Source: Nitrososphaeria archaeon (GTDB lineage Archaea; Thermoproteota; Nitrososphaeria; JACIWG01). From it: 64,000 nt of DNA. The notes under the pieces were generated by a model. The model was not told the DNA's origin and ran no database searches. It worked only from the letters and a program-made list of their open reading frames with translations. Below, one piece after another: positions 1-64,000 of the stretch; the first letter of the stretch is position 1, and each line of letters opens with the position of its first letter. The stretch lies in the NCBI GenBank assembly GCA_050011875.1, contig JBEKIG010000007.1, positions 1 to 64,000 on the forward strand, written 5' to 3'. The position numbers and the translations under genes were made by a program.

Positions 1-1392
1 CATTCCAGCGTTTTCAGCCAGAGTCAAAGGTATGACTTCCATGGCCTCTGCAAACTTTTGAACTGCAAGCTGCACCCTTCCTGAGAGAGTTTGAGCAAAT
101 TCAAACAGTTTTGAAGCGATCTCAGCTTCAGGAGCGCCGGCACCTAAAACGATTGAAGGCTCCATCATAACATCTTTAACAACACTCAGAGCATCGTGTA
201 TAGACCTTTCAGACTCCTCCACCACCCTCTGTGTTCCCCCTCTGATGAATAATGTCACCGACTTCGGGTTCTTGCATCCTTCAATAAAGATCCATTTGCC
301 TTCCTCAATCTTCCTCTCTTCAACATGCTTCGCATAGCCAAGGTCGTCAGCGCTCAAATCTTCTATGGTTGTGACAACTCTACCGCCGGTGGCTCTTGCA
401 AGCCTGTTCATGTCGCTCTCACTCGCCCTTCTGATAGAGAGTATTCCTGCCTTAGCCAGATAGTGCTGAGCTATATCGTCTAGGCCTTTCTGACAGATTA
501 GAACGTTTGCACCTGACTTAACAACTTTGTCAACCATACCCTTGAGCATTTGGTTTTCCTCGTCAAGGAACATCTTAATCTGTTCAGGATTATTGATGTT
601 GATCTTAGCATCAAACTCTGTCTTCTCTATTTCCAACGGCGAATTAAGTAACGCGATCTTAGCTTCAGATACACTTTTAGGCATGCCGCTGTGAACAACC
701 TCCTTATCTAAGGCTAAACCTTTAATCAGTTGGCTGTCCCTTGTAGAGCCTCCTGCCTTCTTCTCAACCTTCACATTATCTATGTCCACCCTGATCTTGC
801 CATCGTAATCTTCGGCAACTGAAAGCAAACCGTCGACGACAAGCGAAGCCATGAACTCCCCCTCTGAGGAAACCATCTTCGTATCCATGCTGGTTTTAGC
901 TACCTTAACAAGCCAATCCCTATCCTTTGGACTGACCTTTATAGCAACCGTCTTGAGGATTTGCCTAGCCTTTTCTAATGCTTTCATGTACCCGTCAACG
1001 ATGACCATAGGGTGAACATCCTTATCCATCAGTTCTTCAGCTCTCTCAAGAAGCGCGCCAGCTAAAACTACTGCGGAAGTTGTTCCGTCGCCTACTTCGT
1101 TGTCGGTTGCCTTAGCAATCTCGACCATCGCCTTCGCAGCCGGATGCTGTACATCGATATCCTTAAGGATAGTTGCTCCATCATCTGTTATAGTAACGTC
1201 ACCCATACCGTCCACTAACATCTTATCCATTCCACGTGGACCTAAGGATGATTTAACTAGCTCGGCCACTATCTTCGCGGCCATTATATTGTTTTTTTGC
1301 GCGTCCCTTCCCTTTGTTTTGGACGTGCCCTCCTTTAAGATCAAAACGGGTTGACCTGAGGAAGTCACACCCGACATTGCTGTTGTTGACAT
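1..1392 (-). CDS. ths: Thermosome (group II chaperonin) subunit, 3' end outside window
   Basis: Minus strand reads [22 protein letters not shown]...[10 protein letters not shown]...[11 protein letters not shown]; not in ORF track because it runs off the edge. Confidence 0.95.
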
Positions 1393-1736
1393 TACAAAAC
1401 ACCTAAAGTACATTATCTGCATTTTTAGAGCTTATAAGTCTTTATTATTCCATTCCATAAAGTTCGAAAGAATAGAATTATACATTTGATTCATCTCAGG
1501 GAAAACCTTTCAGATAATTGTTAAACCACCTATCTTCCATATTTTCGGAGGCTGTCAGTCTATCGTATAAACTGGGGTTCTATGTAAGTATTCCAAGCAT
1601 TTCTCTGACTTTAAGAGAGTCATTTCTAATATCGTATCTTTCTATCCTAGAGTTTCCAGATACCAAGAAAGTTGGTCAAAAAATCGAAAGCTTTTAAGCT
1701 ATCTAACAAGTTGTTAAATAGGTTAAGTGCGCTTAA

Positions 1737-3302
1737 ATGGACTGTTTCGAATCAGATGTTTTAGTTATCGGAGGGGGAATATCAGGATGTGTGGCTGCAC
1801 TTAAAGCGGCATCAAATGGATTAGAGGTCAAGATTCTGATAAAGGGTGATGGACCAGAGAAATCGAGCACCTTTCACGCCCAAGGGGGTATAGTCTACAA
1901 GGGGAAGGAAGGTGAACCTTCGCGATTGATAAAGGACATCGAGGCTGCAGGAGACGGTGTAAGTTATCCACCGGCAGTTCGAGTCTTGACATATGAAGGC
2001 CCTAGGCTTGTCAAAGAGATACTTATAGACCAAGCCCATGTACCCTTCGACAAAAATTCTGAAGGAGAGCTTGATCTAGCGAATGAAGCAGCCCATTCAA
2101 CTAGACGAATAATTCATGTTGCTGATTTAACAGGAAAAGCTATAGAAACAGGGCTAATGAATCTGGTTAAAGAAAGTAAAAATATAACAATTTTTCCTGA
2201 AAGAGTTGCAATAGACTTGTTGACTGGGGAACATCACACCGATGACCCTTTAGCAGTTTACAAGAATCCGACATGTTTAGGAACTTACGTTTATAACGCT
2301 AAAAGAAATAAAGTTGACCTTTTCCTGGCAAAGGTAACCGTTCTCGCAACAGGCGGACTCGGCCGTATTTACCTGTTCACAACCAATCCTGAAGAAGCTA
2401 CAGGGGATGGGTTTGCGATGGCGTATAGGGCGGGAGCTAGACTGATAAACATGGAATATGTGCAATTCCATCCGACCGCGTTCTGTTACAAGGAAGCAGA
2501 ATGTTTCCTAATAACTGAAGCTGTTAGAGGAGAGGGAGGCGTGCTAAAGACACCCGATGGACTAACCTTTATGGAAAAATACCATCAACTAGGCTCTCTT
2601 GCGCCTAGAGATGTAGTCGCTAGGGCCATCTACGAAGAAATGTTCGAAGGCAAATATTCGTACATGATGCTGGATCTCGCATCTTACATGAAGGCGGGTA
2701 AAATACGAAAACGCTTTCCAACCGTGTATAAAACGTGCATGGAGTATGGTGTAGACATGACCGAACAGCCAATTCCTGTTGTTCCCGCAGCTCATTTCGC
2801 ATGTGGTGGAGTGAAGGTTGACCTTTGGGGTAGAACAAACGTAGACCGGCTCTTCGCTGTCGGAGAAGTATCATGTACCGGAGTTCATGGAGCCAACCGT
2901 TTGGCAAGCACTTCAATGCTGGAGGGGCTCGTTTGGGCTGATAGGGCCGTAAGAAAGATGGTGGAACGAAAACAGTACTACTTCAATTACAGGTCTCCTA
3001 CTGTTAGAGAATGGATTTATACAGGTAATGAGACACCTGATCCGGCACTTATTCAACATGACATGAATGTCCTCAGATATACCATGTGGAATTATGTAGG
3101 CTTGGTAAGGACTAGGGACAGACTTAAGAGAGCTATTGCAGATCTTGAGCAACTCAATGAAGATTTAGAGAATTTTTACCGCCACTCCATGTTGACCAAA
3201 GACCTTATAGAGTTAAGAGACGCCATACAGACGGGGTTGATCGTAGCGCATTCAGCTTGGACGAACAGACACAGTAGAGGCTGCCATTTCAGAAAGAGTT
3301 GA
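1737..3302 (+). CDS. nadB: L-aspartate oxidase
   Basis: FAD motif [33 protein letters not shown]; upstream of nadC. Confidence 0.95.
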
Positions 3303-3623
3303 TTGCGAGCTAGTTAAAGAAACAATTAAATTTAAAAAAGAATTTGAAGGCGATAATAATGGCCCAAAACTGCCATCTCTCTAAAGTTCAAGAGATTGAA
3401 GATTCCATTGTCTTCGAATATGATGCGACATACGGATTGAACAAACTCTACCCAAATAAAGAATTCAGCCAAGCAGGGATAAAGCCTTATGCCTAGTACG
3501 CGCCACATAACACTAGAAAAGGTATGGGAATCCTTAAAATATAAAAGAAACATCATGCAAGTTGGCAAGGAAATTGCACAAATGGTTAAGGGATCAAATT
3601 AAAGGATGTTTGAACTGACATGA
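3303..3623 (+). pseudogene. nadA: Quinolinate synthase remnant (N- and C-termini only)
   Basis: ELVKETIKFKKEF/KAIIMAQNCHLSKVQEIED resembles the NadA N-terminus and LYPNKEF.../ITLEKVWESLK...*RMFELT its C-terminus; frameshifts, stops, centre missing; ATGA overlap with nadC. Confidence 0.85.
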
Positions 3624-4441
3624 CAACCTTATTTGAAAGACTGCTAGAGGACGATACAGGCTTTGGTGACATAACAAGTGAAGTCGCCATCCCTGAAGAT
3701 TTGGACGCGCATTCTAGAGTGATAGCGAAGGAAGAAGGCTTAGTTGCAGGATTAAAGTACCTAAGTGGGTGCGTAGATAAATTTGGCCTAAATGTCATTC
3801 TTCTGAAAAAAGATGGAGAATCCGTTAAAAAAGGCGAGGTAATCGCTCTCATCGATGGTAAAGCAAGAAAAATACTTTTGATGGAAAGAACATTTCTAAA
3901 CATACTTGGAAGGATGAGTGGGATCGCAACGGCTACAAGAAGAGTAGTTGACAAGGCCAAAAACGTGAACCCTAATGTCAGGATTGCTGCTACGAGGAAA
4001 ACGCTTCTAGGGCAACTGGATAAGATTGCTGTGATAATTGGAGGAGGTGATCCCCACCGGTGGAGCCTATCGGACCATGTTCTGATAAAGGATAACCATA
4101 TAGCTTTAGTTGGTTTAGATGAGGCTGTAAGAAGAGCGAAGAGAACATCCTTCATCAGAAAAATTGAAGTTGAAGTCGAAAAAGTGGATGACACGGTCAA
4201 AGCCGTGAATCTGGGTGTGGATATAATATTATTGGATAACTTCAAACCTGAGCAGGTTTCCCAAGCAATTAAGCTGTTAAAAAGTCGAGGTCTAAGAAAA
4301 AAGATTCTCATAGAAGTCTCTGGTGGCATAAATGAAGAAAACGTGGCCGATTATGCCAGATATGATGTCGACATAATATCTATGGGCTCTTTAACGCACT
4401 CGGTTAAGAATATGGACTTTTCTATGGAAACGGGTCTTTAA
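3620..4441 (+). CDS. nadC: Nicotinate-nucleotide diphosphorylase (quinolinate phosphoribosyltransferase)
   Basis: GDITS, ATRKT, LIKDNHI, EVEVE, LLDNF, SGGI motifs. Confidence 0.96.
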   Translation: MTTLFERLLEDDTGFGDITSEVAIPEDLDAHSRVIAKEEGLVAGLKYLSGCVDKFGLNVILLKKDGESVKKGEVIALIDGKARKILLMERTFLNILGRMSGIATATRRVVDKAKNVNPNVRIAATRKTLLGQLDKIAVIIGGGDPHRWSLSDHVLIKDNHIALVGLDEAVRRAKRTSFIRKIEVEVEKVDDTVKAVNLGVDIILLDNFKPEQVSQAIKLLKSRGLRKKILIEVSGGINEENVADYARYDVDIISMGSLTHSVKNMDFSMETGL

Positions 4442-4523
4442 CAAAGGAGAATACGACATCATATAGTCTAATGATAAACGCAGTTGTAAAGGATAAAACC
4501 TGGAGCGATCTTAAAATGGGAGA

Positions 4524-4632
4524 TGCAGGGGGTGGGATTTGAACCCACGGAGACCTTCGTCAGCGGATCTTAAGTCCGCCCCCTTTAGCCGCTTGCGCTG
4601 ACGGAGCTTTGGCCTGTCTTGGGAACCCCTGC
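4524..4632 (-). tRNA. tRNA-Leu(TAA) with 24-nt intron at 21/22 (4585-4608)
   Basis: Acceptor GCAGGGG/CCCCTGC, anticodon arm GCGGA-CTTAAGA-TCCGC, long variable arm, TTCAAAT T-loop; BHB-like GGCC-AAA / GGCT-AAA at intron ends; mature length 85 nt. Confidence 0.92.
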
Positions 4633-4684
4633 ACGTTGCCGTTGCTTTTGGAAATAGTTTCTTATAAGATTAGAGGTTCACAAC

Positions 4685-4867
4685 TTAGCTTTCGATTGTT
4701 ATAGCACTATTGGGGCACTGTACTTCGCACGCTCTGCATCCGATGCAAGCTTCAGGGTTTACTGCCACTACCCTACCTTTTTTAATTTCGTAAACTCCAA
4801 CAGGGCATACGCCAACGCACGTCCTGTCACCCGAACATTTACTTGGATCTATTTTCTGCTGGGGCAT
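4685..4867 (-). CDS. 2x[4Fe-4S]-type ferredoxin
   Basis: CSGDRTCVGVCP and CIGCRACEVQCP. Confidence 0.9.
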   Translation of the reverse strand: MPQQKIDPSKCSGDRTCVGVCPVGVYEIKKGRVVAVNPEACIGCRACEVQCPNSAITIES

Positions 4868-4909
4868 TTTTTTGTCATCTTGGCTTCTTTTTTGAAAAAT
4901 TTAAATCTT

Positions 4910-6544
4910 TTAGATCGTGCTTATTTCTTCTTCGATTTCCTTCCTTATTGAATCAAGTTTCTTTATCGATTCAGACCTTCTTTTATTAAATTCGTCCTTT
5001 CCAATCTTCCCTGATTGCAGGCCGTCGTAGTCGCTTACAACCACTTTTAGAGCTTGGTCGAGGTCTCTGTTAAGGCGAATTACCCTTTCTAGCTGCTTCC
5101 TTTCAGGGTTCTCTTTCTCTAAGTCTTCTGTTATTCTTAAAAGGCTGTTGTTCATCTGGCTTGCTCTGCTAAGATATTCCTGTTTTAAGACGTTGAATCT
5201 TTGTTTTATTGTCTGACCAGTTCTTCTCTCTTCATATAATTCTAAAGTCGAACTTACGAGTTGAAGCTTATCCTGAACAGTATCAAAGAACTCTGAAGAG
5301 TATTCCTTTTCTTTACCTTCCTCCCTCTGGAATAGAGAGAAAGCACCTAGAATAATTATCAACACGATCAAACCTATAGGTACAATAGTTGTTGTAGACC
5401 AGAAAAGTTGAGGTTCGTACTCTATAATGAGACTTCCCCCCGTATACCTATCAGCATTTAAGAATGTCTTCATGGATGGTTGTTTTGGAGCTATGCCATC
5501 AGAGAAGTCTGCTTTTATAGTATACTCATTAATGATCGCATCCAAAGGAGGAAAAGTGGTTATATTTCCTACGTATTTTCCGTTGACAAACCTTATCATC
5601 CCTTCTGGAGCAGGATACGTTATCGTAAAAGTGTAGGTTTCGTTGAACATTAATTCCTTATCAAGCAAGAATTGTTGATTAGGACCTAAGTTGGAGCTTT
5701 TATCTGGGCCAATTGGCTCTACGACACTGACGCTTAAAAGGTCAGGATTAAGAAGAGCGAGATTAAGTGATGTTACGTTTTTCTGTGACAAGTTCTTCAG
5801 TTGGATCGTGTCTGAAACTAATATTGAGCCGTCATCGTTGACTTGAAGCGTTCTCTCCGCTTGAGGAACGTCTATCAAAAGTACATTGGATGTAGGATCT
5901 ACGCCTAAGGTCAAATTCTGATAGTTATATGTCCCCGCAACTGTATTGTTATAGTTCCTGCTGTAGACCATCTGATCAGCCAGATTTGTCGTATTTTGAT
6001 AACCTGTCAGGTTCGTGAACGCTGCACCCGGAGGCAAGTACATTTTCGAAACTATTTTTAAGCCGCCTAGATTAACTCCAGGATAAAGTGTAAGGTAAGC
6101 GTAGAATAACTTAGCACTCTCAGATGAGATTAGATCATGAGCAGAAAATGTCACTGACAAGTTGTATTCTACGCTTGGGTTTATTGTCATATCCTTTGTT
6201 GGAGCCAATCTTATGATGGTTAAGTTGCTCACATTAGAAAATGAAACTTGGAAGTTTGGGTCGGAGACAGAGTCCACCGACATTCTGTTATAGTATTGAC
6301 CCGGATATGTCATAGCTATTTCTGGAATTAACACTTGGCTTGTACCATTATTTTCTAAGGTAAAGGTGTCATTTATATAAAGTTGGCCATAATTATTAAT
6401 TTCAATGCTGTGACTGAGCTGACTGTAGTAGTCTATAGATGATAAGGCGTGACATGGCATAAAGTTCAGATTTATCGTTAAAATGGATAATAGTAATAAT
6501 ATTAATACGGCTGGAGCGAGTCTAAACTTTCTTAACTTTAGCAC
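4910..6544 (-). CDS. Single-pass membrane protein with ribophorin-I-like architecture
   Basis: Signal peptide, two related beta-rich domains with many NxS/T sequons, one TM helix, helical C-terminal cytoplasmic domain. Confidence 0.6.
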   Translation of the reverse strand: MLKLRKFRLAPAVLILLLLSILTINLNFMPCHALSSIDYYSQLSHSIEINNYGQLYINDTFTLENNGTSQVLIPEIAMTYPGQYYNRMSVDSVSDPNFQVSFSNVSNLTIIRLAPTKDMTINPSVEYNLSVTFSAHDLISSESAKLFYAYLTLYPGVNLGGLKIVSKMYLPPGAAFTNLTGYQNTTNLADQMVYSRNYNNTVAGTYNYQNLTLGVDPTSNVLLIDVPQAERTLQVNDDGSILVSDTIQLKNLSQKNVTSLNLALLNPDLLSVSVVEPIGPDKSSNLGPNQQFLLDKELMFNETYTFTITYPAPEGMIRFVNGKYVGNITTFPPLDAIINEYTIKADFSDGIAPKQPSMKTFLNADRYTGGSLIIEYEPQLFWSTTTIVPIGLIVLIIILGAFSLFQREEGKEKEYSSEFFDTVQDKLQLVSSTLELYEERRTGQTIKQRFNVLKQEYLSRASQMNNSLLRITEDLEKENPERKQLERVIRLNRDLDQALKVVVSDYDGLQSGKIGKDEFNKRRSESIKKLDSIRKEIEEEISTI

Positions 6545-6591
6545 GGCAGGTAATACAAGAAATTAATTTTAAAAGTTTCTTATGCGGCTAG

Positions 6592-7977
6592 ATGAGGGTG
6601 AGAAAGTTGGCAAAGTTCGTAAAGGAATACACCGAGGAAAAGCTGATGGATATCCTTAACAGGACGGGTGTTAAAAGCGTAGATGAACTCTTTAGAGATG
6701 TGCCAAGTAGGATAGTTCTGGGTGGAGAGCTTAACCTGCCAGCGCCGTTAAATGATAAGGATGTCGAATCATACGTTGAAAAGGCTTTAGATAAAAACAA
6801 GGTTCTAGGAGAATATCTAGTGTTCTTGGGGGGAGGGTTGCCCTATCACTATGTCCCAGCGGCGGTAGAAGCTATAGTTTCAAGAAGCGAATTCTATACC
6901 GCTTATACACCATACCAGCCCGAAATCTCACAGGGCATGTTGCAGGCTCTCTTCGAATACCAGAGCATAATATGTGATTTAACGGGCATGGACGTTGCTA
7001 ACAGCTCGATGTACGATTGGGCGACCTCAGCAGCAGAGGCAATCAGAATGGCTACAAGGGTCAAAGGAAATAAGAGGGTGCTCTTGGGAGGTAACATCGG
7101 ATCCGAGAGAAAGAAGGTTATAAGGACATACTTAGAGCCTCTTAATATAGAAGTCTTAGAGGTAGAGTATTCACAAGAAAGTGGCAGAATCGATCTTTCA
7201 GACCTAGAGAAAAAGGCTTATGGCACCTCATGCTTATATTTAGAGAACCCTAACTTTTTTGGAGTTTTGGAGAAAGAAATCTCAAAGGCTGCAGAACTTG
7301 TTCACGATAACAATGGGTTGTTTGTTGTCGGCTTCGACCCTGTAAGCCTCGCCATCGTGAAACCCCCTAAAGAGTATAACGCGGATATCGTTGTGGGGGA
7401 GGGACAGTCCCTGGGAGGTGCACTTAACTTTGGCGGCCCATCTCTAGGCATACTCGCATGCAGAGAAGACCCGCTTCTTGTAAGGCAGATGCCTGGAAGG
7501 ATTATTGGAATAACAACCGATCTGGCTAACACCCAAAGGGGCTTCACAATGGTTCTTCAGACTAGGGAGCAGCACATCAGAAGGGAGCAAGCGACATCGA
7601 ACATCTGCTCAAACGAGGCGCTGATGGCTGTCGGAGCACTATCGTATTTGGCGATATTAGGTTCAGAAGGATTAAGGAGCTTGGCGCTAGAAATTTACGA
7701 GAGAGCTCACTACGCGAGTAAAAGACTTGCTGAAGTGACGGATACAGTGGCGCCCTACTTTTCGGGGGAATTCTTCCAAGAGTTTACTACAAAATTTGGT
7801 GGTAGAGAGCTAGATGTAATCTTCAATAGTCTGCTTAAAAGAAGAATTATCCCGGGAATAACGCTCGGCAAGGATTTTCCTGGACTTGAAAACGTCCTGC
7901 TGTCTTGCTTCACAGAAGTTCACAGTGTAGAAGATATAGATATATTTGTAGAAGCTGTTAAAGAGGTGACAGCATAA
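6592..7977 (+). CDS. gcvPA: Glycine dehydrogenase (decarboxylating) subunit A
   Basis: FYTAYTPYQPEISQG, ANSSMYD, TREQHIRREQATSNIC. Confidence 0.96.
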   Translation: MRVRKLAKFVKEYTEEKLMDILNRTGVKSVDELFRDVPSRIVLGGELNLPAPLNDKDVESYVEKALDKNKVLGEYLVFLGGGLPYHYVPAAVEAIVSRSEFYTAYTPYQPEISQGMLQALFEYQSIICDLTGMDVANSSMYDWATSAAEAIRMATRVKGNKRVLLGGNIGSERKKVIRTYLEPLNIEVLEVEYSQESGRIDLSDLEKKAYGTSCLYLENPNFFGVLEKEISKAAELVHDNNGLFVVGFDPVSLAIVKPPKEYNADIVVGEGQSLGGALNFGGPSLGILACREDPLLVRQMPGRIIGITTDLANTQRGFTMVLQTREQHIRREQATSNICSNEALMAVGALSYLAILGSEGLRSLALEIYERAHYASKRLAEVTDTVAPYFSGEFFQEFTTKFGGRELDVIFNSLLKRRIIPGITLGKDFPGLENVLLSCFTEVHSVEDIDIFVEAVKEVTA

Positions 7978-7978
7978 G

Positions 7979-9448
7979 ATGTTCAAGCAGGCAAAATGGA
8001 GTGAGCCGCTGCTAAATGAGCTATCTGATAATACGTGCCCATCCGGGGATACTATACCACAAGGCTTCCCTAAAGAACTCTACAGACAAGAGCTTGCTCT
8101 GCCGAACATTCAGGAACCGAGAGTAGTAAGACACTTTGTTAGACTGTCACAGATGAATTTTGCGGTAGACTTGGGATCGTACCCCCTTGGGAGCTGCACG
8201 ATGAAGTACAACCCAAAAATTGCTGATAGAATCGTGTCTAACAAGAAGTTAAAATACGTACATCCACTACAGCCAAATGAAACTTGCCAAGGAATATTGC
8301 AAATACTCTATGAACTATCTCAGTACTTAATAGAGATTACAGGCACCAGTAAGGCTAGCTTAGTTCCATCTGCAGGTGCACATGGAGAACTCGTTGGCAC
8401 ACTTATGATTAGAAAGGCCATCAAAGATAAAGGAGAAGTCTTTACAAGGAAGGAGATGCTTATACCCGACTCTGCCCACGGCACCAACCCTGCAAGCGCT
8501 TCGATGGCCGGCTTCAAAGTTGTGAAAATACCGTCAGACAAAGAAGGCTTAATAGACGTTGACGCCTTAAAGAGCACAGTCGGAAAAATCACAGCTGGAA
8601 TCATGCTGACGGTCCCTAACACACTTGGATTATTTGAAAAAAACATCCTTGACGTAGTTAAGATAGTCAAAGAAGCTGGTGGGTACGCGTACTACGATGG
8701 AGCCAACCTCAACGCTCTCTTGGGCAAGGTCAAGCCAAAAGATATGGGTTTCGATATAGTTCATTTGAACCTCCACAAGACATTTGCCACACCACATGGA
8801 GGTGGAGGCCCAGGCGCAGGCCCAATCTGTGTGTCAAAAGAGGTTGAGGACTATCTCCCCGTTCCCTTAGTTGAACATGATGCCGGCAACTATTTCCTAT
8901 CGTACGATCATCCTAAAAGCATTGGTCATGTCAAGGGATTTATGGGAAACATAAGCATACTGGTCAGAGCCTATACGTACATCAGACTTCTTGGAGGGAA
9001 GGGGTTGAAGGAAGTTTCGGAGAGAGCAGTTCTCAACGCAAATTATCTATTATCGTTATTGGATCGGGAGTTTTATGACGTACCCTACGGTATGAGCGCA
9101 CCGAGAAAACATGAGTTTGTTGTGAAAGTTTCGGAGAAACTGATTGCCAAAGGTGTTACGACAAAGGACATCGCAAAGGCGCTATTAGACTATGGCGTTC
9201 ACGCACCAACCATATATTTCCCGTTGGTGGTAGAAGAAGCTCTGATGATTGAGCCCACGGAAACAGAAAGCTTTGATGAAGTAGAAGCCTACGCCAAGAT
9301 AATGAACGAAGTCGCGTCAAGAGCGTATAGCAGTCCCGAAAGTGTACACGGAGCACCATATAATACAAGCATAGGCAGGCTAGATGAAGTTAAGGCATCA
9401 CACCCGAGGACTTTACGGATGAACTGGAGGAATACCGGAAAAGACTAA
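7979..9448 (+). CDS. gcvPB: Glycine dehydrogenase (decarboxylating) subunit B
   Basis: YPLGSCTMKYNP, SAHGTNPASA, HLNLHKTFATPHGGGGPG. Confidence 0.96.
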   Translation: MFKQAKWSEPLLNELSDNTCPSGDTIPQGFPKELYRQELALPNIQEPRVVRHFVRLSQMNFAVDLGSYPLGSCTMKYNPKIADRIVSNKKLKYVHPLQPNETCQGILQILYELSQYLIEITGTSKASLVPSAGAHGELVGTLMIRKAIKDKGEVFTRKEMLIPDSAHGTNPASASMAGFKVVKIPSDKEGLIDVDALKSTVGKITAGIMLTVPNTLGLFEKNILDVVKIVKEAGGYAYYDGANLNALLGKVKPKDMGFDIVHLNLHKTFATPHGGGGPGAGPICVSKEVEDYLPVPLVEHDAGNYFLSYDHPKSIGHVKGFMGNISILVRAYTYIRLLGGKGLKEVSERAVLNANYLLSLLDREFYDVPYGMSAPRKHEFVVKVSEKLIAKGVTTKDIAKALLDYGVHAPTIYFPLVVEEALMIEPTETESFDEVEAYAKIMNEVASRAYSSPESVHGAPYNTSIGRLDEVKASHPRTLRMNWRNTGKD

Positions 9449-9522
9449 GAGGAAAGCAGGTCTGAAAAACTTATTGAGAGGAGACGTCAGCCATAAGAAA
9501 AGTTCTAACAGGTGTTGAATGG

Positions 9523-10812
9523 ATGCGCCCCAAGATATTCTTTGAGACATATGGATGCCCGTACAATAAAGCGGACACAAAAATAATGGAAAACATTGTT
9601 TCGAAAAAGTTCGACATCACAGATGACGTTGAACGATCAGACATCATAATATTGAACACATGTTACGTAAAAACACCAACAGAAAACAGAATAGTTAACA
9701 GGATAAAAGAACTTGCGAGAAGATTTCCTGAAAAGAAAATGGTGGTTGCAGGCTGTATGACGATAGTTGATAAAGAGAGAGTTCTTTTATCAAATCCTAG
9801 AGCATCACTTCTAGGGCCTCAAAATGTTGATCGTATCGAAGAAGTAATTGAGAAATCCCTTTTAGGCGAGAGTTCAACATTCTTAAACCATAGAAGGGTT
9901 GATAAAAGTAGGCTGCCTAAACTCTGGAAAAAGAACGATGTAATTAGAATTGTACCCGTATGCGAAGGGTGCTCAGACAACTGTAATTATTGCTGTACAA
10001 GAATAGCGCGCGGATCAATATTTTCATTTGACACCGGAAGCATAGTGAGGGAGGTCTTAGAAGGAGTCCAAGATGGTGCGAAGGAATTCTGGCTTTCAGC
10101 ACAGGATACGGGTGCCTATGGACTTGATAAAGGGAACGATCTGGCTGATTTAATAAATAAGGTCGCCGGAGTGGATGGAGAATTCTTCATTAGAGTTGGC
10201 ATGATGAATGCCAATCATGCCATTAAAATCTTGGAGAAACTTATCCGAGCGTATAAAAGCCCTAAGGTCTTCAAGTTTCTCCATTTACCTGTGCAAAGCG
10301 GTAGCGATAAAATTTTGATGGCCATGCGGAGGAGATATGAGATTGGGGAAGCAGAAAAGGTTATAGAATATTTTAGAAAGGAGTTTCCAATGATCACGTT
10401 TGCAACGGACATTATTGTAGGCTATCCTGGGGAAACAGATGAAGACTTTAGCAATACCCTAGAGTTTCTTAAGAGAACAAGGCCAGATGTAGTCAATTTG
10501 TCAAAGTTTGGAAAAAGGCCCGGAACTATAGTTAACCAAGGCAAAGAATACGATTTGAATAAGGTTAAAGAAAGAACAAGAATAGCTCATGATGTTACGT
10601 CAAGGTTGCAGATGCAAGGATATTTTAGGTGGGTGGGGTGGTATGGCAAAGTCCTCATCGACGAATACATAGGAGCTGATAGCGTTGGCAGAAATGACCA
10701 TTACAAGAATGTCGTTATAAAGGAGAATATTCCGCTTGGGACTATGGTTGACGTGGAAGTTGTTGAAGCACATAAACACTTCCTTCTCGGAAAAGTGGAA
10801 GGTGTCCGATAA
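9523..10812 (+). CDS. tRNA t6A37 methylthiotransferase (radical SAM, e-MtaB/MiaB family)
   Basis: ETYGCPYN, LNTC, AGC, GCSDNCNYC, HLPVQSGSD, C-terminal TRAM domain. Confidence 0.88.
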   Translation: MRPKIFFETYGCPYNKADTKIMENIVSKKFDITDDVERSDIIILNTCYVKTPTENRIVNRIKELARRFPEKKMVVAGCMTIVDKERVLLSNPRASLLGPQNVDRIEEVIEKSLLGESSTFLNHRRVDKSRLPKLWKKNDVIRIVPVCEGCSDNCNYCCTRIARGSIFSFDTGSIVREVLEGVQDGAKEFWLSAQDTGAYGLDKGNDLADLINKVAGVDGEFFIRVGMMNANHAIKILEKLIRAYKSPKVFKFLHLPVQSGSDKILMAMRRRYEIGEAEKVIEYFRKEFPMITFATDIIVGYPGETDEDFSNTLEFLKRTRPDVVNLSKFGKRPGTIVNQGKEYDLNKVKERTRIAHDVTSRLQMQGYFRWVGWYGKVLIDEYIGADSVGRNDHYKNVVIKENIPLGTMVDVEVVEAHKHFLLGKVEGVR

Positions 10813-11011
10813 TCAAAGTCGCATCAATTTTGGAGTTCACTGTCATATAAGACGTATTATGCAAACAGCTTTTTTCCTTCTATTTGTTTTTTCTTGTTAG
10901 CATCTTGGCGGGTATTCAATGAGACAAGACCGTTGTATAATTTTTTCTACTGGAAATTGGGATTTTTTGTCATATAACGTTAAGTTGGTCAGATACAACC
11001 TTTGTCTTGTA

Positions 11012-12010
11012 ATGACTTTACATGGTATAGGGGTTGCTGGTATCGGTACAACAGGTAAAAGCGTTGTAGAGAAGATTTCTTTTAGTCTTCCTGATGCACG
11101 ATGTGTAACCTTAGATGATTCAAAGTGGAATATCTCCGGTGGTAGGGCTCAGGAAATCAAACTACCCTTAGATTTTGATAGAAGTATTGGCAACATAAAA
11201 AGGATGGCTTGGAATTCTACAGAGGAGATTTCCGAGACTTTTAAGGACGTAGATAGCTCTATTGTTGTCACTGGATTAGGAGGAATGGTTGGCTCTTCGG
11301 CTGCTCCAATAATAGCTCAGAGGTTAAAAGAAGACGGAAAGAAGGTTTTAGGTGTCACCATCATGCCATTCAAGTTCGAGAAGGACAGGCTCTTTAGAGC
11401 AGCGGTCGGCTTGAAGAAGATGAAGGTAATATGCGATGGTGTTGTCATCATAGATAACCAAGATTTTATAGAGAAAGCGCCTCAGACTCCTCTTTTACAC
11501 GCTTACGAAATAGAAAATGTCTGGATTAGTAAGTTTATCTCCTCATTGTTTAGTAGTGACGAAAGGTTCGGCTTAAACGAAAACGAAATTTACGGATTTA
11601 CCTCAAACAACAAGAATAACGTTTTAGCCATTGGAACAGCAGAAGGTTCAAGTATGGCAGAAGAAGCAACCTTCAAAGTGTCGTCTTCTCTAAGGAGGCA
11701 GAGTAAGTCAAATGTTAACGGGGCGTTGATGTGTGTCGTAGGATGGAAGGATCTTAGTGTTGGAGACTTTTCAACAATAATTTCGACATTTAGGGGGATG
11801 ACCCTATGTGAGGGTGAAGTTAAGACAGGATTTTATGCGAGCGGAGAAAGAAATCTTACCGTCTACGCTCTCGCTGCGGTAGAGCACACAAGATTTGAAG
11901 ACTGGGATCCTCTATCAGCGATCCTAGGTGATAGAGAGTTAGACTTAGACCCTTGCTGTGGCATGAAACTAGATGAGGGGGACTGCTCCAAGATCTGTAG
12001 GATAGATTAA
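11012..12010 (+). CDS. Divergent FtsZ/tubulin-family protein (thaumarchaeal type)
   Basis: GIGTTG, GLGGMVGSSAAP (degenerate tubulin signature), MPFKFE, IIDNQ; ATG at 11012 is the likely start. Confidence 0.8.
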   Translation: MTLHGIGVAGIGTTGKSVVEKISFSLPDARCVTLDDSKWNISGGRAQEIKLPLDFDRSIGNIKRMAWNSTEEISETFKDVDSSIVVTGLGGMVGSSAAPIIAQRLKEDGKKVLGVTIMPFKFEKDRLFRAAVGLKKMKVICDGVVIIDNQDFIEKAPQTPLLHAYEIENVWISKFISSLFSSDERFGLNENEIYGFTSNNKNNVLAIGTAEGSSMAEEATFKVSSSLRRQSKSNVNGALMCVVGWKDLSVGDFSTIISTFRGMTLCEGEVKTGFYASGERNLTVYALAAVEHTRFEDWDPLSAILGDRELDLDPCCGMKLDEGDCSKICRID

Positions 12011-12642
12011 AATTTTCTCTTCAACACTCTGACTATATTTAGCTGGATGAACTCTCTTATTGTTCTTGCTTCTCCATGGAGCACCCCATTTCCCTGAAAA
12101 ACCTCATCCAAAGCTTCATTTAGGGAGCCCGCATTAACTTCCACGTAGCATAAGCCCACGTGCTTTGGCATGTGAGCGTCACTTCCTGCAGTCTTGGGAA
12201 GATGCATTTCTTCTGCTAGTAGCCATGCTTTCCTAGAGGAGCTTCCAAATGGAAATGATGCTGAATTGTATACTTCGATCGCGTCGGGTGTAATATTTAC
12301 TTTTTGCTTCCTTATATAAGATTGGCCATATGGGTGTGCTAATATTGCGTGACCCCCAACCTGATGAATGTATCTGATGGGGTCGCTGTACGCCGCAGTT
12401 GGGTCAAAATGTTCTTTCGGAAGCAGGCATATTATATGCCCTGCAAAGGTTTTTAGTTCAATAGCTGGAATAAAAAAGACGCCTTCAACTTCGCTTACTG
12501 CATCAATTGTAAACTTGTTATGATCTGCGACCGCCACCGCTTTGATGTCACGTTTTTTAGCGAAGTAAGAAATCTCTTTTAGTGATCCAAAGGCGTCGTC
12601 GGAATTTTCAGTATGAACATGGAAGTCGATTTTAAAGCTCAT
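12007..12642 (-). CDS. PHP-domain phosphoesterase
   Basis: DFHVHT, ADHN, AHP, GSDAH. Confidence 0.9.
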   Translation of the reverse strand: MSFKIDFHVHTENSDDAFGSLKEISYFAKKRDIKAVAVADHNKFTIDAVSEVEGVFFIPAIELKTFAGHIICLLPKEHFDPTAAYSDPIRYIHQVGGHAILAHPYGQSYIRKQKVNITPDAIEVYNSASFPFGSSSRKAWLLAEEMHLPKTAGSDAHMPKHVGLCYVEVNAGSLNEALDEVFQGNGVLHGEARTIREFIQLNIVRVLKRKF

Positions 12643-12650
12643 CCTTTACA

Positions 12651-12986
12651 CTATGTTACTTTGCTTCCTGGTGATACTGCTTTATCTGGTGCAATCAACG
12701 AAATGTTTGATTGATCATTCTTATCGATTGCCGCCAGTAGCATGACCTGCGATTCAAATCCGAACAAAGTTCTCGGCTTAAGGTTCGTGACAACTGCAAC
12801 ACTTTTGCTTAGAAGGTCTTCTGGGTTATAGAACTCGGCTATTCCTCCAACGCAGCTCCTGACTTCACCTCCTATATCGATCTCTAGGTGTAGAAGCTTT
12901 TTTGAATTAGGAACCTTTTCCGCTTTAACTATTTTACCGATGCGAATATCTAGCTTTGCGAATTCATTAAATTCTAGAGTGCTCAT
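12651..12986 (-). CDS. Stand-alone tRNA-binding OB-fold (MetRS C-terminal/Trbp111/CsaA type)
   Basis: FAKLDIRIGKI, NLKPR, ESQVMLL; overlaps metG stop. Confidence 0.9.
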   Translation of the reverse strand: MSTLEFNEFAKLDIRIGKIVKAEKVPNSKKLLHLEIDIGGEVRSCVGGIAEFYNPEDLLSKSVAVVTNLKPRTLFGFESQVMLLAAIDKNDQSNISLIAPDKAVSPGSKVT

Positions 12987-14671
12987 TTGGATTGCCCACC
13001 ACCTTTAAGTTCCTCCAGTTTATTTATAACCTCTTCCGTGGAAAGCTTGGTGAAAAGCGGAGGAAACCTTTTAATCTCTAGGGGATAGGTAAAGTCTTCT
13101 TTTGCACCTTCCCATCCAACCTTGAGAACAGATTCTTTTTCATTCATATTCTTCCAGAGCAGCTCAGAACTGTACGGCGTAAATGGGTACAGTTCAACAG
13201 CAATTACACGCATCAGCCTAAGAAGAGCGTACGTTATAGACATGGTCTTCTCTTTATCGGTCTTGATTAAATTCCAAGGCTCCTTCTCGTTCAAGAATCT
13301 GTTTCCGCCTTCGCTTTGAAGTATTATTTCCTTTGCAGCCCTTTGTATCTTGAAGTCTTCTAACAGCGAGCCGACTTTATCATGTTCTTTGAGAATTGAT
13401 TCTATAAACTTCTCAGAGTCTTCGTCGATCTTTGGTTTCTCCTCAAACCTGCTATTACAGAACTTCTCGAAGCCGACGACAGTTCTATTTACAAGATTAC
13501 CTATAACGTTATTAAGGTCTGTGTTGATCTTTTCAACAAAAAGGTCCATTTTGAAGTTAACGTCACCGCTTTCAGGTCTTAGAGACAGGAGTGCGTACCT
13601 CCAATAATCTGCAGGCGCCAGTTGCAAAGCTTCATCAATCCAGATGCCTATATGCCTGCTCTTGGAGAACTTTTGACCTTCGAACATAAGGAAGTCTGTT
13701 GAATCAACAGCCGATGGAAGATTGTATCCTTCTCTAGAGCCCAGCAGAAGTCCTGGCAATATTATTGCATGGAAGGGAATATTGTCTTTGCCAATTAGAT
13801 AAGCACTTTTTGCATCCTTTTCAAACCAAAATCTTTTCCAACCCTCCGGTTCTCCCTTCTTTTCAAAATATTCTATTGTTGCAGAAATGTATCCTAAAAC
13901 TGCTTCCATCCAAACATAGATAGTTTTACCCTCAGCACCCTTAAACGGTGCTGGAATACCCCACTTAGAATCTCTTGTAAGAGACCTCGGTTTTAAACCT
14001 TCCTCAACAAGCTTTAAACTGAAAGACCTTGTGATTTCAGAAAGGTAAATGTTATCATCTAAAAGATATTTTTTAATGTCATCCTTTAGTTTTGGAAGGT
14101 CAAAGAACCACTGTTTTGTTTCCTTCAAGTGCACAGGTGAATGGCAAACCACGCAGACGGGATTAACTAACTTCTCAGGTTCAAGTGGTCTACCGCAACT
14201 ATCACATTGATCTCCTCTGGCATTCTTGAAACCGCAGAATGGACATTCTCCTTCAACAAAGCGGTCGGGTAGAAAGCGTTCATCTTTATCACAGTAGTGC
14301 ACCCTTTCTATGGCTTCGTAGACGAAGCCATTCTTCTGAAGCTGGATGTAGAAGCCCTGAACAAAACGTATGTGAGTTGGATTCTCAGTTCTGGTGTAGT
14401 TGTCGTAAGATATTTCCCAACGTTCAATAAGATCCTTAATTTTTTTATGGTTCCTATCCGCAAATTCTCTGACAGGAAGATTTTCCTTTAGCGCTTCAAC
14501 TTCAACAGGGGTGCCATGTTCATCGGAGCCTGAAACATAGAGGACCTCGTGCCCTTTTAGTCGCATAAATCTAGCCACAGCGTCGCCAGAAAGTATTGAT
14601 CCTACCATGTTACCCAGATGAGGAGTCACAGACGAATATGGCCAAGCGGAAGTAATTAGCCATTTAGTCAA
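12983..14671 (-). CDS. metG: Methionine--tRNA ligase
   Basis: SAWPY, HLGN, GSDEHG, Zn knuckles, GKDNIPFH, KFSKS. Confidence 0.97.
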   Translation of the reverse strand: MTKWLITSAWPYSSVTPHLGNMVGSILSGDAVARFMRLKGHEVLYVSGSDEHGTPVEVEALKENLPVREFADRNHKKIKDLIERWEISYDNYTRTENPTHIRFVQGFYIQLQKNGFVYEAIERVHYCDKDERFLPDRFVEGECPFCGFKNARGDQCDSCGRPLEPEKLVNPVCVVCHSPVHLKETKQWFFDLPKLKDDIKKYLLDDNIYLSEITRSFSLKLVEEGLKPRSLTRDSKWGIPAPFKGAEGKTIYVWMEAVLGYISATIEYFEKKGEPEGWKRFWFEKDAKSAYLIGKDNIPFHAIILPGLLLGSREGYNLPSAVDSTDFLMFEGQKFSKSRHIGIWIDEALQLAPADYWRYALLSLRPESGDVNFKMDLFVEKINTDLNNVIGNLVNRTVVGFEKFCNSRFEEKPKIDEDSEKFIESILKEHDKVGSLLEDFKIQRAAKEIILQSEGGNRFLNEKEPWNLIKTDKEKTMSITYALLRLMRVIAVELYPFTPYSSELLWKNMNEKESVLKVGWEGAKEDFTYPLEIKRFPPLFTKLSTEEVINKLEELKGGGQSK

Positions 14672-14852
14672 CTCTATCAGCCACTATCATCCATAAAGAT
14701 AAAATTATAATGTTTCTCTTCTAGTTATATGCAGCAGCCTGCGATGCATTTTTACCGTTTACACGCTGCATATGGAACGGAGCTAGTTTTACAGTAAACG
14801 GTTTAGCACAATTTTATTAACTGATGCAAACTGTCTATTTATGGTGGAATAG

Positions 14853-15521
14853 CTGCCTAAAGTAAATTGTAAGAAAGTTACATGGGATGAGGTTGAATTC
14901 TGGAGCAGGGCCGTCAGCGACAAGATCTACAATTCGAGTTGGCTTCCAGACTCCATAGTAGCGATATCGAGAGGGGGTTATGTTCCAGCACGCTTGATTT
15001 GCGACCGTCTGCTTGTGGGAGAACTTGTTTCACTTCAGATATCTCACTGGCCTTCAGCTGCTCAAGTTGCAAAGGAAGCTGGAGTCAGAGTACCATTATA
15101 TTGCGACATGAGTTCGAAAATGGTGCTTGTCGTTGACGACATCTCAGACACAGGCGATTCAATAGTTATTGCCAAAGATCATATACGAGCCAACTGTAAA
15201 CCAAAGGATATTCGGGTTGCAACGCTTCAATGGATTTCGGAAGCCAGCAAGGTCATTCCAGATTTTTATGCTGAGGAAGTGAAAGGTTGGCGGTGGTACC
15301 AGTATCCATGGACGCGGCTAGAGGACGTAATCGGTTTTATAAAGAGAATAATCGCTGACAACAAAGACATCGAGGTTTGGACTATCGACGAAATCGAAAA
15401 TATGTTCCCTGAATGGTACGGTGTCACCTTTGATAGATGGTTCTACGACAAGGCTTTTGAGACCCTTACAGCGAAAGGATATCTGACGAAGGAAAACGGC
15501 AGATACCGTGCCCCAAAATAA
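14853..15521 (+). CDS. Purine phosphoribosyltransferase family protein, probable CTG start
   Basis: Frame extends upstream of the track ORF: (L/M)PKVNCKKVTWDEV...VAISRGGYVPARL...LVVDDISDTGDS...WYQYPW. Confidence 0.85.
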   Translation: MPKVNCKKVTWDEVEFWSRAVSDKIYNSSWLPDSIVAISRGGYVPARLICDRLLVGELVSLQISHWPSAAQVAKEAGVRVPLYCDMSSKMVLVVDDISDTGDSIVIAKDHIRANCKPKDIRVATLQWISEASKVIPDFYAEEVKGWRWYQYPWTRLEDVIGFIKRIIADNKDIEVWTIDEIENMFPEWYGVTFDRWFYDKAFETLTAKGYLTKENGRYRAPK

Positions 15522-15639
15522 GCCTCACCTTTTACCATAGATCTCCCGTTTTATCCGCATTCAGGGAACTTGTAAAGCGCCTTTAAAATGGAAAATGGTT
15601 TTTATAACCCTTCCAATATAGATCTTACACGGTGTCATT

Positions 15640-16437
15640 ATGGTTGCAAGTTGCAGAGCTGAAGTTGGTGTTATAGGTGGTAGCGGCTTCAACGATCCTG
15701 CCATGTTTGGGGAAATTTCAGAAATCAAGATGTATACACCTTATGGTGCACCATCGGACATCATTTCCGTTGGCGAGCTGAAAGGTGTAAAGGTTGCTTT
15801 CTTACCACGGCATGGAAAACGGCATTCTATACCACCACACCTGATCAACTTCAGGGCAAACGTCTGGGCGATGAGGGACCTTGGAGTGAAGAGGATCATA
15901 GCTCCTTCAGCAGTAGGAAGTCTTAGAGAGGACATGAAACCCGGTGACCTCGTCATACCAAATCAATTCATTGACTTTACTAAGAACAGGGTGTACTCTT
16001 TCTACGACGGAGCTGTCGTAGGTCATTTCTCGCTCGCAGACCCCTTTTGCCCAGAGCTGAACAAACTAGCAGCAGAGGAGGCTGCTAAACTAAAGATTCG
16101 ATTCCACGGGGGAGGAACTTACGTCTGCATAGAGGGCCCTCGGTTTTCAACAAGAGCCGAATCAAAGATGTTCCGAACTTGGGGCGCAGATATCATAGGG
16201 ATGACATTGATACCTGAGGTATCACTGGCTAGGGAGGCTGGGATATGCTATACCACTCTTGCCACAGTTACAGACTATGATGTTTGGGCCGATAAACCGG
16301 TGACCGCGCAGGAAGTGGTGGAGACCGTAAAGTCCAATGTTGAAAAGGTTAAGTCACTGCTAACAGAGCTGATACCAGTAATATCTAAAGAAAGGAAATG
16401 TCAGTGTTCTAAATCTGCCGAGAACGCGTTGGTCTGA
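15640..16437 (+). CDS. mtnP: S-methyl-5'-thioadenosine phosphorylase
   Basis: GVIGGSG, LPRHG, EGPRFSTRAES, IIGMT, VTDYDVW. Confidence 0.92.
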   Translation: MVASCRAEVGVIGGSGFNDPAMFGEISEIKMYTPYGAPSDIISVGELKGVKVAFLPRHGKRHSIPPHLINFRANVWAMRDLGVKRIIAPSAVGSLREDMKPGDLVIPNQFIDFTKNRVYSFYDGAVVGHFSLADPFCPELNKLAAEEAAKLKIRFHGGGTYVCIEGPRFSTRAESKMFRTWGADIIGMTLIPEVSLAREAGICYTTLATVTDYDVWADKPVTAQEVVETVKSNVEKVKSLLTELIPVISKERKCQCSKSAENALV

Positions 16438-16466
16438 TCCATTACATCCTTCTTTAAGCGCACTAA

Positions 16467-17213
16467 TCAACCTTTTTCACTTTCTTTTAAGACCTTTATT
16501 GATTCTAGGATAAGCAACTTGGTTTTCTCTTGCGATTTATGCATTATATCTAAAACAAGATTGTGTGAGACATTATCTATCATCCCGGCAGCATAGTTCG
16601 TCGAAATCGCTATCGCTGCGTACTCCATACCAAGCTCCTTCGCGAGGAAAACCTCTGGAACACTGGTCATACCTACAATGTCGGCTCCAAGAATCCTAAA
16701 AGCCTTGATTTCGGCAGGGGTCTCATATCTTGGGCCTTCTGTGCAAACATATGTTCCCTCGCCACAAACCTTAATTTGCAAACGTTTACTTGCCTCTAGG
16801 ATTGCTGACCTAACCCTTTCTGAATATGGTTGACTAACATCGGTAAAGACAACGTCACCATCTCCACCCTCAAAGAAGGTGGAAACACGGTTTTTTGTAA
16901 AATCAAGTACCTGATCAGGTACCACAAAAGAGCCTGGAGTGATTTTCTTCCTAAGCGAGCCCACAGCGTTCGTAGCTATAACATGCTTAATACCAAATAC
17001 GCTCAAAGCAAAGATATTCGCTCTATAGTTAATCTTATGAGGTGGGACAGAATAGTTCACTCCGTGCCTAGGAAGAAAGAAGACATTCTTATGATCCTTC
17101 ACACCATATATTGAAGCGTAACCGTATGGAGTCTTTATATCTAGTTTTATTAGAAGCTCAAAAAACTTATCTACACCTGTACCTGCTATTATCGCATATC
17201 TACGACGCCCCAT
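16467..17213 (-). CDS. MTAP-family purine nucleoside phosphorylase (MTI/6-oxopurine-type paralogue)
   Basis: LPRHG, EGPRYETPAE, VGMT, STNYAAG (Asn-type rather than TDYD). Confidence 0.88.
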   Translation of the reverse strand: MGRRRYAIIAGTGVDKFFELLIKLDIKTPYGYASIYGVKDHKNVFFLPRHGVNYSVPPHKINYRANIFALSVFGIKHVIATNAVGSLRKKITPGSFVVPDQVLDFTKNRVSTFFEGGDGDVVFTDVSQPYSERVRSAILEASKRLQIKVCGEGTYVCTEGPRYETPAEIKAFRILGADIVGMTSVPEVFLAKELGMEYAAIAISTNYAAGMIDNVSHNLVLDIMHKSQEKTKLLILESIKVLKESEKG

Positions 17214-17330
17214 GCATAAAATTTTGTTTACCAAATATATTTCTCTTCCGATTTATTGAAGGAGTAAAACTTCCTGCTGTTTAGCTTAAGGTTATTATAG
17301 GAGTGTAATTTAACTCGGAGTAGAAGAAGC

Positions 17331-17744
17331 TTGAGCCTGACCTACGATGAACTTTTGAAAAGGCTAAGGGAAAAAGCTAAACCTACTGAGAAGTCTAGCG
17401 AGTGGAGACTTGAAGTTCCGAGAGTTCAAGTTATCTGGCTGGGAAACAAAACAATCATCAGGAACTATATGGACTTTCCAAGAGTTCTAAGAAGAGATTC
17501 CAACAAGCTCCTCATATATTTGGCGAAAAAACTTGCCGTACCCGCTTCATTAGATGGTGAGAGAGCGATACTTATAGGGAGAAGAGACGGGAGAACTATC
17601 TCAGCCGTCATAGAGAAATACGTTAACGAAAGGGTAAGATGTCCGGTCTGCGGTAGCCCAGACACAAACATTAAGAGGGAAAAGAGAATGGAGTTCCTCG
17701 TGTGTGAAGCCTGTGGTGGAAAATCTCCCATCGGTGAAAAATAG
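17331..17744 (+). CDS. eif2b: Translation initiation factor aIF-2 beta
   Basis: GNKTIIRN, CPVCGSPDT...CEACG Zn ribbon. Confidence 0.93.
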   Translation: MSLTYDELLKRLREKAKPTEKSSEWRLEVPRVQVIWLGNKTIIRNYMDFPRVLRRDSNKLLIYLAKKLAVPASLDGERAILIGRRDGRTISAVIEKYVNERVRCPVCGSPDTNIKREKRMEFLVCEACGGKSPIGEK

Positions 17745-18065
17745 TTGCGCAAAGAAAGAAGAGATTATATCGCTCGAGTTATCGAAGCATCAGAATATAA
17801 TATGCTCAGCGTTTGTGATGAAGAAGTTTTTGGATGCACCGTAGAGGAAAACGGGCTTCAAATGTGCATCTCGAACGAATTCTATGGCGGAGCAAAGGTT
17901 GACGAAAAAAAGCTTATCGAGCTTCTGAAGACAACTCCGATAATAAGTCTGGCAGGAAACCGCTGCGTAGAACTAGCGGTGAAGAAGGGGTTCGCGCACA
18001 GAGACGCAATTAAAAAGGTTAAAAGCATATCATTTCTTATGATATTTAAATTTATGAGGGGATAA
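17745..18065 (+). CDS. DUF424-family protein
   Basis: MLSVCDEE, EFYGG, SLAGNRCV; conserved position between aIF2b and aIF1A. Confidence 0.8.
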   Translation: MRKERRDYIARVIEASEYNMLSVCDEEVFGCTVEENGLQMCISNEFYGGAKVDEKKLIELLKTTPIISLAGNRCVELAVKKGFAHRDAIKKVKSISFLMIFKFMRG

Positions 18066-18067
18066 GA

Positions 18068-18379
18068 TTGGGAAAGAGAAAGGTTCTAAATGAAGCAGAC
18101 CTTAAAGAACTCGTGCTACCTGAGTCTGGGGAACTGTTGGGTGTCGCAGTGAAGCTAATGGGAAGCGACCACATCATGGTCAAATGCACTGACGGCAAAT
18201 TTAGAATGGGTAGAATAATTGGTAGGCTCAAGAGAAAGATATGGATTAGAGAAGGGGACGTCGTTTTGGTTGCCCCATGGGATTTTAAAGAAGATGAAAA
18301 AGCTGATGTCGTATGGCGTTATACGATATCTCAAGTGGACTGGCTCAAGGCAAATAAGTATCTTCCTGAAGAGCTATAG
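18068..18379 (+). CDS. eif1a: Translation initiation factor aIF-1A
   Basis: RIIGRLKRKIWIREGDVVLVAPWDF, VWRY. Confidence 0.95.
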   Translation: MGKRKVLNEADLKELVLPESGELLGVAVKLMGSDHIMVKCTDGKFRMGRIIGRLKRKIWIREGDVVLVAPWDFKEDEKADVVWRYTISQVDWLKANKYLPEEL

Positions 18380-18382
18380 GTA

Positions 18383-19177
18383 ATGGAGGACAACACTTTC
18401 TTAGGAGACTACGATATCAGTAAGCTGACGCGTCTAACTACCCACGGTAAGAAAAGACTCCTCAGAGAGAAGGACTTGGATAAGAGAAAGACTTACGAGC
18501 AAGCTCTGGATGGGAGAACGCTAACAACATTATATGAACTGACAAAAAAGAAAATTATTTACAGATTGGGAGGACCTATAGGCTCAGGAAAGGAGTCTAA
18601 GATCTTCCTCGCAAAAGATTTTGATGATAAAGATATAGCTTTAAAGGTATTTCTTACCTCAACTGCCGAGTTCAAGAAAAGGCTTCCGTACATCCTTGGA
18701 GATAGAAGATTTGAGGGAATGAAGAAGAACGGCTATTGGCTGATAAAGCTTTGGGCTAAAAAAGAATATGTTAACCTGAACACAGCCTTCTATAACAGTG
18801 TTAACGTTCCGAAGCCTATAACGGTGCTTAATAACGTTCTCGCTATGGAGTTTATTGGAAAAGAAGGAAAGAAGGCGCCATTACTTGCGGATGTTGAACC
18901 GACCAAGACCGATTACTTGAAGGTTGTGGAAATGATCAGAAGGCTTTACTTTAAGGCTAAACTTGTGCACTCCGATCTTTCTGAGCATAACATCTTCAAG
19001 CTTGGTTCAGAGATCTACTTCTTCGACTTTGGATCGGCAGTCGTAGCGGACCATCCCAACGCTCTGGAGTTTTTATTAAGGGATGTTAGAAACGTTAACA
19101 GATTTTTTATAAGAAATGGAATAGAGGTTTTTGATGAAAAGAGAATTTTAAAGGGGGTCAGAGAAAGATGGCCTTAA
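18383..19177 (+). CDS. rio1: RIO1 serine/threonine kinase
   Basis: GSGKES, WAKKEY, LVHSDLSEHNI, FDFG. Confidence 0.92.
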   Translation: MEDNTFLGDYDISKLTRLTTHGKKRLLREKDLDKRKTYEQALDGRTLTTLYELTKKKIIYRLGGPIGSGKESKIFLAKDFDDKDIALKVFLTSTAEFKKRLPYILGDRRFEGMKKNGYWLIKLWAKKEYVNLNTAFYNSVNVPKPITVLNNVLAMEFIGKEGKKAPLLADVEPTKTDYLKVVEMIRRLYFKAKLVHSDLSEHNIFKLGSEIYFFDFGSAVVADHPNALEFLLRDVRNVNRFFIRNGIEVFDEKRILKGVRERWP

Positions 19178-19737
19178 AGATGGAGATAAAAATTCCAAAA
19201 GAGCGAATTGGAGCCGTTATAGGAAAGAGTGGAAAGATAAAGGAGCTATTGGAGAAAGAATGCCAGGTCACGGTAAAGGTTGATAGCGAAAACGGCGACG
19301 TAGTTGTTACAGCCAACGAGGAAACAAATGTGGTAGGTGTAACAAAGGTTTTAGGGGTAGTACAGGCAATAGGAAGGGGCTTCTCTTACGAGAAGGCTAA
19401 GACACTGTTAGATGACCAATACTCACTCGACGTGATAGACCTAACAGACTATTCAGGAAAGTCTGAGTCTAATCTTAAAAGGATCAGGGGAAGAATCATA
19501 GGTGCGGAAGGAAAGGCAAGAAAGATTGTCGAAGATTTGACTGAAACATATATTTCCGTATACGGTCACACTGTCTCAATAATCGGACAGATCGACGACT
19601 TGAAGGCAGCGCACGAAGCCATAGAGATACTTGCAAATGGCAGCCAACATAAAACCGTTTATGAACGGCTACAGAAAAGGAGGACGAGGCTTAAACTTGA
19701 AAGGCTGCAGCTATGGGAAAAGAGGGAGGAGCTTTGA
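19168..19737 (+). CDS. KH-domain rRNA-processing protein (Dim2/Pno1)
   Basis: IGAVIGKSG, AIGRGFS, RGRIIGAEGKAR. Confidence 0.92.
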   Translation: MALKMEIKIPKERIGAVIGKSGKIKELLEKECQVTVKVDSENGDVVVTANEETNVVGVTKVLGVVQAIGRGFSYEKAKTLLDDQYSLDVIDLTDYSGKSESNLKRIRGRIIGAEGKARKIVEDLTETYISVYGHTVSIIGQIDDLKAAHEAIEILANGSQHKTVYERLQKRRTRLKLERLQLWEKREEL

Positions 19738-21359
19738 AGGAAACATTCTCTGAAATATCTCCAAGTGACTTCTTCTATAGGAACAGGGATTTAGCGGGGT
19801 TCACAAACCCTTCAAGAGCGCTTTATTCCACAGTTAGAGAGCTTGTAGAAAACTCTCTTGATGCCTGTGAGCTTGACAGTATACCACCAGAGATTTACAC
19901 GAGGATAACACAGTTCGATCCAAGAGAAACAGAAGATCCGAGAAAATATCTTGTTAGAATCCAAGACAACGGGCCAGGGGTTTCACCGGATTATGTGCCA
20001 GAAGCCTTTGGTAAAGTACTATATGGTTCAAAATACAAGCTTAGGCAATCAAGGGGAATGTTCGGACTAGGTGGAACAATGGCGATACTGTATGGGCAGA
20101 TAACCTCCAACAGGCCTGTAGTAATCCAGACTTCATTTGACGGAATAAAAAAGTACACATTTAGACTTATGATAGACATTGAAAAAAACAAGCCTCTGAT
20201 CTTGGAGAAGAAGGCGGAGGACGCCAATGGTAAAAGGGGTACTATAGTTGAACTCGTTGTGGAGGGAGACTATTTCAGGTCGACCCAGAAGATACAGGAT
20301 TACTTCAAACAGACGGCCTTAGTGGTTCCATACGCAGATATCACCTTTATAGACCCAGTCGGAAGAATATTCTACTATCTTAAGACAACAGGAGAAATGC
20401 CTCCTCCACCGAAAGAAACCTTGCCCCATCCTCACGGAATAGATGTAGAATTTATGAGAAGGATGATAAGACAAAGTAAGGAGCCGTATCTGGTTAAGTA
20501 TATGTCAAAGAGGTTTCATAGGGTAGGAGAAAAGACAGCGATTAAGTTCCTGCAGTTTGCGGGCTTTGACCAGAACAGAGACCCCAAAAGTCTTTCAGAC
20601 GAAGAAATAGTTAACCTCGTTACGTCTATGCACAAGTATGAAGAATTCCTCCCACCAGATGCTGACTGCCTTTCACCTCTTGGAGCAAACATTTTTTCTG
20701 CCGGGATAATAAAAGAACTTGTGCCAGAGTTCTTTACAATAGTGATGAGACCACCTTCGGCGTATTCTGGTTTCCCATTCATCGTCGAGCTTGCGTTAAT
20801 TTATGGCGGAAAGATGTCAGACAAGGGTATAAAGCTGTATAGGTTTGCGAACAGGATACCCTTGCTATATGATGAAGCATCAGACATTTCTTGGAAGGTG
20901 ATCAACGAGGAAATAGATTGGAAAAGATACAAGATACCTCAAGAAGCGCCGATTGCAGTTGTGGTCAACATAAGCTCAACAAGAATCCCATACAAAACCG
21001 TTGGCAAAGAATATCTGGCCGATAGACCAGAACTTGAGAAGGAACTTAAGAACGCGTTAAGAGAAACGTTAAGGAAGCTCTCAGCATACCTCTCAAGAAG
21101 GACATCAGAAGAGCATGAAAAAAGAAAGACGAACCTATACATTAAGTACCTGCCATTAATTGCAAACTTTTCAAGAGAACTAGCAAATAAGGAGAAGCTT
21201 CCAAACTATAAAAGGCTTCTAAAGGGGGGACAGGGTGAAATAGCAGTAGAAAAGGAGGCTGAAAAGATAGTTGAAAAAGAAGTAGCTGAAGAGGATAATG
21301 AGAAAGTTGAAGTTATAAAAGGGGGTCAGAAAAAAATTGAAGAATTCACCGTCGACTAG
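19734..21359 (+). CDS. top6B: DNA topoisomerase VI subunit B
   Basis: RELVENSLDA, DNGPG, QSRGMFGLG, RFANRIPLLYD; TTG start at 19734 likely. Confidence 0.96.
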   Translation: MKETFSEISPSDFFYRNRDLAGFTNPSRALYSTVRELVENSLDACELDSIPPEIYTRITQFDPRETEDPRKYLVRIQDNGPGVSPDYVPEAFGKVLYGSKYKLRQSRGMFGLGGTMAILYGQITSNRPVVIQTSFDGIKKYTFRLMIDIEKNKPLILEKKAEDANGKRGTIVELVVEGDYFRSTQKIQDYFKQTALVVPYADITFIDPVGRIFYYLKTTGEMPPPPKETLPHPHGIDVEFMRRMIRQSKEPYLVKYMSKRFHRVGEKTAIKFLQFAGFDQNRDPKSLSDEEIVNLVTSMHKYEEFLPPDADCLSPLGANIFSAGIIKELVPEFFTIVMRPPSAYSGFPFIVELALIYGGKMSDKGIKLYRFANRIPLLYDEASDISWKVINEEIDWKRYKIPQEAPIAVVVNISSTRIPYKTVGKEYLADRPELEKELKNALRETLRKLSAYLSRRTSEEHEKRKTNLYIKYLPLIANFSRELANKEKLPNYKRLLKGGQGEIAVEKEAEKIVEKEVAEEDNEKVEVIKGGQKKIEEFTVD

Positions 21360-22419
21360 AAAAAAGGAAGTTAAAGGGCTTCTTGAAAGGTTGGGAGAGA
21401 AGATATATCAGCAGATAGAACAAGGAAATTTTCCGGAAGTAGAAATGCCGAGCAGATCCGTTAAGAACATCGTCTATGACAAGGAACTCAAACAGTATGT
21501 TGTAGGAGGGAATATGGTTAAGAGAAATGCGAAGAACATCAAACACCTAAGACCATTCACACAGACTATATGGCTAGCCTTCTTTGTAAATAAGCTGATA
21601 AACGAAGGAAAGACGTCAACTCTGAGGGATGTCTACTATTCCGCGCAGGCGTTTAATATCGAGTTCACTGACCAGGCAGAATCAGATGAAATAATAACCG
21701 ACTTGGAAGCGTTACTGAGAAAGTCAAGGGAAGACTATAACGTCTATCCAGAAGAGAGAAGTGCGATATACGGCGATCTGACAATAACGTACACGGTTCC
21801 AGGACACGAGGGGAAAAAGCTTAACTTAGCATCACACCCGGACGGCTATCTTATAGGATCCAGCCTGAGCACAGCGGAGTTCACTAAAACTTCAGCAAAG
21901 CTTGTATTCGCGGTAGAAAAGGGAGGACTATTTACAAGGTTCGTGGAAAACAATGTCCACGAAAAATATAGAGCGCTTATAGTCGATACAGCAGGGCAGC
22001 CACCGAGATCAACAAGGTACTTCTTGAAACGACTAAACCAAGAACTGGGGCTGCCGGTCTATGTTTTAACAGACGCAGACCCTTACGGAATGCATATCTT
22101 TATGGTCATAGCATCAGGCTCAGCCAACGCGGCACATCTTACAGAGCTAACCGTGCCAACAGCGAAATGGCTAGGTGTAACGGCAACGGACATAGAAACA
22201 TACAAACTGCCATATGTGAAGCTTAAAGATGAAGATGTGAAGAGAGCCTACGAACTTAAAAATGACCCGAGGTACAAGGATGTAAGGTTCCAGAAGGAAC
22301 TTGATGTATTCATAAAAAAACAGAAGAAGGCAGAGCTAGAAGCGTTTGCAAAATACTCTCTAGATTACATTGTAGAAAAGTATCTTCCAGACAAACTTAA
22401 AGAAATCAACAGTAAGTAG
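21337..22419 (+). CDS. top6A: DNA topoisomerase VI subunit A
   Basis: STLRDVYY, VEKGG, TDADPYG, KAELEAF. Confidence 0.96.
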   Translation: MKNSPSTRKKEVKGLLERLGEKIYQQIEQGNFPEVEMPSRSVKNIVYDKELKQYVVGGNMVKRNAKNIKHLRPFTQTIWLAFFVNKLINEGKTSTLRDVYYSAQAFNIEFTDQAESDEIITDLEALLRKSREDYNVYPEERSAIYGDLTITYTVPGHEGKKLNLASHPDGYLIGSSLSTAEFTKTSAKLVFAVEKGGLFTRFVENNVHEKYRALIVDTAGQPPRSTRYFLKRLNQELGLPVYVLTDADPYGMHIFMVIASGSANAAHLTELTVPTAKWLGVTATDIETYKLPYVKLKDEDVKRAYELKNDPRYKDVRFQKELDVFIKKQKKAELEAFAKYSLDYIVEKYLPDKLKEINSK

Positions 22420-22450
22420 AAAAAGTTATATCCACATCACTAAACCAAGA

Positions 22451-22654
22451 GTGAGCATGAACGACCAAAACATAGATACAAGGCTTAACTTTATAACAAA
22501 GATCATCGGCATAGTTTTTTTAATAATTGGATTATTTATGGAGTTTATGATAGCTACAACATCACTCTATCCACCATTAGCAGGAATGTTTCAGATACTC
22601 GCCATTATAATGATAGTCGTAGGAGCGGTGTCGCTTATAGCTAAGATAAGCTGA
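22451..22654 (+). CDS. Small two-TM membrane protein
   Basis: Two hydrophobic segments; BRE/TATA-like AAAAAGTTATAT just upstream. Confidence 0.6.
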   Translation: MSMNDQNIDTRLNFITKIIGIVFLIIGLFMEFMIATTSLYPPLAGMFQILAIIMIVVGAVSLIAKIS

Positions 22655-22660
22655 AAAGGT

Positions 22661-22676
22661 CAAAAGTTATATATTG
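22661..22676 (+). promoter_or_regulatory. BRE-TATA promoter of tRNA-Asn
   Basis: CAAAAGTTATATATTG about 25-40 bp upstream of the tRNA. Confidence 0.6.
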
Positions 22677-22699
22677 AGAAGTATGACCTCCAAAAACGT

Positions 22700-22776
22700 G
22701 CCGCTGTAGCTTAACCCGGTAAAGCGGCTGGCTGTTAACCAGTAGAGTGGAGGTTCAAATCCTCCCAGCGGCGCCA
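22700..22776 (+). tRNA. tRNA-Asn(GTT), CCA encoded
   Basis: GCCGCTG/CAGCGGC acceptor, CTGTTAA anticodon loop, GGTTCAAATCC. Confidence 0.95.
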
Positions 22777-22952
22777 TTATAATACTCAAAATTTAATCAT
22801 AAAAAAGGTAGACCTATAATATTTCTTTGCTGAAAATGTGAATAAAAAAATTTTTTACCATTTCAATATTCTTTTATCCTATTATTTTGTCAACAATTTT
22901 ATTATTTTATTCCCAATAGTCAACCTCATTGAAAACAGAAGATATAAGGAAG

Positions 22953-23059
22953 TGGGCCCAATGGGATTTGAACCCACGGCTGACCGGTGTCTCAAGGGAG
23001 TTTAGATGTGTTACGTCCTATATGAGCCGGTCACTCTGACCAAACTGAGTTATGGGCCC
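22953..23059 (-). tRNA. tRNA(CAT), most likely tRNA-Ile2, with 32-nt canonical 37/38 intron (22989-23020)
   Basis: GGGCCCA acceptor is Ile-type (not the Met AGCGGG/GCCG type); anticodon arm ACCGG-CTCATA^A-CCGGT. Confidence 0.88.
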
Positions 23060-23168
23060 ATTTTTATATGGGTCTGTACTTTAGGGCTGTTTAAATAATT
23101 TTTGTTTTGGACATAAAGTAACTTATTTAACAGGAAACGTGGATGCAATAAAAAAAGTATGCTTTCTC

Positions 23169-23939
23169 TTAAACTCCTTTCTTTAGTTCATTAAGCCATT
23201 CTTTTGCAGCGTTCACCATAATCGCAAGTTCGCCTGAGCAGTCTATCATCTTGAAACCCTGCTTTATCCTCTTTACCGCTGTCTTCGGGTCGTCGGTCCA
23301 GATTCCTCCCGGTTTGTCAGCCTGCTTAGAAGTCCTCAAAACTGCATCAATTGCGCTCTTGAACTTTTCACTTTCAAAATCTCCTGGACAACCAAGAGAC
23401 CAGGATAAATCGTATGGGCCAATAAAGAAGGCGTCGATACCATCTATCGACAGCATGTCTTTTATGTTCTTTATCGCCTGTTCTGTTTCGATCTGGATAA
23501 TGGTCACGATACTATCATTAGCTCTTTTACCATATGTGGGGTCAAAACCGTAGGCAGATGCTCTCCTAGGGCCAAAACCTCTAATGCCCTTCGGGGGATA
23601 TCTGCAGGCTTTAACAGCTTTCTCCGCTTCTTCAACTGTGTTTACCCAAGGCACAACGACACCTTCAGAACCGACGTCTAGAGCCAATTTTATGAGAACC
23701 GGGTCGTTCCATGCAACACGCACAAGGGGGGAAGTAGTGCTACTGCTCATAGGCTGAATAAGTTTCTGTACTATTCCCGCGTTCAGAGGAGAGTGTTCCG
23801 TGTCAAATACGAACCAGTCGAAACCAACTCTAGAAAGAGCGTCGACGACATCGGAATCGGTCAAAGTTATCCAAGTGCCAAAATTTACTTTTTGCTCAGC
23901 CAGAATTTTCTTCATTCTATTAGAAACAAATTCGGGCAT
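23169..23939 (-). CDS. HpcH/HpaI (GarL-like) class II aldolase
   Basis: GFDWFVFDTEHSP, CRYPPKGIRGFG, QIET, FIGPYDLS. Confidence 0.92.
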   Translation of the reverse strand: MPEFVSNRMKKILAEQKVNFGTWITLTDSDVVDALSRVGFDWFVFDTEHSPLNAGIVQKLIQPMSSSTTSPLVRVAWNDPVLIKLALDVGSEGVVVPWVNTVEEAEKAVKACRYPPKGIRGFGPRRASAYGFDPTYGKRANDSIVTIIQIETEQAIKNIKDMLSIDGIDAFFIGPYDLSWSLGCPGDFESEKFKSAIDAVLRTSKQADKPGGIWTDDPKTAVKRIKQGFKMIDCSGELAIMVNAAKEWLNELKKGV

Positions 23940-24035
23940 ATTCCCTCAATTACGTATTTGAAGTGTAGGGTATAAAGTCTTCTACCTAAGATAATGTGGT
24001 TCAATCAATATTTTAAAATTTTGTTATTGATTGCC

Positions 24036-25061
24036 TTACAAGTTCGTAAATTTTGTTTTAGAAAGTATTGTTTTCCCCTGCTCAGCGATTATCCTATTAA
24101 CCCTCTCTGTCGTGACGCCCGTCGTTGCTCCTATTTCCCCAATGCATGCAGCGCCAGCAGCTTGTGCGAAAAGCAGGATCTCAGCCGCTTCCTGCACCGT
24201 CAGATCTTCCAAACTTCTTCCGGCTTCTATAATGTCGAGAAGCTTCCTTGCAGTTCCAGCACACATAGAGTCCCCAGCACCTGTAGGATCGATGGGTTCA
24301 ACGTTAAACGCCGGTTGTTTAATGAATCTGTTCTTAAATAGCACAGTTGAACCGAACTTTCCATCACTTACAATGTAAAACTTGACCCCTCTATCAGCAG
24401 CCCACCTAAGGCCATCTAGTGGATCAGACTGGCCTGTTATACCTTGAAATTCCTGAACATTGCTATGTAAAATGTCAACGTAAGGCAGTGCAGGATGGCT
24501 GTAGCTCCATTCCTTCTCATAGGGTCTACATAAATCTAGGATTGTTCGGATATTATTGTTAAAGCAGTACTTAAGAAGATCTTTGAGCCTGAAGTCAAAT
24601 TTGCCCAGTATACCGGATGCGACGTAAAGTATCTTGGGCTCATATTTTTTGACTGCACGCATTACATAGTCGAAGTCTAAGAACAAATTGGCGCCCAACA
24701 TTCCAACATTCGCTTTATCCTCACCTTTTTTTATAAGAAGTATCGATATGCCTGTCGGCACATCTTCTACGCGTTGGAGTCTTCCAACTACACCCCTAGA
24801 TCTCAGGAAATCCTGTACAAAATCGCCTAAAATATCTTTGCCTACTGCTAAAGCGACTCTAACATCGCACTTCTTAAGGTTCAGCTGTTTTAAATCCACT
24901 GAAACATTGGCAGGATGTCCACCGATAGAGATTTTGATTCCTTGAGGAGTTGTAATCCCTTCCCCTGGTGCTGGGATCTTAGGCAGCTCGGTGGCTAATA
25001 TGTCCGCGAAGACAAACCCGCATGTTAATATCTTAGCCAACAAAATCACTACATGATTCAA
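24036..25061 (-). CDS. PfkB/ribokinase-family carbohydrate kinase
   Basis: GGHPANVS, DPTGAGDS. Confidence 0.9.
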   Translation of the reverse strand: MNHVVILLAKILTCGFVFADILATELPKIPAPGEGITTPQGIKISIGGHPANVSVDLKQLNLKKCDVRVALAVGKDILGDFVQDFLRSRGVVGRLQRVEDVPTGISILLIKKGEDKANVGMLGANLFLDFDYVMRAVKKYEPKILYVASGILGKFDFRLKDLLKYCFNNNIRTILDLCRPYEKEWSYSHPALPYVDILHSNVQEFQGITGQSDPLDGLRWAADRGVKFYIVSDGKFGSTVLFKNRFIKQPAFNVEPIDPTGAGDSMCAGTARKLLDIIEAGRSLEDLTVQEAAEILLFAQAAGAACIGEIGATTGVTTERVNRIIAEQGKTILSKTKFTNL

Positions 25062-25097
25062 CTTATAAAATGCATATTTAAATCTTGTTTCAAAAGA

Positions 25098-26342
25098 TTA
25101 TTCTTCTAGGATCATCCCTTCAAATAGGTGCTCCATAAGTAGCCGCATGTTTTCCTCCGTTATCTTTCTTGGATTGAATGTTGGCAATCCATAAATGTAC
25201 TGCCGCTCATTAACTATATAGTCCGAGAACTCGGCTAGCTCATTCTGAGGAACACCAAACTCCTTTAGTGTCAAAGGCAAGTCTAGATCTTTCATTAGAG
25301 TTACTACCTCACGTATGGCGGCCTTTGCCGCTTCCCTAGTCGAAAGCGCATGGACATCTGCACCCGTCATCCAAGAAAATCTAGCTATCTTCTCAAAACA
25401 TGCTGGAAGGTTAAATCCCAAAACATATGGCAGGGTCATCCCACACGCGGCACCATGTGGTATACTCCATCTAGGCCCAGCCGCTTCAGCTATACAGTGA
25501 CCTAGGATTGCCGGCCCCCCAATCCAGGTGTAGCCTATTACAATCCCTCCAAGCATGGACGCACATGACATACTCCATCGAGCTTCAAGATCCTTACCAT
25601 CGTGGTAAGCACGTCTAGCGTACTTGAATACGAGTCTTATAGCTTCAAGAGCCTGGCTATCTGAAATCGGATTAGAGTAGTTGCTGATTAATGCTTCAAC
25701 ACAATGGCTTAGTGCGTCCATGGCACTGCCAGCCGTCTGTTTTTGAGGACAACTCATCGCCATAAGCGGATCCACTATTGCGGTTTCAGCGTAAAGGCTT
25801 GGACTTGCAGCCCAAGTCTTGTACACACCTTCAATAATAACCGAATATGGAGACACCTCGCTCCCCGTTCCTGAAGTCGTTGGTATCAAAATTTTTGCTT
25901 TGGGTGGGAACTTTATCATATCATGCGCCGGATTAACATATGTCATCAGATCGTCTGGATTAGTTAGGCATGCAGCAACCATCTTTGCTGTGTCCATAAC
26001 CGCCCCTCCACCTAAGCCTACCACTGCATCATACTTTCCTTCTCTCCCGAATGCGACAGCCTTTCTTACGCTGTCAGAATCGGGCTCGCTAGCAATATCA
26101 TCATAGACATCGACACCAACACCTTCTCTCTTTATCAGGTCGACAACCTTGCCGACTATGCCCACTTTCTCTATTCCTTTATCTGTAATTAATCCAATTC
26201 TCTGACCAAAGCGCTTAACTTCAGGTCCTATAAAAGATTCGACAGACCCAGTACCAAATACAACCTTCTTTGCACCCTGGTATTCTGATATTCTAGCCAG
26301 AGGCAGATTTGCCTCAAAAGATCTTAAACTCAAATCGTACAC
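25098..26342 (-). CDS. Iron-containing alcohol dehydrogenase
   Basis: GLGGGAVMDTAK, IPTTSGTGSE, DALSHCVE, GH...HG. Confidence 0.92.
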   Translation of the reverse strand: MYDLSLRSFEANLPLARISEYQGAKKVVFGTGSVESFIGPEVKRFGQRIGLITDKGIEKVGIVGKVVDLIKREGVGVDVYDDIASEPDSDSVRKAVAFGREGKYDAVVGLGGGAVMDTAKMVAACLTNPDDLMTYVNPAHDMIKFPPKAKILIPTTSGTGSEVSPYSVIIEGVYKTWAASPSLYAETAIVDPLMAMSCPQKQTAGSAMDALSHCVEALISNYSNPISDSQALEAIRLVFKYARRAYHDGKDLEARWSMSCASMLGGIVIGYTWIGGPAILGHCIAEAAGPRWSIPHGAACGMTLPYVLGFNLPACFEKIARFSWMTGADVHALSTREAAKAAIREVVTLMKDLDLPLTLKEFGVPQNELAEFSDYIVNERQYIYGLPTFNPRKITEENMRLLMEHLFEGMILEE

Positions 26343-26894
26343 CTTAAGTATACTATCAAGCCATGCCTTTAATAATTTTTAATCCAACAGAATAACATCA
26401 TGTCCATGTCTTTAGAATCAAACGGTACCAAACAACCTCTACCATTGAGAGTTGATTGAACTATAGTGCAAAGTAACTAATCATATCCTGGGCGAGCTTG
26501 AAAACCCTTAAGTTCAGTTCCTAGCCAAAATGTTCCTTATTCCGTATCTAAAATGACAGGAAGGCAGTTTAAATCGAATTATCTTTGTACAAACAACGTA
26601 AGAGCATCCTATTTAGATATCGGTGTAAATTGAAAATTATCGACTAATTAAATGAGGAAGATAAAGAAATTAAAAGAGCTGTACGAGTTCTAATAAATAC
26701 TCTGAGAATAAAAATAAATAATTAGGAAAGGTGATAGCAGAAACCCTGATGATTTAAGATATGTTGACCATGGCACCATGTACAACAAAAGAAAGGCTGT
26801 TTGTTTCGTTCATAAATTATCGTAGCGATATATATGATCCAATTCATTTCCATCTTTCATTATGAAGATAAAGCTTTTAGCGTATGGTTTATAG

Positions 26895-26970
26895 TGCTCC
26901 GGCCGGGATTTGAACCCGGGATCTACGGCTCGAAAGGCCGGAATGCTTGACCGGACTACACCACCGGAGC
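26895..26970 (-). tRNA. tRNA-Glu(TTC)
   Basis: GCTCCGG acceptor, CTTTCGA anticodon loop, GGGTTCAAATCCC. Confidence 0.95.
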
Positions 26971-27080
26971 ACGTTTATCTGTGGAGTTTTTAATGTGTTT
27001 ATATTGTTTTTGTTTTCGTTGACATTTCGATCGCGTTTACCTTAAAGTTATATAAATTACGTTTTCTACGTCCTAGGCAA

Positions 27081-27452
27081 ATGGAAAAGATAGGGCATAT
27101 CATCTGTCATGTTGAAATTTCAACAAATAATGTTGGACAATCAGGCAAGTTCTATAAAGAGGTATTTGGCTGGAAAATCATCTGCGACCAAGCAAATTCG
27201 AACTATGCTACATTTGATCCGGGTTCGGGTGTTGGGGGAGGAATTGTTAAGTCAAAGAATATTATTCCACCGCACACCGTTGTTTATGTTTTGACTGACG
27301 ATATAACAGAAACTTTAAAGAAGGTAGTAGAAAAAGGAGGAAAAATTATTTTAGACAAAACGCAGTTAGGACAAGACGAAAAAAGAGGATGGTTTGCATT
27401 CTTCTCAGATCCCGATGGAAATCTGATCGGATTATTTGAACCTAAGCTATAG
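27081..27452 (+). CDS. VOC/glyoxalase-family protein
   Basis: ICHVEI, FYKEVFGW, FSDPDGNLIGL. Confidence 0.9.
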   Translation: MEKIGHIICHVEISTNNVGQSGKFYKEVFGWKIICDQANSNYATFDPGSGVGGGIVKSKNIIPPHTVVYVLTDDITETLKKVVEKGGKIILDKTQLGQDEKRGWFAFFSDPDGNLIGLFEPKL

Positions 27453-27969
27453 GTTCTGGATGGTAAAATTCTACATTACACTTTATTAGAAGATTGTTTT
27501 TGAAGACGATATATAATATTTCTACTTAAAAGTAAAGTTTGATGTCGACTGTAAAGATGATTTTGGCTTTATACTTCTAAAATTGGCGCTGCCCATGTTA
27601 ATGCTTCTTTTTTGGCTTATGCAGGACGACAAGCCGCTGGTTCACTTAATTAAAGCAAGAGAAATTTAAATATTTGCTGAATAAAATGAACCCATGAGGT
27701 AATAAAAGTCAAAACAGAAGCCTTTTAGATCATCGAGAAGGGTCCTCAGTCTAACTGTGTTTAAAGAAGCTTTGGGATTATGGAAAAGAAACGTAGAGTC
27801 CTACGTAGAATAAAAGTTTTCAAACCCAGTAAGATTGTTAACGAGGTCAGAGAACTGTTGCTTGGACAACATGGGTAAAACATAAAAAAAAGATATCCGA
27901 CCCGGTAACCTGTTTCCTTGATATAGAATATAGTTTGAAATAGTTACCTAAGGTGAAAGTGCCTCATGT

Positions 27970-28368
27970 TCAAACTCTATTAAAGGTTACCTTTGACGTT
28001 ACACATATTTTGCAGTCTGACGGCACGCCACTGACATTCTTGTGAATTTCACAGAGGAGACCCTTTCTCCTAAGTTCTTTGCATAGGGCGCAGAAGTACT
28101 CCATGCTTCCAACTGAGGGATTATTTGTAATTTCTTCCGCATAAGAGTGGGCGTAGTGATCAATGACATCTAAATCAAAAAACGATCTAAACTTCTGGCT
28201 AAACCCCCTCTTTTGTCCCACATAGAGGCTTACGGTTGCCTGTGAAATACTTAGCAGTTTCGCTACTTCGATCTGGGTTAAGCCTCTCTCATTTATCAGT
28301 ATATTGACCACCTTAGATCTAAAGACAGGTAATACATACTTGGAAGAAATTTCGCAAACAGGATGCAT
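27970..28368 (-). CDS. HTH transcriptional regulator with Cys-rich C-terminus (archaeal XRE-like)
   Basis: MHPVCE, GLTQIEVAKLLSISQATVSLY, CxxC...CxxH...CxxC; divergent from thioredoxin. Confidence 0.85.
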   Translation of the reverse strand: MHPVCEISSKYVLPVFRSKVVNILINERGLTQIEVAKLLSISQATVSLYVGQKRGFSQKFRSFFDLDVIDHYAHSYAEEITNNPSVGSMEYFCALCKELRRKGLLCEIHKNVSGVPSDCKICVTSKVTFNRV

Positions 28369-28489
28369 AATACCGAAATATAACAAGGGTTAAATAAAGA
28401 TATAACTGTTTTCTAAAATATTCTAGTCCGATAATAAAAAATAATTTAATAATTAAAGTTTTATATTTAACTATTAAGAGTGTGGATTC

Positions 28490-28909
28490 GTGCCTGACGA
28501 GGAATTGGACAAAATTATGGAGAAGTACGAGGAAATGCTCAAAGATGAGCATAGCGCAGATGCTGATGTTGCAGAAACATCTGGAAAAATACTTTATCAC
28601 ATAGGAGACAGCGACTTTGATCAGTTTTTGAAAGCAAAAAAGGACATGGCTGTAGACTTCTATGCTGACTGGTGTGGTCCGTGCAAGATAATGTCTCCAA
28701 TCTTCGATGAAGTCGCAAATGAAATTTCCCCAAAGATTTCGTTTGCAAAGGTCAACGTCGATGATAGTCCTAACACAGCGGAAAAGTTCTCTATAATGGG
28801 CGTACCAACTGTTTTATACTTTAAGAGCGGTAGTCTAGTTGATAAAACCGTCGGAGCAATTCCTAAAAACACCTTCAGGAATAAGATAAAAGAAATTTAC
28901 GGAATCTAA
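28490..28909 (+). CDS. trxA: Thioredoxin
   Basis: DFYADWCGPCK, GVPT. Confidence 0.93.
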   Translation: MPDEELDKIMEKYEEMLKDEHSADADVAETSGKILYHIGDSDFDQFLKAKKDMAVDFYADWCGPCKIMSPIFDEVANEISPKISFAKVNVDDSPNTAEKFSIMGVPTVLYFKSGSLVDKTVGAIPKNTFRNKIKEIYGI

Positions 28910-28949
28910 AAATCATTCTGTATTGAAAGAATTATCTGTTTAAAAATTA

Positions 28950-30122
28950 TCATCCTTTTAAAAGCATAAACTCTAGACCCAAAATTTGATATACATCAGA
29001 AAGAACTCCCAAATTCGAACCTTCTCTCATGGCTGTATCTGTCACTTTGAAAAACAAATTCAACGCATTACTTGTATCCATGTTGGAGTATAGTTCTTCA
29101 AAAAATTTGTCCTTTAAATCTTGAACCTCCTTTGACGGAGCGGAAACGCCCTTATAATTGTGAAGACGTCCCTGCATGTCTCCTAAAATTTCCTTATACC
29201 TGAGCAGATCTTCCATCTTAAAGTTGAGTTCTTCTTCTCTGCTCTTTGAGAGAAAATACGCCCTTAAAGCTTCAGGAGGACATTCACTTAGTATCTTGTC
29301 AGCGTAAATAACGTTTCCCTCAGACTTCGACATCTTTTTCCCTTCAATCATCAGAACACACGTGTGAACCCAATAAGGTACGTAAGGCGCTGTACCTTCA
29401 ACAGCTATCCCCAAGCATTCTAGACAATCGTGATGGGGGTAAACGAGTTCAACGGCTCCACCGTGCAAATCGTGCGGGCCTTTGAAAACATCATTAGCTA
29501 TAACGATGTCTTGCAGATGCCACCCGGGCCTGCCCATGCCCCAGGGAGAGTCCCAATAGGGTTTTTCATCGCTTTTGAACCACAGGAGGAAATCTAGCGG
29601 CCCCTTTTTCCCATCATAGGAGTCCAGCCTGAGATCGTAAAGTCTTTCCCTGCTAAGACCGGATACCAGTCCATGATCAACAATTTTATCATAGTCGAGG
29701 AAGATGTTGCTATTCAGTTGGTAGGCAAGTCCCTTAGAAGTAAGTTTTTTAACAACGTCTACGCTCTTTTGGACGTATTCTGAAGCTCTTGGATAGTAGG
29801 TGGGTGTTCGGATGTTTAGTTTAGATAAGGTCTTTAACGTCTTCCTGTAGAACTTATCAGATATTTCCTTATACGAGACGCCTTCTCTTTTTGCCTTTTT
29901 AAAGACGTCTTCGTCTATGTCTGTAAAATTCAGGGCGAAATCAACCTTGTACCCTGAACGTTGTAGTGTTCTTGCGAGTACATCGAAAAAGACGAAGGTT
30001 CTAACATGTCCTAGGTGCAGCCCGTCGTACACTGTTGGGCCACAGACCTGCATCTGAAGTCGATCGGCATGCCTCGACCTGATTTCAACAATCGATTGAG
30101 TGTTTGTGGTGTAGAGGCGCAT
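28950..30122 (-). CDS. Cysteinyl-tRNA-synthetase-like protein (short, altered active site)
   Basis: VCGPTVY, HLGH, GRPGWHLQD, YPHHDCL, KMSKS; about 390 aa. Confidence 0.85.
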   Translation of the reverse strand: MRLYTTNTQSIVEIRSRHADRLQMQVCGPTVYDGLHLGHVRTFVFFDVLARTLQRSGYKVDFALNFTDIDEDVFKKAKREGVSYKEISDKFYRKTLKTLSKLNIRTPTYYPRASEYVQKSVDVVKKLTSKGLAYQLNSNIFLDYDKIVDHGLVSGLSRERLYDLRLDSYDGKKGPLDFLLWFKSDEKPYWDSPWGMGRPGWHLQDIVIANDVFKGPHDLHGGAVELVYPHHDCLECLGIAVEGTAPYVPYWVHTCVLMIEGKKMSKSEGNVIYADKILSECPPEALRAYFLSKSREEELNFKMEDLLRYKEILGDMQGRLHNYKGVSAPSKEVQDLKDKFFEELYSNMDTSNALNLFFKVTDTAMREGSNLGVLSDVYQILGLEFMLLKG

Positions 30123-30171
30123 GTACGCCAAAACTTTAATTTCCAATACTATTTAAGTAGTACGCGATATA

Positions 30172-30468
30172 ATGAAAAAAGATGATCGATGCTATATAAA
30201 CTATATACCTTGGGAAAGAGAGCTGCCAGAAAACGACTTGAAGAAGAAAGTCCTCACACTTGGACCAGATGAGGGAATAAGGATATCAGCCGAACTATGT
30301 GATGGAAGGACAGTAAAAATTTTTGTAAACAAAACTGGTCTTGAACATGTAATCACACTGATTTATGATAATGGAAAAGAGCGCATATCCAGCTTCAAAG
30401 GTGGTATCGAAGCTTACAATGCACTATTTAAACAGATAAAGAATATAAGAAATATTATTCTATACTAA
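30172..30468 (+). CDS. Hypothetical protein
   Basis: 98-aa ORF with ATG start and coding-like composition filling the gap. Confidence 0.6.
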   Translation: MKKDDRCYINYIPWERELPENDLKKKVLTLGPDEGIRISAELCDGRTVKIFVNKTGLEHVITLIYDNGKERISSFKGGIEAYNALFKQIKNIRNIILY

Positions 30469-30501
30469 GGTAAGTCTACGGAAAAAACGTTACGATGCAG
30501 A

Positions 30502-31530
30502 TTAGTAAAACAGCTCTTTTAATGCGCTAAGTATCGCAGGATCTAAGGTCTTAGTCTTTGAGGTTGATTCATCAATGCTTACAGAAACAATCTGAGTTCC
30601 TTTCAGTGCGACCATCATGCCGAACTTTTCTTCTTTTATTAGGTCAACAGCTGCGAGGCCGAAACGGCTCGAGAGGACCCTATCAAACGCTGTCGGCTGT
30701 CCGCCTCTAATAGTGTGACCAAGAGATGTAATCCTAATTTCACCTCCGATTCTCTTCTCAAGTTCTTCAGCCAAGAATTGTCCTACTCCACCGAGTTTCA
30801 CATGGCCGAAATCGTCAACTTTTCCGTCTCTGGTGAATGTTTTAGACACGTTCTTCAAAATTGCACCTTCAGATACGACTATAAGAGCTGCCTTGTCCCC
30901 CTTCAGGCGTCTTTTCTTAATAAAGTATGCGATATCTTCTATATCGAAAGGTTCTTCCGGAACTAGAGTTAAGTTAGCGCCTGCCGCTATCCCAGCGTAT
31001 GCTGCAACCCATCCCGCATTGCGGCCCATTACTTCAGCGATCATAACGCGATCGTGCGATTCGCCTGTCTGTAGAAGATTATCCAGCGCATACATCGCTT
31101 CATTAACTGCAGAATCGAAGCCAAACGTGTAATCGGTAACAGACAGATCATTATCCATCGTCTTAGGAACGCCGACAACCTTTAACCCCATTTTATAGAA
31201 TCTTGCTGCAGCACCAAGAGTGTCGTCGCCGCCGATGGCAATAAGGCCGCCTAAACCAAGTTTCTCCACATTATTCATCACCTTTTCTGGGCCTTCAGGA
31301 TAATTGAAGGGATTGGTTCTTGTAGTTTTCAGTATGGTTCCACCCCACTTATGAATATTTGATATGTTTTTGAATGAGAGGTCAATATAATCTAGCTCAA
31401 GAAGACCTTTCCAGCCGTATCTAATTCCTACAGCCTCCCAACCGTATTCTTCCGCACGTTTGACAGCAGCCCTTATTACAGCATTCAAGCCTGCGCAGTC
31501 CCCACCGCCAGTAAGGAGACCTATCTTCAA
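30502..31530 (-). CDS. pfp: PfkA-family phosphofructokinase, probably PPi-dependent
   Basis: TGGGDCAGLN, GGDDT, PKTMDND, EVMGR. Confidence 0.88.
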   Translation of the reverse strand: MKIGLLTGGGDCAGLNAVIRAAVKRAEEYGWEAVGIRYGWKGLLELDYIDLSFKNISNIHKWGGTILKTTRTNPFNYPEGPEKVMNNVEKLGLGGLIAIGGDDTLGAAARFYKMGLKVVGVPKTMDNDLSVTDYTFGFDSAVNEAMYALDNLLQTGESHDRVMIAEVMGRNAGWVAAYAGIAAGANLTLVPEEPFDIEDIAYFIKKRRLKGDKAALIVVSEGAILKNVSKTFTRDGKVDDFGHVKLGGVGQFLAEELEKRIGGEIRITSLGHTIRGGQPTAFDRVLSSRFGLAAVDLIKEEKFGMMVALKGTQIVSVSIDESTSKTKTLDPAILSALKELFY

Positions 31531-31544
31531 TGTAATTCGCCTTT

Positions 31545-32321
31545 TTATCCTTTGATTATTTTCAATGCTTCCTCTAAGCTTTTCCCTTCTATGACCAAGG
31601 CTCTTAACGCACCAGCCATTTTAAGAGGTTGATTATGTTGCCAAACATTTCTCCCCACCGCTACCCCATTGCCACCTGCATCTATGACCCCTTTAACATG
31701 TTGCAAGAAGATCTCATCAGTGGGAGCTTTTGGGCCACCTGACATCAAAACCTTCGATTTCCCCGCGGCTTTAACAGCCCAGCTAAACGATGCAGAATCA
31801 CCTGAGTACTTTATCTTCACGGCATCAGCCCCGAGCTCGTGACCTATTCTTGCTGCGTAGGCAACTACTTCTTTAGTGGTATCGTCCCTCACTGCTTCAC
31901 CTCTTGGATAAATCCAAACTACAACTGACAGATCATGTTTCCTAGCTTCTTCCTGAATCTTCCCGAATTCTTGAATCATTAAGCTCTCATGCATGCTGCC
32001 TGGGTATATGGTATAACCTACTGCTTTAGCGCCCAAACTTACGGCGTATTCGACAGAGCAGTTTTGTCTAGCAATTGGATCACCTTTAAAGATATTTGTT
32101 TTACCATTTACCTTCACGATCAGGGGAACTCTACCATTATAGTAGTGCTCAGCTAATCCTTTTTGAAAAACGATACCGTTAAAATGCCCCTTTTCAGCAA
32201 TCTCCATTATGAAGCTGGGGTCTATGCTTTTTTGATTAAAGTCTGTGGGACCGTGCTCTAAGCCGTGATCGTATGCGAGTATTATTGCTCTATCCTTTTC
32301 TAGGAACTTATCAAAGCCCAT
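31545..32321 (-). CDS. fba: Class I fructose-bisphosphate aldolase (archaeal DhnA type)
   Basis: LAYDHGLEHGP, YPRG, ELGADAVKIKY, GRNVWQ. Confidence 0.92.
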   Translation of the reverse strand: MGFDKFLEKDRAIILAYDHGLEHGPTDFNQKSIDPSFIMEIAEKGHFNGIVFQKGLAEHYYNGRVPLIVKVNGKTNIFKGDPIARQNCSVEYAVSLGAKAVGYTIYPGSMHESLMIQEFGKIQEEARKHDLSVVVWIYPRGEAVRDDTTKEVVAYAARIGHELGADAVKIKYSGDSASFSWAVKAAGKSKVLMSGGPKAPTDEIFLQHVKGVIDAGGNGVAVGRNVWQHNQPLKMAGALRALVIEGKSLEEALKIIKG

Positions 32322-32436
32322 AGTTATCTAAGCAACGAGATAGAAAGTGATATATTAACTTTTTACATAAGCCTGTTTTAAAACTGACTTTAGACTTCAA
32401 GGATCTAAATTCTACCAAATAAAATAATGCAAAAAA

Positions 32437-33576
32437 TCATTTTTTGAATAAGAGGACACTCTCAAGGGCTGATCCAATTTTGCGTCTTTCGTGATCAGTA
32501 ACCGTTCTCCTTTTAGCGTACAGTATCTTTTCCACTTTGAACCCAACGCCTTCGGCCAGTTCTGATATATGGAAATGAACGGGAATGATCCTATCAGGGA
32601 AGACCCCTTCACCAACGACCATGGCAACTTTGCCGCCGTCTTTCAGAACCCTAAACTGCTCCAGGAGAATCCTTTTCATATCCTTAAGATACGCTTTTCC
32701 AACAGCTGGAATATCCAAGTCTGAAAAATCTGAGAAATCGCCGGTTACATCAAGTCCAATATAGGATCTGATAGCTTCAGATCTTGATTCTCCGAAGAAG
32801 AGCTCAGTTTCCAGAGAATACACTTTCATGTAGTCTATTATGTTAAGATAGGGGGGAGAAGTGATAACGGCATCAAAAGCCGAATCATCGAGGAAATTGA
32901 GATTCCTAGCATCTCCTTGGAAGACCTTAACAGATGCTCTCTCAGGCCCGAACCTCTTTAGATCATTAAACATTCTCTTCACTGTCCTCTTAAAAAGGGG
33001 CCTGAAGGGAGGAATATTTTTAATCGGACGAATCTTAATATAAGATCCATCCTTGTATGCGAATGAAACCTTCTCTGAAGACATCATAAGCGCTAGAGTG
33101 AAAAAGTTCCGAATCACAGGATCTTCGATGCGCGCTATAATACTCTTGAAGAAGATAATATCCTCAAGCGCATATTTTGTAAACGAACGCTTCACCATTG
33201 AACTATAAGCACTGACATCGGTGGGAGCAAATTTGTTCGCAAAGATATTTCTGGATATCGCCTTCATTTTTTCTATGTCGTAGTACATAGTTTTAACTTG
33301 TGAGAGGAAGATCGACAGAGGCATCGCATCAACCCCTATAGAGTTTATTGCACGCTCCTTGCACGAAAGAAGAGTCGTCCCTGAACCACAAAAGGGGTCC
33401 AGAACCCATTTGCCGCCTTTGACCCTAAAACGATCTAACATAAGGAAAACAAAATCTCGTGAGAAACCTTCCTTAAAGTGGAACCAGTTATATATGGGAT
33501 ACCTTTTGTTTGGAACAAAGGTTACAAGCGGACCTAGATCAAAGTCTTCTTCGACTCTAAAATTACCCATCTGCAA
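32437..33576 (-). CDS. Amino-DNA methyltransferase (SPPY, probably m4C), orphan
   Basis: Motif I LDPFCGSGT before motif IV ITSPPY; N-terminal WFHFKEGFS. Confidence 0.85.
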   Translation of the reverse strand: MQMGNFRVEEDFDLGPLVTFVPNKRYPIYNWFHFKEGFSRDFVFLMLDRFRVKGGKWVLDPFCGSGTTLLSCKERAINSIGVDAMPLSIFLSQVKTMYYDIEKMKAISRNIFANKFAPTDVSAYSSMVKRSFTKYALEDIIFFKSIIARIEDPVIRNFFTLALMMSSEKVSFAYKDGSYIKIRPIKNIPPFRPLFKRTVKRMFNDLKRFGPERASVKVFQGDARNLNFLDDSAFDAVITSPPYLNIIDYMKVYSLETELFFGESRSEAIRSYIGLDVTGDFSDFSDLDIPAVGKAYLKDMKRILLEQFRVLKDGGKVAMVVGEGVFPDRIIPVHFHISELAEGVGFKVEKILYAKRRTVTDHERRKIGSALESVLLFKK

Positions 33577-33912
33577 TCATCATTCGTCCTACGGGAGTGA
33601 ATTTAACAATTGTGCACAGGCTGCCCCCGTTTACTATCCTTCTTCGCAATACCTATTTTATTTTGTAAGTGCTTGAATTCAAAGTCTATTAATTTCTTAA
33701 CATAATTTAACTATTTATCTAACTATGACAAATGACAAATCTACTGCCCTTCTAAAACCATATTAAATCAAAAATATGGCCTTCAATCTCAGAAAATCTA
33801 GACCGATTTCCGAGCATAGCGCTAAGAATTTCGCGTTTGAATACTAAATAATGAATGAATACTCGTTGCGGAAAGATTTAATATCCATCCTATTATTTTT
33901 TATTGAGACTAT

Positions 33913-34926
33913 TTGAAGGCCATAATGATTCCAAAACCACATAAGATCGAAGTTATTGACGTCGAAAGACCGATAATAAATGATACAGAGATATTGGTTA
34001 AGGTTAGAGCTGTAGGAATATGTGCTTCAGAAGTTCACGCATTCGAAGGAACACATCCCTGGAGAGTTCCTCCAGTCATTTCAGGCCATGAATTTTCAGG
34101 CTCAATAGTTGAAGTCGGAAAGAAGGTTAAAGGATTCAGTGCAGGGGACAGCGTCACAGCCTGCCCAATAGCAACATGTGACATATGCGAATACTGTCTA
34201 GCGGGAAGGGACAACATCTGCGATAATATTAGAATCCTTGGAACGCCAAAATGGCCCGGTCCATTTGCTGAATATGTAAGAATACCTTATTCGACCGCCT
34301 ATAGGTTACCCTCCAGCCTGACCTTTGAGGAGGGAGCTCTCATAGAGCCTCTTACAGTAGGATTACATACTGTGAACAGATCTTCGATAAAGAGGGGACA
34401 ATTTGTAGCCGTCTTAGGAGCTGGGGCAATAGGCCTCTGCACGCTAATTGTAGCTAAACATTTGGAAGTAACGTCAATAATATCGGATATAGTTGATTCC
34501 AAACTAGATAAAGCAAAGAGTCTTGGAGCGGATTTTATCATTAACCCCAAAAGCGAGGAACTTTACAAAATCGTTAGAGATGTAACAAAGAACAAAGGAG
34601 TTGATGTAGCGATAGACTGCGCCGGTGTATCTAAGAGTCTCACAGACTCATTGAGTCTTGTGAAGAAGGGTGGAACAGTCGTTGTGACTGCACTGTTTAA
34701 AAAGAGCGTGGAAATGGACCCGGGAACAATAACCACAAGGGAACTTGATGTTCGGGGAGCAATTTTATATACAAAGGCGGAGTTCAAGAAGGCTGTATCA
34801 TTAAGCAAGGGAGTTAGAACAGACCTAAGGCAGCTGATAACACATAGAATGCATTTTGAAGACGCAGAAGAAGCTTTTGGACTGATGCAAAAAGGGGAAG
34901 CAATCAGGATAATGTTGAGCCCATAG
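33913..34926 (+). CDS. Zn-dependent medium-chain (polyol/sugar) dehydrogenase
   Basis: GICASE, GHEFSG, CDICEYC, GAGAIG. Confidence 0.92.
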   Translation: MKAIMIPKPHKIEVIDVERPIINDTEILVKVRAVGICASEVHAFEGTHPWRVPPVISGHEFSGSIVEVGKKVKGFSAGDSVTACPIATCDICEYCLAGRDNICDNIRILGTPKWPGPFAEYVRIPYSTAYRLPSSLTFEEGALIEPLTVGLHTVNRSSIKRGQFVAVLGAGAIGLCTLIVAKHLEVTSIISDIVDSKLDKAKSLGADFIINPKSEELYKIVRDVTKNKGVDVAIDCAGVSKSLTDSLSLVKKGGTVVVTALFKKSVEMDPGTITTRELDVRGAILYTKAEFKKAVSLSKGVRTDLRQLITHRMHFEDAEEAFGLMQKGEAIRIMLSP

Positions 34927-35279
34927 CGTGAAAAAATCTTGAGCATTCCTTCTAAACAGTGCTTAATCTCCTTTATTTCGACTTCATCTTAGAAATCATC
35001 TTATACATCATTAGCTAATGCTTCTGGATAAACTTGATGTTCGAGTTTATCTACCATTGTCCCAGAACATACATATTATCGCCTAGACTTTCTCTCATTT
35101 TAGATTTTGCAAAATATTCTAGGTGCTAAAGAAAAATGCATAAGCTAAAGTATGTTTTTAATAACCTTTGTCCACTTAATCTTTTATTAAAACTTCAAGC
35201 TCGGCGAAAAGGCTGAATGCGTTGGTATGGAATCGAAAAAATTTAAATCAGTTTTTGCTACAGTTTAGTTGGATATGAT

Positions 35280-35543
35280 TTGAAAGGCGCAATAGTGTTT
35301 CTTGTAGTCTTCTTCATTCTAGTCTTCGTTACTATCGGATATGTTGAACTACCACCTGGAAGAATGATATACAACCTACTTAACGTCCCCGAAACAGACT
35401 ATTCTGTACTCGGAATTGGAGCGACAACTCTAGCTATTTCAGTGTTCAATGGGGTAGTTTATGGACTCATAGCCTAGTTAATTTATACTCTGGTAGCAGG
35501 AAGGGAGAAGAAGGACCAGACTACCATTATTTCTTCCAAATAG
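35280..35543 (+). pseudogene. Small membrane protein with in-frame TAG at 35475
   Basis: Hydrophobic frame continues past the stop: NGVVYGLIA*LIYTLVAGREKK. Confidence 0.55.
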
Positions 35544-36084
35544 TAGGCTCACCATCACTGATTCGAAGTCTTTAAGATTATATTCAAACTTTCTTAATTA
35601 ATTTGCATAATCTTTATTTTGCAAAGCAAACATTCTTCATAACTCGCATTTCATTCCGCATGGCTCAGGTCTTCTCTATTCGAAATTCGATTACAACTGC
35701 TCTGGAACTATGGTTCATAGTTCCATTTTAGCAGTTCCTTTCTTCTTCTATGGACCGTGGAATTACTCCAAAGCATGGAATAGGGAGGTGCGTGGGAAGA
35801 ACATAGGCATCCGGTGCAGCTTGATATATCTCGTCAATGGATTCTACCTTCATCTTTTATTGCTATTTTTATTAAATAAACTTTCTATGGAAAACTGACT
35901 GGCCCAAGATTCGTTTAACACGATGTCTCTAGTGACCATTCTCCTCTGGTGTTTCTTATCCAAAAAAGGTCAGAGGAACCTATTCCCTAATCCAGACTCA
36001 CTAGCCTAAGCAGAAGTAAAGAGGGTGCTTTAAGGAAGATAAGGAAACAACTTAAAACAACAGACATTTCCACATATAATAAGG

Positions 36085-36169
36085 TGCGGGGGGTGGGATT
36101 CGAACCCACGAACCCCTACAGGATAGACGCCTCAGGCCTACGCCTTTGACCTGGCTTGGCAACCCCCGC
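36085..36169 (-). tRNA. tRNA-Leu(GAG)
   Basis: GCGGGGG acceptor, TAGGC-CTGAGGC-GTCTA, long variable arm, 85 nt. Confidence 0.95.
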
Positions 36170-36214
36170 TTGTGGCTTATGGTTGCGTTTGGTGACTCTT
36201 AATTTTTTTGCGTT

Positions 36215-36590
36215 TGGGTAGTCTTCCTTGAAAATAACAGGAGTACTTGGATTAGTCAATCTTAAAGCCACCGGTCCAACGTAATTTAATGCTTCATTAG
36301 TTACCTTTTTCGTCCCAACCGCGTCTGCGGGGGAGATGATGACTAAGTTAGGTATCGCCCTTATGGCGGCAATATCTTTGATTACCTGATGCGACCCTCC
36401 CATAAAGGTCCAAAGCATACTTGAATTGCAAAGGACAATCTTTATATTAGCCTTATCAAAAGCTACATTTTACCTTATCTGGTTATATGCTCTACCTAAA
36501 GCAAATATGCCATGACAATTTGTTAAAGGAATCTTCCCACCAGCGGCAAGGCCTGCAGCTAACGTTATCATGTTTGCTTCCGCAATTTCA
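36215..36590 (-). pseudogene. Transketolase C-terminal-subunit fragment
   Basis: EIAEANMITLAAGLA...RAYNQIR*NVA...GGSHQ...AIPNLVIISPAD; internal TAA, both ends missing. Confidence 0.85.
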
Positions 36591-36680
36591 AAGCACATAA
36601 GAAGATTACCCATGATAAAGAACGATACGCTAATAGGCATTATCACGGCATGTGACCTTGTTGAAGCGTACGCAAAGTGA
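36591..36680 (+). pseudogene. CBS-domain protein C-terminal fragment
   Basis: KHIRRLPMIKNDTLIGIITACDLVEAYAK* with no 5' part. Confidence 0.75.
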
Positions 36681-36719
36681 ACTCAATTCCTTCCTCTTCC
36701 TTAGATTCAAGATGGGAAC

Positions 36720-36794
36720 TGGAGCCCCGAGCGGGGATTGAACCCGCGGCCTATTGCTTACGAGGCAATCGCTCCACCGCTGAGCTACCGGGGC
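36720..36794 (-). tRNA. tRNA-Thr(CGT), CCA encoded
   Basis: GCCCCGG acceptor, ATTGC-CTCGTAA-GCAAT. Confidence 0.95.
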
Positions 36795-36963
36795 ACGTTT
36801 TTGCTCTAAAAGCTCAAATTATTTAAGCTTAGTGCAGGAAAAACAGGTAGAACATTACTTACCCTAGAAAATTTTTATTTACAACGGAACTGCTAGCGTA
36901 AGACAGCTGAGTGTTCATTGGTGAAAAAAATAGTGATCCAAAAGAGTGAAGCGGTGGATTTTA

Positions 36964-37926
36964 ATGCTTGACGAGTGGAAAATCATAGAAATTATTGTAA
37001 ATACTGTAGGTCAGCCTAAGAAACTTTTCTCTGAAATTGGAGACGATGTCGCCTGGACTAAAAGAGCTATGAAGAAAGAGAAGTTTGTAATTAAATGCGA
37101 TATGCTCGTAGGGAAAACGGATATGCCGAAAGGCATGACACTTAGACAGACGGCGAGAAAAAGCGTTGTAGCATGCATCAGCGACTTCGTTTGCAAAGGT
37201 GTTAAACCCTGGGGTGCACTTATTTCACTGGGTATTCCAAGGGGGTTTACAGATGAAAACGTACTCGAGCTAGCTAATGGACTGAAGGATGCGAAGATTG
37301 AATATGGAATAGAAGTTGTTGGAGGGGACACCAATGAGACATCTGACCTGGTCATCGACTGTGTGATGTTCGGGTGGGCCCGACGAATCGTTAGTAGAGA
37401 AGGTGCCTATAGCGATGAAGCGGTCTTAGTAACAGGAGACTTCGGTCTGCCGCCTCTGGGGCTTGATATAATAAATGGAGTTAAGCAGATAAAGAGCCCG
37501 CGTCTAACTGAAAAGGCAATAAAGTCGGTGCTGTATCCTAATGCAAGAGTAGATTTTGGCCTAAACGCCAGCAGCAAAAAACTGATGACTTCCTCTATAG
37601 ATTCTAGTGATGGCCTATCTATATCGATTTACGAAATAGCGCAGCGGAGCCATGTTGACATCTTTCTTGACGACTTGCCAATCAATGACACTTTGAAGAA
37701 CAATAACGAAGTTACAGATAAGGAAAAGATAGATTACACACTATTTGGAGGGGAAGAATACGAGATAGTGTTTACATGCAAACTCAAGGACTATCCTAAA
37801 GTAGCAAAAATAGCAGAAGAGACAGCAACACCTATCAAAAAGATAGGACGAACAGTAGAGGGGAACGGAAAAGTGTATTTTAACGATGAAATGCTCGCGA
37901 AGAAGGGCTGGGTTCACTTCAAATAA
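36964..37926 (+). CDS. thiL: Thiamine-monophosphate kinase
   Basis: IGDDVA, ISDF, GGDT, DSSDGL, GGEEYE, GWVHF. Confidence 0.92.
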   Translation: MLDEWKIIEIIVNTVGQPKKLFSEIGDDVAWTKRAMKKEKFVIKCDMLVGKTDMPKGMTLRQTARKSVVACISDFVCKGVKPWGALISLGIPRGFTDENVLELANGLKDAKIEYGIEVVGGDTNETSDLVIDCVMFGWARRIVSREGAYSDEAVLVTGDFGLPPLGLDIINGVKQIKSPRLTEKAIKSVLYPNARVDFGLNASSKKLMTSSIDSSDGLSISIYEIAQRSHVDIFLDDLPINDTLKNNNEVTDKEKIDYTLFGGEEYEIVFTCKLKDYPKVAKIAEETATPIKKIGRTVEGNGKVYFNDEMLAKKGWVHFK

Positions 37927-37993
37927 TCTCAAATGAGACAACGAAAAGGGAAAGGTTTTTATCTCATCCTTTGAAAGCGTATAACGAGACGAT

Positions 37994-38176
37994 ATGTCTA
38001 AGAATTTCACAACAGGACAGACTTGGGGCGCCCTAAAGAAGGCGTGGAAAGGTTACAAGATTGCTAAAGTTCAGAGTGACAAAGCTAGAATGATGGAATA
38101 CGCTAAAAGGATAAGGACTTTACAAGAAGAACTAAAGGTAGAGAAAGCGAAGTTCCCAGACTTAAACCTGTACTAA
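37994..38176 (+). CDS. Small basic hypothetical protein
   Basis: 60 aa (GQTWGALKKAWKGYKIAK), own BRE/TATA AAAGGTTTTTAT and T-rich terminator; resembles small thaumarchaeal proteins from recall. Confidence 0.75.
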   Translation: MSKNFTTGQTWGALKKAWKGYKIAKVQSDKARMMEYAKRIRTLQEELKVEKAKFPDLNLY

Positions 38177-38319
38177 GCTAAGCAAAGGGTGCCACCTCAC
38201 TTTTTCTTTTTGTCGCAGTAAGACAACTAATGTTATATTCTATAAAATGTATTATCGTGGAAAATATTTTTTTATTGTGAAAAAACTTAATTTAAAGGTT
38301 GTCAAGGAACCTTTATGAT

Positions 38320-38394
38320 GGGCTCGTGGCTCAGTTTGGATAGAGTACAGGCCCTCTAAGCCTGGGGTCGTGGGTTCAAATCCCACCGGGCCCG
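38320..38394 (+). tRNA. tRNA-Arg(TCT) with C at position 33
   Basis: GGGCTCG/CGGGCCC acceptor, CAGGC-CCTCTAA-GCCTG. Confidence 0.9.
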
Positions 38395-38772
38395 TTTTAC
38401 CACTTTGGGATAGATTGCTATTTGGAATGATATACATGAGAGAGGATTGAAGATTATTTAAAAGATGTCACCAATAGTTTTTGCTTTCTTAATCAGATCT
38501 ATTTTTGTGTACTTTGGTGCCCTTGAAGGCTGGATAAGGCATTCGACATATTTTCTACTTAATTTAAATAATAAGCCTATATAGAGTTTGCAGCCTCCCT
38601 AAAATGGAGACTCCTCCCCCGTTCATCACAGCGATAGGCATTTACAAAACTTCTCCTAATCTCAAGCTGGGAACTACATCCACCTAACATCAAACAAACT
38701 TTACCAAATTGGTTAATGTCAGGATTATAAAATATCGTTTTATAATATCATTTGATAATCTTGGCTAATTCC

Positions 38773-38942
38773 GGCTCAAACAGAAATTTGTATGCAAAAT
38801 TAGCGCTAATTTTCCGCTTGTCGGCTCAGACTGATCTCCCTGTGTACAATTTAACATCCCTTTGCTCTCATACCGGACGCATTTAAGTTGAGCCGGCAAA
38901 AACTGTTTGCGCTAACTTTTTTGCCGATTTTCTGTTTGAGCC
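38773..38942 (+). repeat. 170-bp self-complementary non-coding element, copy A
   Basis: GGCTCA-21-TTAGCGCTAA-13-GGCTCA-60-TGAGCC-11-TTTGCGCTAA-21-TGAGCC; 15-bp terminal inverted repeat CGGCTCAAACAGAAA. Confidence 0.85.
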
Positions 38943-39153
38943 GAACATAGTTGCACCTGGTTAGTTCAACGTTGAACCTTAACAGATTCCGTAAAGGTTC
39001 TTTTATAGTGAACTTGACAAAAAATGCGTACATCAAAAAAGATAAAGAGAACATCAAAGGTTATACGTTCGATGAGAAGAAGGAATTAACCTAAGTACCT
39101 CCTTGGCTCTCCTCGTCGACACCCTAACTTTACCCTAAACCTATAAATTCTCT

Positions 39154-39220
39154 GATATCAAGCTTGATATCGGTCATGAAACAAATCCGGCGGCCCTTTG
39201 GCCCGCCGGAATCATGAAAC
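39154..39220. repeat. Palindrome plus GC-rich hairpin flanked by TCATGAAAC direct repeats
   Basis: GATATCAAGCTTGATATC (39154-39171); TCCGGCGG-9-CCGCCGGA (39186-39210); TCATGAAAC at 39174 and 39212. Confidence 0.75.
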
Positions 39221-39529
39221 GTCAAAACTCTAAAAAGATTACTTAATTTGTAAAGGTTGTTTATAACTACCCGCTTTCGGGCCCAGGAGCCGTTATCATA
39301 ATCGTCTTAGCGACCTCCTCAGGATCATGATTTTACGCTGGGGTTCAAGGTCGATTATATTGCTACGTCAAGAGCAATATGTTATGAACCACATTAAGAC
39401 AGAGAATTAAAATTTAATCTCATTTTAATCTGAAATCGAAGTGGTCTGTAACGTTAACATATAAACAGCTAATTGAGTGAAACCAGAAAATTTAAGTTCT
39501 TCAAACTATTCTTACAATTTAAGCGGTCA

Positions 39530-39828
39530 ATATAGAGAACATACGATTTGGCTTTTTCTATGAGCCCGGAAACGAAAATGAAGTGAAAATATTATTTGGC
39601 ACAGTCATACCTTATCTGGGTGAAGCCTTTGAGGAATTAGGACTTGGACAGTCCGAGTGGTATCTCGACGAGTTCTCTGATGGCGTTCCTGATTGTGTTC
39701 TCGTCATTGATGGAAAGAAAGTAGCGACTGAATTCGAGTTTGTGAGCTATAATTTCTATCAACACGGTCACGATCCAAAGAAGTGCGATTTAATAGTCTG
39801 CTGAAAACATACATGGTTGCATCGTTAA
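39530..39828 (+). pseudogene. PD-(D/E)XK-like nuclease-domain remnant
   Basis: YEPGNENEVKILF...VPDC...EFEFVSYNFYQHGHDPKKCDLIVC*KHTW; TGA where Trp is expected, no clear start. Confidence 0.65.
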
Positions 39829-39921
39829 AGATCCTTCGGAAGATGCCAGTTTAAGAATTGGTCTTGCTCATAAGAAAAGTTAATATCAGGTCGACATGTT
39901 CAAAGAATTAGCGGATAAGGT

Positions 39922-41067
39922 ATGACTGTTAAGAATATTGGAGTAGGAATGTTAGGTTACGCGTTTATGGGGAAAGCGCACTCTTATGCATTTAAGAATA
40001 TGCCTCTTTTCTTCTGGCCCCCTCCTGCGGTACCAGAGCTGGTTTCGATCTTTGGTAGAACGGATTCTAAAGTCGCGGAAGCCGCGCAAAACTTTGGGTT
40101 CAAAAAATATACAACCGATTGGCACGAGGTAATAGAGGATAAAGAAGTTGAAATTATCGATAACTGTCTTCCCAATGACATGCATCACGATATATCAATA
40201 GAAGCTATTGAAGCAGGCAAACATGTGATATGCGAGAAACCTCTTGCAATGAACAGTAGGCAGGCAAAGGAAATGTGGGATGTCGCAAGAAAGAACTCTG
40301 TAAAGTCTATGGTCGCTTTCAATTATAGATTTGTTCCAGCCGTTGGTCTAGCAAGGGAAATAGTAAGGTCAGAAAGACTGGGTAGGATCTACCATTTCAG
40401 GGCAAGATACCTTCAACAATGGCTTAGAAATCCTAACACTCCTCTAGTTTGGAGACTCGATAAAGAAAAGGCGGGAAGCGGACCTATAGGAGATCTTGGT
40501 AGCCACGTTTTTGACATCATTCGATTTGTAATGGGAGAAGTAAAAGCGGTTACAGCTATATCAAAGACGTTCGTCAAGGAAAGACCTTTGCCAACCGATA
40601 AAATGAAAAAGGGAAAGGTTTCTGTAGAAGATGCGTTTGAGTCCATCGTTGAGTTCGAGAATGGCGCAACAGGTACCGTTGAGGCATCGAGGATGGCAAC
40701 AGGGAGAAAGAATTATAATAACTTTGAGATCAATGGAGAAAAGGGTTCGATAGAATTCGATATGGAAAGGCTCAACGAACTTCGTTTCTATTCAGAAGAA
40801 GGTGATGTAAGTACGATTGGCTGGAATAATATTCTTGTGACAGAAAGCGTACACCCTTTCGTATCCCATTATTGGCCTTCGGGGCACGTAATCGGATGGG
40901 GAGATACATTCGTGAATGAGATATATCATTTTATGGACGTTGTAGTAAACGATAAAAGAGTCGATCCTATTGGTGCGACGTTCGAGGATGGCTACAAGAA
41001 TAATGTAATATTAGATGCTATCATACAATCTACGTTAACAGGTAAAAAAACACCTATAGTGTTCTAA
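39922..41067 (+). CDS. Gfo/Idh/MocA-family sugar oxidoreductase
   Basis: GYAFMGKAHS, CEKP, FNYR, GDLGSH. Confidence 0.92.
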   Translation: MTVKNIGVGMLGYAFMGKAHSYAFKNMPLFFWPPPAVPELVSIFGRTDSKVAEAAQNFGFKKYTTDWHEVIEDKEVEIIDNCLPNDMHHDISIEAIEAGKHVICEKPLAMNSRQAKEMWDVARKNSVKSMVAFNYRFVPAVGLAREIVRSERLGRIYHFRARYLQQWLRNPNTPLVWRLDKEKAGSGPIGDLGSHVFDIIRFVMGEVKAVTAISKTFVKERPLPTDKMKKGKVSVEDAFESIVEFENGATGTVEASRMATGRKNYNNFEINGEKGSIEFDMERLNELRFYSEEGDVSTIGWNNILVTESVHPFVSHYWPSGHVIGWGDTFVNEIYHFMDVVVNDKRVDPIGATFEDGYKNNVILDAIIQSTLTGKKTPIVF

Positions 41068-41128
41068 TGACGTAAACACTTTACGATAACGTATATTAAA
41101 TCGCAAAAAAATATGTTCTTAAAGGAGA

Positions 41129-43186
41129 ATGTTAAGTATGAATAAACTAGATAATTTATGCGTTAATACTCTACGCTTCCTATCGGTTGATGAAGTTGAG
41201 CAAGCTCATTCAGGTCACCCAGGGCTGCCCTTGGGGGCTGCACCCATGATGTACGTTTTGTGGGATCACTTCCTTCGTTTCAACAGCTCTAACCCTTTAT
41301 GGGTCAACAGAGACCGCTTTGTTCTATCTCCGGGACACGGTTGCGCATTACTCTACGCCCTATTACATGTATACGGTTATGATTTACCCTTAGAGGAGCT
41401 CAAAAGGTTCCGTCAATGGGGAAGTAAGACGCCAGGTCATCCAGAATATGGGCTTACGCCAGGCGTAGAAGCGACGACAGGTCCTCTAGGTCAAGGCTTT
41501 GCAAACGGCGTTGGGATGGCCATAGCAGAAAACTTCTTGTCAAGCTGTTTCAATATGCCTGACTATCCTGTAATTGATCACCGCACATACGTAATCTTAT
41601 CCGACGGAGATCTTATGGAAGGTATTGGTTCAGAGGCAGCTTCTTTAGCCGGCCTTTTACGCTTAGGTAAGCTCATCTGCCTTTACGATGACAACCACAT
41701 ATCCCTTGAAGGCCCAACAAGCCTAGCGTTTACAGAAAATGTGCAAGCCCGATTTGAGGCTTATGGCTGGTACGTCTTACAAGTCTCAGACGGTAACGAT
41801 CTTGAAAGTATAGAAAACGCTATCAGAATGGCTCAGGCTCAAAAAGATAAGCCCTCCCTAATTATAGTTCGTACCCACATAGGGTATGGAAGCCCAAGAC
41901 AGGACACAAAAGAGGCTCACGGCGAACCTTTAGGTCCAGAAGGCGCTATGGCGACCAAGAAAACCCTTGGATGGCCAGCCGAGCCTCTGTTCTACATTCC
42001 GGAAGAAGCTATGGATCACTTCAAAGAAACTGCCCAAAAGAAGATACAACATGAGAAAGACTGGAATAAACTAATGGAGGACTACGATCAAAAGTTCCCA
42101 GACCTAGCCGAACAATTATGGAAGGTGATAAGAGGCGAGCTACCCGATGACTGGAGAAGCTTCCTGCCTAGCTTTATGCCAGAAGAAGGCCCAATGGCAA
42201 CCCGCAACGCTTCTAACAAAGTTATGAATGTGCTATCTCAAAAACTACATTCTGCAGGGACTGCTCCACACCACTTCTTGGTTGGAGGCTCAGCGGATCT
42301 TTCACCATCCACTAAAACCATTCTATCAGGTTACGGAGACTTCGGTTTTGGCCAAGCATGTTCCCATAACATACATTTTGGGGTTCGCGAGCACGCCATG
42401 GCGGCTATCGCAAACGGAATGGCACTCCATAGCAAGTTTATCCCTTACACTGCAACATTCTTGATCTTCTCAGACTACATGCGCCCTGCCCTTCGCCTTT
42501 CAGCGCTCATGCAAACGCATGTTATTTTCATATTTACACACGACAGCATCGCCTTAGGCCAAGATGGCCCAACACACCAGCCAGTAGAGCATCTAATGAG
42601 CTTGCGAGCAATGCCGGGTATGACGGTCATACGACCAGCGGACGCAAACGAAACTTCTACAGCATGGCAAATCGCCATCGAACGCCGAGGTCCAGTTGCC
42701 TTGGTATTCACACGTCAAGAGCTTCCGATACTAGATCCTAAGCTTTATCCGATAGGAGAAGGAGTTCATAAAGGCGCCTACATCCTTTCAGAGCCCAAAG
42801 CAGCGATACCAGATATAATCCTTATAGCGACAGGATCAGAAGTTCATCTAGCCCTTGCATCTAGCCATGAATTGCAGAAAAAAGGAATTAAAACGCGTGT
42901 GGTTTCAATGCCTTCATGGGCTATTTTTGAAGAACAGCCAGTCGATTACAGACGATACGTTCTACCTCCCGATGTGCCCAAGTTAGCTATTGAAGCAGGC
43001 TCGACATTAGGTTGGTGCAAATACGTAGGCTACGACGGCGACATTATAGGCTTGGACCGATTTGGAGCCTCAGCTCCAGGAAACATTGTGTATGAACAGT
43101 TAGGTTTTAATGTACAAAACGTTGTCGAACACGCATTAAGATTATTAGACGAAATCGGTAAAACCAAAGTAGGTGATAAAAAATGA
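41129..43186 (+). CDS. tkt: Transketolase (full-length, bacterial type)
   Basis: [46 protein letters not shown]. Confidence 0.96.
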
Positions 43187-45957
43187 GTTCTTTAAAAAAA
43201 TTGCGTAATTATGGTCAGTCGTTCTGGATGGACTATATAAGACGAAGCCTTATAACAAGTGGGGAGCTGAAACACCTTGTAGAAGAAGACGGGTTAAGTG
43301 GTGTGACCAGTAATCCGACGATTTTCCAGAAAGCTATCGCCGGAAGCTTAGACTACGATGAAACGATAAGAAAGCTTCTCGCAGAATATCCCAATATTAA
43401 CGTACGAACATTGTTTGAGAAACTGTTGATCGAAGATATTCTGATGGTCGCAGACGTCCTGAGACCTGTCTACGATAGGACAGACGGCACAGATGGTTTT
43501 GTAAATATCGAACTGTCTCCTGAACTATCGCATGATACCAATGGAAGCATTATTGAAGCGCGTCGTTTATGGAAGGAAATTAACCGTCCAAATGTTATGA
43601 TAAAGGTTCCGGCTACGAATGAGGGAGTCCCTGCAATTGAAACACTGACAGCAGAGGGCATTAACGTGAACATCACCCTCATGTTCTCAATATCACAGTA
43701 CGAGTCTGTTGCTAACGCGTACATACGAGGATTAGAGCGCTGCACTAACCCTGAAAAAATATCTTCAGTGGCCTCATTCTTCTTAAGCCGCATCGATACA
43801 GTCGTCGATAAAAGGCTTGAAGAAATAGCTACATCCGAAGCTCTTGCGCTAAGGGGAAAAGCGGCTATTGTGACTGCGAAAATAGTCTACAGAAGGTTCC
43901 AAGAGATATTTAGTGGTGAACGCTGGGAAAAAATCTCACGAAGAGGAGCAAGAGTACAACGTGTTTTGTGGGCTAGTACAGGCACAAAGAATCCAACTTA
44001 TTCCAATGTCCACTACATCGAACCACTTATAGGCCCAAATACTATCAACACAATGCCGATTTCGACCTTCAACGCTTTCCGCGATCACGGGCATGTGAAA
44101 TCAACTATAGGTATAGGATTAGAAGAGGCAAAAGCTATATTTAAAAAATTAGGTGAACTGAAAATAGACTTGGATGCCGAAGCTGAGAAACTACAAGTGG
44201 ACGGCATTGCCGCGTTTACAGAATCGTACGAGGGACTGCTAAATACCTTAAAGGAGAAAACCTTAGCGATAACGCGAAAAATAGATTTGCACGAGTTAGA
44301 GCTTGGAAAATTCCAGGAGAAGGTAGATAGACGTCTAGAGCAATGGAATATGATCAATTTTATGAGGAGGATTTGGGCAAGGGATCCCACACTGTGGTCC
44401 TCTGAACCGATACCTGAGGTCTCAGACCGTTTGGGTTGGCTTACTTTGCCGGAGATTATGCACGACCAGATAAAAGATTTTACTTCATTCGCCGGAGAAG
44501 TAAAATCAGAAGGAACACGACATGTAGTTCTGCTGGGAATGGGAGGATCGAGCCTAGCTCCTGAGGTCTATCAGAACGTCTTCGGAAACAAAGACGGCTT
44601 CCCAAAGTTGATGGTCCTAGATAGCACACACCCATCAGCCATAAAAGATGTTGAGAAAAGGATTGTCTTACAGAAAACCCTGTTTTTGGTTTCAAGCAAA
44701 TCAGGAACTACAATGGAGACGCTCTCCCTCTTCTATTACTTCTGGAACAAAGTAAAAGGAGCAAACTCGAATGCGGGGCGACAATTTGTAGCAATCACGG
44801 ATCAAGGCACTTTCTTGGATAAAATGGCTAAGGAGCGGAATTTCCGCAAAATTTTTCGCGCACCTCTTGATGTGGGGGGAAGGTACTCCGCTTTAACAGC
44901 TTTCGGCCTTTTGCCGGCAGCGCTCATCGGTGTCGACATTCACAGCCTATTGGACGATGCTTGGACTATGTCTGAAAACTGTGCTTTCTGTGTGCCTGCC
45001 GATAAAGCATCCTGCTCCGTATTGGGCGCGGCTCTTGGAGAGTTGGCAAGAGAGGGCATGGATAAAGTAACTTTTATTACCTCGCCATCGATAAAGAGCT
45101 TCCCTGTATGGCTGGAACAGCTTATTGCTGAAAGCACGGGGAAGGATGGTAGAGGAATAATACCGATTGTTGATGAACCGTTAACTGACCTAAGAAACTA
45201 CGGTGAAGATCGATTCTTTGTCTTCTTTCTAAACAGGAGCGAAGGCCTTGAACCCCGAGAGCTGATGAGCAGGCTCGAAGCATCTGGACACCCCATAATA
45301 CGTATAGACTTGAACGGAAACGTCAACATATCTCAAGAAATCTTCTGCTGGGAGATGGCTGTCGCTTCGGCGGGGACCATTTTAGGCGTCAATCCCTTTA
45401 ATCAGCCCGATGTGCAGGGAGCAAAAGATCTTGCTAAAGAAATGATGGAGAAGGCGAAAAATGGGGAACTAGGTGACGCATATTCCTATGCTACATCAAT
45501 TCAGGACCTTGATTCCCTACTTAAAGCCTTAAAAGTTCTTCTTAGTCAGGCCAATAAAGGCGATTACGTTGCTATACAGGCATTCCTGCCAAGCTCTGAC
45601 GAAACTTCAAAAGCTCTTCAAAGGCTGCGTTCAGAAATCCTGAATAGATTACATCTGGCAACAATGTTGGGCTATGGCCCTAGGTATTTACATTCAACCG
45701 GCCAGCTTCATAAGGGTGGACCTAAAAGCGGAATATTTCTACAGATCGTAAACGAATACGATGACGACTTAGAGGTTCCGGAAACGGAATACACTTTTGG
45801 CACACTAATTCAAGCTCAAGCATTAGGCGAATATCAGACACTAAAGCGAATGGGACGAAGAATTTTGTGCGTCAACCTAAAAAAAGGTACTTTAGAAGGG
45901 CTTTTCAAATTGACTGAAATGATAGGCGAAGTCGACGTGCAAATCAAAAATGGGTGA
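43183..45957 (+). CDS. tal-pgi: Bifunctional transaldolase/glucose-6-phosphate isomerase
   Basis: N-half [23 protein letters not shown]; C-half GMGGSSL, SSKSGTT, VGGRYS, AESTGK, NPFNQP. Confidence 0.94.
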
Positions 45958-45960
45958 TAA

Positions 45961-46872
45961 TTGATGGAATTAGGGGTTGTAGGACTTGGAAGAATGGGCT
46001 CAAATATAGCAGAGAGGCTTGTCCGCAGCGGATTCAGAGTTGTTGGTTACGCTCGACATGCAGAGACAGTTAATAGCGTTGTTGATAAAGGAATAGTTGG
46101 AGCCTACTCCTTAGAAGAGCTGGTGCAAAAATTGAATTTCCCACGTATCATCTGGATAATGATTCCAGCGGGAGAGTCGGTGGACACGGTCATCCAACGG
46201 CTGACTCCTATGCTATCTAAAGGAGATATTTTGGTGGACGGTGGAAACTCTAACTATAAAGATAGCATACGCAGGGCTTCGGAACTAAGTGAAGAAGGGA
46301 TCAATTTTGTAGACGTAGGAACCAGCGGCGGAATATGGGGAGCGCAAGAAGGTTATTGCATGATGGTAGGTGGACAAAAGGAAGTAGTTGAACATCTTAC
46401 CCCAATCTTTAAGGCTCTAGCGCCTGGGCCAGATAAAGGCTGGGGGCACGTGGGCCCAAACGGCGCAGGCCATTTCGTTAAAATGGTCCATAACGGTGTA
46501 GAATACGGGCTTATGGAAGCCTTCGGAGAAGGATTCACTATTCTTAAACAGAAAAAAGAGTTTAGCCTAGACCTTAAACAGGTGAGTGAAATCTGGCGCT
46601 ATGGTAGTGTAATAAGGTCATGGCTTCTTGACCTGATAGCTCTCGCACTGGCTGAAGACCAAGGCCTGAAAGACATCAAACCCTATGTAACAGATTCCGG
46701 GGAGGGGCGATGGACTGTATTTGAAGCCATAGAAGAGAATGTGTCAGCACCCGTAATAACTATTTCGCTGCTACAACGTCTTCGCTCTAGAGACAATGAG
46801 GACTTTACTGATAGATTAATAGCGATTATGCGTCAGCAGTTTGGTGGGCATGATGTCAAACGAAGTGAATAA
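45961..46872 (+). CDS. gnd: 6-phosphogluconate dehydrogenase (short decarboxylating type)
   Basis: GLGRMG, DGGNS, GHFVKMVHNGVEYG, SGEGRW, FGGH. Confidence 0.94.
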   Translation: MMELGVVGLGRMGSNIAERLVRSGFRVVGYARHAETVNSVVDKGIVGAYSLEELVQKLNFPRIIWIMIPAGESVDTVIQRLTPMLSKGDILVDGGNSNYKDSIRRASELSEEGINFVDVGTSGGIWGAQEGYCMMVGGQKEVVEHLTPIFKALAPGPDKGWGHVGPNGAGHFVKMVHNGVEYGLMEAFGEGFTILKQKKEFSLDLKQVSEIWRYGSVIRSWLLDLIALALAEDQGLKDIKPYVTDSGEGRWTVFEAIEENVSAPVITISLLQRLRSRDNEDFTDRLIAIMRQQFGGHDVKRSE

Positions 46873-48346
46873 GGGTTCAAGAACCTCGCTGGACCCACAT
46901 ATATTCGTAATTTTTGGGGCCACCGGTAACCTCACCCGTAGAAAGCTGTTTCCCGTCATTTACAACCTATCAGCGAAGGGCACGTTACAGAAAAAGAACA
47001 TCATACTAGGTGTAGCACACAAGCAGGATCAAAATGATCAAAGCTTTCGAATTGAGGGGCTAGAAGTTCTGAGAAACTCAGGTTTACCGACAGACGACAA
47101 ATTGTATCAGGAATGGTGCAATGAATGCCTCTACTACCAATCAATAGGAAAGGAAAGCATGGAAGACTTCGAAAAACTTGCTGTGCGGATAAAGGTTCTT
47201 GAGCAGGAAAGAAAAATCCCAGGTAACAGAATATTATATATGGCGATTCCTCCCGAATCTTTTTTGAGCACTATCGAGAACTTGGCGAAGGTCGGGCTTA
47301 ACACTAGTGAAGGATGGACCAGATTGGTTGTTGAGAAGCCTTTTGGAGTTAACCTTAGTTCAGCCCAAGAGTTAAATATAACACTCCATCGTCACTTCGA
47401 TGAATCACAGATATTTCGGATAGACCATTTCCTAGGCAAGGAAACAGTTCAAAACTTAATGGTGTTCCGTTTTGGAAACACACTGTTCGAAGAGCTTTGG
47501 AACCGTGAGCACATAGAAAGCGTGCAGATCACGGTCGCTGAAGAAGTAGGGATTGAGGGAAGAGCAAAGCTGTACGAGCAAGTCGGAGCATTAGGGGACA
47601 TCGTTCAAAACCATCTTGCACAAATCTTGACACTTGTAGCGATGGAGAACCCTGAACTTTATGAAACCGATGCAATTCGCTACGAAAAACTGAAAGTTCT
47701 GCGTCAGATCAGACCGATCAATCCCGAAGACGTGGTATTCGGGCAGTATACTCATGGAATAGTTGAAGGTCAAGAGGTAAAAGGTTACAGAGAAGAGACT
47801 GGCATCCCTCAGAACTCGCAGATGAATACGTTTGCTTGCATGAAGTTGGAGGTCGCCAACTGGCGTTGGAAAGGTGTCCCATTCTACATTCGAGCAGGTA
47901 AACGCTTACCTAGGAGACTTACAGAAGTGATGATCAGATTCCACGCTCCTCCGGTCTCTCTCTTCCGCTCCTTTGAATCGATTTCTTCCATAAAACCTAA
48001 CATACTAACTATAATCCTGCAGCCGGATGAAGGTTTTGAGCTTCAGTTTCAGGTGAAAATGGTTGGGTTTCCTGTCAACCTTTCAACTCAGAGATTGCAC
48101 TTCAGATACGCTGAATCATTTGGGCCTCTACCTGACGCCTACGAAAACCTTCTCCTTGAGATTGTAAGGGGAAATCAAACACATTTCGTAAACTCGGAGA
48201 TGGTTTTAGAATCTTGGAGGATCTTTGATCCCCTAATCCGAATGAGCATCCCGGTTTATCCCTATCCCGCAGGTACATGGGGGCCATCGGAGGCTGATGA
48301 ACTTTTAAGAAGATACAAAGAGACATGGGAAAACAGATTAGATTAG
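46853..48346 (+). CDS. zwf: Glucose-6-phosphate 1-dehydrogenase (bacterial Zwf type)
   Basis: IFGATGNL, EKPFG, RIDHFLGKE, DIVQNH, RWKGVPFYIRAGK. Confidence 0.95.
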   Translation: MSNEVNKGSRTSLDPHIFVIFGATGNLTRRKLFPVIYNLSAKGTLQKKNIILGVAHKQDQNDQSFRIEGLEVLRNSGLPTDDKLYQEWCNECLYYQSIGKESMEDFEKLAVRIKVLEQERKIPGNRILYMAIPPESFLSTIENLAKVGLNTSEGWTRLVVEKPFGVNLSSAQELNITLHRHFDESQIFRIDHFLGKETVQNLMVFRFGNTLFEELWNREHIESVQITVAEEVGIEGRAKLYEQVGALGDIVQNHLAQILTLVAMENPELYETDAIRYEKLKVLRQIRPINPEDVVFGQYTHGIVEGQEVKGYREETGIPQNSQMNTFACMKLEVANWRWKGVPFYIRAGKRLPRRLTEVMIRFHAPPVSLFRSFESISSIKPNILTIILQPDEGFELQFQVKMVGFPVNLSTQRLHFRYAESFGPLPDAYENLLLEIVRGNQTHFVNSEMVLESWRIFDPLIRMSIPVYPYPAGTWGPSEADELLRRYKETWENRLD

Positions 48347-48375
48347 ACTTTAACAGCTTCTTGTAGAACATGCGA

Positions 48376-49009
48376 TCAAAGCGCAACTACGGCGTCTTCC
48401 AGTTCTTTTATCGCCTTGTCCACATCATCACTTTTAAAAATATAAAAGTCTGAAACAAAAACTTGAAGCTCCATAGTTTCTTGCTGGAGCAGTGTTACTA
48501 GGGTTTAAGCAGCCGTCAACTTCCAAAGGGATAGCGCAATCAACAGATCTGAGTCTTCTTATCTTTTCCAGATTTTTAGGAAGAAACTCCTCACAGTAAT
48601 TCCTAGGTTCACCGGTCATTATCCGTATGCCATCGACCATTTTTATATATGGCAAAACAACGTCGACTATTGTTGTATGCCTCAAAGATAGATAAATCTC
48701 TCTTCCACTATTCCTTAAATCATTTATGGAATATTCGACATTCTTCACCTATTCCGTGTGAACGATGGCGATATTAACTTACCAAACGTTCTTCTATATC
48801 CACTCCAAGGGTTTCCTGACCATCAAATGAGCCTCACAGTCAAGACTTTAAGTAAGCTTGAAATCGGATTGAAGCTAGACCTTGGGAACGAATTCGTCGT
48901 CAATTATATCATGTTGAACCCTCTTTATTTTATCAATAACTTGGTTCATCATCGAGCACAAGTATCTTTGTGCCTCTGCTATTATGGCTGGCAATACAAG
49001 AGTTTCCGT
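48376..49009 (-). pseudogene. rpe: Ribulose-phosphate 3-epimerase remnant
   Basis: VLPAII...VQHDIIDDEFVP...EAHLMVRKP...IMTGEP...LEVDGCLN; several stops and frameshifts, start decayed to ACG. Confidence 0.85.
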
Positions 49010-49088
49010 TAGGCTTGCTTAGCCTCTGATCAAGAATATCTATTACTTTAGATCAAAAGAACACTGACGATGAGCGCAGGATAAGAGG

Positions 49089-49763
49089 TCACGCCTCTAT
49101 TACAATAGAACGAGTCTTAGCTCCAAGCTGTTTTAAAAGGTTCGTCATATCTTCGACAAAAGGGTCTGGTCCACAAACATAAAAGTTCTGTTTGAAGCCC
49201 TTAACCTTCTCTTTTAGAAAATCTCCATTTATCCTGCCACTTTCGTATCCTGCCCTTCTTTCTCTAGTCAGAGTAAAGATCAAGTTTTCACTGTTCTCTC
49301 GGAACAGTGTCCTTAATTCGTTTTCCAGAATTATGTCATCATAAGTTTTGTTCGAAGATATTAGGGTGTTTCCAGCTATCTCTCCGTCCTTCTTCAACCT
49401 CCTAAGTATCGCTATGAAAGGAGTGATCCCTGCGCCTCCGGCGATAAATACACCAGGACCTGCATACTGAATGGTTCCAAATGGCTCCCTTATTATCAAC
49501 TCTGACCCCGGCTCTAGTTTATGCAGTTGATCGGTTACACCTTTATGTTCAGGATACCTTTTAATGGTGAACTCGAGGACAAGGTCCTCGTTTAGAGAGG
49601 TGAAGGTGAACTCTCTAAGCTTTCTCGTCCATCCAGCTTTATTTATTGACATAAGTGTGGCTTGCCCTGGAATATAATGAAGTCCTTTTGGCTTCTCCAG
49701 AACAAACCTTTTAACATCATGTGTAACCTGCTCTGTCATAAGAATTTTTACAACCTGCCTCAT
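49089..49763 (-). CDS. FNR-like FAD/NAD(P)-binding oxidoreductase
   Basis: PGQA, REFTFTS, IAGGAGITPF, YVCGP. Confidence 0.9.
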   Translation of the reverse strand: MRQVVKILMTEQVTHDVKRFVLEKPKGLHYIPGQATLMSINKAGWTRKLREFTFTSLNEDLVLEFTIKRYPEHKGVTDQLHKLEPGSELIIREPFGTIQYAGPGVFIAGGAGITPFIAILRRLKKDGEIAGNTLISSNKTYDDIILENELRTLFRENSENLIFTLTRERRAGYESGRINGDFLKEKVKGFKQNFYVCGPDPFVEDMTNLLKQLGAKTRSIVIEA

Positions 49764-50011
49764 AATTGAGTGAAGGTGTATTCTCGTTTAAAAATGTTTA
49801 TCTTGAAGGCCGCAAGAGATTTCACACAAAAAGATCACCATGGTCTTTCCATTGTTTGTTCTATACTTTGGCAGACCACACGACTCGTAGGCTTGAATAT
49901 CCTTTGAGTTTGTCGAGGTACTTGATAACGCTCACGATAAAGATAATATGAGATAATAATATAAGATGGCACGATTTTTATCGCAAATCAAGTCTTTAAT
50001 GTTTAAGACCG

Positions 50012-50785
50012 TCATTCTATGATCCTTCTAATCGTTACAGAGGCTATGGCCAAGAACAGTACAGTAAAGGCTACGAGGACTGCAATATCAACAAGAAGAT
50101 TGGAGTAGTCTCCCGTAAGAAGCATAGCTCTTACCGCGTCGACGACGTAACTCAGCGGGTTGAATTTTGATATGAACTGCAGCCAGCTGGGCATCAAAGA
50201 AATAGGGTAGATAGCGTTACTAGCGAAGAAAAGTGGCATTGTTATCGCCTGACCAATGCCCATCATACGATCACGAGTTTTAAGGAAGGAAGCAAGGATC
50301 ATCGATAAACTGGAGACGCACATGGCAAATACGACGATCACCGCAAGAACGCCCAATTCATCCAATGGATCGAACCTTAGGTTAACGCCGATTATCAGCG
50401 CTAGGGCGAAGATCATAACAGCCTGGAACAACCCTCTAACACTTGCCGACAACGCCTTCCCAACTATGATCGAAGACCGAGGCGAAGGTGTTGATAACAG
50501 CTTGCTAAGTATACCCGTGTCCCTCTCCCAGACAACAGTTATTCCATAGAAGATGGCTACGAACAGAACCGACTGAGCTAACACCCCCGGTGTAATAAAT
50601 TGAGTGTAGGTGAAATTTCCTATAAACTGAGTGATCCCTTTGATAGCACTAAACACTGTCCCGAACAACAGAAGCCAGAGGGCGGGTTGAACAAGACGTG
50701 TCCATAATTCTGTGGAGTCATGGCGTATCTTTCTAGCCTCCATCTCTGCTATAGTAAGCGAGCTACTAATGAATTCTCTGAACAT
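50012..50785 (-). CDS. ABC-2 exporter permease (DrrB-like)
   Basis: VQPALWLLLFG, PGVLAQ, NPLSYVVDAVR; about six TM helices. Confidence 0.92.
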   Translation of the reverse strand: MFREFISSSLTIAEMEARKIRHDSTELWTRLVQPALWLLLFGTVFSAIKGITQFIGNFTYTQFITPGVLAQSVLFVAIFYGITVVWERDTGILSKLLSTPSPRSSIIVGKALSASVRGLFQAVMIFALALIIGVNLRFDPLDELGVLAVIVVFAMCVSSLSMILASFLKTRDRMMGIGQAITMPLFFASNAIYPISLMPSWLQFISKFNPLSYVVDAVRAMLLTGDYSNLLVDIAVLVAFTVLFLAIASVTIRRIIE

Positions 50786-50791
50786 GGTTTC

Positions 50792-51808
50792 TCAACCCCC
50801 ATGTCTCATGAAGCTCCGTCGAGTTTGGCGCGTCTGGCTAAGACTCTCTGCCTCTTCTATTCTGACTTTGGCGTATTTTAGGAATACATCATCTAAGCTC
50901 GGTTTATTCAAGGAAATAGCCTCCACATTAGACCCTTGGGACTCGAAAAATTCTACGATCCTCGGTATTGCTTCTTCCCCGCTATTGGTCAAAATATCGA
51001 CTATTCCTCCTGCGTTTCGGACAACCTTCCCTATCTCGGCCAGGAGCAAAGCACTATCAAAACTTCCGCCAAGCTTAACTGTGACCATGTCACCCCCCAC
51101 ACTCTTCTTCAATTCTCTTGAGGTGCCTGAGGCAACGAACTTTCCCTCGTTCATAATCACTATCCTACTGCACAGCTCGTCGGCTTCACTCATATCGTGG
51201 GTTGTAATAATTACTGTCATGTTGAATTCCTTGTTCAGATTTTTGATGTTCTCCCACACCTGTCTCTTAGAAGACGGATCTAGGCCTATACTCGGCTCAT
51301 CAAGGAATAATACGCGAGGTCTACTAACCACCGCCTCCGCAATCTCTAGCCTCCTCATCATACCACCCGAGTAGTGTTTGACCAAATCATTAGCCCTGTC
51401 GACGAGCCCCATCTGCTGAAGTGCTCGAGCAATCCTCTCATCCCTATCCTTCTTGCTTACATGGAACAGTTTAGAGAAGATTAGAAGGTTCTCGTAGCCC
51501 GTTAAATCGCCGTCAGCTGAAATAGCCTGCGGTACATAGCCCATCATTTGCCTTGCTTTTGTAGGTGAACCTAATGCATCGATTCCGCAGATCTTGATAG
51601 ATCCTGACGTAGTTCTTGTCAGCCCCATTATCATCTTAATAATCGTCGTCTTACCGGCGCCATTTGGCCCTAGGAGGCCGAAGATCTCTCCTTCTTGTAC
51701 CGAAAAATTCACATCATCGACAGCCCTGAAATTTGGTGGATAGATCTTAGTTAGGTCGACTACTTGTATGGCTGCATTTTGTTCAACTTGAGTGATGGGT
51801 TCCATCAA
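50792..51808 (-). CDS. ABC exporter ATP-binding protein (DrrA-like)
   Basis: GPNGAGKTT, YSGGM, LFLDEP, PSLDDVFL. Confidence 0.94.
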   Translation of the reverse strand: MMEPITQVEQNAAIQVVDLTKIYPPNFRAVDDVNFSVQEGEIFGLLGPNGAGKTTIIKMIMGLTRTTSGSIKICGIDALGSPTKARQMMGYVPQAISADGDLTGYENLLIFSKLFHVSKKDRDERIARALQQMGLVDRANDLVKHYSGGMMRRLEIAEAVVSRPRVLFLDEPSIGLDPSSKRQVWENIKNLNKEFNMTVIITTHDMSEADELCSRIVIMNEGKFVASGTSRELKKSVGGDMVTVKLGGSFDSALLLAEIGKVVRNAGGIVDILTNSGEEAIPRIVEFFESQGSNVEAISLNKPSLDDVFLKYAKVRIEEAESLSQTRQTRRSFMRHGG

Positions 51809-51955
51809 ATGTGCACCATCACATTGTTTAATTAAAGATATGTATTTTTGATTAGATCTTCTATGCAGAGAATTTTCTTGAAGGATGGACCGTAGATAGA
51901 ATAGTACAGCTGACGGTCCTTCACTTAGAAAAATATTGCCTTCAAAGCATTAAAG

Positions 51956-52071
51956 CGGGCCCGGTGGGATTTGAACCCACGACCTACAGCTTAGGAGGCT
52001 GCCGCGCTATCCATTCTGCGCGGACGCCTACTGTTCATACAACAGCAGAACGCCCTCTGCGCTACGAGCCC
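51956..52071 (-). tRNA. tRNA-Arg(CCT) with 41-nt D-loop intron at about 15/16 (52016-52056)
   Basis: GGGCTCG acceptor, GCAGC-CTCCTAA-GCTGT; GCGC-AGA / GCGC-AGA junctions with a hairpin intron; mature length 75 nt. Confidence 0.92.
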
Positions 52072-53162
52072 AGGCCCAACATTAAACTGTCAAGAGGCGT
52101 TCTTTAAGCTTTTTTCTTAGATCATAGAAGTTGGTTTAGGATGTTCATTGTCTATCATTATGGTTTTTTGTGAGGCCTATTTGCTAATGATGAAAAAATT
52201 TTGGAAAGTCCATGACTAGTCAGCAAGTCTTCTATGCCTAATGATATGATCTTATGTTATTGGGTTATGCACTAGTAGGTAGCATTATGACTTAAAATTT
52301 GATATCAAGACTTGATGCTGATTGATTCCATTTTTTATTTTTAATAGTTAATTCCACTTTAGTCTACTTTAATCAAGATAAAGGTCTGTCTTAGATATCA
52401 TGTCAACGATTAAGTAAAGATTTATCGTGAATAAACATGTTGACGATTTTTTTCGTCACTAAACTGTTATTAATTAATCAAGGAATTCATTGATAGAAAA
52501 GCGTTCGACAACTAGCCTAACCAAGATCAGTGAATTGTTTAAGAACAGCTGCTCTTTACTGAATATACAGAGTTTCCTGATTATAACAAGCTTTTTTATT
52601 TTAAACCTGATTCGATCCTTCATGCTGACAAATCCGAAATCATATAACCTTTGTAACTAGTATCTCTTTATAGTATCCCTTTAGTATTCGTCCTAATGGC
52701 CCTTTAATAGATTCTTTTAATGCTTCTCTAAATTCTTCCCAGTGAGATTCCCATTCATAGCCCAACAAATTACAGGAACATAAGAAGCATGACCGTGCTT
52801 CTGGCGGAGTCATGCGAGGTAAAGCAAGGTAAGGTTCATAACCACATTAGGTTCTATATCGCGTTAGGAAGAAACTATAACTTCGCGATAATAAATGTCT
52901 ATACCAACAAACTTGAAGTAGGTTTCCCTTTGTAATCGCCTGAACAAGATTCTACATTATTCGTCTGGATTATAGGAGTTGGATGCGTAATCATACTTAT
53001 AGCTGAGATAATATACTTCTTGCTATCAGTAAGGGATTAAGAATACCCATTTCCTTTCAACTATTTCCCAAACTGGTAAACGGTTTTTAAGGTCGTTTCA
53101 AGGCCAAAATTACCTAAAAAAATAGTCAAAAAACATCATAAAAACATTTGATGAAACGAGTC

Positions 53163-53182
53163 TGGCACCGCGCGCGGTGCCA
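53163..53182. repeat. Perfect 20-bp GC-rich palindrome
   Basis: TGGCACCGCGCGCGGTGCCA in an AT-rich context. Confidence 0.85.
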
Positions 53183-53216
53183 TTTACTAATATGGTAAAC
53201 GTAAGGACACATAACT

Positions 53217-53435
53217 TCAGAGAATTTTTTTCTTGATCAAGTCGATTTTTAAGTTTTTTACTTCGTCTAAAGTGCCAGCTATGCTAACTTGTATCGCCTG
53301 CTGGTTGACGCACACTTCTTTGAACCTTCTGTCCTGGCTTTCCACTAAACTGGTGAGGGCGGCCTTTTGTTCGTTCATCGCCGCTAAAATCAGAAGCTGT
53401 GTCTCCCTGTCTGTTAGCTTTCCCTTAGCAATCAC
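53217..53435 (-). CDS. Small coiled-coil protein, probably 5'-truncated
   Basis: Open frame continues upstream (FLTALGILAPESVDLIKRVIAKGKLTDRETQLLIL) into the repeat region. Confidence 0.5.
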   Translation of the reverse strand: MIAKGKLTDRETQLLILAAMNEQKAALTSLVESQDRRFKEVCVNQQAIQVSIAGTLDEVKNLKIDLIKKKIL

Positions 53436-53559
53436 TCTCTTTATCAGGTCAACAGATTCAGGTGCAAGTATCCCTAACGCTGTTAAGAATGTTTGGCGCG
53501 CTAACTTAAATAAAAATAAAAAATAGTTTGAGCCAAAAAAAATATTATAAATTTGGTTT

Positions 53560-53729
53560 GGCTCAACACGTTTTAAAACAAAATGCTAACGCCAACTATT
53601 TCCTATTGGCTCAACTTATTATCATTTTGCATGAGAGTGTGTTGATGTTTAATATTGCACAGGGGGATCATACTGAGCCAGTTTGCAGAATATTTAGCGT
53701 TAACATTTCCGATTTTTTTTGATTGAGCC
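53560..53729 (-). repeat. 170-bp self-complementary non-coding element, copy B (inverted homologue of copy A)
   Basis: Plus strand GGCTCA-20-CTAACGCCAA-12-GGCTCA-60-TGAGCC-14-TTAGCGTTAA-20-TGAGCC; extra boxes at 53529 and 53756. Confidence 0.85.
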
Positions 53730-54055
53730 AGAATTAAAAATCTTAAAAAAACTCCGGCTCAAGATGTTATTTACGATGTTTGGTCTGTAAATGGTATACT
53801 AGTTAACATCAGAAACAGGTAGTGTTCACTCCCTTTTTTTCGGGTTAAAATGAACAAACATCAACAAGTATCCCCGTGTGAGTTTTGTTAATCTGGGATA
53901 TTTATAAAACTAAGCATTTTCAAATCTTAATATTTTTTGTCTGAGGCCTTTGCATACAAGCAATTTATCAAAGGTTGTTCTTGGCAGTGTCAATCATCTG
54001 TTTTGTTTTTTATAAAAAGAATTGAAAATGCTGGTATAACGTTAATTTTTTGGGT

Positions 54056-54283
54056 TTACCAAGCTTCAAGCAAGGTTTCTGTACTTCTTACACCATCTAG
54101 AAGGTGAACTCTTGCTATAACATCTAGTACATCGTCAAGGTCGTTCGTTTCTATGAACACAACCATGTCCACTCTACCGAAAGTTTGAAAAACTTTTTTG
54201 ATTCCTTTGATTTTACTTATTTGCTCTTGTATTGTGTTACCTTTAACAGGTACGGTCTTGACTAAGAGGCAGGCCTTAAGCAT
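54056..54283 (-). CDS. Stand-alone Lrp/AsnC ligand-binding (RAM) domain
   Basis: KACLLVKT...FGRVDMVV...GVRSTETL. Confidence 0.88.
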   Translation of the reverse strand: MLKACLLVKTVPVKGNTIQEQISKIKGIKKVFQTFGRVDMVVFIETNDLDDVLDVIARVHLLDGVRSTETLLEAW

Positions 54284-54513
54284 TAGTTCTCAATCTCCAC
54301 AAGGGTTTCGGTAAACACTACTCCGGCTATGTTACTGATCTTGATCACATTTCTACCAAGTTCCTTTCCGTTCGAGGTTATTAGGTGAACTACGACATCA
54401 TATCTTCCGAGAACAGGGTATGTGTCTACAACGGTTTCTATGCTCTTTATTCTTTCTATGACGTCTATGAATTTGCCCTTCTCAGTCCTTATCAATATAC
54501 ATGCATCTACCAT
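54283..54513 (-). CDS. Stand-alone Lrp/AsnC ligand-binding (RAM) domain
   Basis: MVDACILIRT...LGRYDVVV...GVVFTETL. Confidence 0.88.
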   Translation of the reverse strand: MVDACILIRTEKGKFIDVIERIKSIETVVDTYPVLGRYDVVVHLITSNGKELGRNVIKISNIAGVVFTETLVEIEN

Positions 54514-54610
54514 AACGTCTTCAAAAATTATAGTGTTCTGCCATATATAAGATTTTAGAACCGATTTAGAAATATCGGTGTGCACGCTTAAAAAGGTGGT
54601 TTAGACTTTC

Positions 54611-54827
54611 CTAAATATCAAGGACTACTTGATCAAGTATTTTTTGACTTGGTTTTCCTGTGATTGGGTCTAGTTCTCTTGCAGTATAGAATTCTGGTCG
54701 CGTAGCCACCTCCTCCAACATAGAGCTCCACCCATTTACTGTTCAGCTCAAGTTTTTCGAATGACTCCTTCTCCAAATCTACCTCAAGTATTTTTCCCGC
54801 ATAACCATTATGATTTTGCGCTTTCAT
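54611..54827 (-). pseudogene. Aldehyde:ferredoxin oxidoreductase remnant (N- and C-termini only)
   Basis: NGYAGKILEVDL...YVGGGGYATRILY joined, with frame change, to RELDPITGKPSQKILDQVVLDI*. Confidence 0.8.
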
Positions 54828-54832
54828 TCTTC

Positions 54833-55069
54833 TTAGCCGCCTTCGACTAACGGTAGAATCCAAAGCTCGTCTACGTCTGATACTTCTGCGTTTGATTTTA
54901 CAATCTTCATCTTGTTGATTGATAGGACATAATCGTCAAGAGGTACCCCAGACAGTTCTTTTATGTCTCTTATGCACAACTTGCCGTCTAGCTTTATTTC
55001 TTTTTCCTTAAAGCCTATCTTCTCACAAAGTGGGCTAAATACTTTAAGCTTCATTCTGTTATCCTCCAC
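54833..55069 (-). CDS. MoaD/ThiS/SAMP ubiquitin-like protein
   Basis: 78 aa ending in DELWILPLVEGG. Confidence 0.88.
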   Translation of the reverse strand: MEDNRMKLKVFSPLCEKIGFKEKEIKLDGKLCIRDIKELSGVPLDDYVLSINKMKIVKSNAEVSDVDELWILPLVEGG

Positions 55070-55169
55070 ATATTAGAGATATCCAAATATGATTTTTAAC
55101 CTTTAACCTTCTCGACACTAACATGTACAACTTCTAACATATGCTACTCTTGAATTAAGACAGGCCGTA

Positions 55170-55592
55170 CTATTTCCTTTTACTGAAATATTCTTTAGCT
55201 TTATCAAAAGCTGGCTGAGCCTGTGCTGAAGGTTTCATGGGGGGAACGAAGACACAGTAAATAGTCATCTTTGACTTCGATGAGTTCCTAACTTGATGCT
55301 CTACACCGGCGTGTGCGTAGATCAAGGAGCCTCCGGAAACAGGAGTAACCTTTTCTTTTCCATTAACAATCTCGATAGCATTACCTCTTCCTTTTACCAC
55401 GAGTATTATTTCATCGCCTTCATGGGTGTGCAGGCTCGTTGAACCTTTAGGCTCGAAAGTGACAAACAAAACGGTTGCCTTGTCGCTACCGTTAATGTCT
55501 GGATGAAGTGCAACCCTATACTCTCTCGGGTTCGGTGGTGCTAACTGAACTCGAGGGATATCCTTTGTATATATTACAACCATATTAATCAA
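55170..55592 (-). CDS. Cupin-domain protein
   Basis: HTHEGDE...GVEH. Confidence 0.88.
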   Translation of the reverse strand: MINMVVIYTKDIPRVQLAPPNPREYRVALHPDINGSDKATVLFVTFEPKGSTSLHTHEGDEIILVVKGRGNAIEIVNGKEKVTPVSGGSLIYAHAGVEHQVRNSSKSKMTIYCVFVPPMKPSAQAQPAFDKAKEYFSKRK

Positions 55593-55691
55593 ACGGAACT
55601 CTACTTTAAATGTATATAAACAATTTGATAGGTTTGCCAGCGGATAAAAGACATATTAAGTTCCTGATGATACTGAATGCTTTAGATTTGC

Positions 55692-57017
55692 TTGAGCCAA
55701 GAAAAAGATGTGGATAAACAACTTAAAGATAAGGCTATAGAACGGCACCTATTCTACCGCGGAAAGATAGAAATCGTGCCAAAATGCTGGATTTCGAGTT
55801 TAGATGATTTTTCTATATGGTATACTCCAGGAGTCGCTGCGGTATGTAACGAAATATTAAAAGACAAGGAGAGATCCTTTGATTACACATTAAGGTGGAA
55901 TACAATCGCTGTCGTATCAGACGGCACACGTGTCTTGGGTCTTGGGAACATAGGCCCAGAAGCGGCAATTCCTGTTATGGAAGGCAAGGCGCTCATCTTC
56001 AAATACTTGGGTGGTGTTGACGCTGTGCCAATCTGTCTGAGCACGCGAGATGAAGATAAGATCGTGGAGATCGTAAAGTTCATGGAACCTTCCTTTGGTG
56101 GAATAAACTTGGAGGACATCGAAAAGCCTAAATGCTTCTCAGTTCTCGAAAGGCTGAAGAAACAGCTGTCTATACCTGTTTGGCACGATGACCAGCAAGG
56201 ATCAGCAACTGTAATATGCGCTGGACTAATGAACGCGCTTAAGCTTGCAGGAAAAAAAATGAAGGATGCCAAGATAACGATGATTGGTGCTGGTGCAGCT
56301 AACTATAGCGTAGAAAGACTAATCGTCAAAGCAGGAATTGATGAAAAGGAGATCGTTATGGTTGATAGCAAAGGAATCCTGAACGACTCAAGAAAGGATC
56401 TTGAAGCAAATGAGCCATACAAGTGGAAATTATGTTTGAAGACAAACGGTGAGAGAAAAACCGGAGATATTGCCAAGGCATTAAATGGCGCTGACGTCTG
56501 TATCGCTATGTCAAGGCCGGGACCTGGGATCATAAAGAAAGAATGGATTAAAGGGATGAACAACAAAGCTATTGTTTTCTCGTGTGCAAATCCCGTTCCA
56601 GAAATTTGGCCTCATGAATCAAAGGAAGCAGGAGCCTTTATCATAGCCACTGCTAGAGGTGACTTCCCCAATCAACTAAACAACTCCCTCGTATTTCCAG
56701 GAATCTTCAGGGGAGCTCTTGATGTTAGGGCAAAGAGCATTTCAGATGGAATGTGCTTAGCTTCAGCAAGAGAAATAGCAAAGATGGCTGAAGATAATGG
56801 GCTGACTCCGGAGTATATTGTACCAACGATGGAAGAATGGGAAGTCTACCCAAGACAGGCCGCTGCAGTGGCATACCAGGCAACAGTAGAAGGACTTGCT
56901 AGAGTCAAAATTACCCAACAAGAAGAGCTTAGAAGCGCTAAGGAGTTAATCCTTTCTTCCAGAAAGAAGCTTGAGGTTTTAAAGGAAGCTGGTCTAATCT
57001 CTAAGCCTCAACATTAG
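55692..57017 (+). CDS. NAD(P)-dependent malic enzyme
   Basis: YTPGVA, DGTRVLGLG, PVMEGK, NLEDI, HDDQQG, ANPVPE, PNQLNN. Confidence 0.94.
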   Translation: MSQEKDVDKQLKDKAIERHLFYRGKIEIVPKCWISSLDDFSIWYTPGVAAVCNEILKDKERSFDYTLRWNTIAVVSDGTRVLGLGNIGPEAAIPVMEGKALIFKYLGGVDAVPICLSTRDEDKIVEIVKFMEPSFGGINLEDIEKPKCFSVLERLKKQLSIPVWHDDQQGSATVICAGLMNALKLAGKKMKDAKITMIGAGAANYSVERLIVKAGIDEKEIVMVDSKGILNDSRKDLEANEPYKWKLCLKTNGERKTGDIAKALNGADVCIAMSRPGPGIIKKEWIKGMNNKAIVFSCANPVPEIWPHESKEAGAFIIATARGDFPNQLNNSLVFPGIFRGALDVRAKSISDGMCLASAREIAKMAEDNGLTPEYIVPTMEEWEVYPRQAAAVAYQATVEGLARVKITQQEELRSAKELILSSRKKLEVLKEAGLISKPQH

Positions 57018-57201
57018 CGGATGAAAATAATAAAGGAGATTAGTCTAATTCTTCTTTTTTCCACATGTTGGCCTTAATTTAGGACCTGATGTTTTACAAC
57101 ATAAACTTAACCAATTCGCTCTCATCGAGATTGCATAAGACACGTAAAATGTGTTGGAAATGGAGACGGAGCCAATTAATTTTTACAAAAATCTTCCTAT
57201 T

Positions 57202-57543
57202 TTACGTGGGCTGTTTAGAAACAGTCATCTTTTTGATTTCTTGTACGGCTGTTGCGAAATTCATATCAGACTCCGGAACTTCCATATCTATCTTTGAAAA
57301 CATTTCAGTTACGATGGCTCTTAATAGAATGTTTGACCCGTATCCGAAGAGTGCACTTAAGAAAGATTCAAATTCTTTTGGGTAATCCGACACTTCCTCG
57401 AAAGATTTTAGATAGTAGTTCTTCATAAAATGTATTATTATAGCCTTTTTAGCGTTTTCACCAAGAATTGATAGCGAGGATTCAACTGACTCGGTCACCA
57501 AGCGCCTGAATTGTTGGTTATCCAAAATAAAGCACCTATTCAT
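57202..57543 (-). CDS. Hypothetical helical protein (DUF3227-like)
   Basis: VESSLSILGE...PKEFESFLSALFGYG pattern. Confidence 0.65.
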   Translation of the reverse strand: MNRCFILDNQQFRRLVTESVESSLSILGENAKKAIIIHFMKNYYLKSFEEVSDYPKEFESFLSALFGYGSNILLRAIVTEMFSKIDMEVPESDMNFATAVQEIKKMTVSKQPT

Positions 57544-57834
57544 TCGCTTTGGGGAGATATCGACCTAAACATCCCCTTTTTTCTCCTCTGTAAACAAAGT
57601 GTCAACAAAGTAATAATGAAATCCAAATGTCGTCGAATTCATAGATATTTTTTTCCTCGTTTGTTGATAGTGTCTTTTTATTCTATATAAATATTTTTAT
57701 AAGGAAGCAGTTAATCTAAAGCTTATTCTAACTATTTTTATCCAATTTGTTTGAGAAAGATTTATGAAATTATATGTGAACCATTAAAAATCAGTTGACG
57801 GAAAAATAAGTGATTGAAAGTTTACTTTTACGAT

Positions 57835-58206
57835 TCAGAGATGAGTTGGTTTACCCTCCGTTATTGTCTTAGATGGAATAAACTTTCCAAACATTTTAAG
57901 GAAGTTTGTGTCTTCATTCACATTCCTTAGATCATCTGGTAGCATAACAGGTATTTCTTCACTTATTGGAAACCATCTACCACAATTTATGCACAAGACC
58001 ATACCCCATTTTATCTTGGCTGCAAGACACTTTTTACAGTCTTCTAATAGCAAATTTTTGTCTTTTCTGGATGATTTAATGTTGTTGTAAGAGCAAAACA
58101 TTTCGCATGTTTCTTTAGGTTCTTCACATGGTGTTTGTTCAACCTTCTCGAATACATGCAGTTCTAGCGGATAGTTCTTGCACACAGGACATATGAGGAT
58201 ATCCAT
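57835..58206 (-). CDS. Trm112-like methyltransferase activator
   Basis: MDILICPVCKNYPL...CINCGRWFPISEEIPVMLPD. Confidence 0.88.
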   Translation of the reverse strand: MDILICPVCKNYPLELHVFEKVEQTPCEEPKETCEMFCSYNNIKSSRKDKNLLLEDCKKCLAAKIKWGMVLCINCGRWFPISEEIPVMLPDDLRNVNEDTNFLKMFGKFIPSKTITEGKPTHL

Positions 58207-58217
58207 TAATCTGTACC

Positions 58218-59630
58218 TTATGTTATGCTCACCGTCTTGTACGATAGAGGTTCATTTATAGGACGTTCTCTAACCAGATTTACAGCCTCTGTAAGCGAGT
58301 TTACAGCAAGGTTTTCAATTCTATTCAGAGAACGTTGGCTTCTTGCTTCTGCAGTAGTCTTTATCTGTGGTAAAGTATTAGATGCTCTGATTATAAACCA
58401 ACCATCATCCAAGTCTACCCTGACACCGTCTATTGTTAAAGCATTGTAGCCTTCTCTAACAAACTTTTCTTGCAGCTTAGCTATTACTGTGAACTTGATT
58501 CCTTCTGGGATATCATATACATTTCTTCTTGTAAAATATTTTGGTAAAGAATCAACAAGTGTCGAAAATTTTTCATCGGATTCCGAAAGTAATTGTGCAA
58601 CCTTTAATGTAGCAAATATCGCGTCATCAGCGCCATACATATCTCTAAAATAAAGGTGGCCAGAAATTTCACCTCCCATATACGCATTCTCATTAATCAT
58701 CTTCTCCAAGATGAACGAATGTCCAACCTTCGTTACAATCGATATGATACCACTTTCTCTGGCAACGTCGTCGAGTAGCTTTGAACAGCTCACCTCGTAG
58801 ACGATCTTCTCACCAGGTGACTTTATGTAATGCCTAATAAAAATAGCGAGCATCTTGTCTCCTTCAATAATTCTCCCCTTATCATCCAAGAAGACTGCAC
58901 GATCACCATCGCCATCGTATCCAATTCCAAAATCATAGTTTCCAGTTACCAATGGGATCTTAAGGGGCTTTAAAGATTCATCAGTTGGCTCAGGAGACCG
59001 AGAAGGAAAAGTACCATCAGGATAGTTATTCATTGCCTCAACGTCCAAACCAGCTTTTTCCAATATCTTGTCAGCAAACAGTGAGCAACAGCCATTGCCC
59101 ATGTCCATAAGAACGCGAAGAGGGCGAGATATCTTGACTTTGTTAAGAACGAAGTCCTGAAAGTCGCGAATTATGATTTTACTCCAATCTTCAATCCTAC
59201 CAGATGGAGCTTCATTGTACATTCTCTTTACGGCAATATCTTTGATTTTTTCCAGCCCCATACCCCAACCGCAGAGTATACTTTTCTCTTTACAAAGTTT
59301 AAGACCATTCCATTCAGGAGGATTATGGCTCGCACTAATAACAGCACCTCCATCAAGACCATAATGTGATATCGCAAAATATACCGTTGGGGTAGGTACA
59401 AGACCAACGTCATAAACATTAACGCCAACAGAAAGCATTCCTTTTATAAAAGCTTCCTTCAGGGATGGACTGCTTACTCTTACATCATTTCCTACAGCAA
59501 CATTTTTTCCCACACCTCCTAAGTAAGTCCCATGAGCTTTACCGATAACCTCATAAACTCCTTCGTCGAGGTCAACGCCATATAAACCTCGAATGTCATA
59601 CGCTCGGAAGATCTGATCCGTAATATTCAT
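58218..59630 (-). CDS. Phosphomannomutase/phosphoglucomutase
   Basis: IFRAYDIRG, ISASHNP, YDGDGDR, GEISGH, RASNT. Confidence 0.93.
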   Translation of the reverse strand: MNITDQIFRAYDIRGLYGVDLDEGVYEVIGKAHGTYLGGVGKNVAVGNDVRVSSPSLKEAFIKGMLSVGVNVYDVGLVPTPTVYFAISHYGLDGGAVISASHNPPEWNGLKLCKEKSILCGWGMGLEKIKDIAVKRMYNEAPSGRIEDWSKIIIRDFQDFVLNKVKISRPLRVLMDMGNGCCSLFADKILEKAGLDVEAMNNYPDGTFPSRSPEPTDESLKPLKIPLVTGNYDFGIGYDGDGDRAVFLDDKGRIIEGDKMLAIFIRHYIKSPGEKIVYEVSCSKLLDDVARESGIISIVTKVGHSFILEKMINENAYMGGEISGHLYFRDMYGADDAIFATLKVAQLLSESDEKFSTLVDSLPKYFTRRNVYDIPEGIKFTVIAKLQEKFVREGYNALTIDGVRVDLDDGWFIIRASNTLPQIKTTAEARSQRSLNRIENLAVNSLTEAVNLVRERPINEPLSYKTVSIT

Positions 59631-59810
59631 ATATAAAAAATAGGTATATGATTGTATAAAAACTTTTGCGACGCAGACGATAGAAACTTGTTTTACATGC
59701 GGTCTCATCAAATGTTAGACTCTTTGCTAATAACATGTTGAAGATAGAAGTCTTAAATAGTTTACTTGGAGACCGGCTAACCTAATTAAAAGCGTTTTGG
59801 TGTTGAAACA

Positions 59811-60854
59811 ATGAAAGTTGGAATAGTCGGATATGGCGTATACATCCCTAGATGGAGAATCAGAACCGAAAATATTGCTGAGGTCTGGGGACAGGACGCA
59901 GAAGCCATTAAAAAAGGTTTGGGAGTTGAAGAAAAATCGGTGCCTTCAATGGACGAGGACACGGCAACCATAGCTGTTGAGGCGGCTAGGAACGCGATGA
60001 AAAGAGCCTATGATTTAAAGGGCCATGAAATAGGCGCCATATACGTTGGATCCGAATCTCATCCTTATGCTGTGAAACCCACAGCTGTGACAGTTGCTGA
60101 GGCACTTGGCCTAACACCTAATATTACTGCGGCAGATACAGAATTCGCCTGTAAGGCAGCTACCGCAGGGATGCAGGCGTGTCTTGGGCTTGTTAAAGGA
60201 GGATATGTGAAATATGGCATTACAATAGGTGCTGATACAGCACAAAGTGCTCCAGGAGATGCCCTCGAGTATACAGCTGCGGCAGGTGGAGCTGCATACA
60301 TAGTTGGTGAAGACAACATTCTAGCAGAAATAGAGGGAACCTGCTCTTATACTCAAGACGTCCCTGATTTTTGGAGAAGAGAGGGATCGCTGTACCCCAG
60401 ACATGCTGGAAGGTTTACAGGTGAACCTGCATATTTTGAGCATGTCATAAAATGTAGTAAGAACCTAATGGAGAAACTTAACACATGCCCCACTGACTAC
60501 ACTTACGCAGTATTCCATATGCCAAATGGAAAGTTTCCTCTAAGGGCAGCAAGCCTCCTTGGATTTGATGTAAAGAAGGTGCTACCTGGGCTAGTGGTCC
60601 AAAATATTGGAAACACCTATTCTGGCTCATCATTACTTGGCCTAGCAGCGGTACTTGATGAGGCAAAGTCAGGTGACAGAATCCTTATGACCTCATATGG
60701 CTCAGGAGCTGGATCAGACTCCTTTAGCATAACGGTCAAAGATGCGATAGAGCAAAAGAGAATGCTCGCACCCCCTGTAAAGTATTACATAAACAAAAAG
60801 AGTTACTTAAGCTACTCAATTTACGCAAAGAATAAGAAACTATTTAGAGATTGA
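59811..60854 (+). CDS. Hydroxymethylglutaryl-CoA synthase
   Basis: [40 protein letters not shown]. Confidence 0.95.
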
Positions 60855-62029
60855 TGGTTATGCCCAATAAAAGAGAAGTGGCAATAATATCCGCTGCCGC
60901 AACAAAATGTGGAGAACACTGGGATAAAGGGATAAAGGATCTTGCTTGGGAAGCAGGTGTAAAAGCAGTTGATGAAGCAGGAATAAGCGGCAAGGACATA
61001 GAATACCTTGTCGTAGGAAACATGTCAGGAGGAATGTTCGTCGGACAGGAACACATAGGCGCCTTAGTAGCTGATTTCCTAGGATTAAACCCAATTCCTT
61101 CGCTTAGAGTAGAAGCAGCGTGTGCTTCAGGTGGAATCGCATTCTCACAGGGCTGCCTTGCCGTAGCCTCAGGGCTCTATGATATAGTTGCAGTCGGAGG
61201 AGTAGAGAAAATGACAGACGTTGAACCTGAGCAGGCGACAAGTGTCCTTTCAGGAGCAATGGACTTCGAATGGGAAGCCTATTTTGGAGCTACCTTTCCA
61301 GGGTTATATGCACTTATGGCCAAAAGATACATGTACGAGTACAACGTTAAAATTGAAACGCTAGCTAATGTTGCAGTCAAAAACCACTTCCACGGTAGCC
61401 TTAATCCTTTAGCTCATTTTAGAAACAGGATAACAGTAGAGGAGGCTTTAATATCGCCAATGGTCGCAGACCCTTTAAGAAAGTACGATTGTAGCCCGGT
61501 ATCTGATGGAGCAGCGGTAGCAATACTTGCACCTTTAGAAATTGCAAAAAAGTACACGGACACTCCAATAATTGTTAAGGCAAGTGTTCCGGCTTCAGAC
61601 ACACTAAGTCTTCTAAAAAGGAGGGACATTTGCACAATAGACGCGACCGTCTATGCGGCAAACAAGGCATTCCAACTTGCGCATATGGAAAGGAAAGACA
61701 TCGATGCCGTAGAAGTACATGACTGCTTCACAATAGCAGAGCTTCTAGCAATCGAGGATCTAGGCTTCTGTAAGAAAGGAGAGGCGTCGAAGATGGTTAA
61801 CGAAGGACAGACATATGTAGGAGGGAAGTTTCCAGTAAACATGGACGGTGGACTGAAGGCATCAGGACATCCCGTAGGAGCAACCGGTGTTAAGCAGATA
61901 GCGGAACTCGTCAAACAATTAAGAGGAGAGGCTGAGAGGGGAAGACAGGTTAATGGGGCTGAAGTAGGACTAGCGCACAATGTCGGAGGCTCAGGAGGAA
62001 CTGCTGTTGTCACAATCTTGTCGAGGTAA
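60851..62029 (+). CDS. Acetoacetyl-CoA thiolase (archaeal)
   Basis: [31 protein letters not shown]. Confidence 0.94.
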
Positions 62030-62039
62030 GGATGATTAG

Positions 62040-62474
62040 ATGAGCACTACAGCTGCACACTGGAGAAGAATGAAGGATAGGTACAGGTTACTTGGGTCAA
62101 AATGTGAAACATGTGGTACAACATTTTTTCCGGCAACAAAGGTCTGCTCGAAATGCAGAAGAAAAGGAAAGACAGTTCCAATCGAATTCTCTGGGAAGGG
62201 CAGGATATTCAGCTATACGATCCAGCATGCGGCCCCTAGGATGTTCGAACAGCACACACCGTCAATCATAGCACTGGTGGAGCTGGATGAGGGACCTAAA
62301 GTGTTATCTCAGATTGTAGACTGCGAACATAATGAGCTAAGAATAGGAATGGAAGTTGAAGCATGCTTTAGAAAACTCTTCGAACAGGATAGAGGCGGAA
62401 TAATAAGCTATGGCTTCAAGTTCAGACCACTAGACAATTCTTGGACAAAATACTATGAGGCAAAAAAAGAATAA
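62040..62474 (+). CDS. DUF35 Zn-ribbon/OB-fold scaffold of the thiolase-HMGS complex
   Basis: CETCG...CSKC, YGFKF; follows thiolase. Confidence 0.92.
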   Translation: MSTTAAHWRRMKDRYRLLGSKCETCGTTFFPATKVCSKCRRKGKTVPIEFSGKGRIFSYTIQHAAPRMFEQHTPSIIALVELDEGPKVLSQIVDCEHNELRIGMEVEACFRKLFEQDRGGIISYGFKFRPLDNSWTKYYEAKKE

Positions 62475-62614
62475 GAACTTTCATTTTTACATAAATTTTT
62501 ATCATATAATTTTTATATTGTACTGTCTTACTAAGTCATACCATCTAACTTCATTTACATGTGCAGGCTTTAATTGTTTAAGATTAAAATAATTCATATC
62601 GCTGTTCCTCAACG

Positions 62615-63430
62615 ATGGAACCATCATCAATCGACGTCATAATGTTAACTAAAAACAGTATCAAACCATGTCTAATTGAATGTTTAGATTCACTATACAA
62701 AGGTATACCTATGAATAACTTAATAGTAGTTGATGGAGGAAGTACCGACGGAACATTAGAGCTTCTATCAAATTATCCAAGAATAAGACTTCTTATGGAT
62801 GAAAAAGGAAATAGAGCGACGTCAAGACAAATTGGCATAAATAATGTAACAACAGATTGGTTCATGTTTATAGATAGCGATGTCATATTATGTGATAAAT
62901 GGTTTGACTTAGTGAAAAAGTATCTTGACAGACCATCCATTGGTGCAATCTGGGGCGCAGCACTCCAAAGAGCAGAAGCTTACCAAATACGATACTCTAC
63001 CATGGCAAAACTCTATGGCAAAGATGAAGAATGGATCGCCGTAAGAGCAGGACAACTTAGAGGATTAACTCATGACACTATCATAAGAAGGAAAGCTATA
63101 GAAGGAATAAAAATTCCAACAAACCTGCATGTACTAGAAGATCATTATATCCGGTTGTACGTTGAAGGCAAAGGATATAAGTGGATTTCTACAAATAGGC
63201 CTTTTTGCTATCACATAGCTAATGAAAGAGAACGTCCAAAAGATTGGTATATTTTTGGACAAGCCTCTAAAACACTAGGCCTAGTCAAATCTAAGAATAT
63301 AATTATGTATATACTGTTAGGGCCATACAAGTCCTTATTGATATACTTAAACAGCAGAAATTGGGGTGCTGCTAAAACACAATACCTAACTTACATATAC
63401 ATAATCAAAGGATGGTTTAATCCAACCTAA
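62615..63430 (+). CDS. Family 2 glycosyltransferase
   Basis: VVDGGSTDGT, FIDSD, EDH. Confidence 0.88.
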   Translation: MEPSSIDVIMLTKNSIKPCLIECLDSLYKGIPMNNLIVVDGGSTDGTLELLSNYPRIRLLMDEKGNRATSRQIGINNVTTDWFMFIDSDVILCDKWFDLVKKYLDRPSIGAIWGAALQRAEAYQIRYSTMAKLYGKDEEWIAVRAGQLRGLTHDTIIRRKAIEGIKIPTNLHVLEDHYIRLYVEGKGYKWISTNRPFCYHIANERERPKDWYIFGQASKTLGLVKSKNIIMYILLGPYKSLLIYLNSRNWGAAKTQYLTYIYIIKGWFNPT

Positions 63431-63507
63431 TTTTAACAGATTATCTTAAGAGTATGATAAGCTTAAACGTCGATTGTTCCTGTTATCAAGGTCAATAAGC
63501 ATAGTGG

Positions 63508-64000
63508 TTACGACTTAAAAGATTGTGGTCTTGATTCTTTTCCCGATATTTTATAGAGGATATAGCCATAAGAGATAGCCACCCCTGGCAATAAATAATA
63601 AATGAAACTAACGAAGCCATATAGGCGGTTACGTTTTGCCTTAAAAATGTGGTATACCAATAGAGGTATGAAGTATAAGAGAGCAATGGGCCAATAGAAG
63701 AAAGAAACGATAAGTACGAAGGGCAGAAAGAAATAAATAATTAGCCTAAAGTAGTGTGTTCTAGAACGTGTGCCCAAGAATCCATCATAGATACGGGGCA
63801 TTTGTCTAAAGCAATATTTGACATATTTAAGATAATTGAGTCTTTTGGTTGTAGCCACATAACCCCTCGAATGCTTAAAAACTTCGGGCTTAAGATGTAT
63901 ACAATGGGTTCGACTATCTGCCACCGTCTTAAGCTTTGCCCCTTTAACTCGTAAGAAGAATTCAGTATCTTCGGAATAGTCCATTTTCTCGTCGAATCCT
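63508..64000 (-). CDS. Family 2 glycosyltransferase, C-terminal part (5' end outside window)
   Basis: GFDEKMDYSEDTEFFLR followed by TM helices. Confidence 0.75.
   Translation of the reverse strand, partial: GFDEKMDYSEDTEFFLRVKGAKLKTVADSRTHCIHLKPEVFKHSRGYVATTKRLNYLKYVKYCFRQMPRIYDGFLGTRSRTHYFRLIIYFFLPFVLIVSFFYWPIALLYFIPLLVYHIFKAKRNRLYGFVSFIYYLLPGVAISYGYILYKISGKESRPQSFKS

Follow-up and report, generated by a model that had tools for sequence, protein, structure and literature searches.

The two inverted elements A and B in the window (the whole 64,000-nt stretch of DNA that was analyzed) are members of a genus-restricted family of noncoding imperfect palindromes, here called H, with about 16 copies in the genome. 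Our best reading is that H is novel, a MITE-like, recombining intergenic repeat; that it is a MITE-like repeat of the foldback type, persisting or spreading through recombination or mobilization in trans, we put at a probability of roughly 0.5. Copy A (A-type) matched a covariance model of the family over 176 nt at positions 38770 to 38945 of the forward strand (164 bits), enclosing the 170 bp (38773 to 38942) delimited in an earlier note on this DNA, and copy B (B-type) matched over 176 nt at 53557 to 53732 of the reverse strand (193.5 bits). That note took A and B for a pair, a view that did not survive a search for further copies: nhmmer recovered 15 full copies and 2 fragments on 10 contigs of this genome (G000), and the covariance model found 8 copies in the other species of the genus (G001, hereafter the sister species). 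These two same-genus genomes were the only ones of 41 relatives with covariance model matches; within the order, 2 of 10 genomes were positive, and H was not found in the other 8 order genomes or the 31 class genomes searched. A single divergent copy (96 bits) was found in an unrelated metagenome. The host is a peat archaeon.

The geometry first described for the two elements was borne out. GGCTCA boxes lie at 38773 and 38823 (forward) and at 38889 and 38937 (reverse) in A, and at 53560 and 53608 (forward) and at 53674 and 53724 (reverse) in B, which gives four boxes per copy at spacings of 50 and 48 bp; every box is preceded by C in A and by T in B. Since GGCTCA occurs 43 times in the window, compared to 27.3 ± 5.3 expected (43 was reached in 1 of 100 shuffles), the two four-box clusters are not due to chance. 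The asymmetric core is exactly 60 bp in both copies, at 38829 to 38888 (forward) in A, where conserved blocks flank a variable stretch of ~20 nt, and at 53614 to 53673 (reverse) in B, as placed from the sequence and its alignment with A. A and the reverse complement of B align without gaps, and the blocks singled out in the earlier note are conserved. Each H unit consists of three complementary segments (outer box, mid-arm palindrome, and inner box) held at fixed distances around the conserved asymmetric 60-bp core, and each mid-arm motif is palindromic in its own right. The 176-nt length is exact in 19 of 23 copies. Alignment of the copies also revealed a third, outer box pair that lengthens B-type elements, represented in B by box 1 at 53756 to 53761 (forward; TTGAGCC in B's orientation), for which local pairing with box 2 is possible, and by box 6 at 53529 to 53534 (reverse; GGCTCAA). 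Including outer boxes, the unit measures about 300 bp.

H is a homologous family that does not encode protein. Stops occur in all frames, with a reading frame open across H in none of 19 copies in five frames and in 4 of 19 in the sixth, and variability along the element has no 3-nt period (0.244, 0.251, and 0.230). Conservation is 79 to 85%. Covariation of the arms, proposed from two copies, extends to the family: over 24 copies, 89.6% of arm cells are paired, compared to 75.7% ± 1.0% after shuffling, and the covariation score is 0.400, compared to 0.182 (0 of 500 shuffles as high in either case), although these controls overstate significance because the 24 copies are mutually related and all come from one metagenome and two related genomes. 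When partners were slid, just 24 to 40% of cells paired. Double-sided changes were found in 16 of 30 pairs, and in some copies whole boxes are altered on both arms (e.g., TTGCTCA or GTTCA variants). Because boxes change on both arms together, H keeps a match between its arms rather than one fixed protein-binding word. Helix 3 is formed by a self-palindromic motif that recurs in both arms, so its covariation could stem in part from a single dimer-binding site occurring twice.

H is itself part of a larger modular cassette, ordered as an upstream U module, a P-site, H, often an orphan coiled-coil gene of 67 codons (O1), a GC hairpin, and a T-run. At A, alignments and BLAST against the genome itself delimit the repeated cassette to 38529 to 39084 (forward), comprising the U module, the P-site, H, and a TATA-like region 3' of H. 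The P-site motif ACCAAATTGGTTAATG (38703 to 38718, forward) is specific to the element: of the 19 occurrences of ACCAAAYTGGT in the genome, 18 lie no more than 1.5 kb from an H copy, always on the strand of H, and directly repeated P-sites flank H-O1. Near B, O1 lies on the reverse strand at 53217 to 53435 and encodes an orphan small protein (72 amino acids from a GTG start, with the conserved 67-codon core) predicted to form a single long helix. All eight O1 loci of this genome follow an H copy, and so do both O1 genes seen beside H copies of the sister species, one of them divergent. A conserved noncoding module follows 3' of it (52954 to 53215, reverse), with the GC hairpin at about 53164 to 53181 and then the T-run; both sides of the hairpin stem change between copies. 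Convergent with O1 is the remnant of a small membrane-peptide gene, O2 (52941 to 53040, forward; frame read by eye), which has lost its start codon here and is intact on contig C4 (47 amino acids). Over 15 pairs of six units, identity is 85% in H and 67% in O1 (53% at third codon positions), an excess in H that is homogenization or constraint.

A family of structured noncoding RNA genes of ~180 to 200 nt, each transcribed from a TATA-like box of its own close before the 5' box and ending in T-runs, is a tentative alternative that we consider unlikely; the RNA itself would then be, equally tentatively, a rod interrupted by internal loops, its apical region conserved. Covarying arms and exact length suit an RNA, as does an element better conserved than the coding gene beside it. 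AT-rich, TATA-like stretches read from the alignments 20 to 50 nt 5' of the first box in both subfamilies, albeit at varying distances, and T-runs within and after the right arm point the same way. The fold of B as RNA on its own strand is stable (z = −5.53, compared to −2.37 on the opposite strand); A folded as DNA likewise surpassed its shuffles by far (z = −5.99), with 0 of 200 shuffles as good for each copy. Across 23 copies, however, the better-folding strand varied, being opposite to the one chosen in the earlier note in 16, the same in 5, and tied in 2. The G-U pairs on one strand to which that note drew attention are present in A and B, yet they do not reflect a family-wide bias, with 83 G-T and 72 A-C cells when 42 candidate pair positions were scored across 19 copies. 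Within the 60-nt core we detected no covarying helix, and a scan of Rfam, as the note had proposed, brought up no relative of H: matches in the window at the gathering threshold were to tRNAs only, and at E ≤ 1 there was one chance match near B (CrcZ, 12 bits) and none near A.

The lack of strand bias is compatible with recognition as duplex DNA, and with the idea that H is a double-stranded operator or promoter array for downstream small genes and sometimes a divergent upstream gene. This idea seems to us improbable, as does its corollary that a multimeric protein would occupy six boxes and two palindromes at fixed spacing. The strict spacing and the palindromic mid-arm motifs, which resemble dimer sites, are in its favor, and H lies upstream of O1 in the same orientation at all eight O1 loci in this genome. 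An MmeI-like restriction-modification gene is divergently upstream of H on contigs C10 and C2 (where it is broken) and at locus L028 of the sister species. However, at least seven H copies lack O1, H also stands before unrelated genes, and it is conserved far better than its supposed target gene. O1 has neither a Pfam match nor a recognizable DNA-binding domain. Moreover, the box sequences are not fixed: a change in one outer box is matched in the other outer box, and a change in one inner box in the other inner box (e.g., C11:21196 and C4:55885), which is not expected from a single host regulator.

Comparison with the sister species placed H at breaks in synteny. Neither A nor B is present in the syntenic region there; they lie in replaced segments rather than at clean empty sites: A in a variable segment of 1,285 bp (38529 to 39813) with an unrelated 384 bp as its counterpart, and B in one of 1,933 bp (52073 to 54005) opposite a 1.1-kb segment that, on our reading by eye, may encode a candidate Hsp20-like protein. 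Repeat homology starts at 38529, the left boundary of the A segment. The flanks of the H copies of the sister species map elsewhere in this genome; at one flank that both species share, the adjoining H copy is A-type in one of them and B-type in the other. With their mosaic cores and swapped flanks, H copies recombine with each other. They also decay through internal deletion, as in the copies on contig C22. The cassette occupies species-variable islands, several of them beside tRNA or restriction-modification genes. The tRNA-Arg genes reported near A and B are real: tRNA-Arg(TCT) (38319 to 38395, forward) is 375 bp upstream of A, with a 98.8% identical twin on C4 that likewise precedes H copies, and tRNA-Arg(CCT) (51955 to 52076, reverse) was named via its intron-less orthologue in the sister species, which is missing a 34-nt insert. 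The association itself is weak, with three H loci beside tRNA-Arg genes and a tRNA within 2 kb for only 5 of the 17 copies. Nor do A and B bracket the pentose-phosphate island in any but a coincidental way, because they lie in species-specific replaced segments beside tRNA-Arg genes, and the island keeps the same order in the sister species without A or B.

Synteny breaks, inverted arms around an asymmetric core, and arm identity without strand bias, as a crossover region requires, would all suit a site for site-specific recombination, either an invertible promoter switch or a folded attC-like cassette site, which we nevertheless regard as a doubtful proposition. Two diverged copies stand in tandem at three loci (C4:55.9/56.5 kb, C4:204.5/205.0 kb, and C22), the P-sites are directly repeated around H-O1, and a tyrosine recombinase gene lies 2.7 kb from the copy on C16, at the edge of synteny with the sister species. 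This is the only one of four tyrosine recombinases near H, however, and other copies have no adjoining recombinase. The core has the same orientation relative to arms and flanks in 24 of 24 copies, the A-to-B region is identical in order and orientation in both species, there are no long cassette arrays, and 176 nt of conserved sequence is unlike attC. It is a long shot that units of P-site, H, and small gene are mobile cassettes, archaeal integron-like or of another new site-specific recombination system, and hardly better odds attach to H being the folded site at which they are recombined or regulated, recognized through the structure that its complementary arms form; such a system would explain the synteny breaks, the diverged tandem units, the exchange of A-type for B-type copies beside a flank common to both species, and the presence of orphan genes as cargo. 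The earlier note's own candidate, a single-strand or iteron origin of tRNA-integrating plasmids or viruses, is very improbable despite a shape recalling ssoA-type origins (a long imperfect palindrome with a conserved center), three loci beside tRNA-Arg genes, and copies in variable islands, because there are 15 + 2 copies in the genome, no Rep or primase gene adjoins any of them, no Rep, primase, or helicase gene is common to the neighbors within ±3 kb of the 15 full copies, the tRNA link is limited to the five copies above, and viral contigs, plasmids, and phages gave 0 matches.

Several known classes were considered. The note's view that H is neither CRISPR nor an ORB origin stands: the boxes are inverted and the sequence between them is conserved among copies, and, where such origins number one or a few per chromosome beside orc1/cdc6, H has 15 + 2 copies with no shared replication gene within ±3 kb. 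An inverton was rejected, as all 24 copies align full-length with a single core orientation and the contigs of four runs, in which rare variants are dropped, contained no inverted-core joint, and so was an integron attC site or cassette, given at most two copies in tandem, a length of 176 nt, and no tyrosine recombinase beside the copies in the window. In size (176 nt, noncoding, below the ~500 to 800 bp typical as an upper limit for MITEs) and dispersal (multicopy on 10 contigs), H resembles a MITE. It has inverted boxes and arms, and no ends could be placed because homology runs on into the flanking modules. No target site duplication was found around H, including at junctions compared with the sister species; CAAATTG/ACCAAATTG was rejected as one, this flanking repeat being followed by sequence conserved between copies and hence belonging to the repeated cassette. 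TnpB and DDE transposase genes are on other contigs or far from H, and nhmmer found no further arm matches beside a transposase gene. No parent insertion sequence with H-like ends was found in this genome, which is 97% complete, so an autonomous partner could have been missed.

If H is a MITE-like foldback repeat, it most likely acts as a cis-acting nucleic acid structure directly upstream of small genes. Formed either in a transcript, as a hairpin, or in transiently unpaired DNA, as a foldback, this structure might serve as a leader, insulator, or terminator, and sequence for protein binding or promoter activity would reside in the core. For its spread, H would depend on an outside source of recombinase or transposase. 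Strict length, a conserved core, and 85% identity fit a selected functional element as well as recent spread.

Repeats like H are almost undescribed in Nitrososphaeria. We found no report of MITEs from this class in the literature searched, and the main text of the principal survey of its integrated mobile elements contains neither "MITE" nor "hairpin." The family marks variable islands of a peat lineage, coincides with points of rearrangement between two species, and, with its exact length conservation and paired arm changes, is an unusually clean case of an intergenic palindrome. If transcribed, H would represent a new structured RNA of archaea; were it a recombination site, it would point to a previously unknown cassette system. 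As a practical warning, repeats of this kind break assemblies and can mimic island boundaries.

Among known systems, the ssoA-type single-strand origins found on rolling-circle plasmids share with H a long imperfect palindrome built around a conserved central motif. Each such plasmid has one, located beside a Rep gene and active in a single orientation, whereas H is chromosomal and multicopy, with no Rep gene nearby. Integron attC sites are also imperfect palindromes that conserve structure over sequence, in variable regions beside small, often orphan cassette genes. At 57 to 141 nt, with R and L boxes, low sequence conservation, and long tandem arrays beside an IntI gene, they differ from H, which is 176 nt long, 79 to 85% conserved, and mostly solitary, with no adjacent integrase. 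ERIC/IRU and REP/BIME elements are cotranscribed with neighboring genes, and compensatory changes preserve their hairpins. Like H, they are imperfect palindromes in intergenic DNA, and BIMEs are mosaic and modular (PMC2817692). Unlike H, they are bacterial, shorter (~35 to 127 bp), and usually far more numerous, and REPs have a dedicated RAYT transposase, to which we found nothing comparable for H.

Correia elements have a functional central site, can provide promoters, and yield hairpin-forming transcripts. These bacterial MITEs of Neisseria (PMC10969869) share with H the form of short, noncoding, multicopy inverted repeats, mostly just upstream of genes (PMC10969869, in part). They have defined terminal inverted repeats, a TA duplication, and hundreds of copies, in contrast to the ~16 copies, three separated paired segments, and archaeal host of H, for which neither a duplication nor defined ends were found. 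Archaeal MITEs, including the SM elements of Sulfolobus and PATE of Haloquadratum (PMC10969869), derive from identifiable insertion sequences with matching ends, whereas H has no such parent in this genome; what the two have in common is that both are nonautonomous repeats in archaeal genomes.

Copies A (38773 to 38942, + strand) and B (53560 to 53729, - strand) of the noncoding palindromic element, here termed H, are members of a dispersed repeat family, not a pair. A total of 15 full copies, plus two truncated copies that both lie on contig C22, were recovered by BLAST and then nhmmer across the whole genome that contains the window (G000; 2.64 Mb in 119 contigs). Full copies fell into an A-type (n = 5) and a B-type (n = 10) subfamily, and B-type copies had a third box pair outside the 170 bp, giving the box order left, right, right, core, left, left, right. 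When the 15 full copies were used to build a covariance model, it matched 2 of 41 related genomes, G000 itself and that of the only other species in the genus (G001, with 8 copies); the family's 8 other genomes and 31 of the class gave no match, the order being represented by only 10 genomes. The element had been put forward as a candidate undescribed family, and an Rfam scan returned no family for it at either gathering score or E ≤ 1. The sequencing runs containing window DNA were peat metagenomes. Among metagenome contigs, a pattern scan for H gave nine loci: five came from one metagenome, with scores like those of the copies in G000; one (L047) was a truly divergent copy at 96 bits; and three lacked the hairpin and were discarded as chance matches.

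The box geometry described for A and B in the earlier note was recovered by sequence reading and a search for GGCTCA. The four boxes lie at 38773 and 38823 (+) and at 38889 and 38937 (-) in A, and at 53560 and 53608 (+) and at 53674 and 53724 (-) in B; spacings are 50 and 48 bp, the core is exactly 60 bp in both, and A and the reverse-complemented B align free of gaps. The base preceding the box is C in 4 of 4 cases in A and T in 4 of 4 in B. In the window as a whole, GGCTCA occurred 43 times, versus 27.3 ± 5.3 in shuffles. Across the family, H was exactly 176 nt long in 19 of 23 copies (the others were 174, 175, 177, and 177 nt), at an overall identity of only ~70 to 90%. A coding reading was rejected, with five frames closed in 19 of 19 equal-length copies, the sixth open in 4, and variability showing no codon period. 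Complementarity between the arms was confined to three segments (outer box, mid-arm motif, and inner box), and the spacers between them were unpaired but conserved within each subfamily. The 60-nt core consisted of conserved blocks flanking a variable stretch of ~20 nt, and a search for a covarying helix within it gave only noise.

Among 24 copies, standard pairs filled 89.6% of the cells of the consensus structure; shuffles gave 75.7 ± 1.0%, with none of 500 reaching the observed value, and slid partners gave 24 to 40%. The covariation score was 0.400 versus 0.182 in shuffles, and both sides had changed in 16 of 30 pairs; since these are related copies from few genomes, the shuffles overstate significance, and part of the signal of the mid-arm motif, which both arms carry and which is palindromic in its own right, may be local. 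The box word was altered on both arms in some copies, and outer and inner pairs may differ inside one copy. These paired changes argue for arm-to-arm matching and not for one protein-binding word. An ncRNA gene and a double-stranded operator array are less probable but live rival readings of H. Judged against dinucleotide shuffles, both copies folded far better than expected, A as DNA with z = -5.99 and B as RNA with z = -5.53 on its own strand and -2.37 on the other. The earlier note had argued from G-U pairs that one and the same homologous strand is folded; this agreed with the result for B but not with the family, in which G-T cells (83) stood against 72 A-C cells. Under RNA parameters, and with simple shuffles as the null, 16 of 23 copies folded better on the strand opposite to the one proposed and 5 on the proposed strand, with 2 ties.

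Homology between copies extended past H into its flanks. Upstream lay a shared module (U) and the oriented motif ACCAAAYTGGT. Of the 19 genomic occurrences of this motif, 18 lay no more than 1.5 kb from an H copy, invariably on the same strand as H. Downstream of B-type copies was a small gene, O1, all eight loci of which in G000 followed an H copy; two O1 copies were seen beside H copies in G001, both after H, and one of these adjoined a divergent H. The 67-codon core of O1 was free of indels among six copies, and its differences were concentrated at third codon positions (e.g., 38 at position 3 versus 24 and 21 at positions 1 and 2), indicating that O1 is, or formerly was, a real gene. Pfam gave no match for O1 or seven other small neighbors; the sole hits were to weak N6_Mtase/MmeI domains, plus one due to chance. 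An O1 profile retrieved three real related clusters and one weak match from 1.84 billion representatives, and one locus, in the sister MAG, from genome contigs; the predicted structure was a single long helix (pLDDT 93). Just after the O1 stop codon (53164 to 53181, - strand, and homologous loci) was a GC-rich hairpin followed by 7 to 8 T. Its stem varied in sequence between copies with complementarity kept, and it looks like a terminator. Convergent with O1 was a gene for a small hydrophobic membrane peptide (C4, 203.9 to 204.0 kb, -; C14; and the window, 52941 to 53040, +), which was intact on C4 (47 amino acids [aa]), decayed and lacking a start codon at B, and conserved at the protein level in several units. 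After A-type copies, a conserved TATA-like stretch gave way to short unrelated sequence or to other orphan genes. An orphan 73-aa open reading frame (ORF) without a Pfam match occupied 39583 to 39804 (+), where the G000-specific segment that contains A ends on the right. A ParB-like resemblance of an ORF at L047 had no Pfam support and was dropped. Between units, identity was 85% in H versus 67% overall and 53% at third positions in the linked O1, and core blocks occurred in different combinations among copies. Both the greater conservation of H and these mixed blocks suggest that copies exchange sequence or are strongly constrained.

The 20 kb around A and B was syntenic with contig C7 of G001, at 92 to 97% identity and in the same order, and carried neither copy there. 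At A, 1,285 bp in G000 (38529 to 39813), with a left break at the start of the repeat homology, corresponded to an unrelated 384 bp in G001. At B, 1,933 bp (52073 to 54005) corresponded to ~1.1 kb, which by our own reading encodes a putative Hsp20-like protein. This comparison places A and B in segments that were replaced in a species-specific manner and that adjoin tRNA-Arg genes. The flanks of the G001 copies mapped to scattered positions in G000. Two cases had synteny on one side only, one shared flank carried a different subtype in each species, and an empty-site comparison at G001 locus L030 gave rearranged islands and no clean site.

A recombination site or inverton is another, unlikely reading of H. 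Judged from synteny, no inversion between A and B is fixed, and contigs of four DNA runs, which break at repeats, yielded no convincing joint for inversion or excision of the intervening 14.6 kb. Three candidate joints were rejected: 38386/51955 (sides 20 to 23) reflects tRNA similarity, 38786/38883 lies inside the palindrome, and a further copy with a common upstream module best accounts for the opposite-strand joint 38615/53748 (one run, side 39). A replication origin is an improbable rival; a tRNA lay within 2 kb of 5 of 17 H copies, viral contigs gave 0 matches to H by pattern scan, and plasmid and phage collections contained nothing resembling it. A composite transposon bounded by A and B was dismissed, as G001 carries the island between them and neither copy; for the same reason, the two copies do not delimit the pentose-phosphate island that they had been said to bracket.

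That island (39922 to 48346) is an oxidative and nonoxidative pentose-phosphate cluster in a Nitrososphaeria MAG, with genes for a GFO/IDH/MocA oxidoreductase, transketolase, a 924-aa transaldolase-PGI fusion, 6-phosphogluconate dehydrogenase (6PGD), and glucose-6-phosphate dehydrogenase. Two stretches of it, 41118 to 44227 (transketolase plus the beginning of the fusion) and 45989 to 46820 (6PGD), were without counterpart in the syntenic region of G001.

As previously noted, each copy in the window has a tRNA-Arg nearby: TCT at 38319 to 38395 near A and CCT at ~51955 to 52076 (-) near B. The CCT gene has a 34-nt insert (~52022 to 52055) that is missing from its sister-species orthologue. ARAGORN assigned the uninterrupted orthologue to Arg(CCT); for the window gene, Rfam matched only part, and the ARAGORN intron mode gave a different name. 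A second tRNA-Arg(TCT) gene on C4 (55581 to 55657) was 98.8% identical over 82 bp to the one in the window, and A-type copies lay 230 to 380 bp after each. A 107-nt Rfam tRNA match at 22953 to 23059 (-), not reported by ARAGORN under default settings, is probably an intron-containing tRNA. Genes farther from H were heterogeneous, with two exceptions. The first was an MmeI-like restriction-modification gene, which lay divergently upstream of H in three loci. On C10 (8546 to 11873, -) this gene spans ~1,100 aa and, by its eye-read NPPW motif, resembled MmeI/Eco57I-type restriction-methyltransferases; it was duplicated on C2 (~110.8 to 113.5 kb), where it was split into 533-aa and 329-aa ORFs, and a related N6_Mtase/MmeI gene occupied the equivalent position at a G001 H copy. 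The second was one integrase, located 2.7 kb from the C16 H copy. This tyrosine recombinase gene (C16, 75060 to 76247) started exactly at the end of synteny with G001 (C16:75071), and a possible integrated element of >9 kb beyond it includes the C16 H copy.

Taken together, H is best read as a MITE-like palindromic repeat, modular and genus-specific, of variable islands. Tests for a target-site duplication, for defined ends, and for a partner transposase found none of these, so membership among MITEs is not established. A literature search on MITEs in Thaumarchaeota/Nitrososphaeria yielded nothing relevant, and the main text of a survey of thaumarchaeal integrated elements (PMC6563490) contains "MITE" and "hairpin" 0 times. 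The inverted repeat might be maintained through selection on arm complementarity or through its copying. By analogy, H may work like the intergenic palindromes of the Correia/ERIC class.
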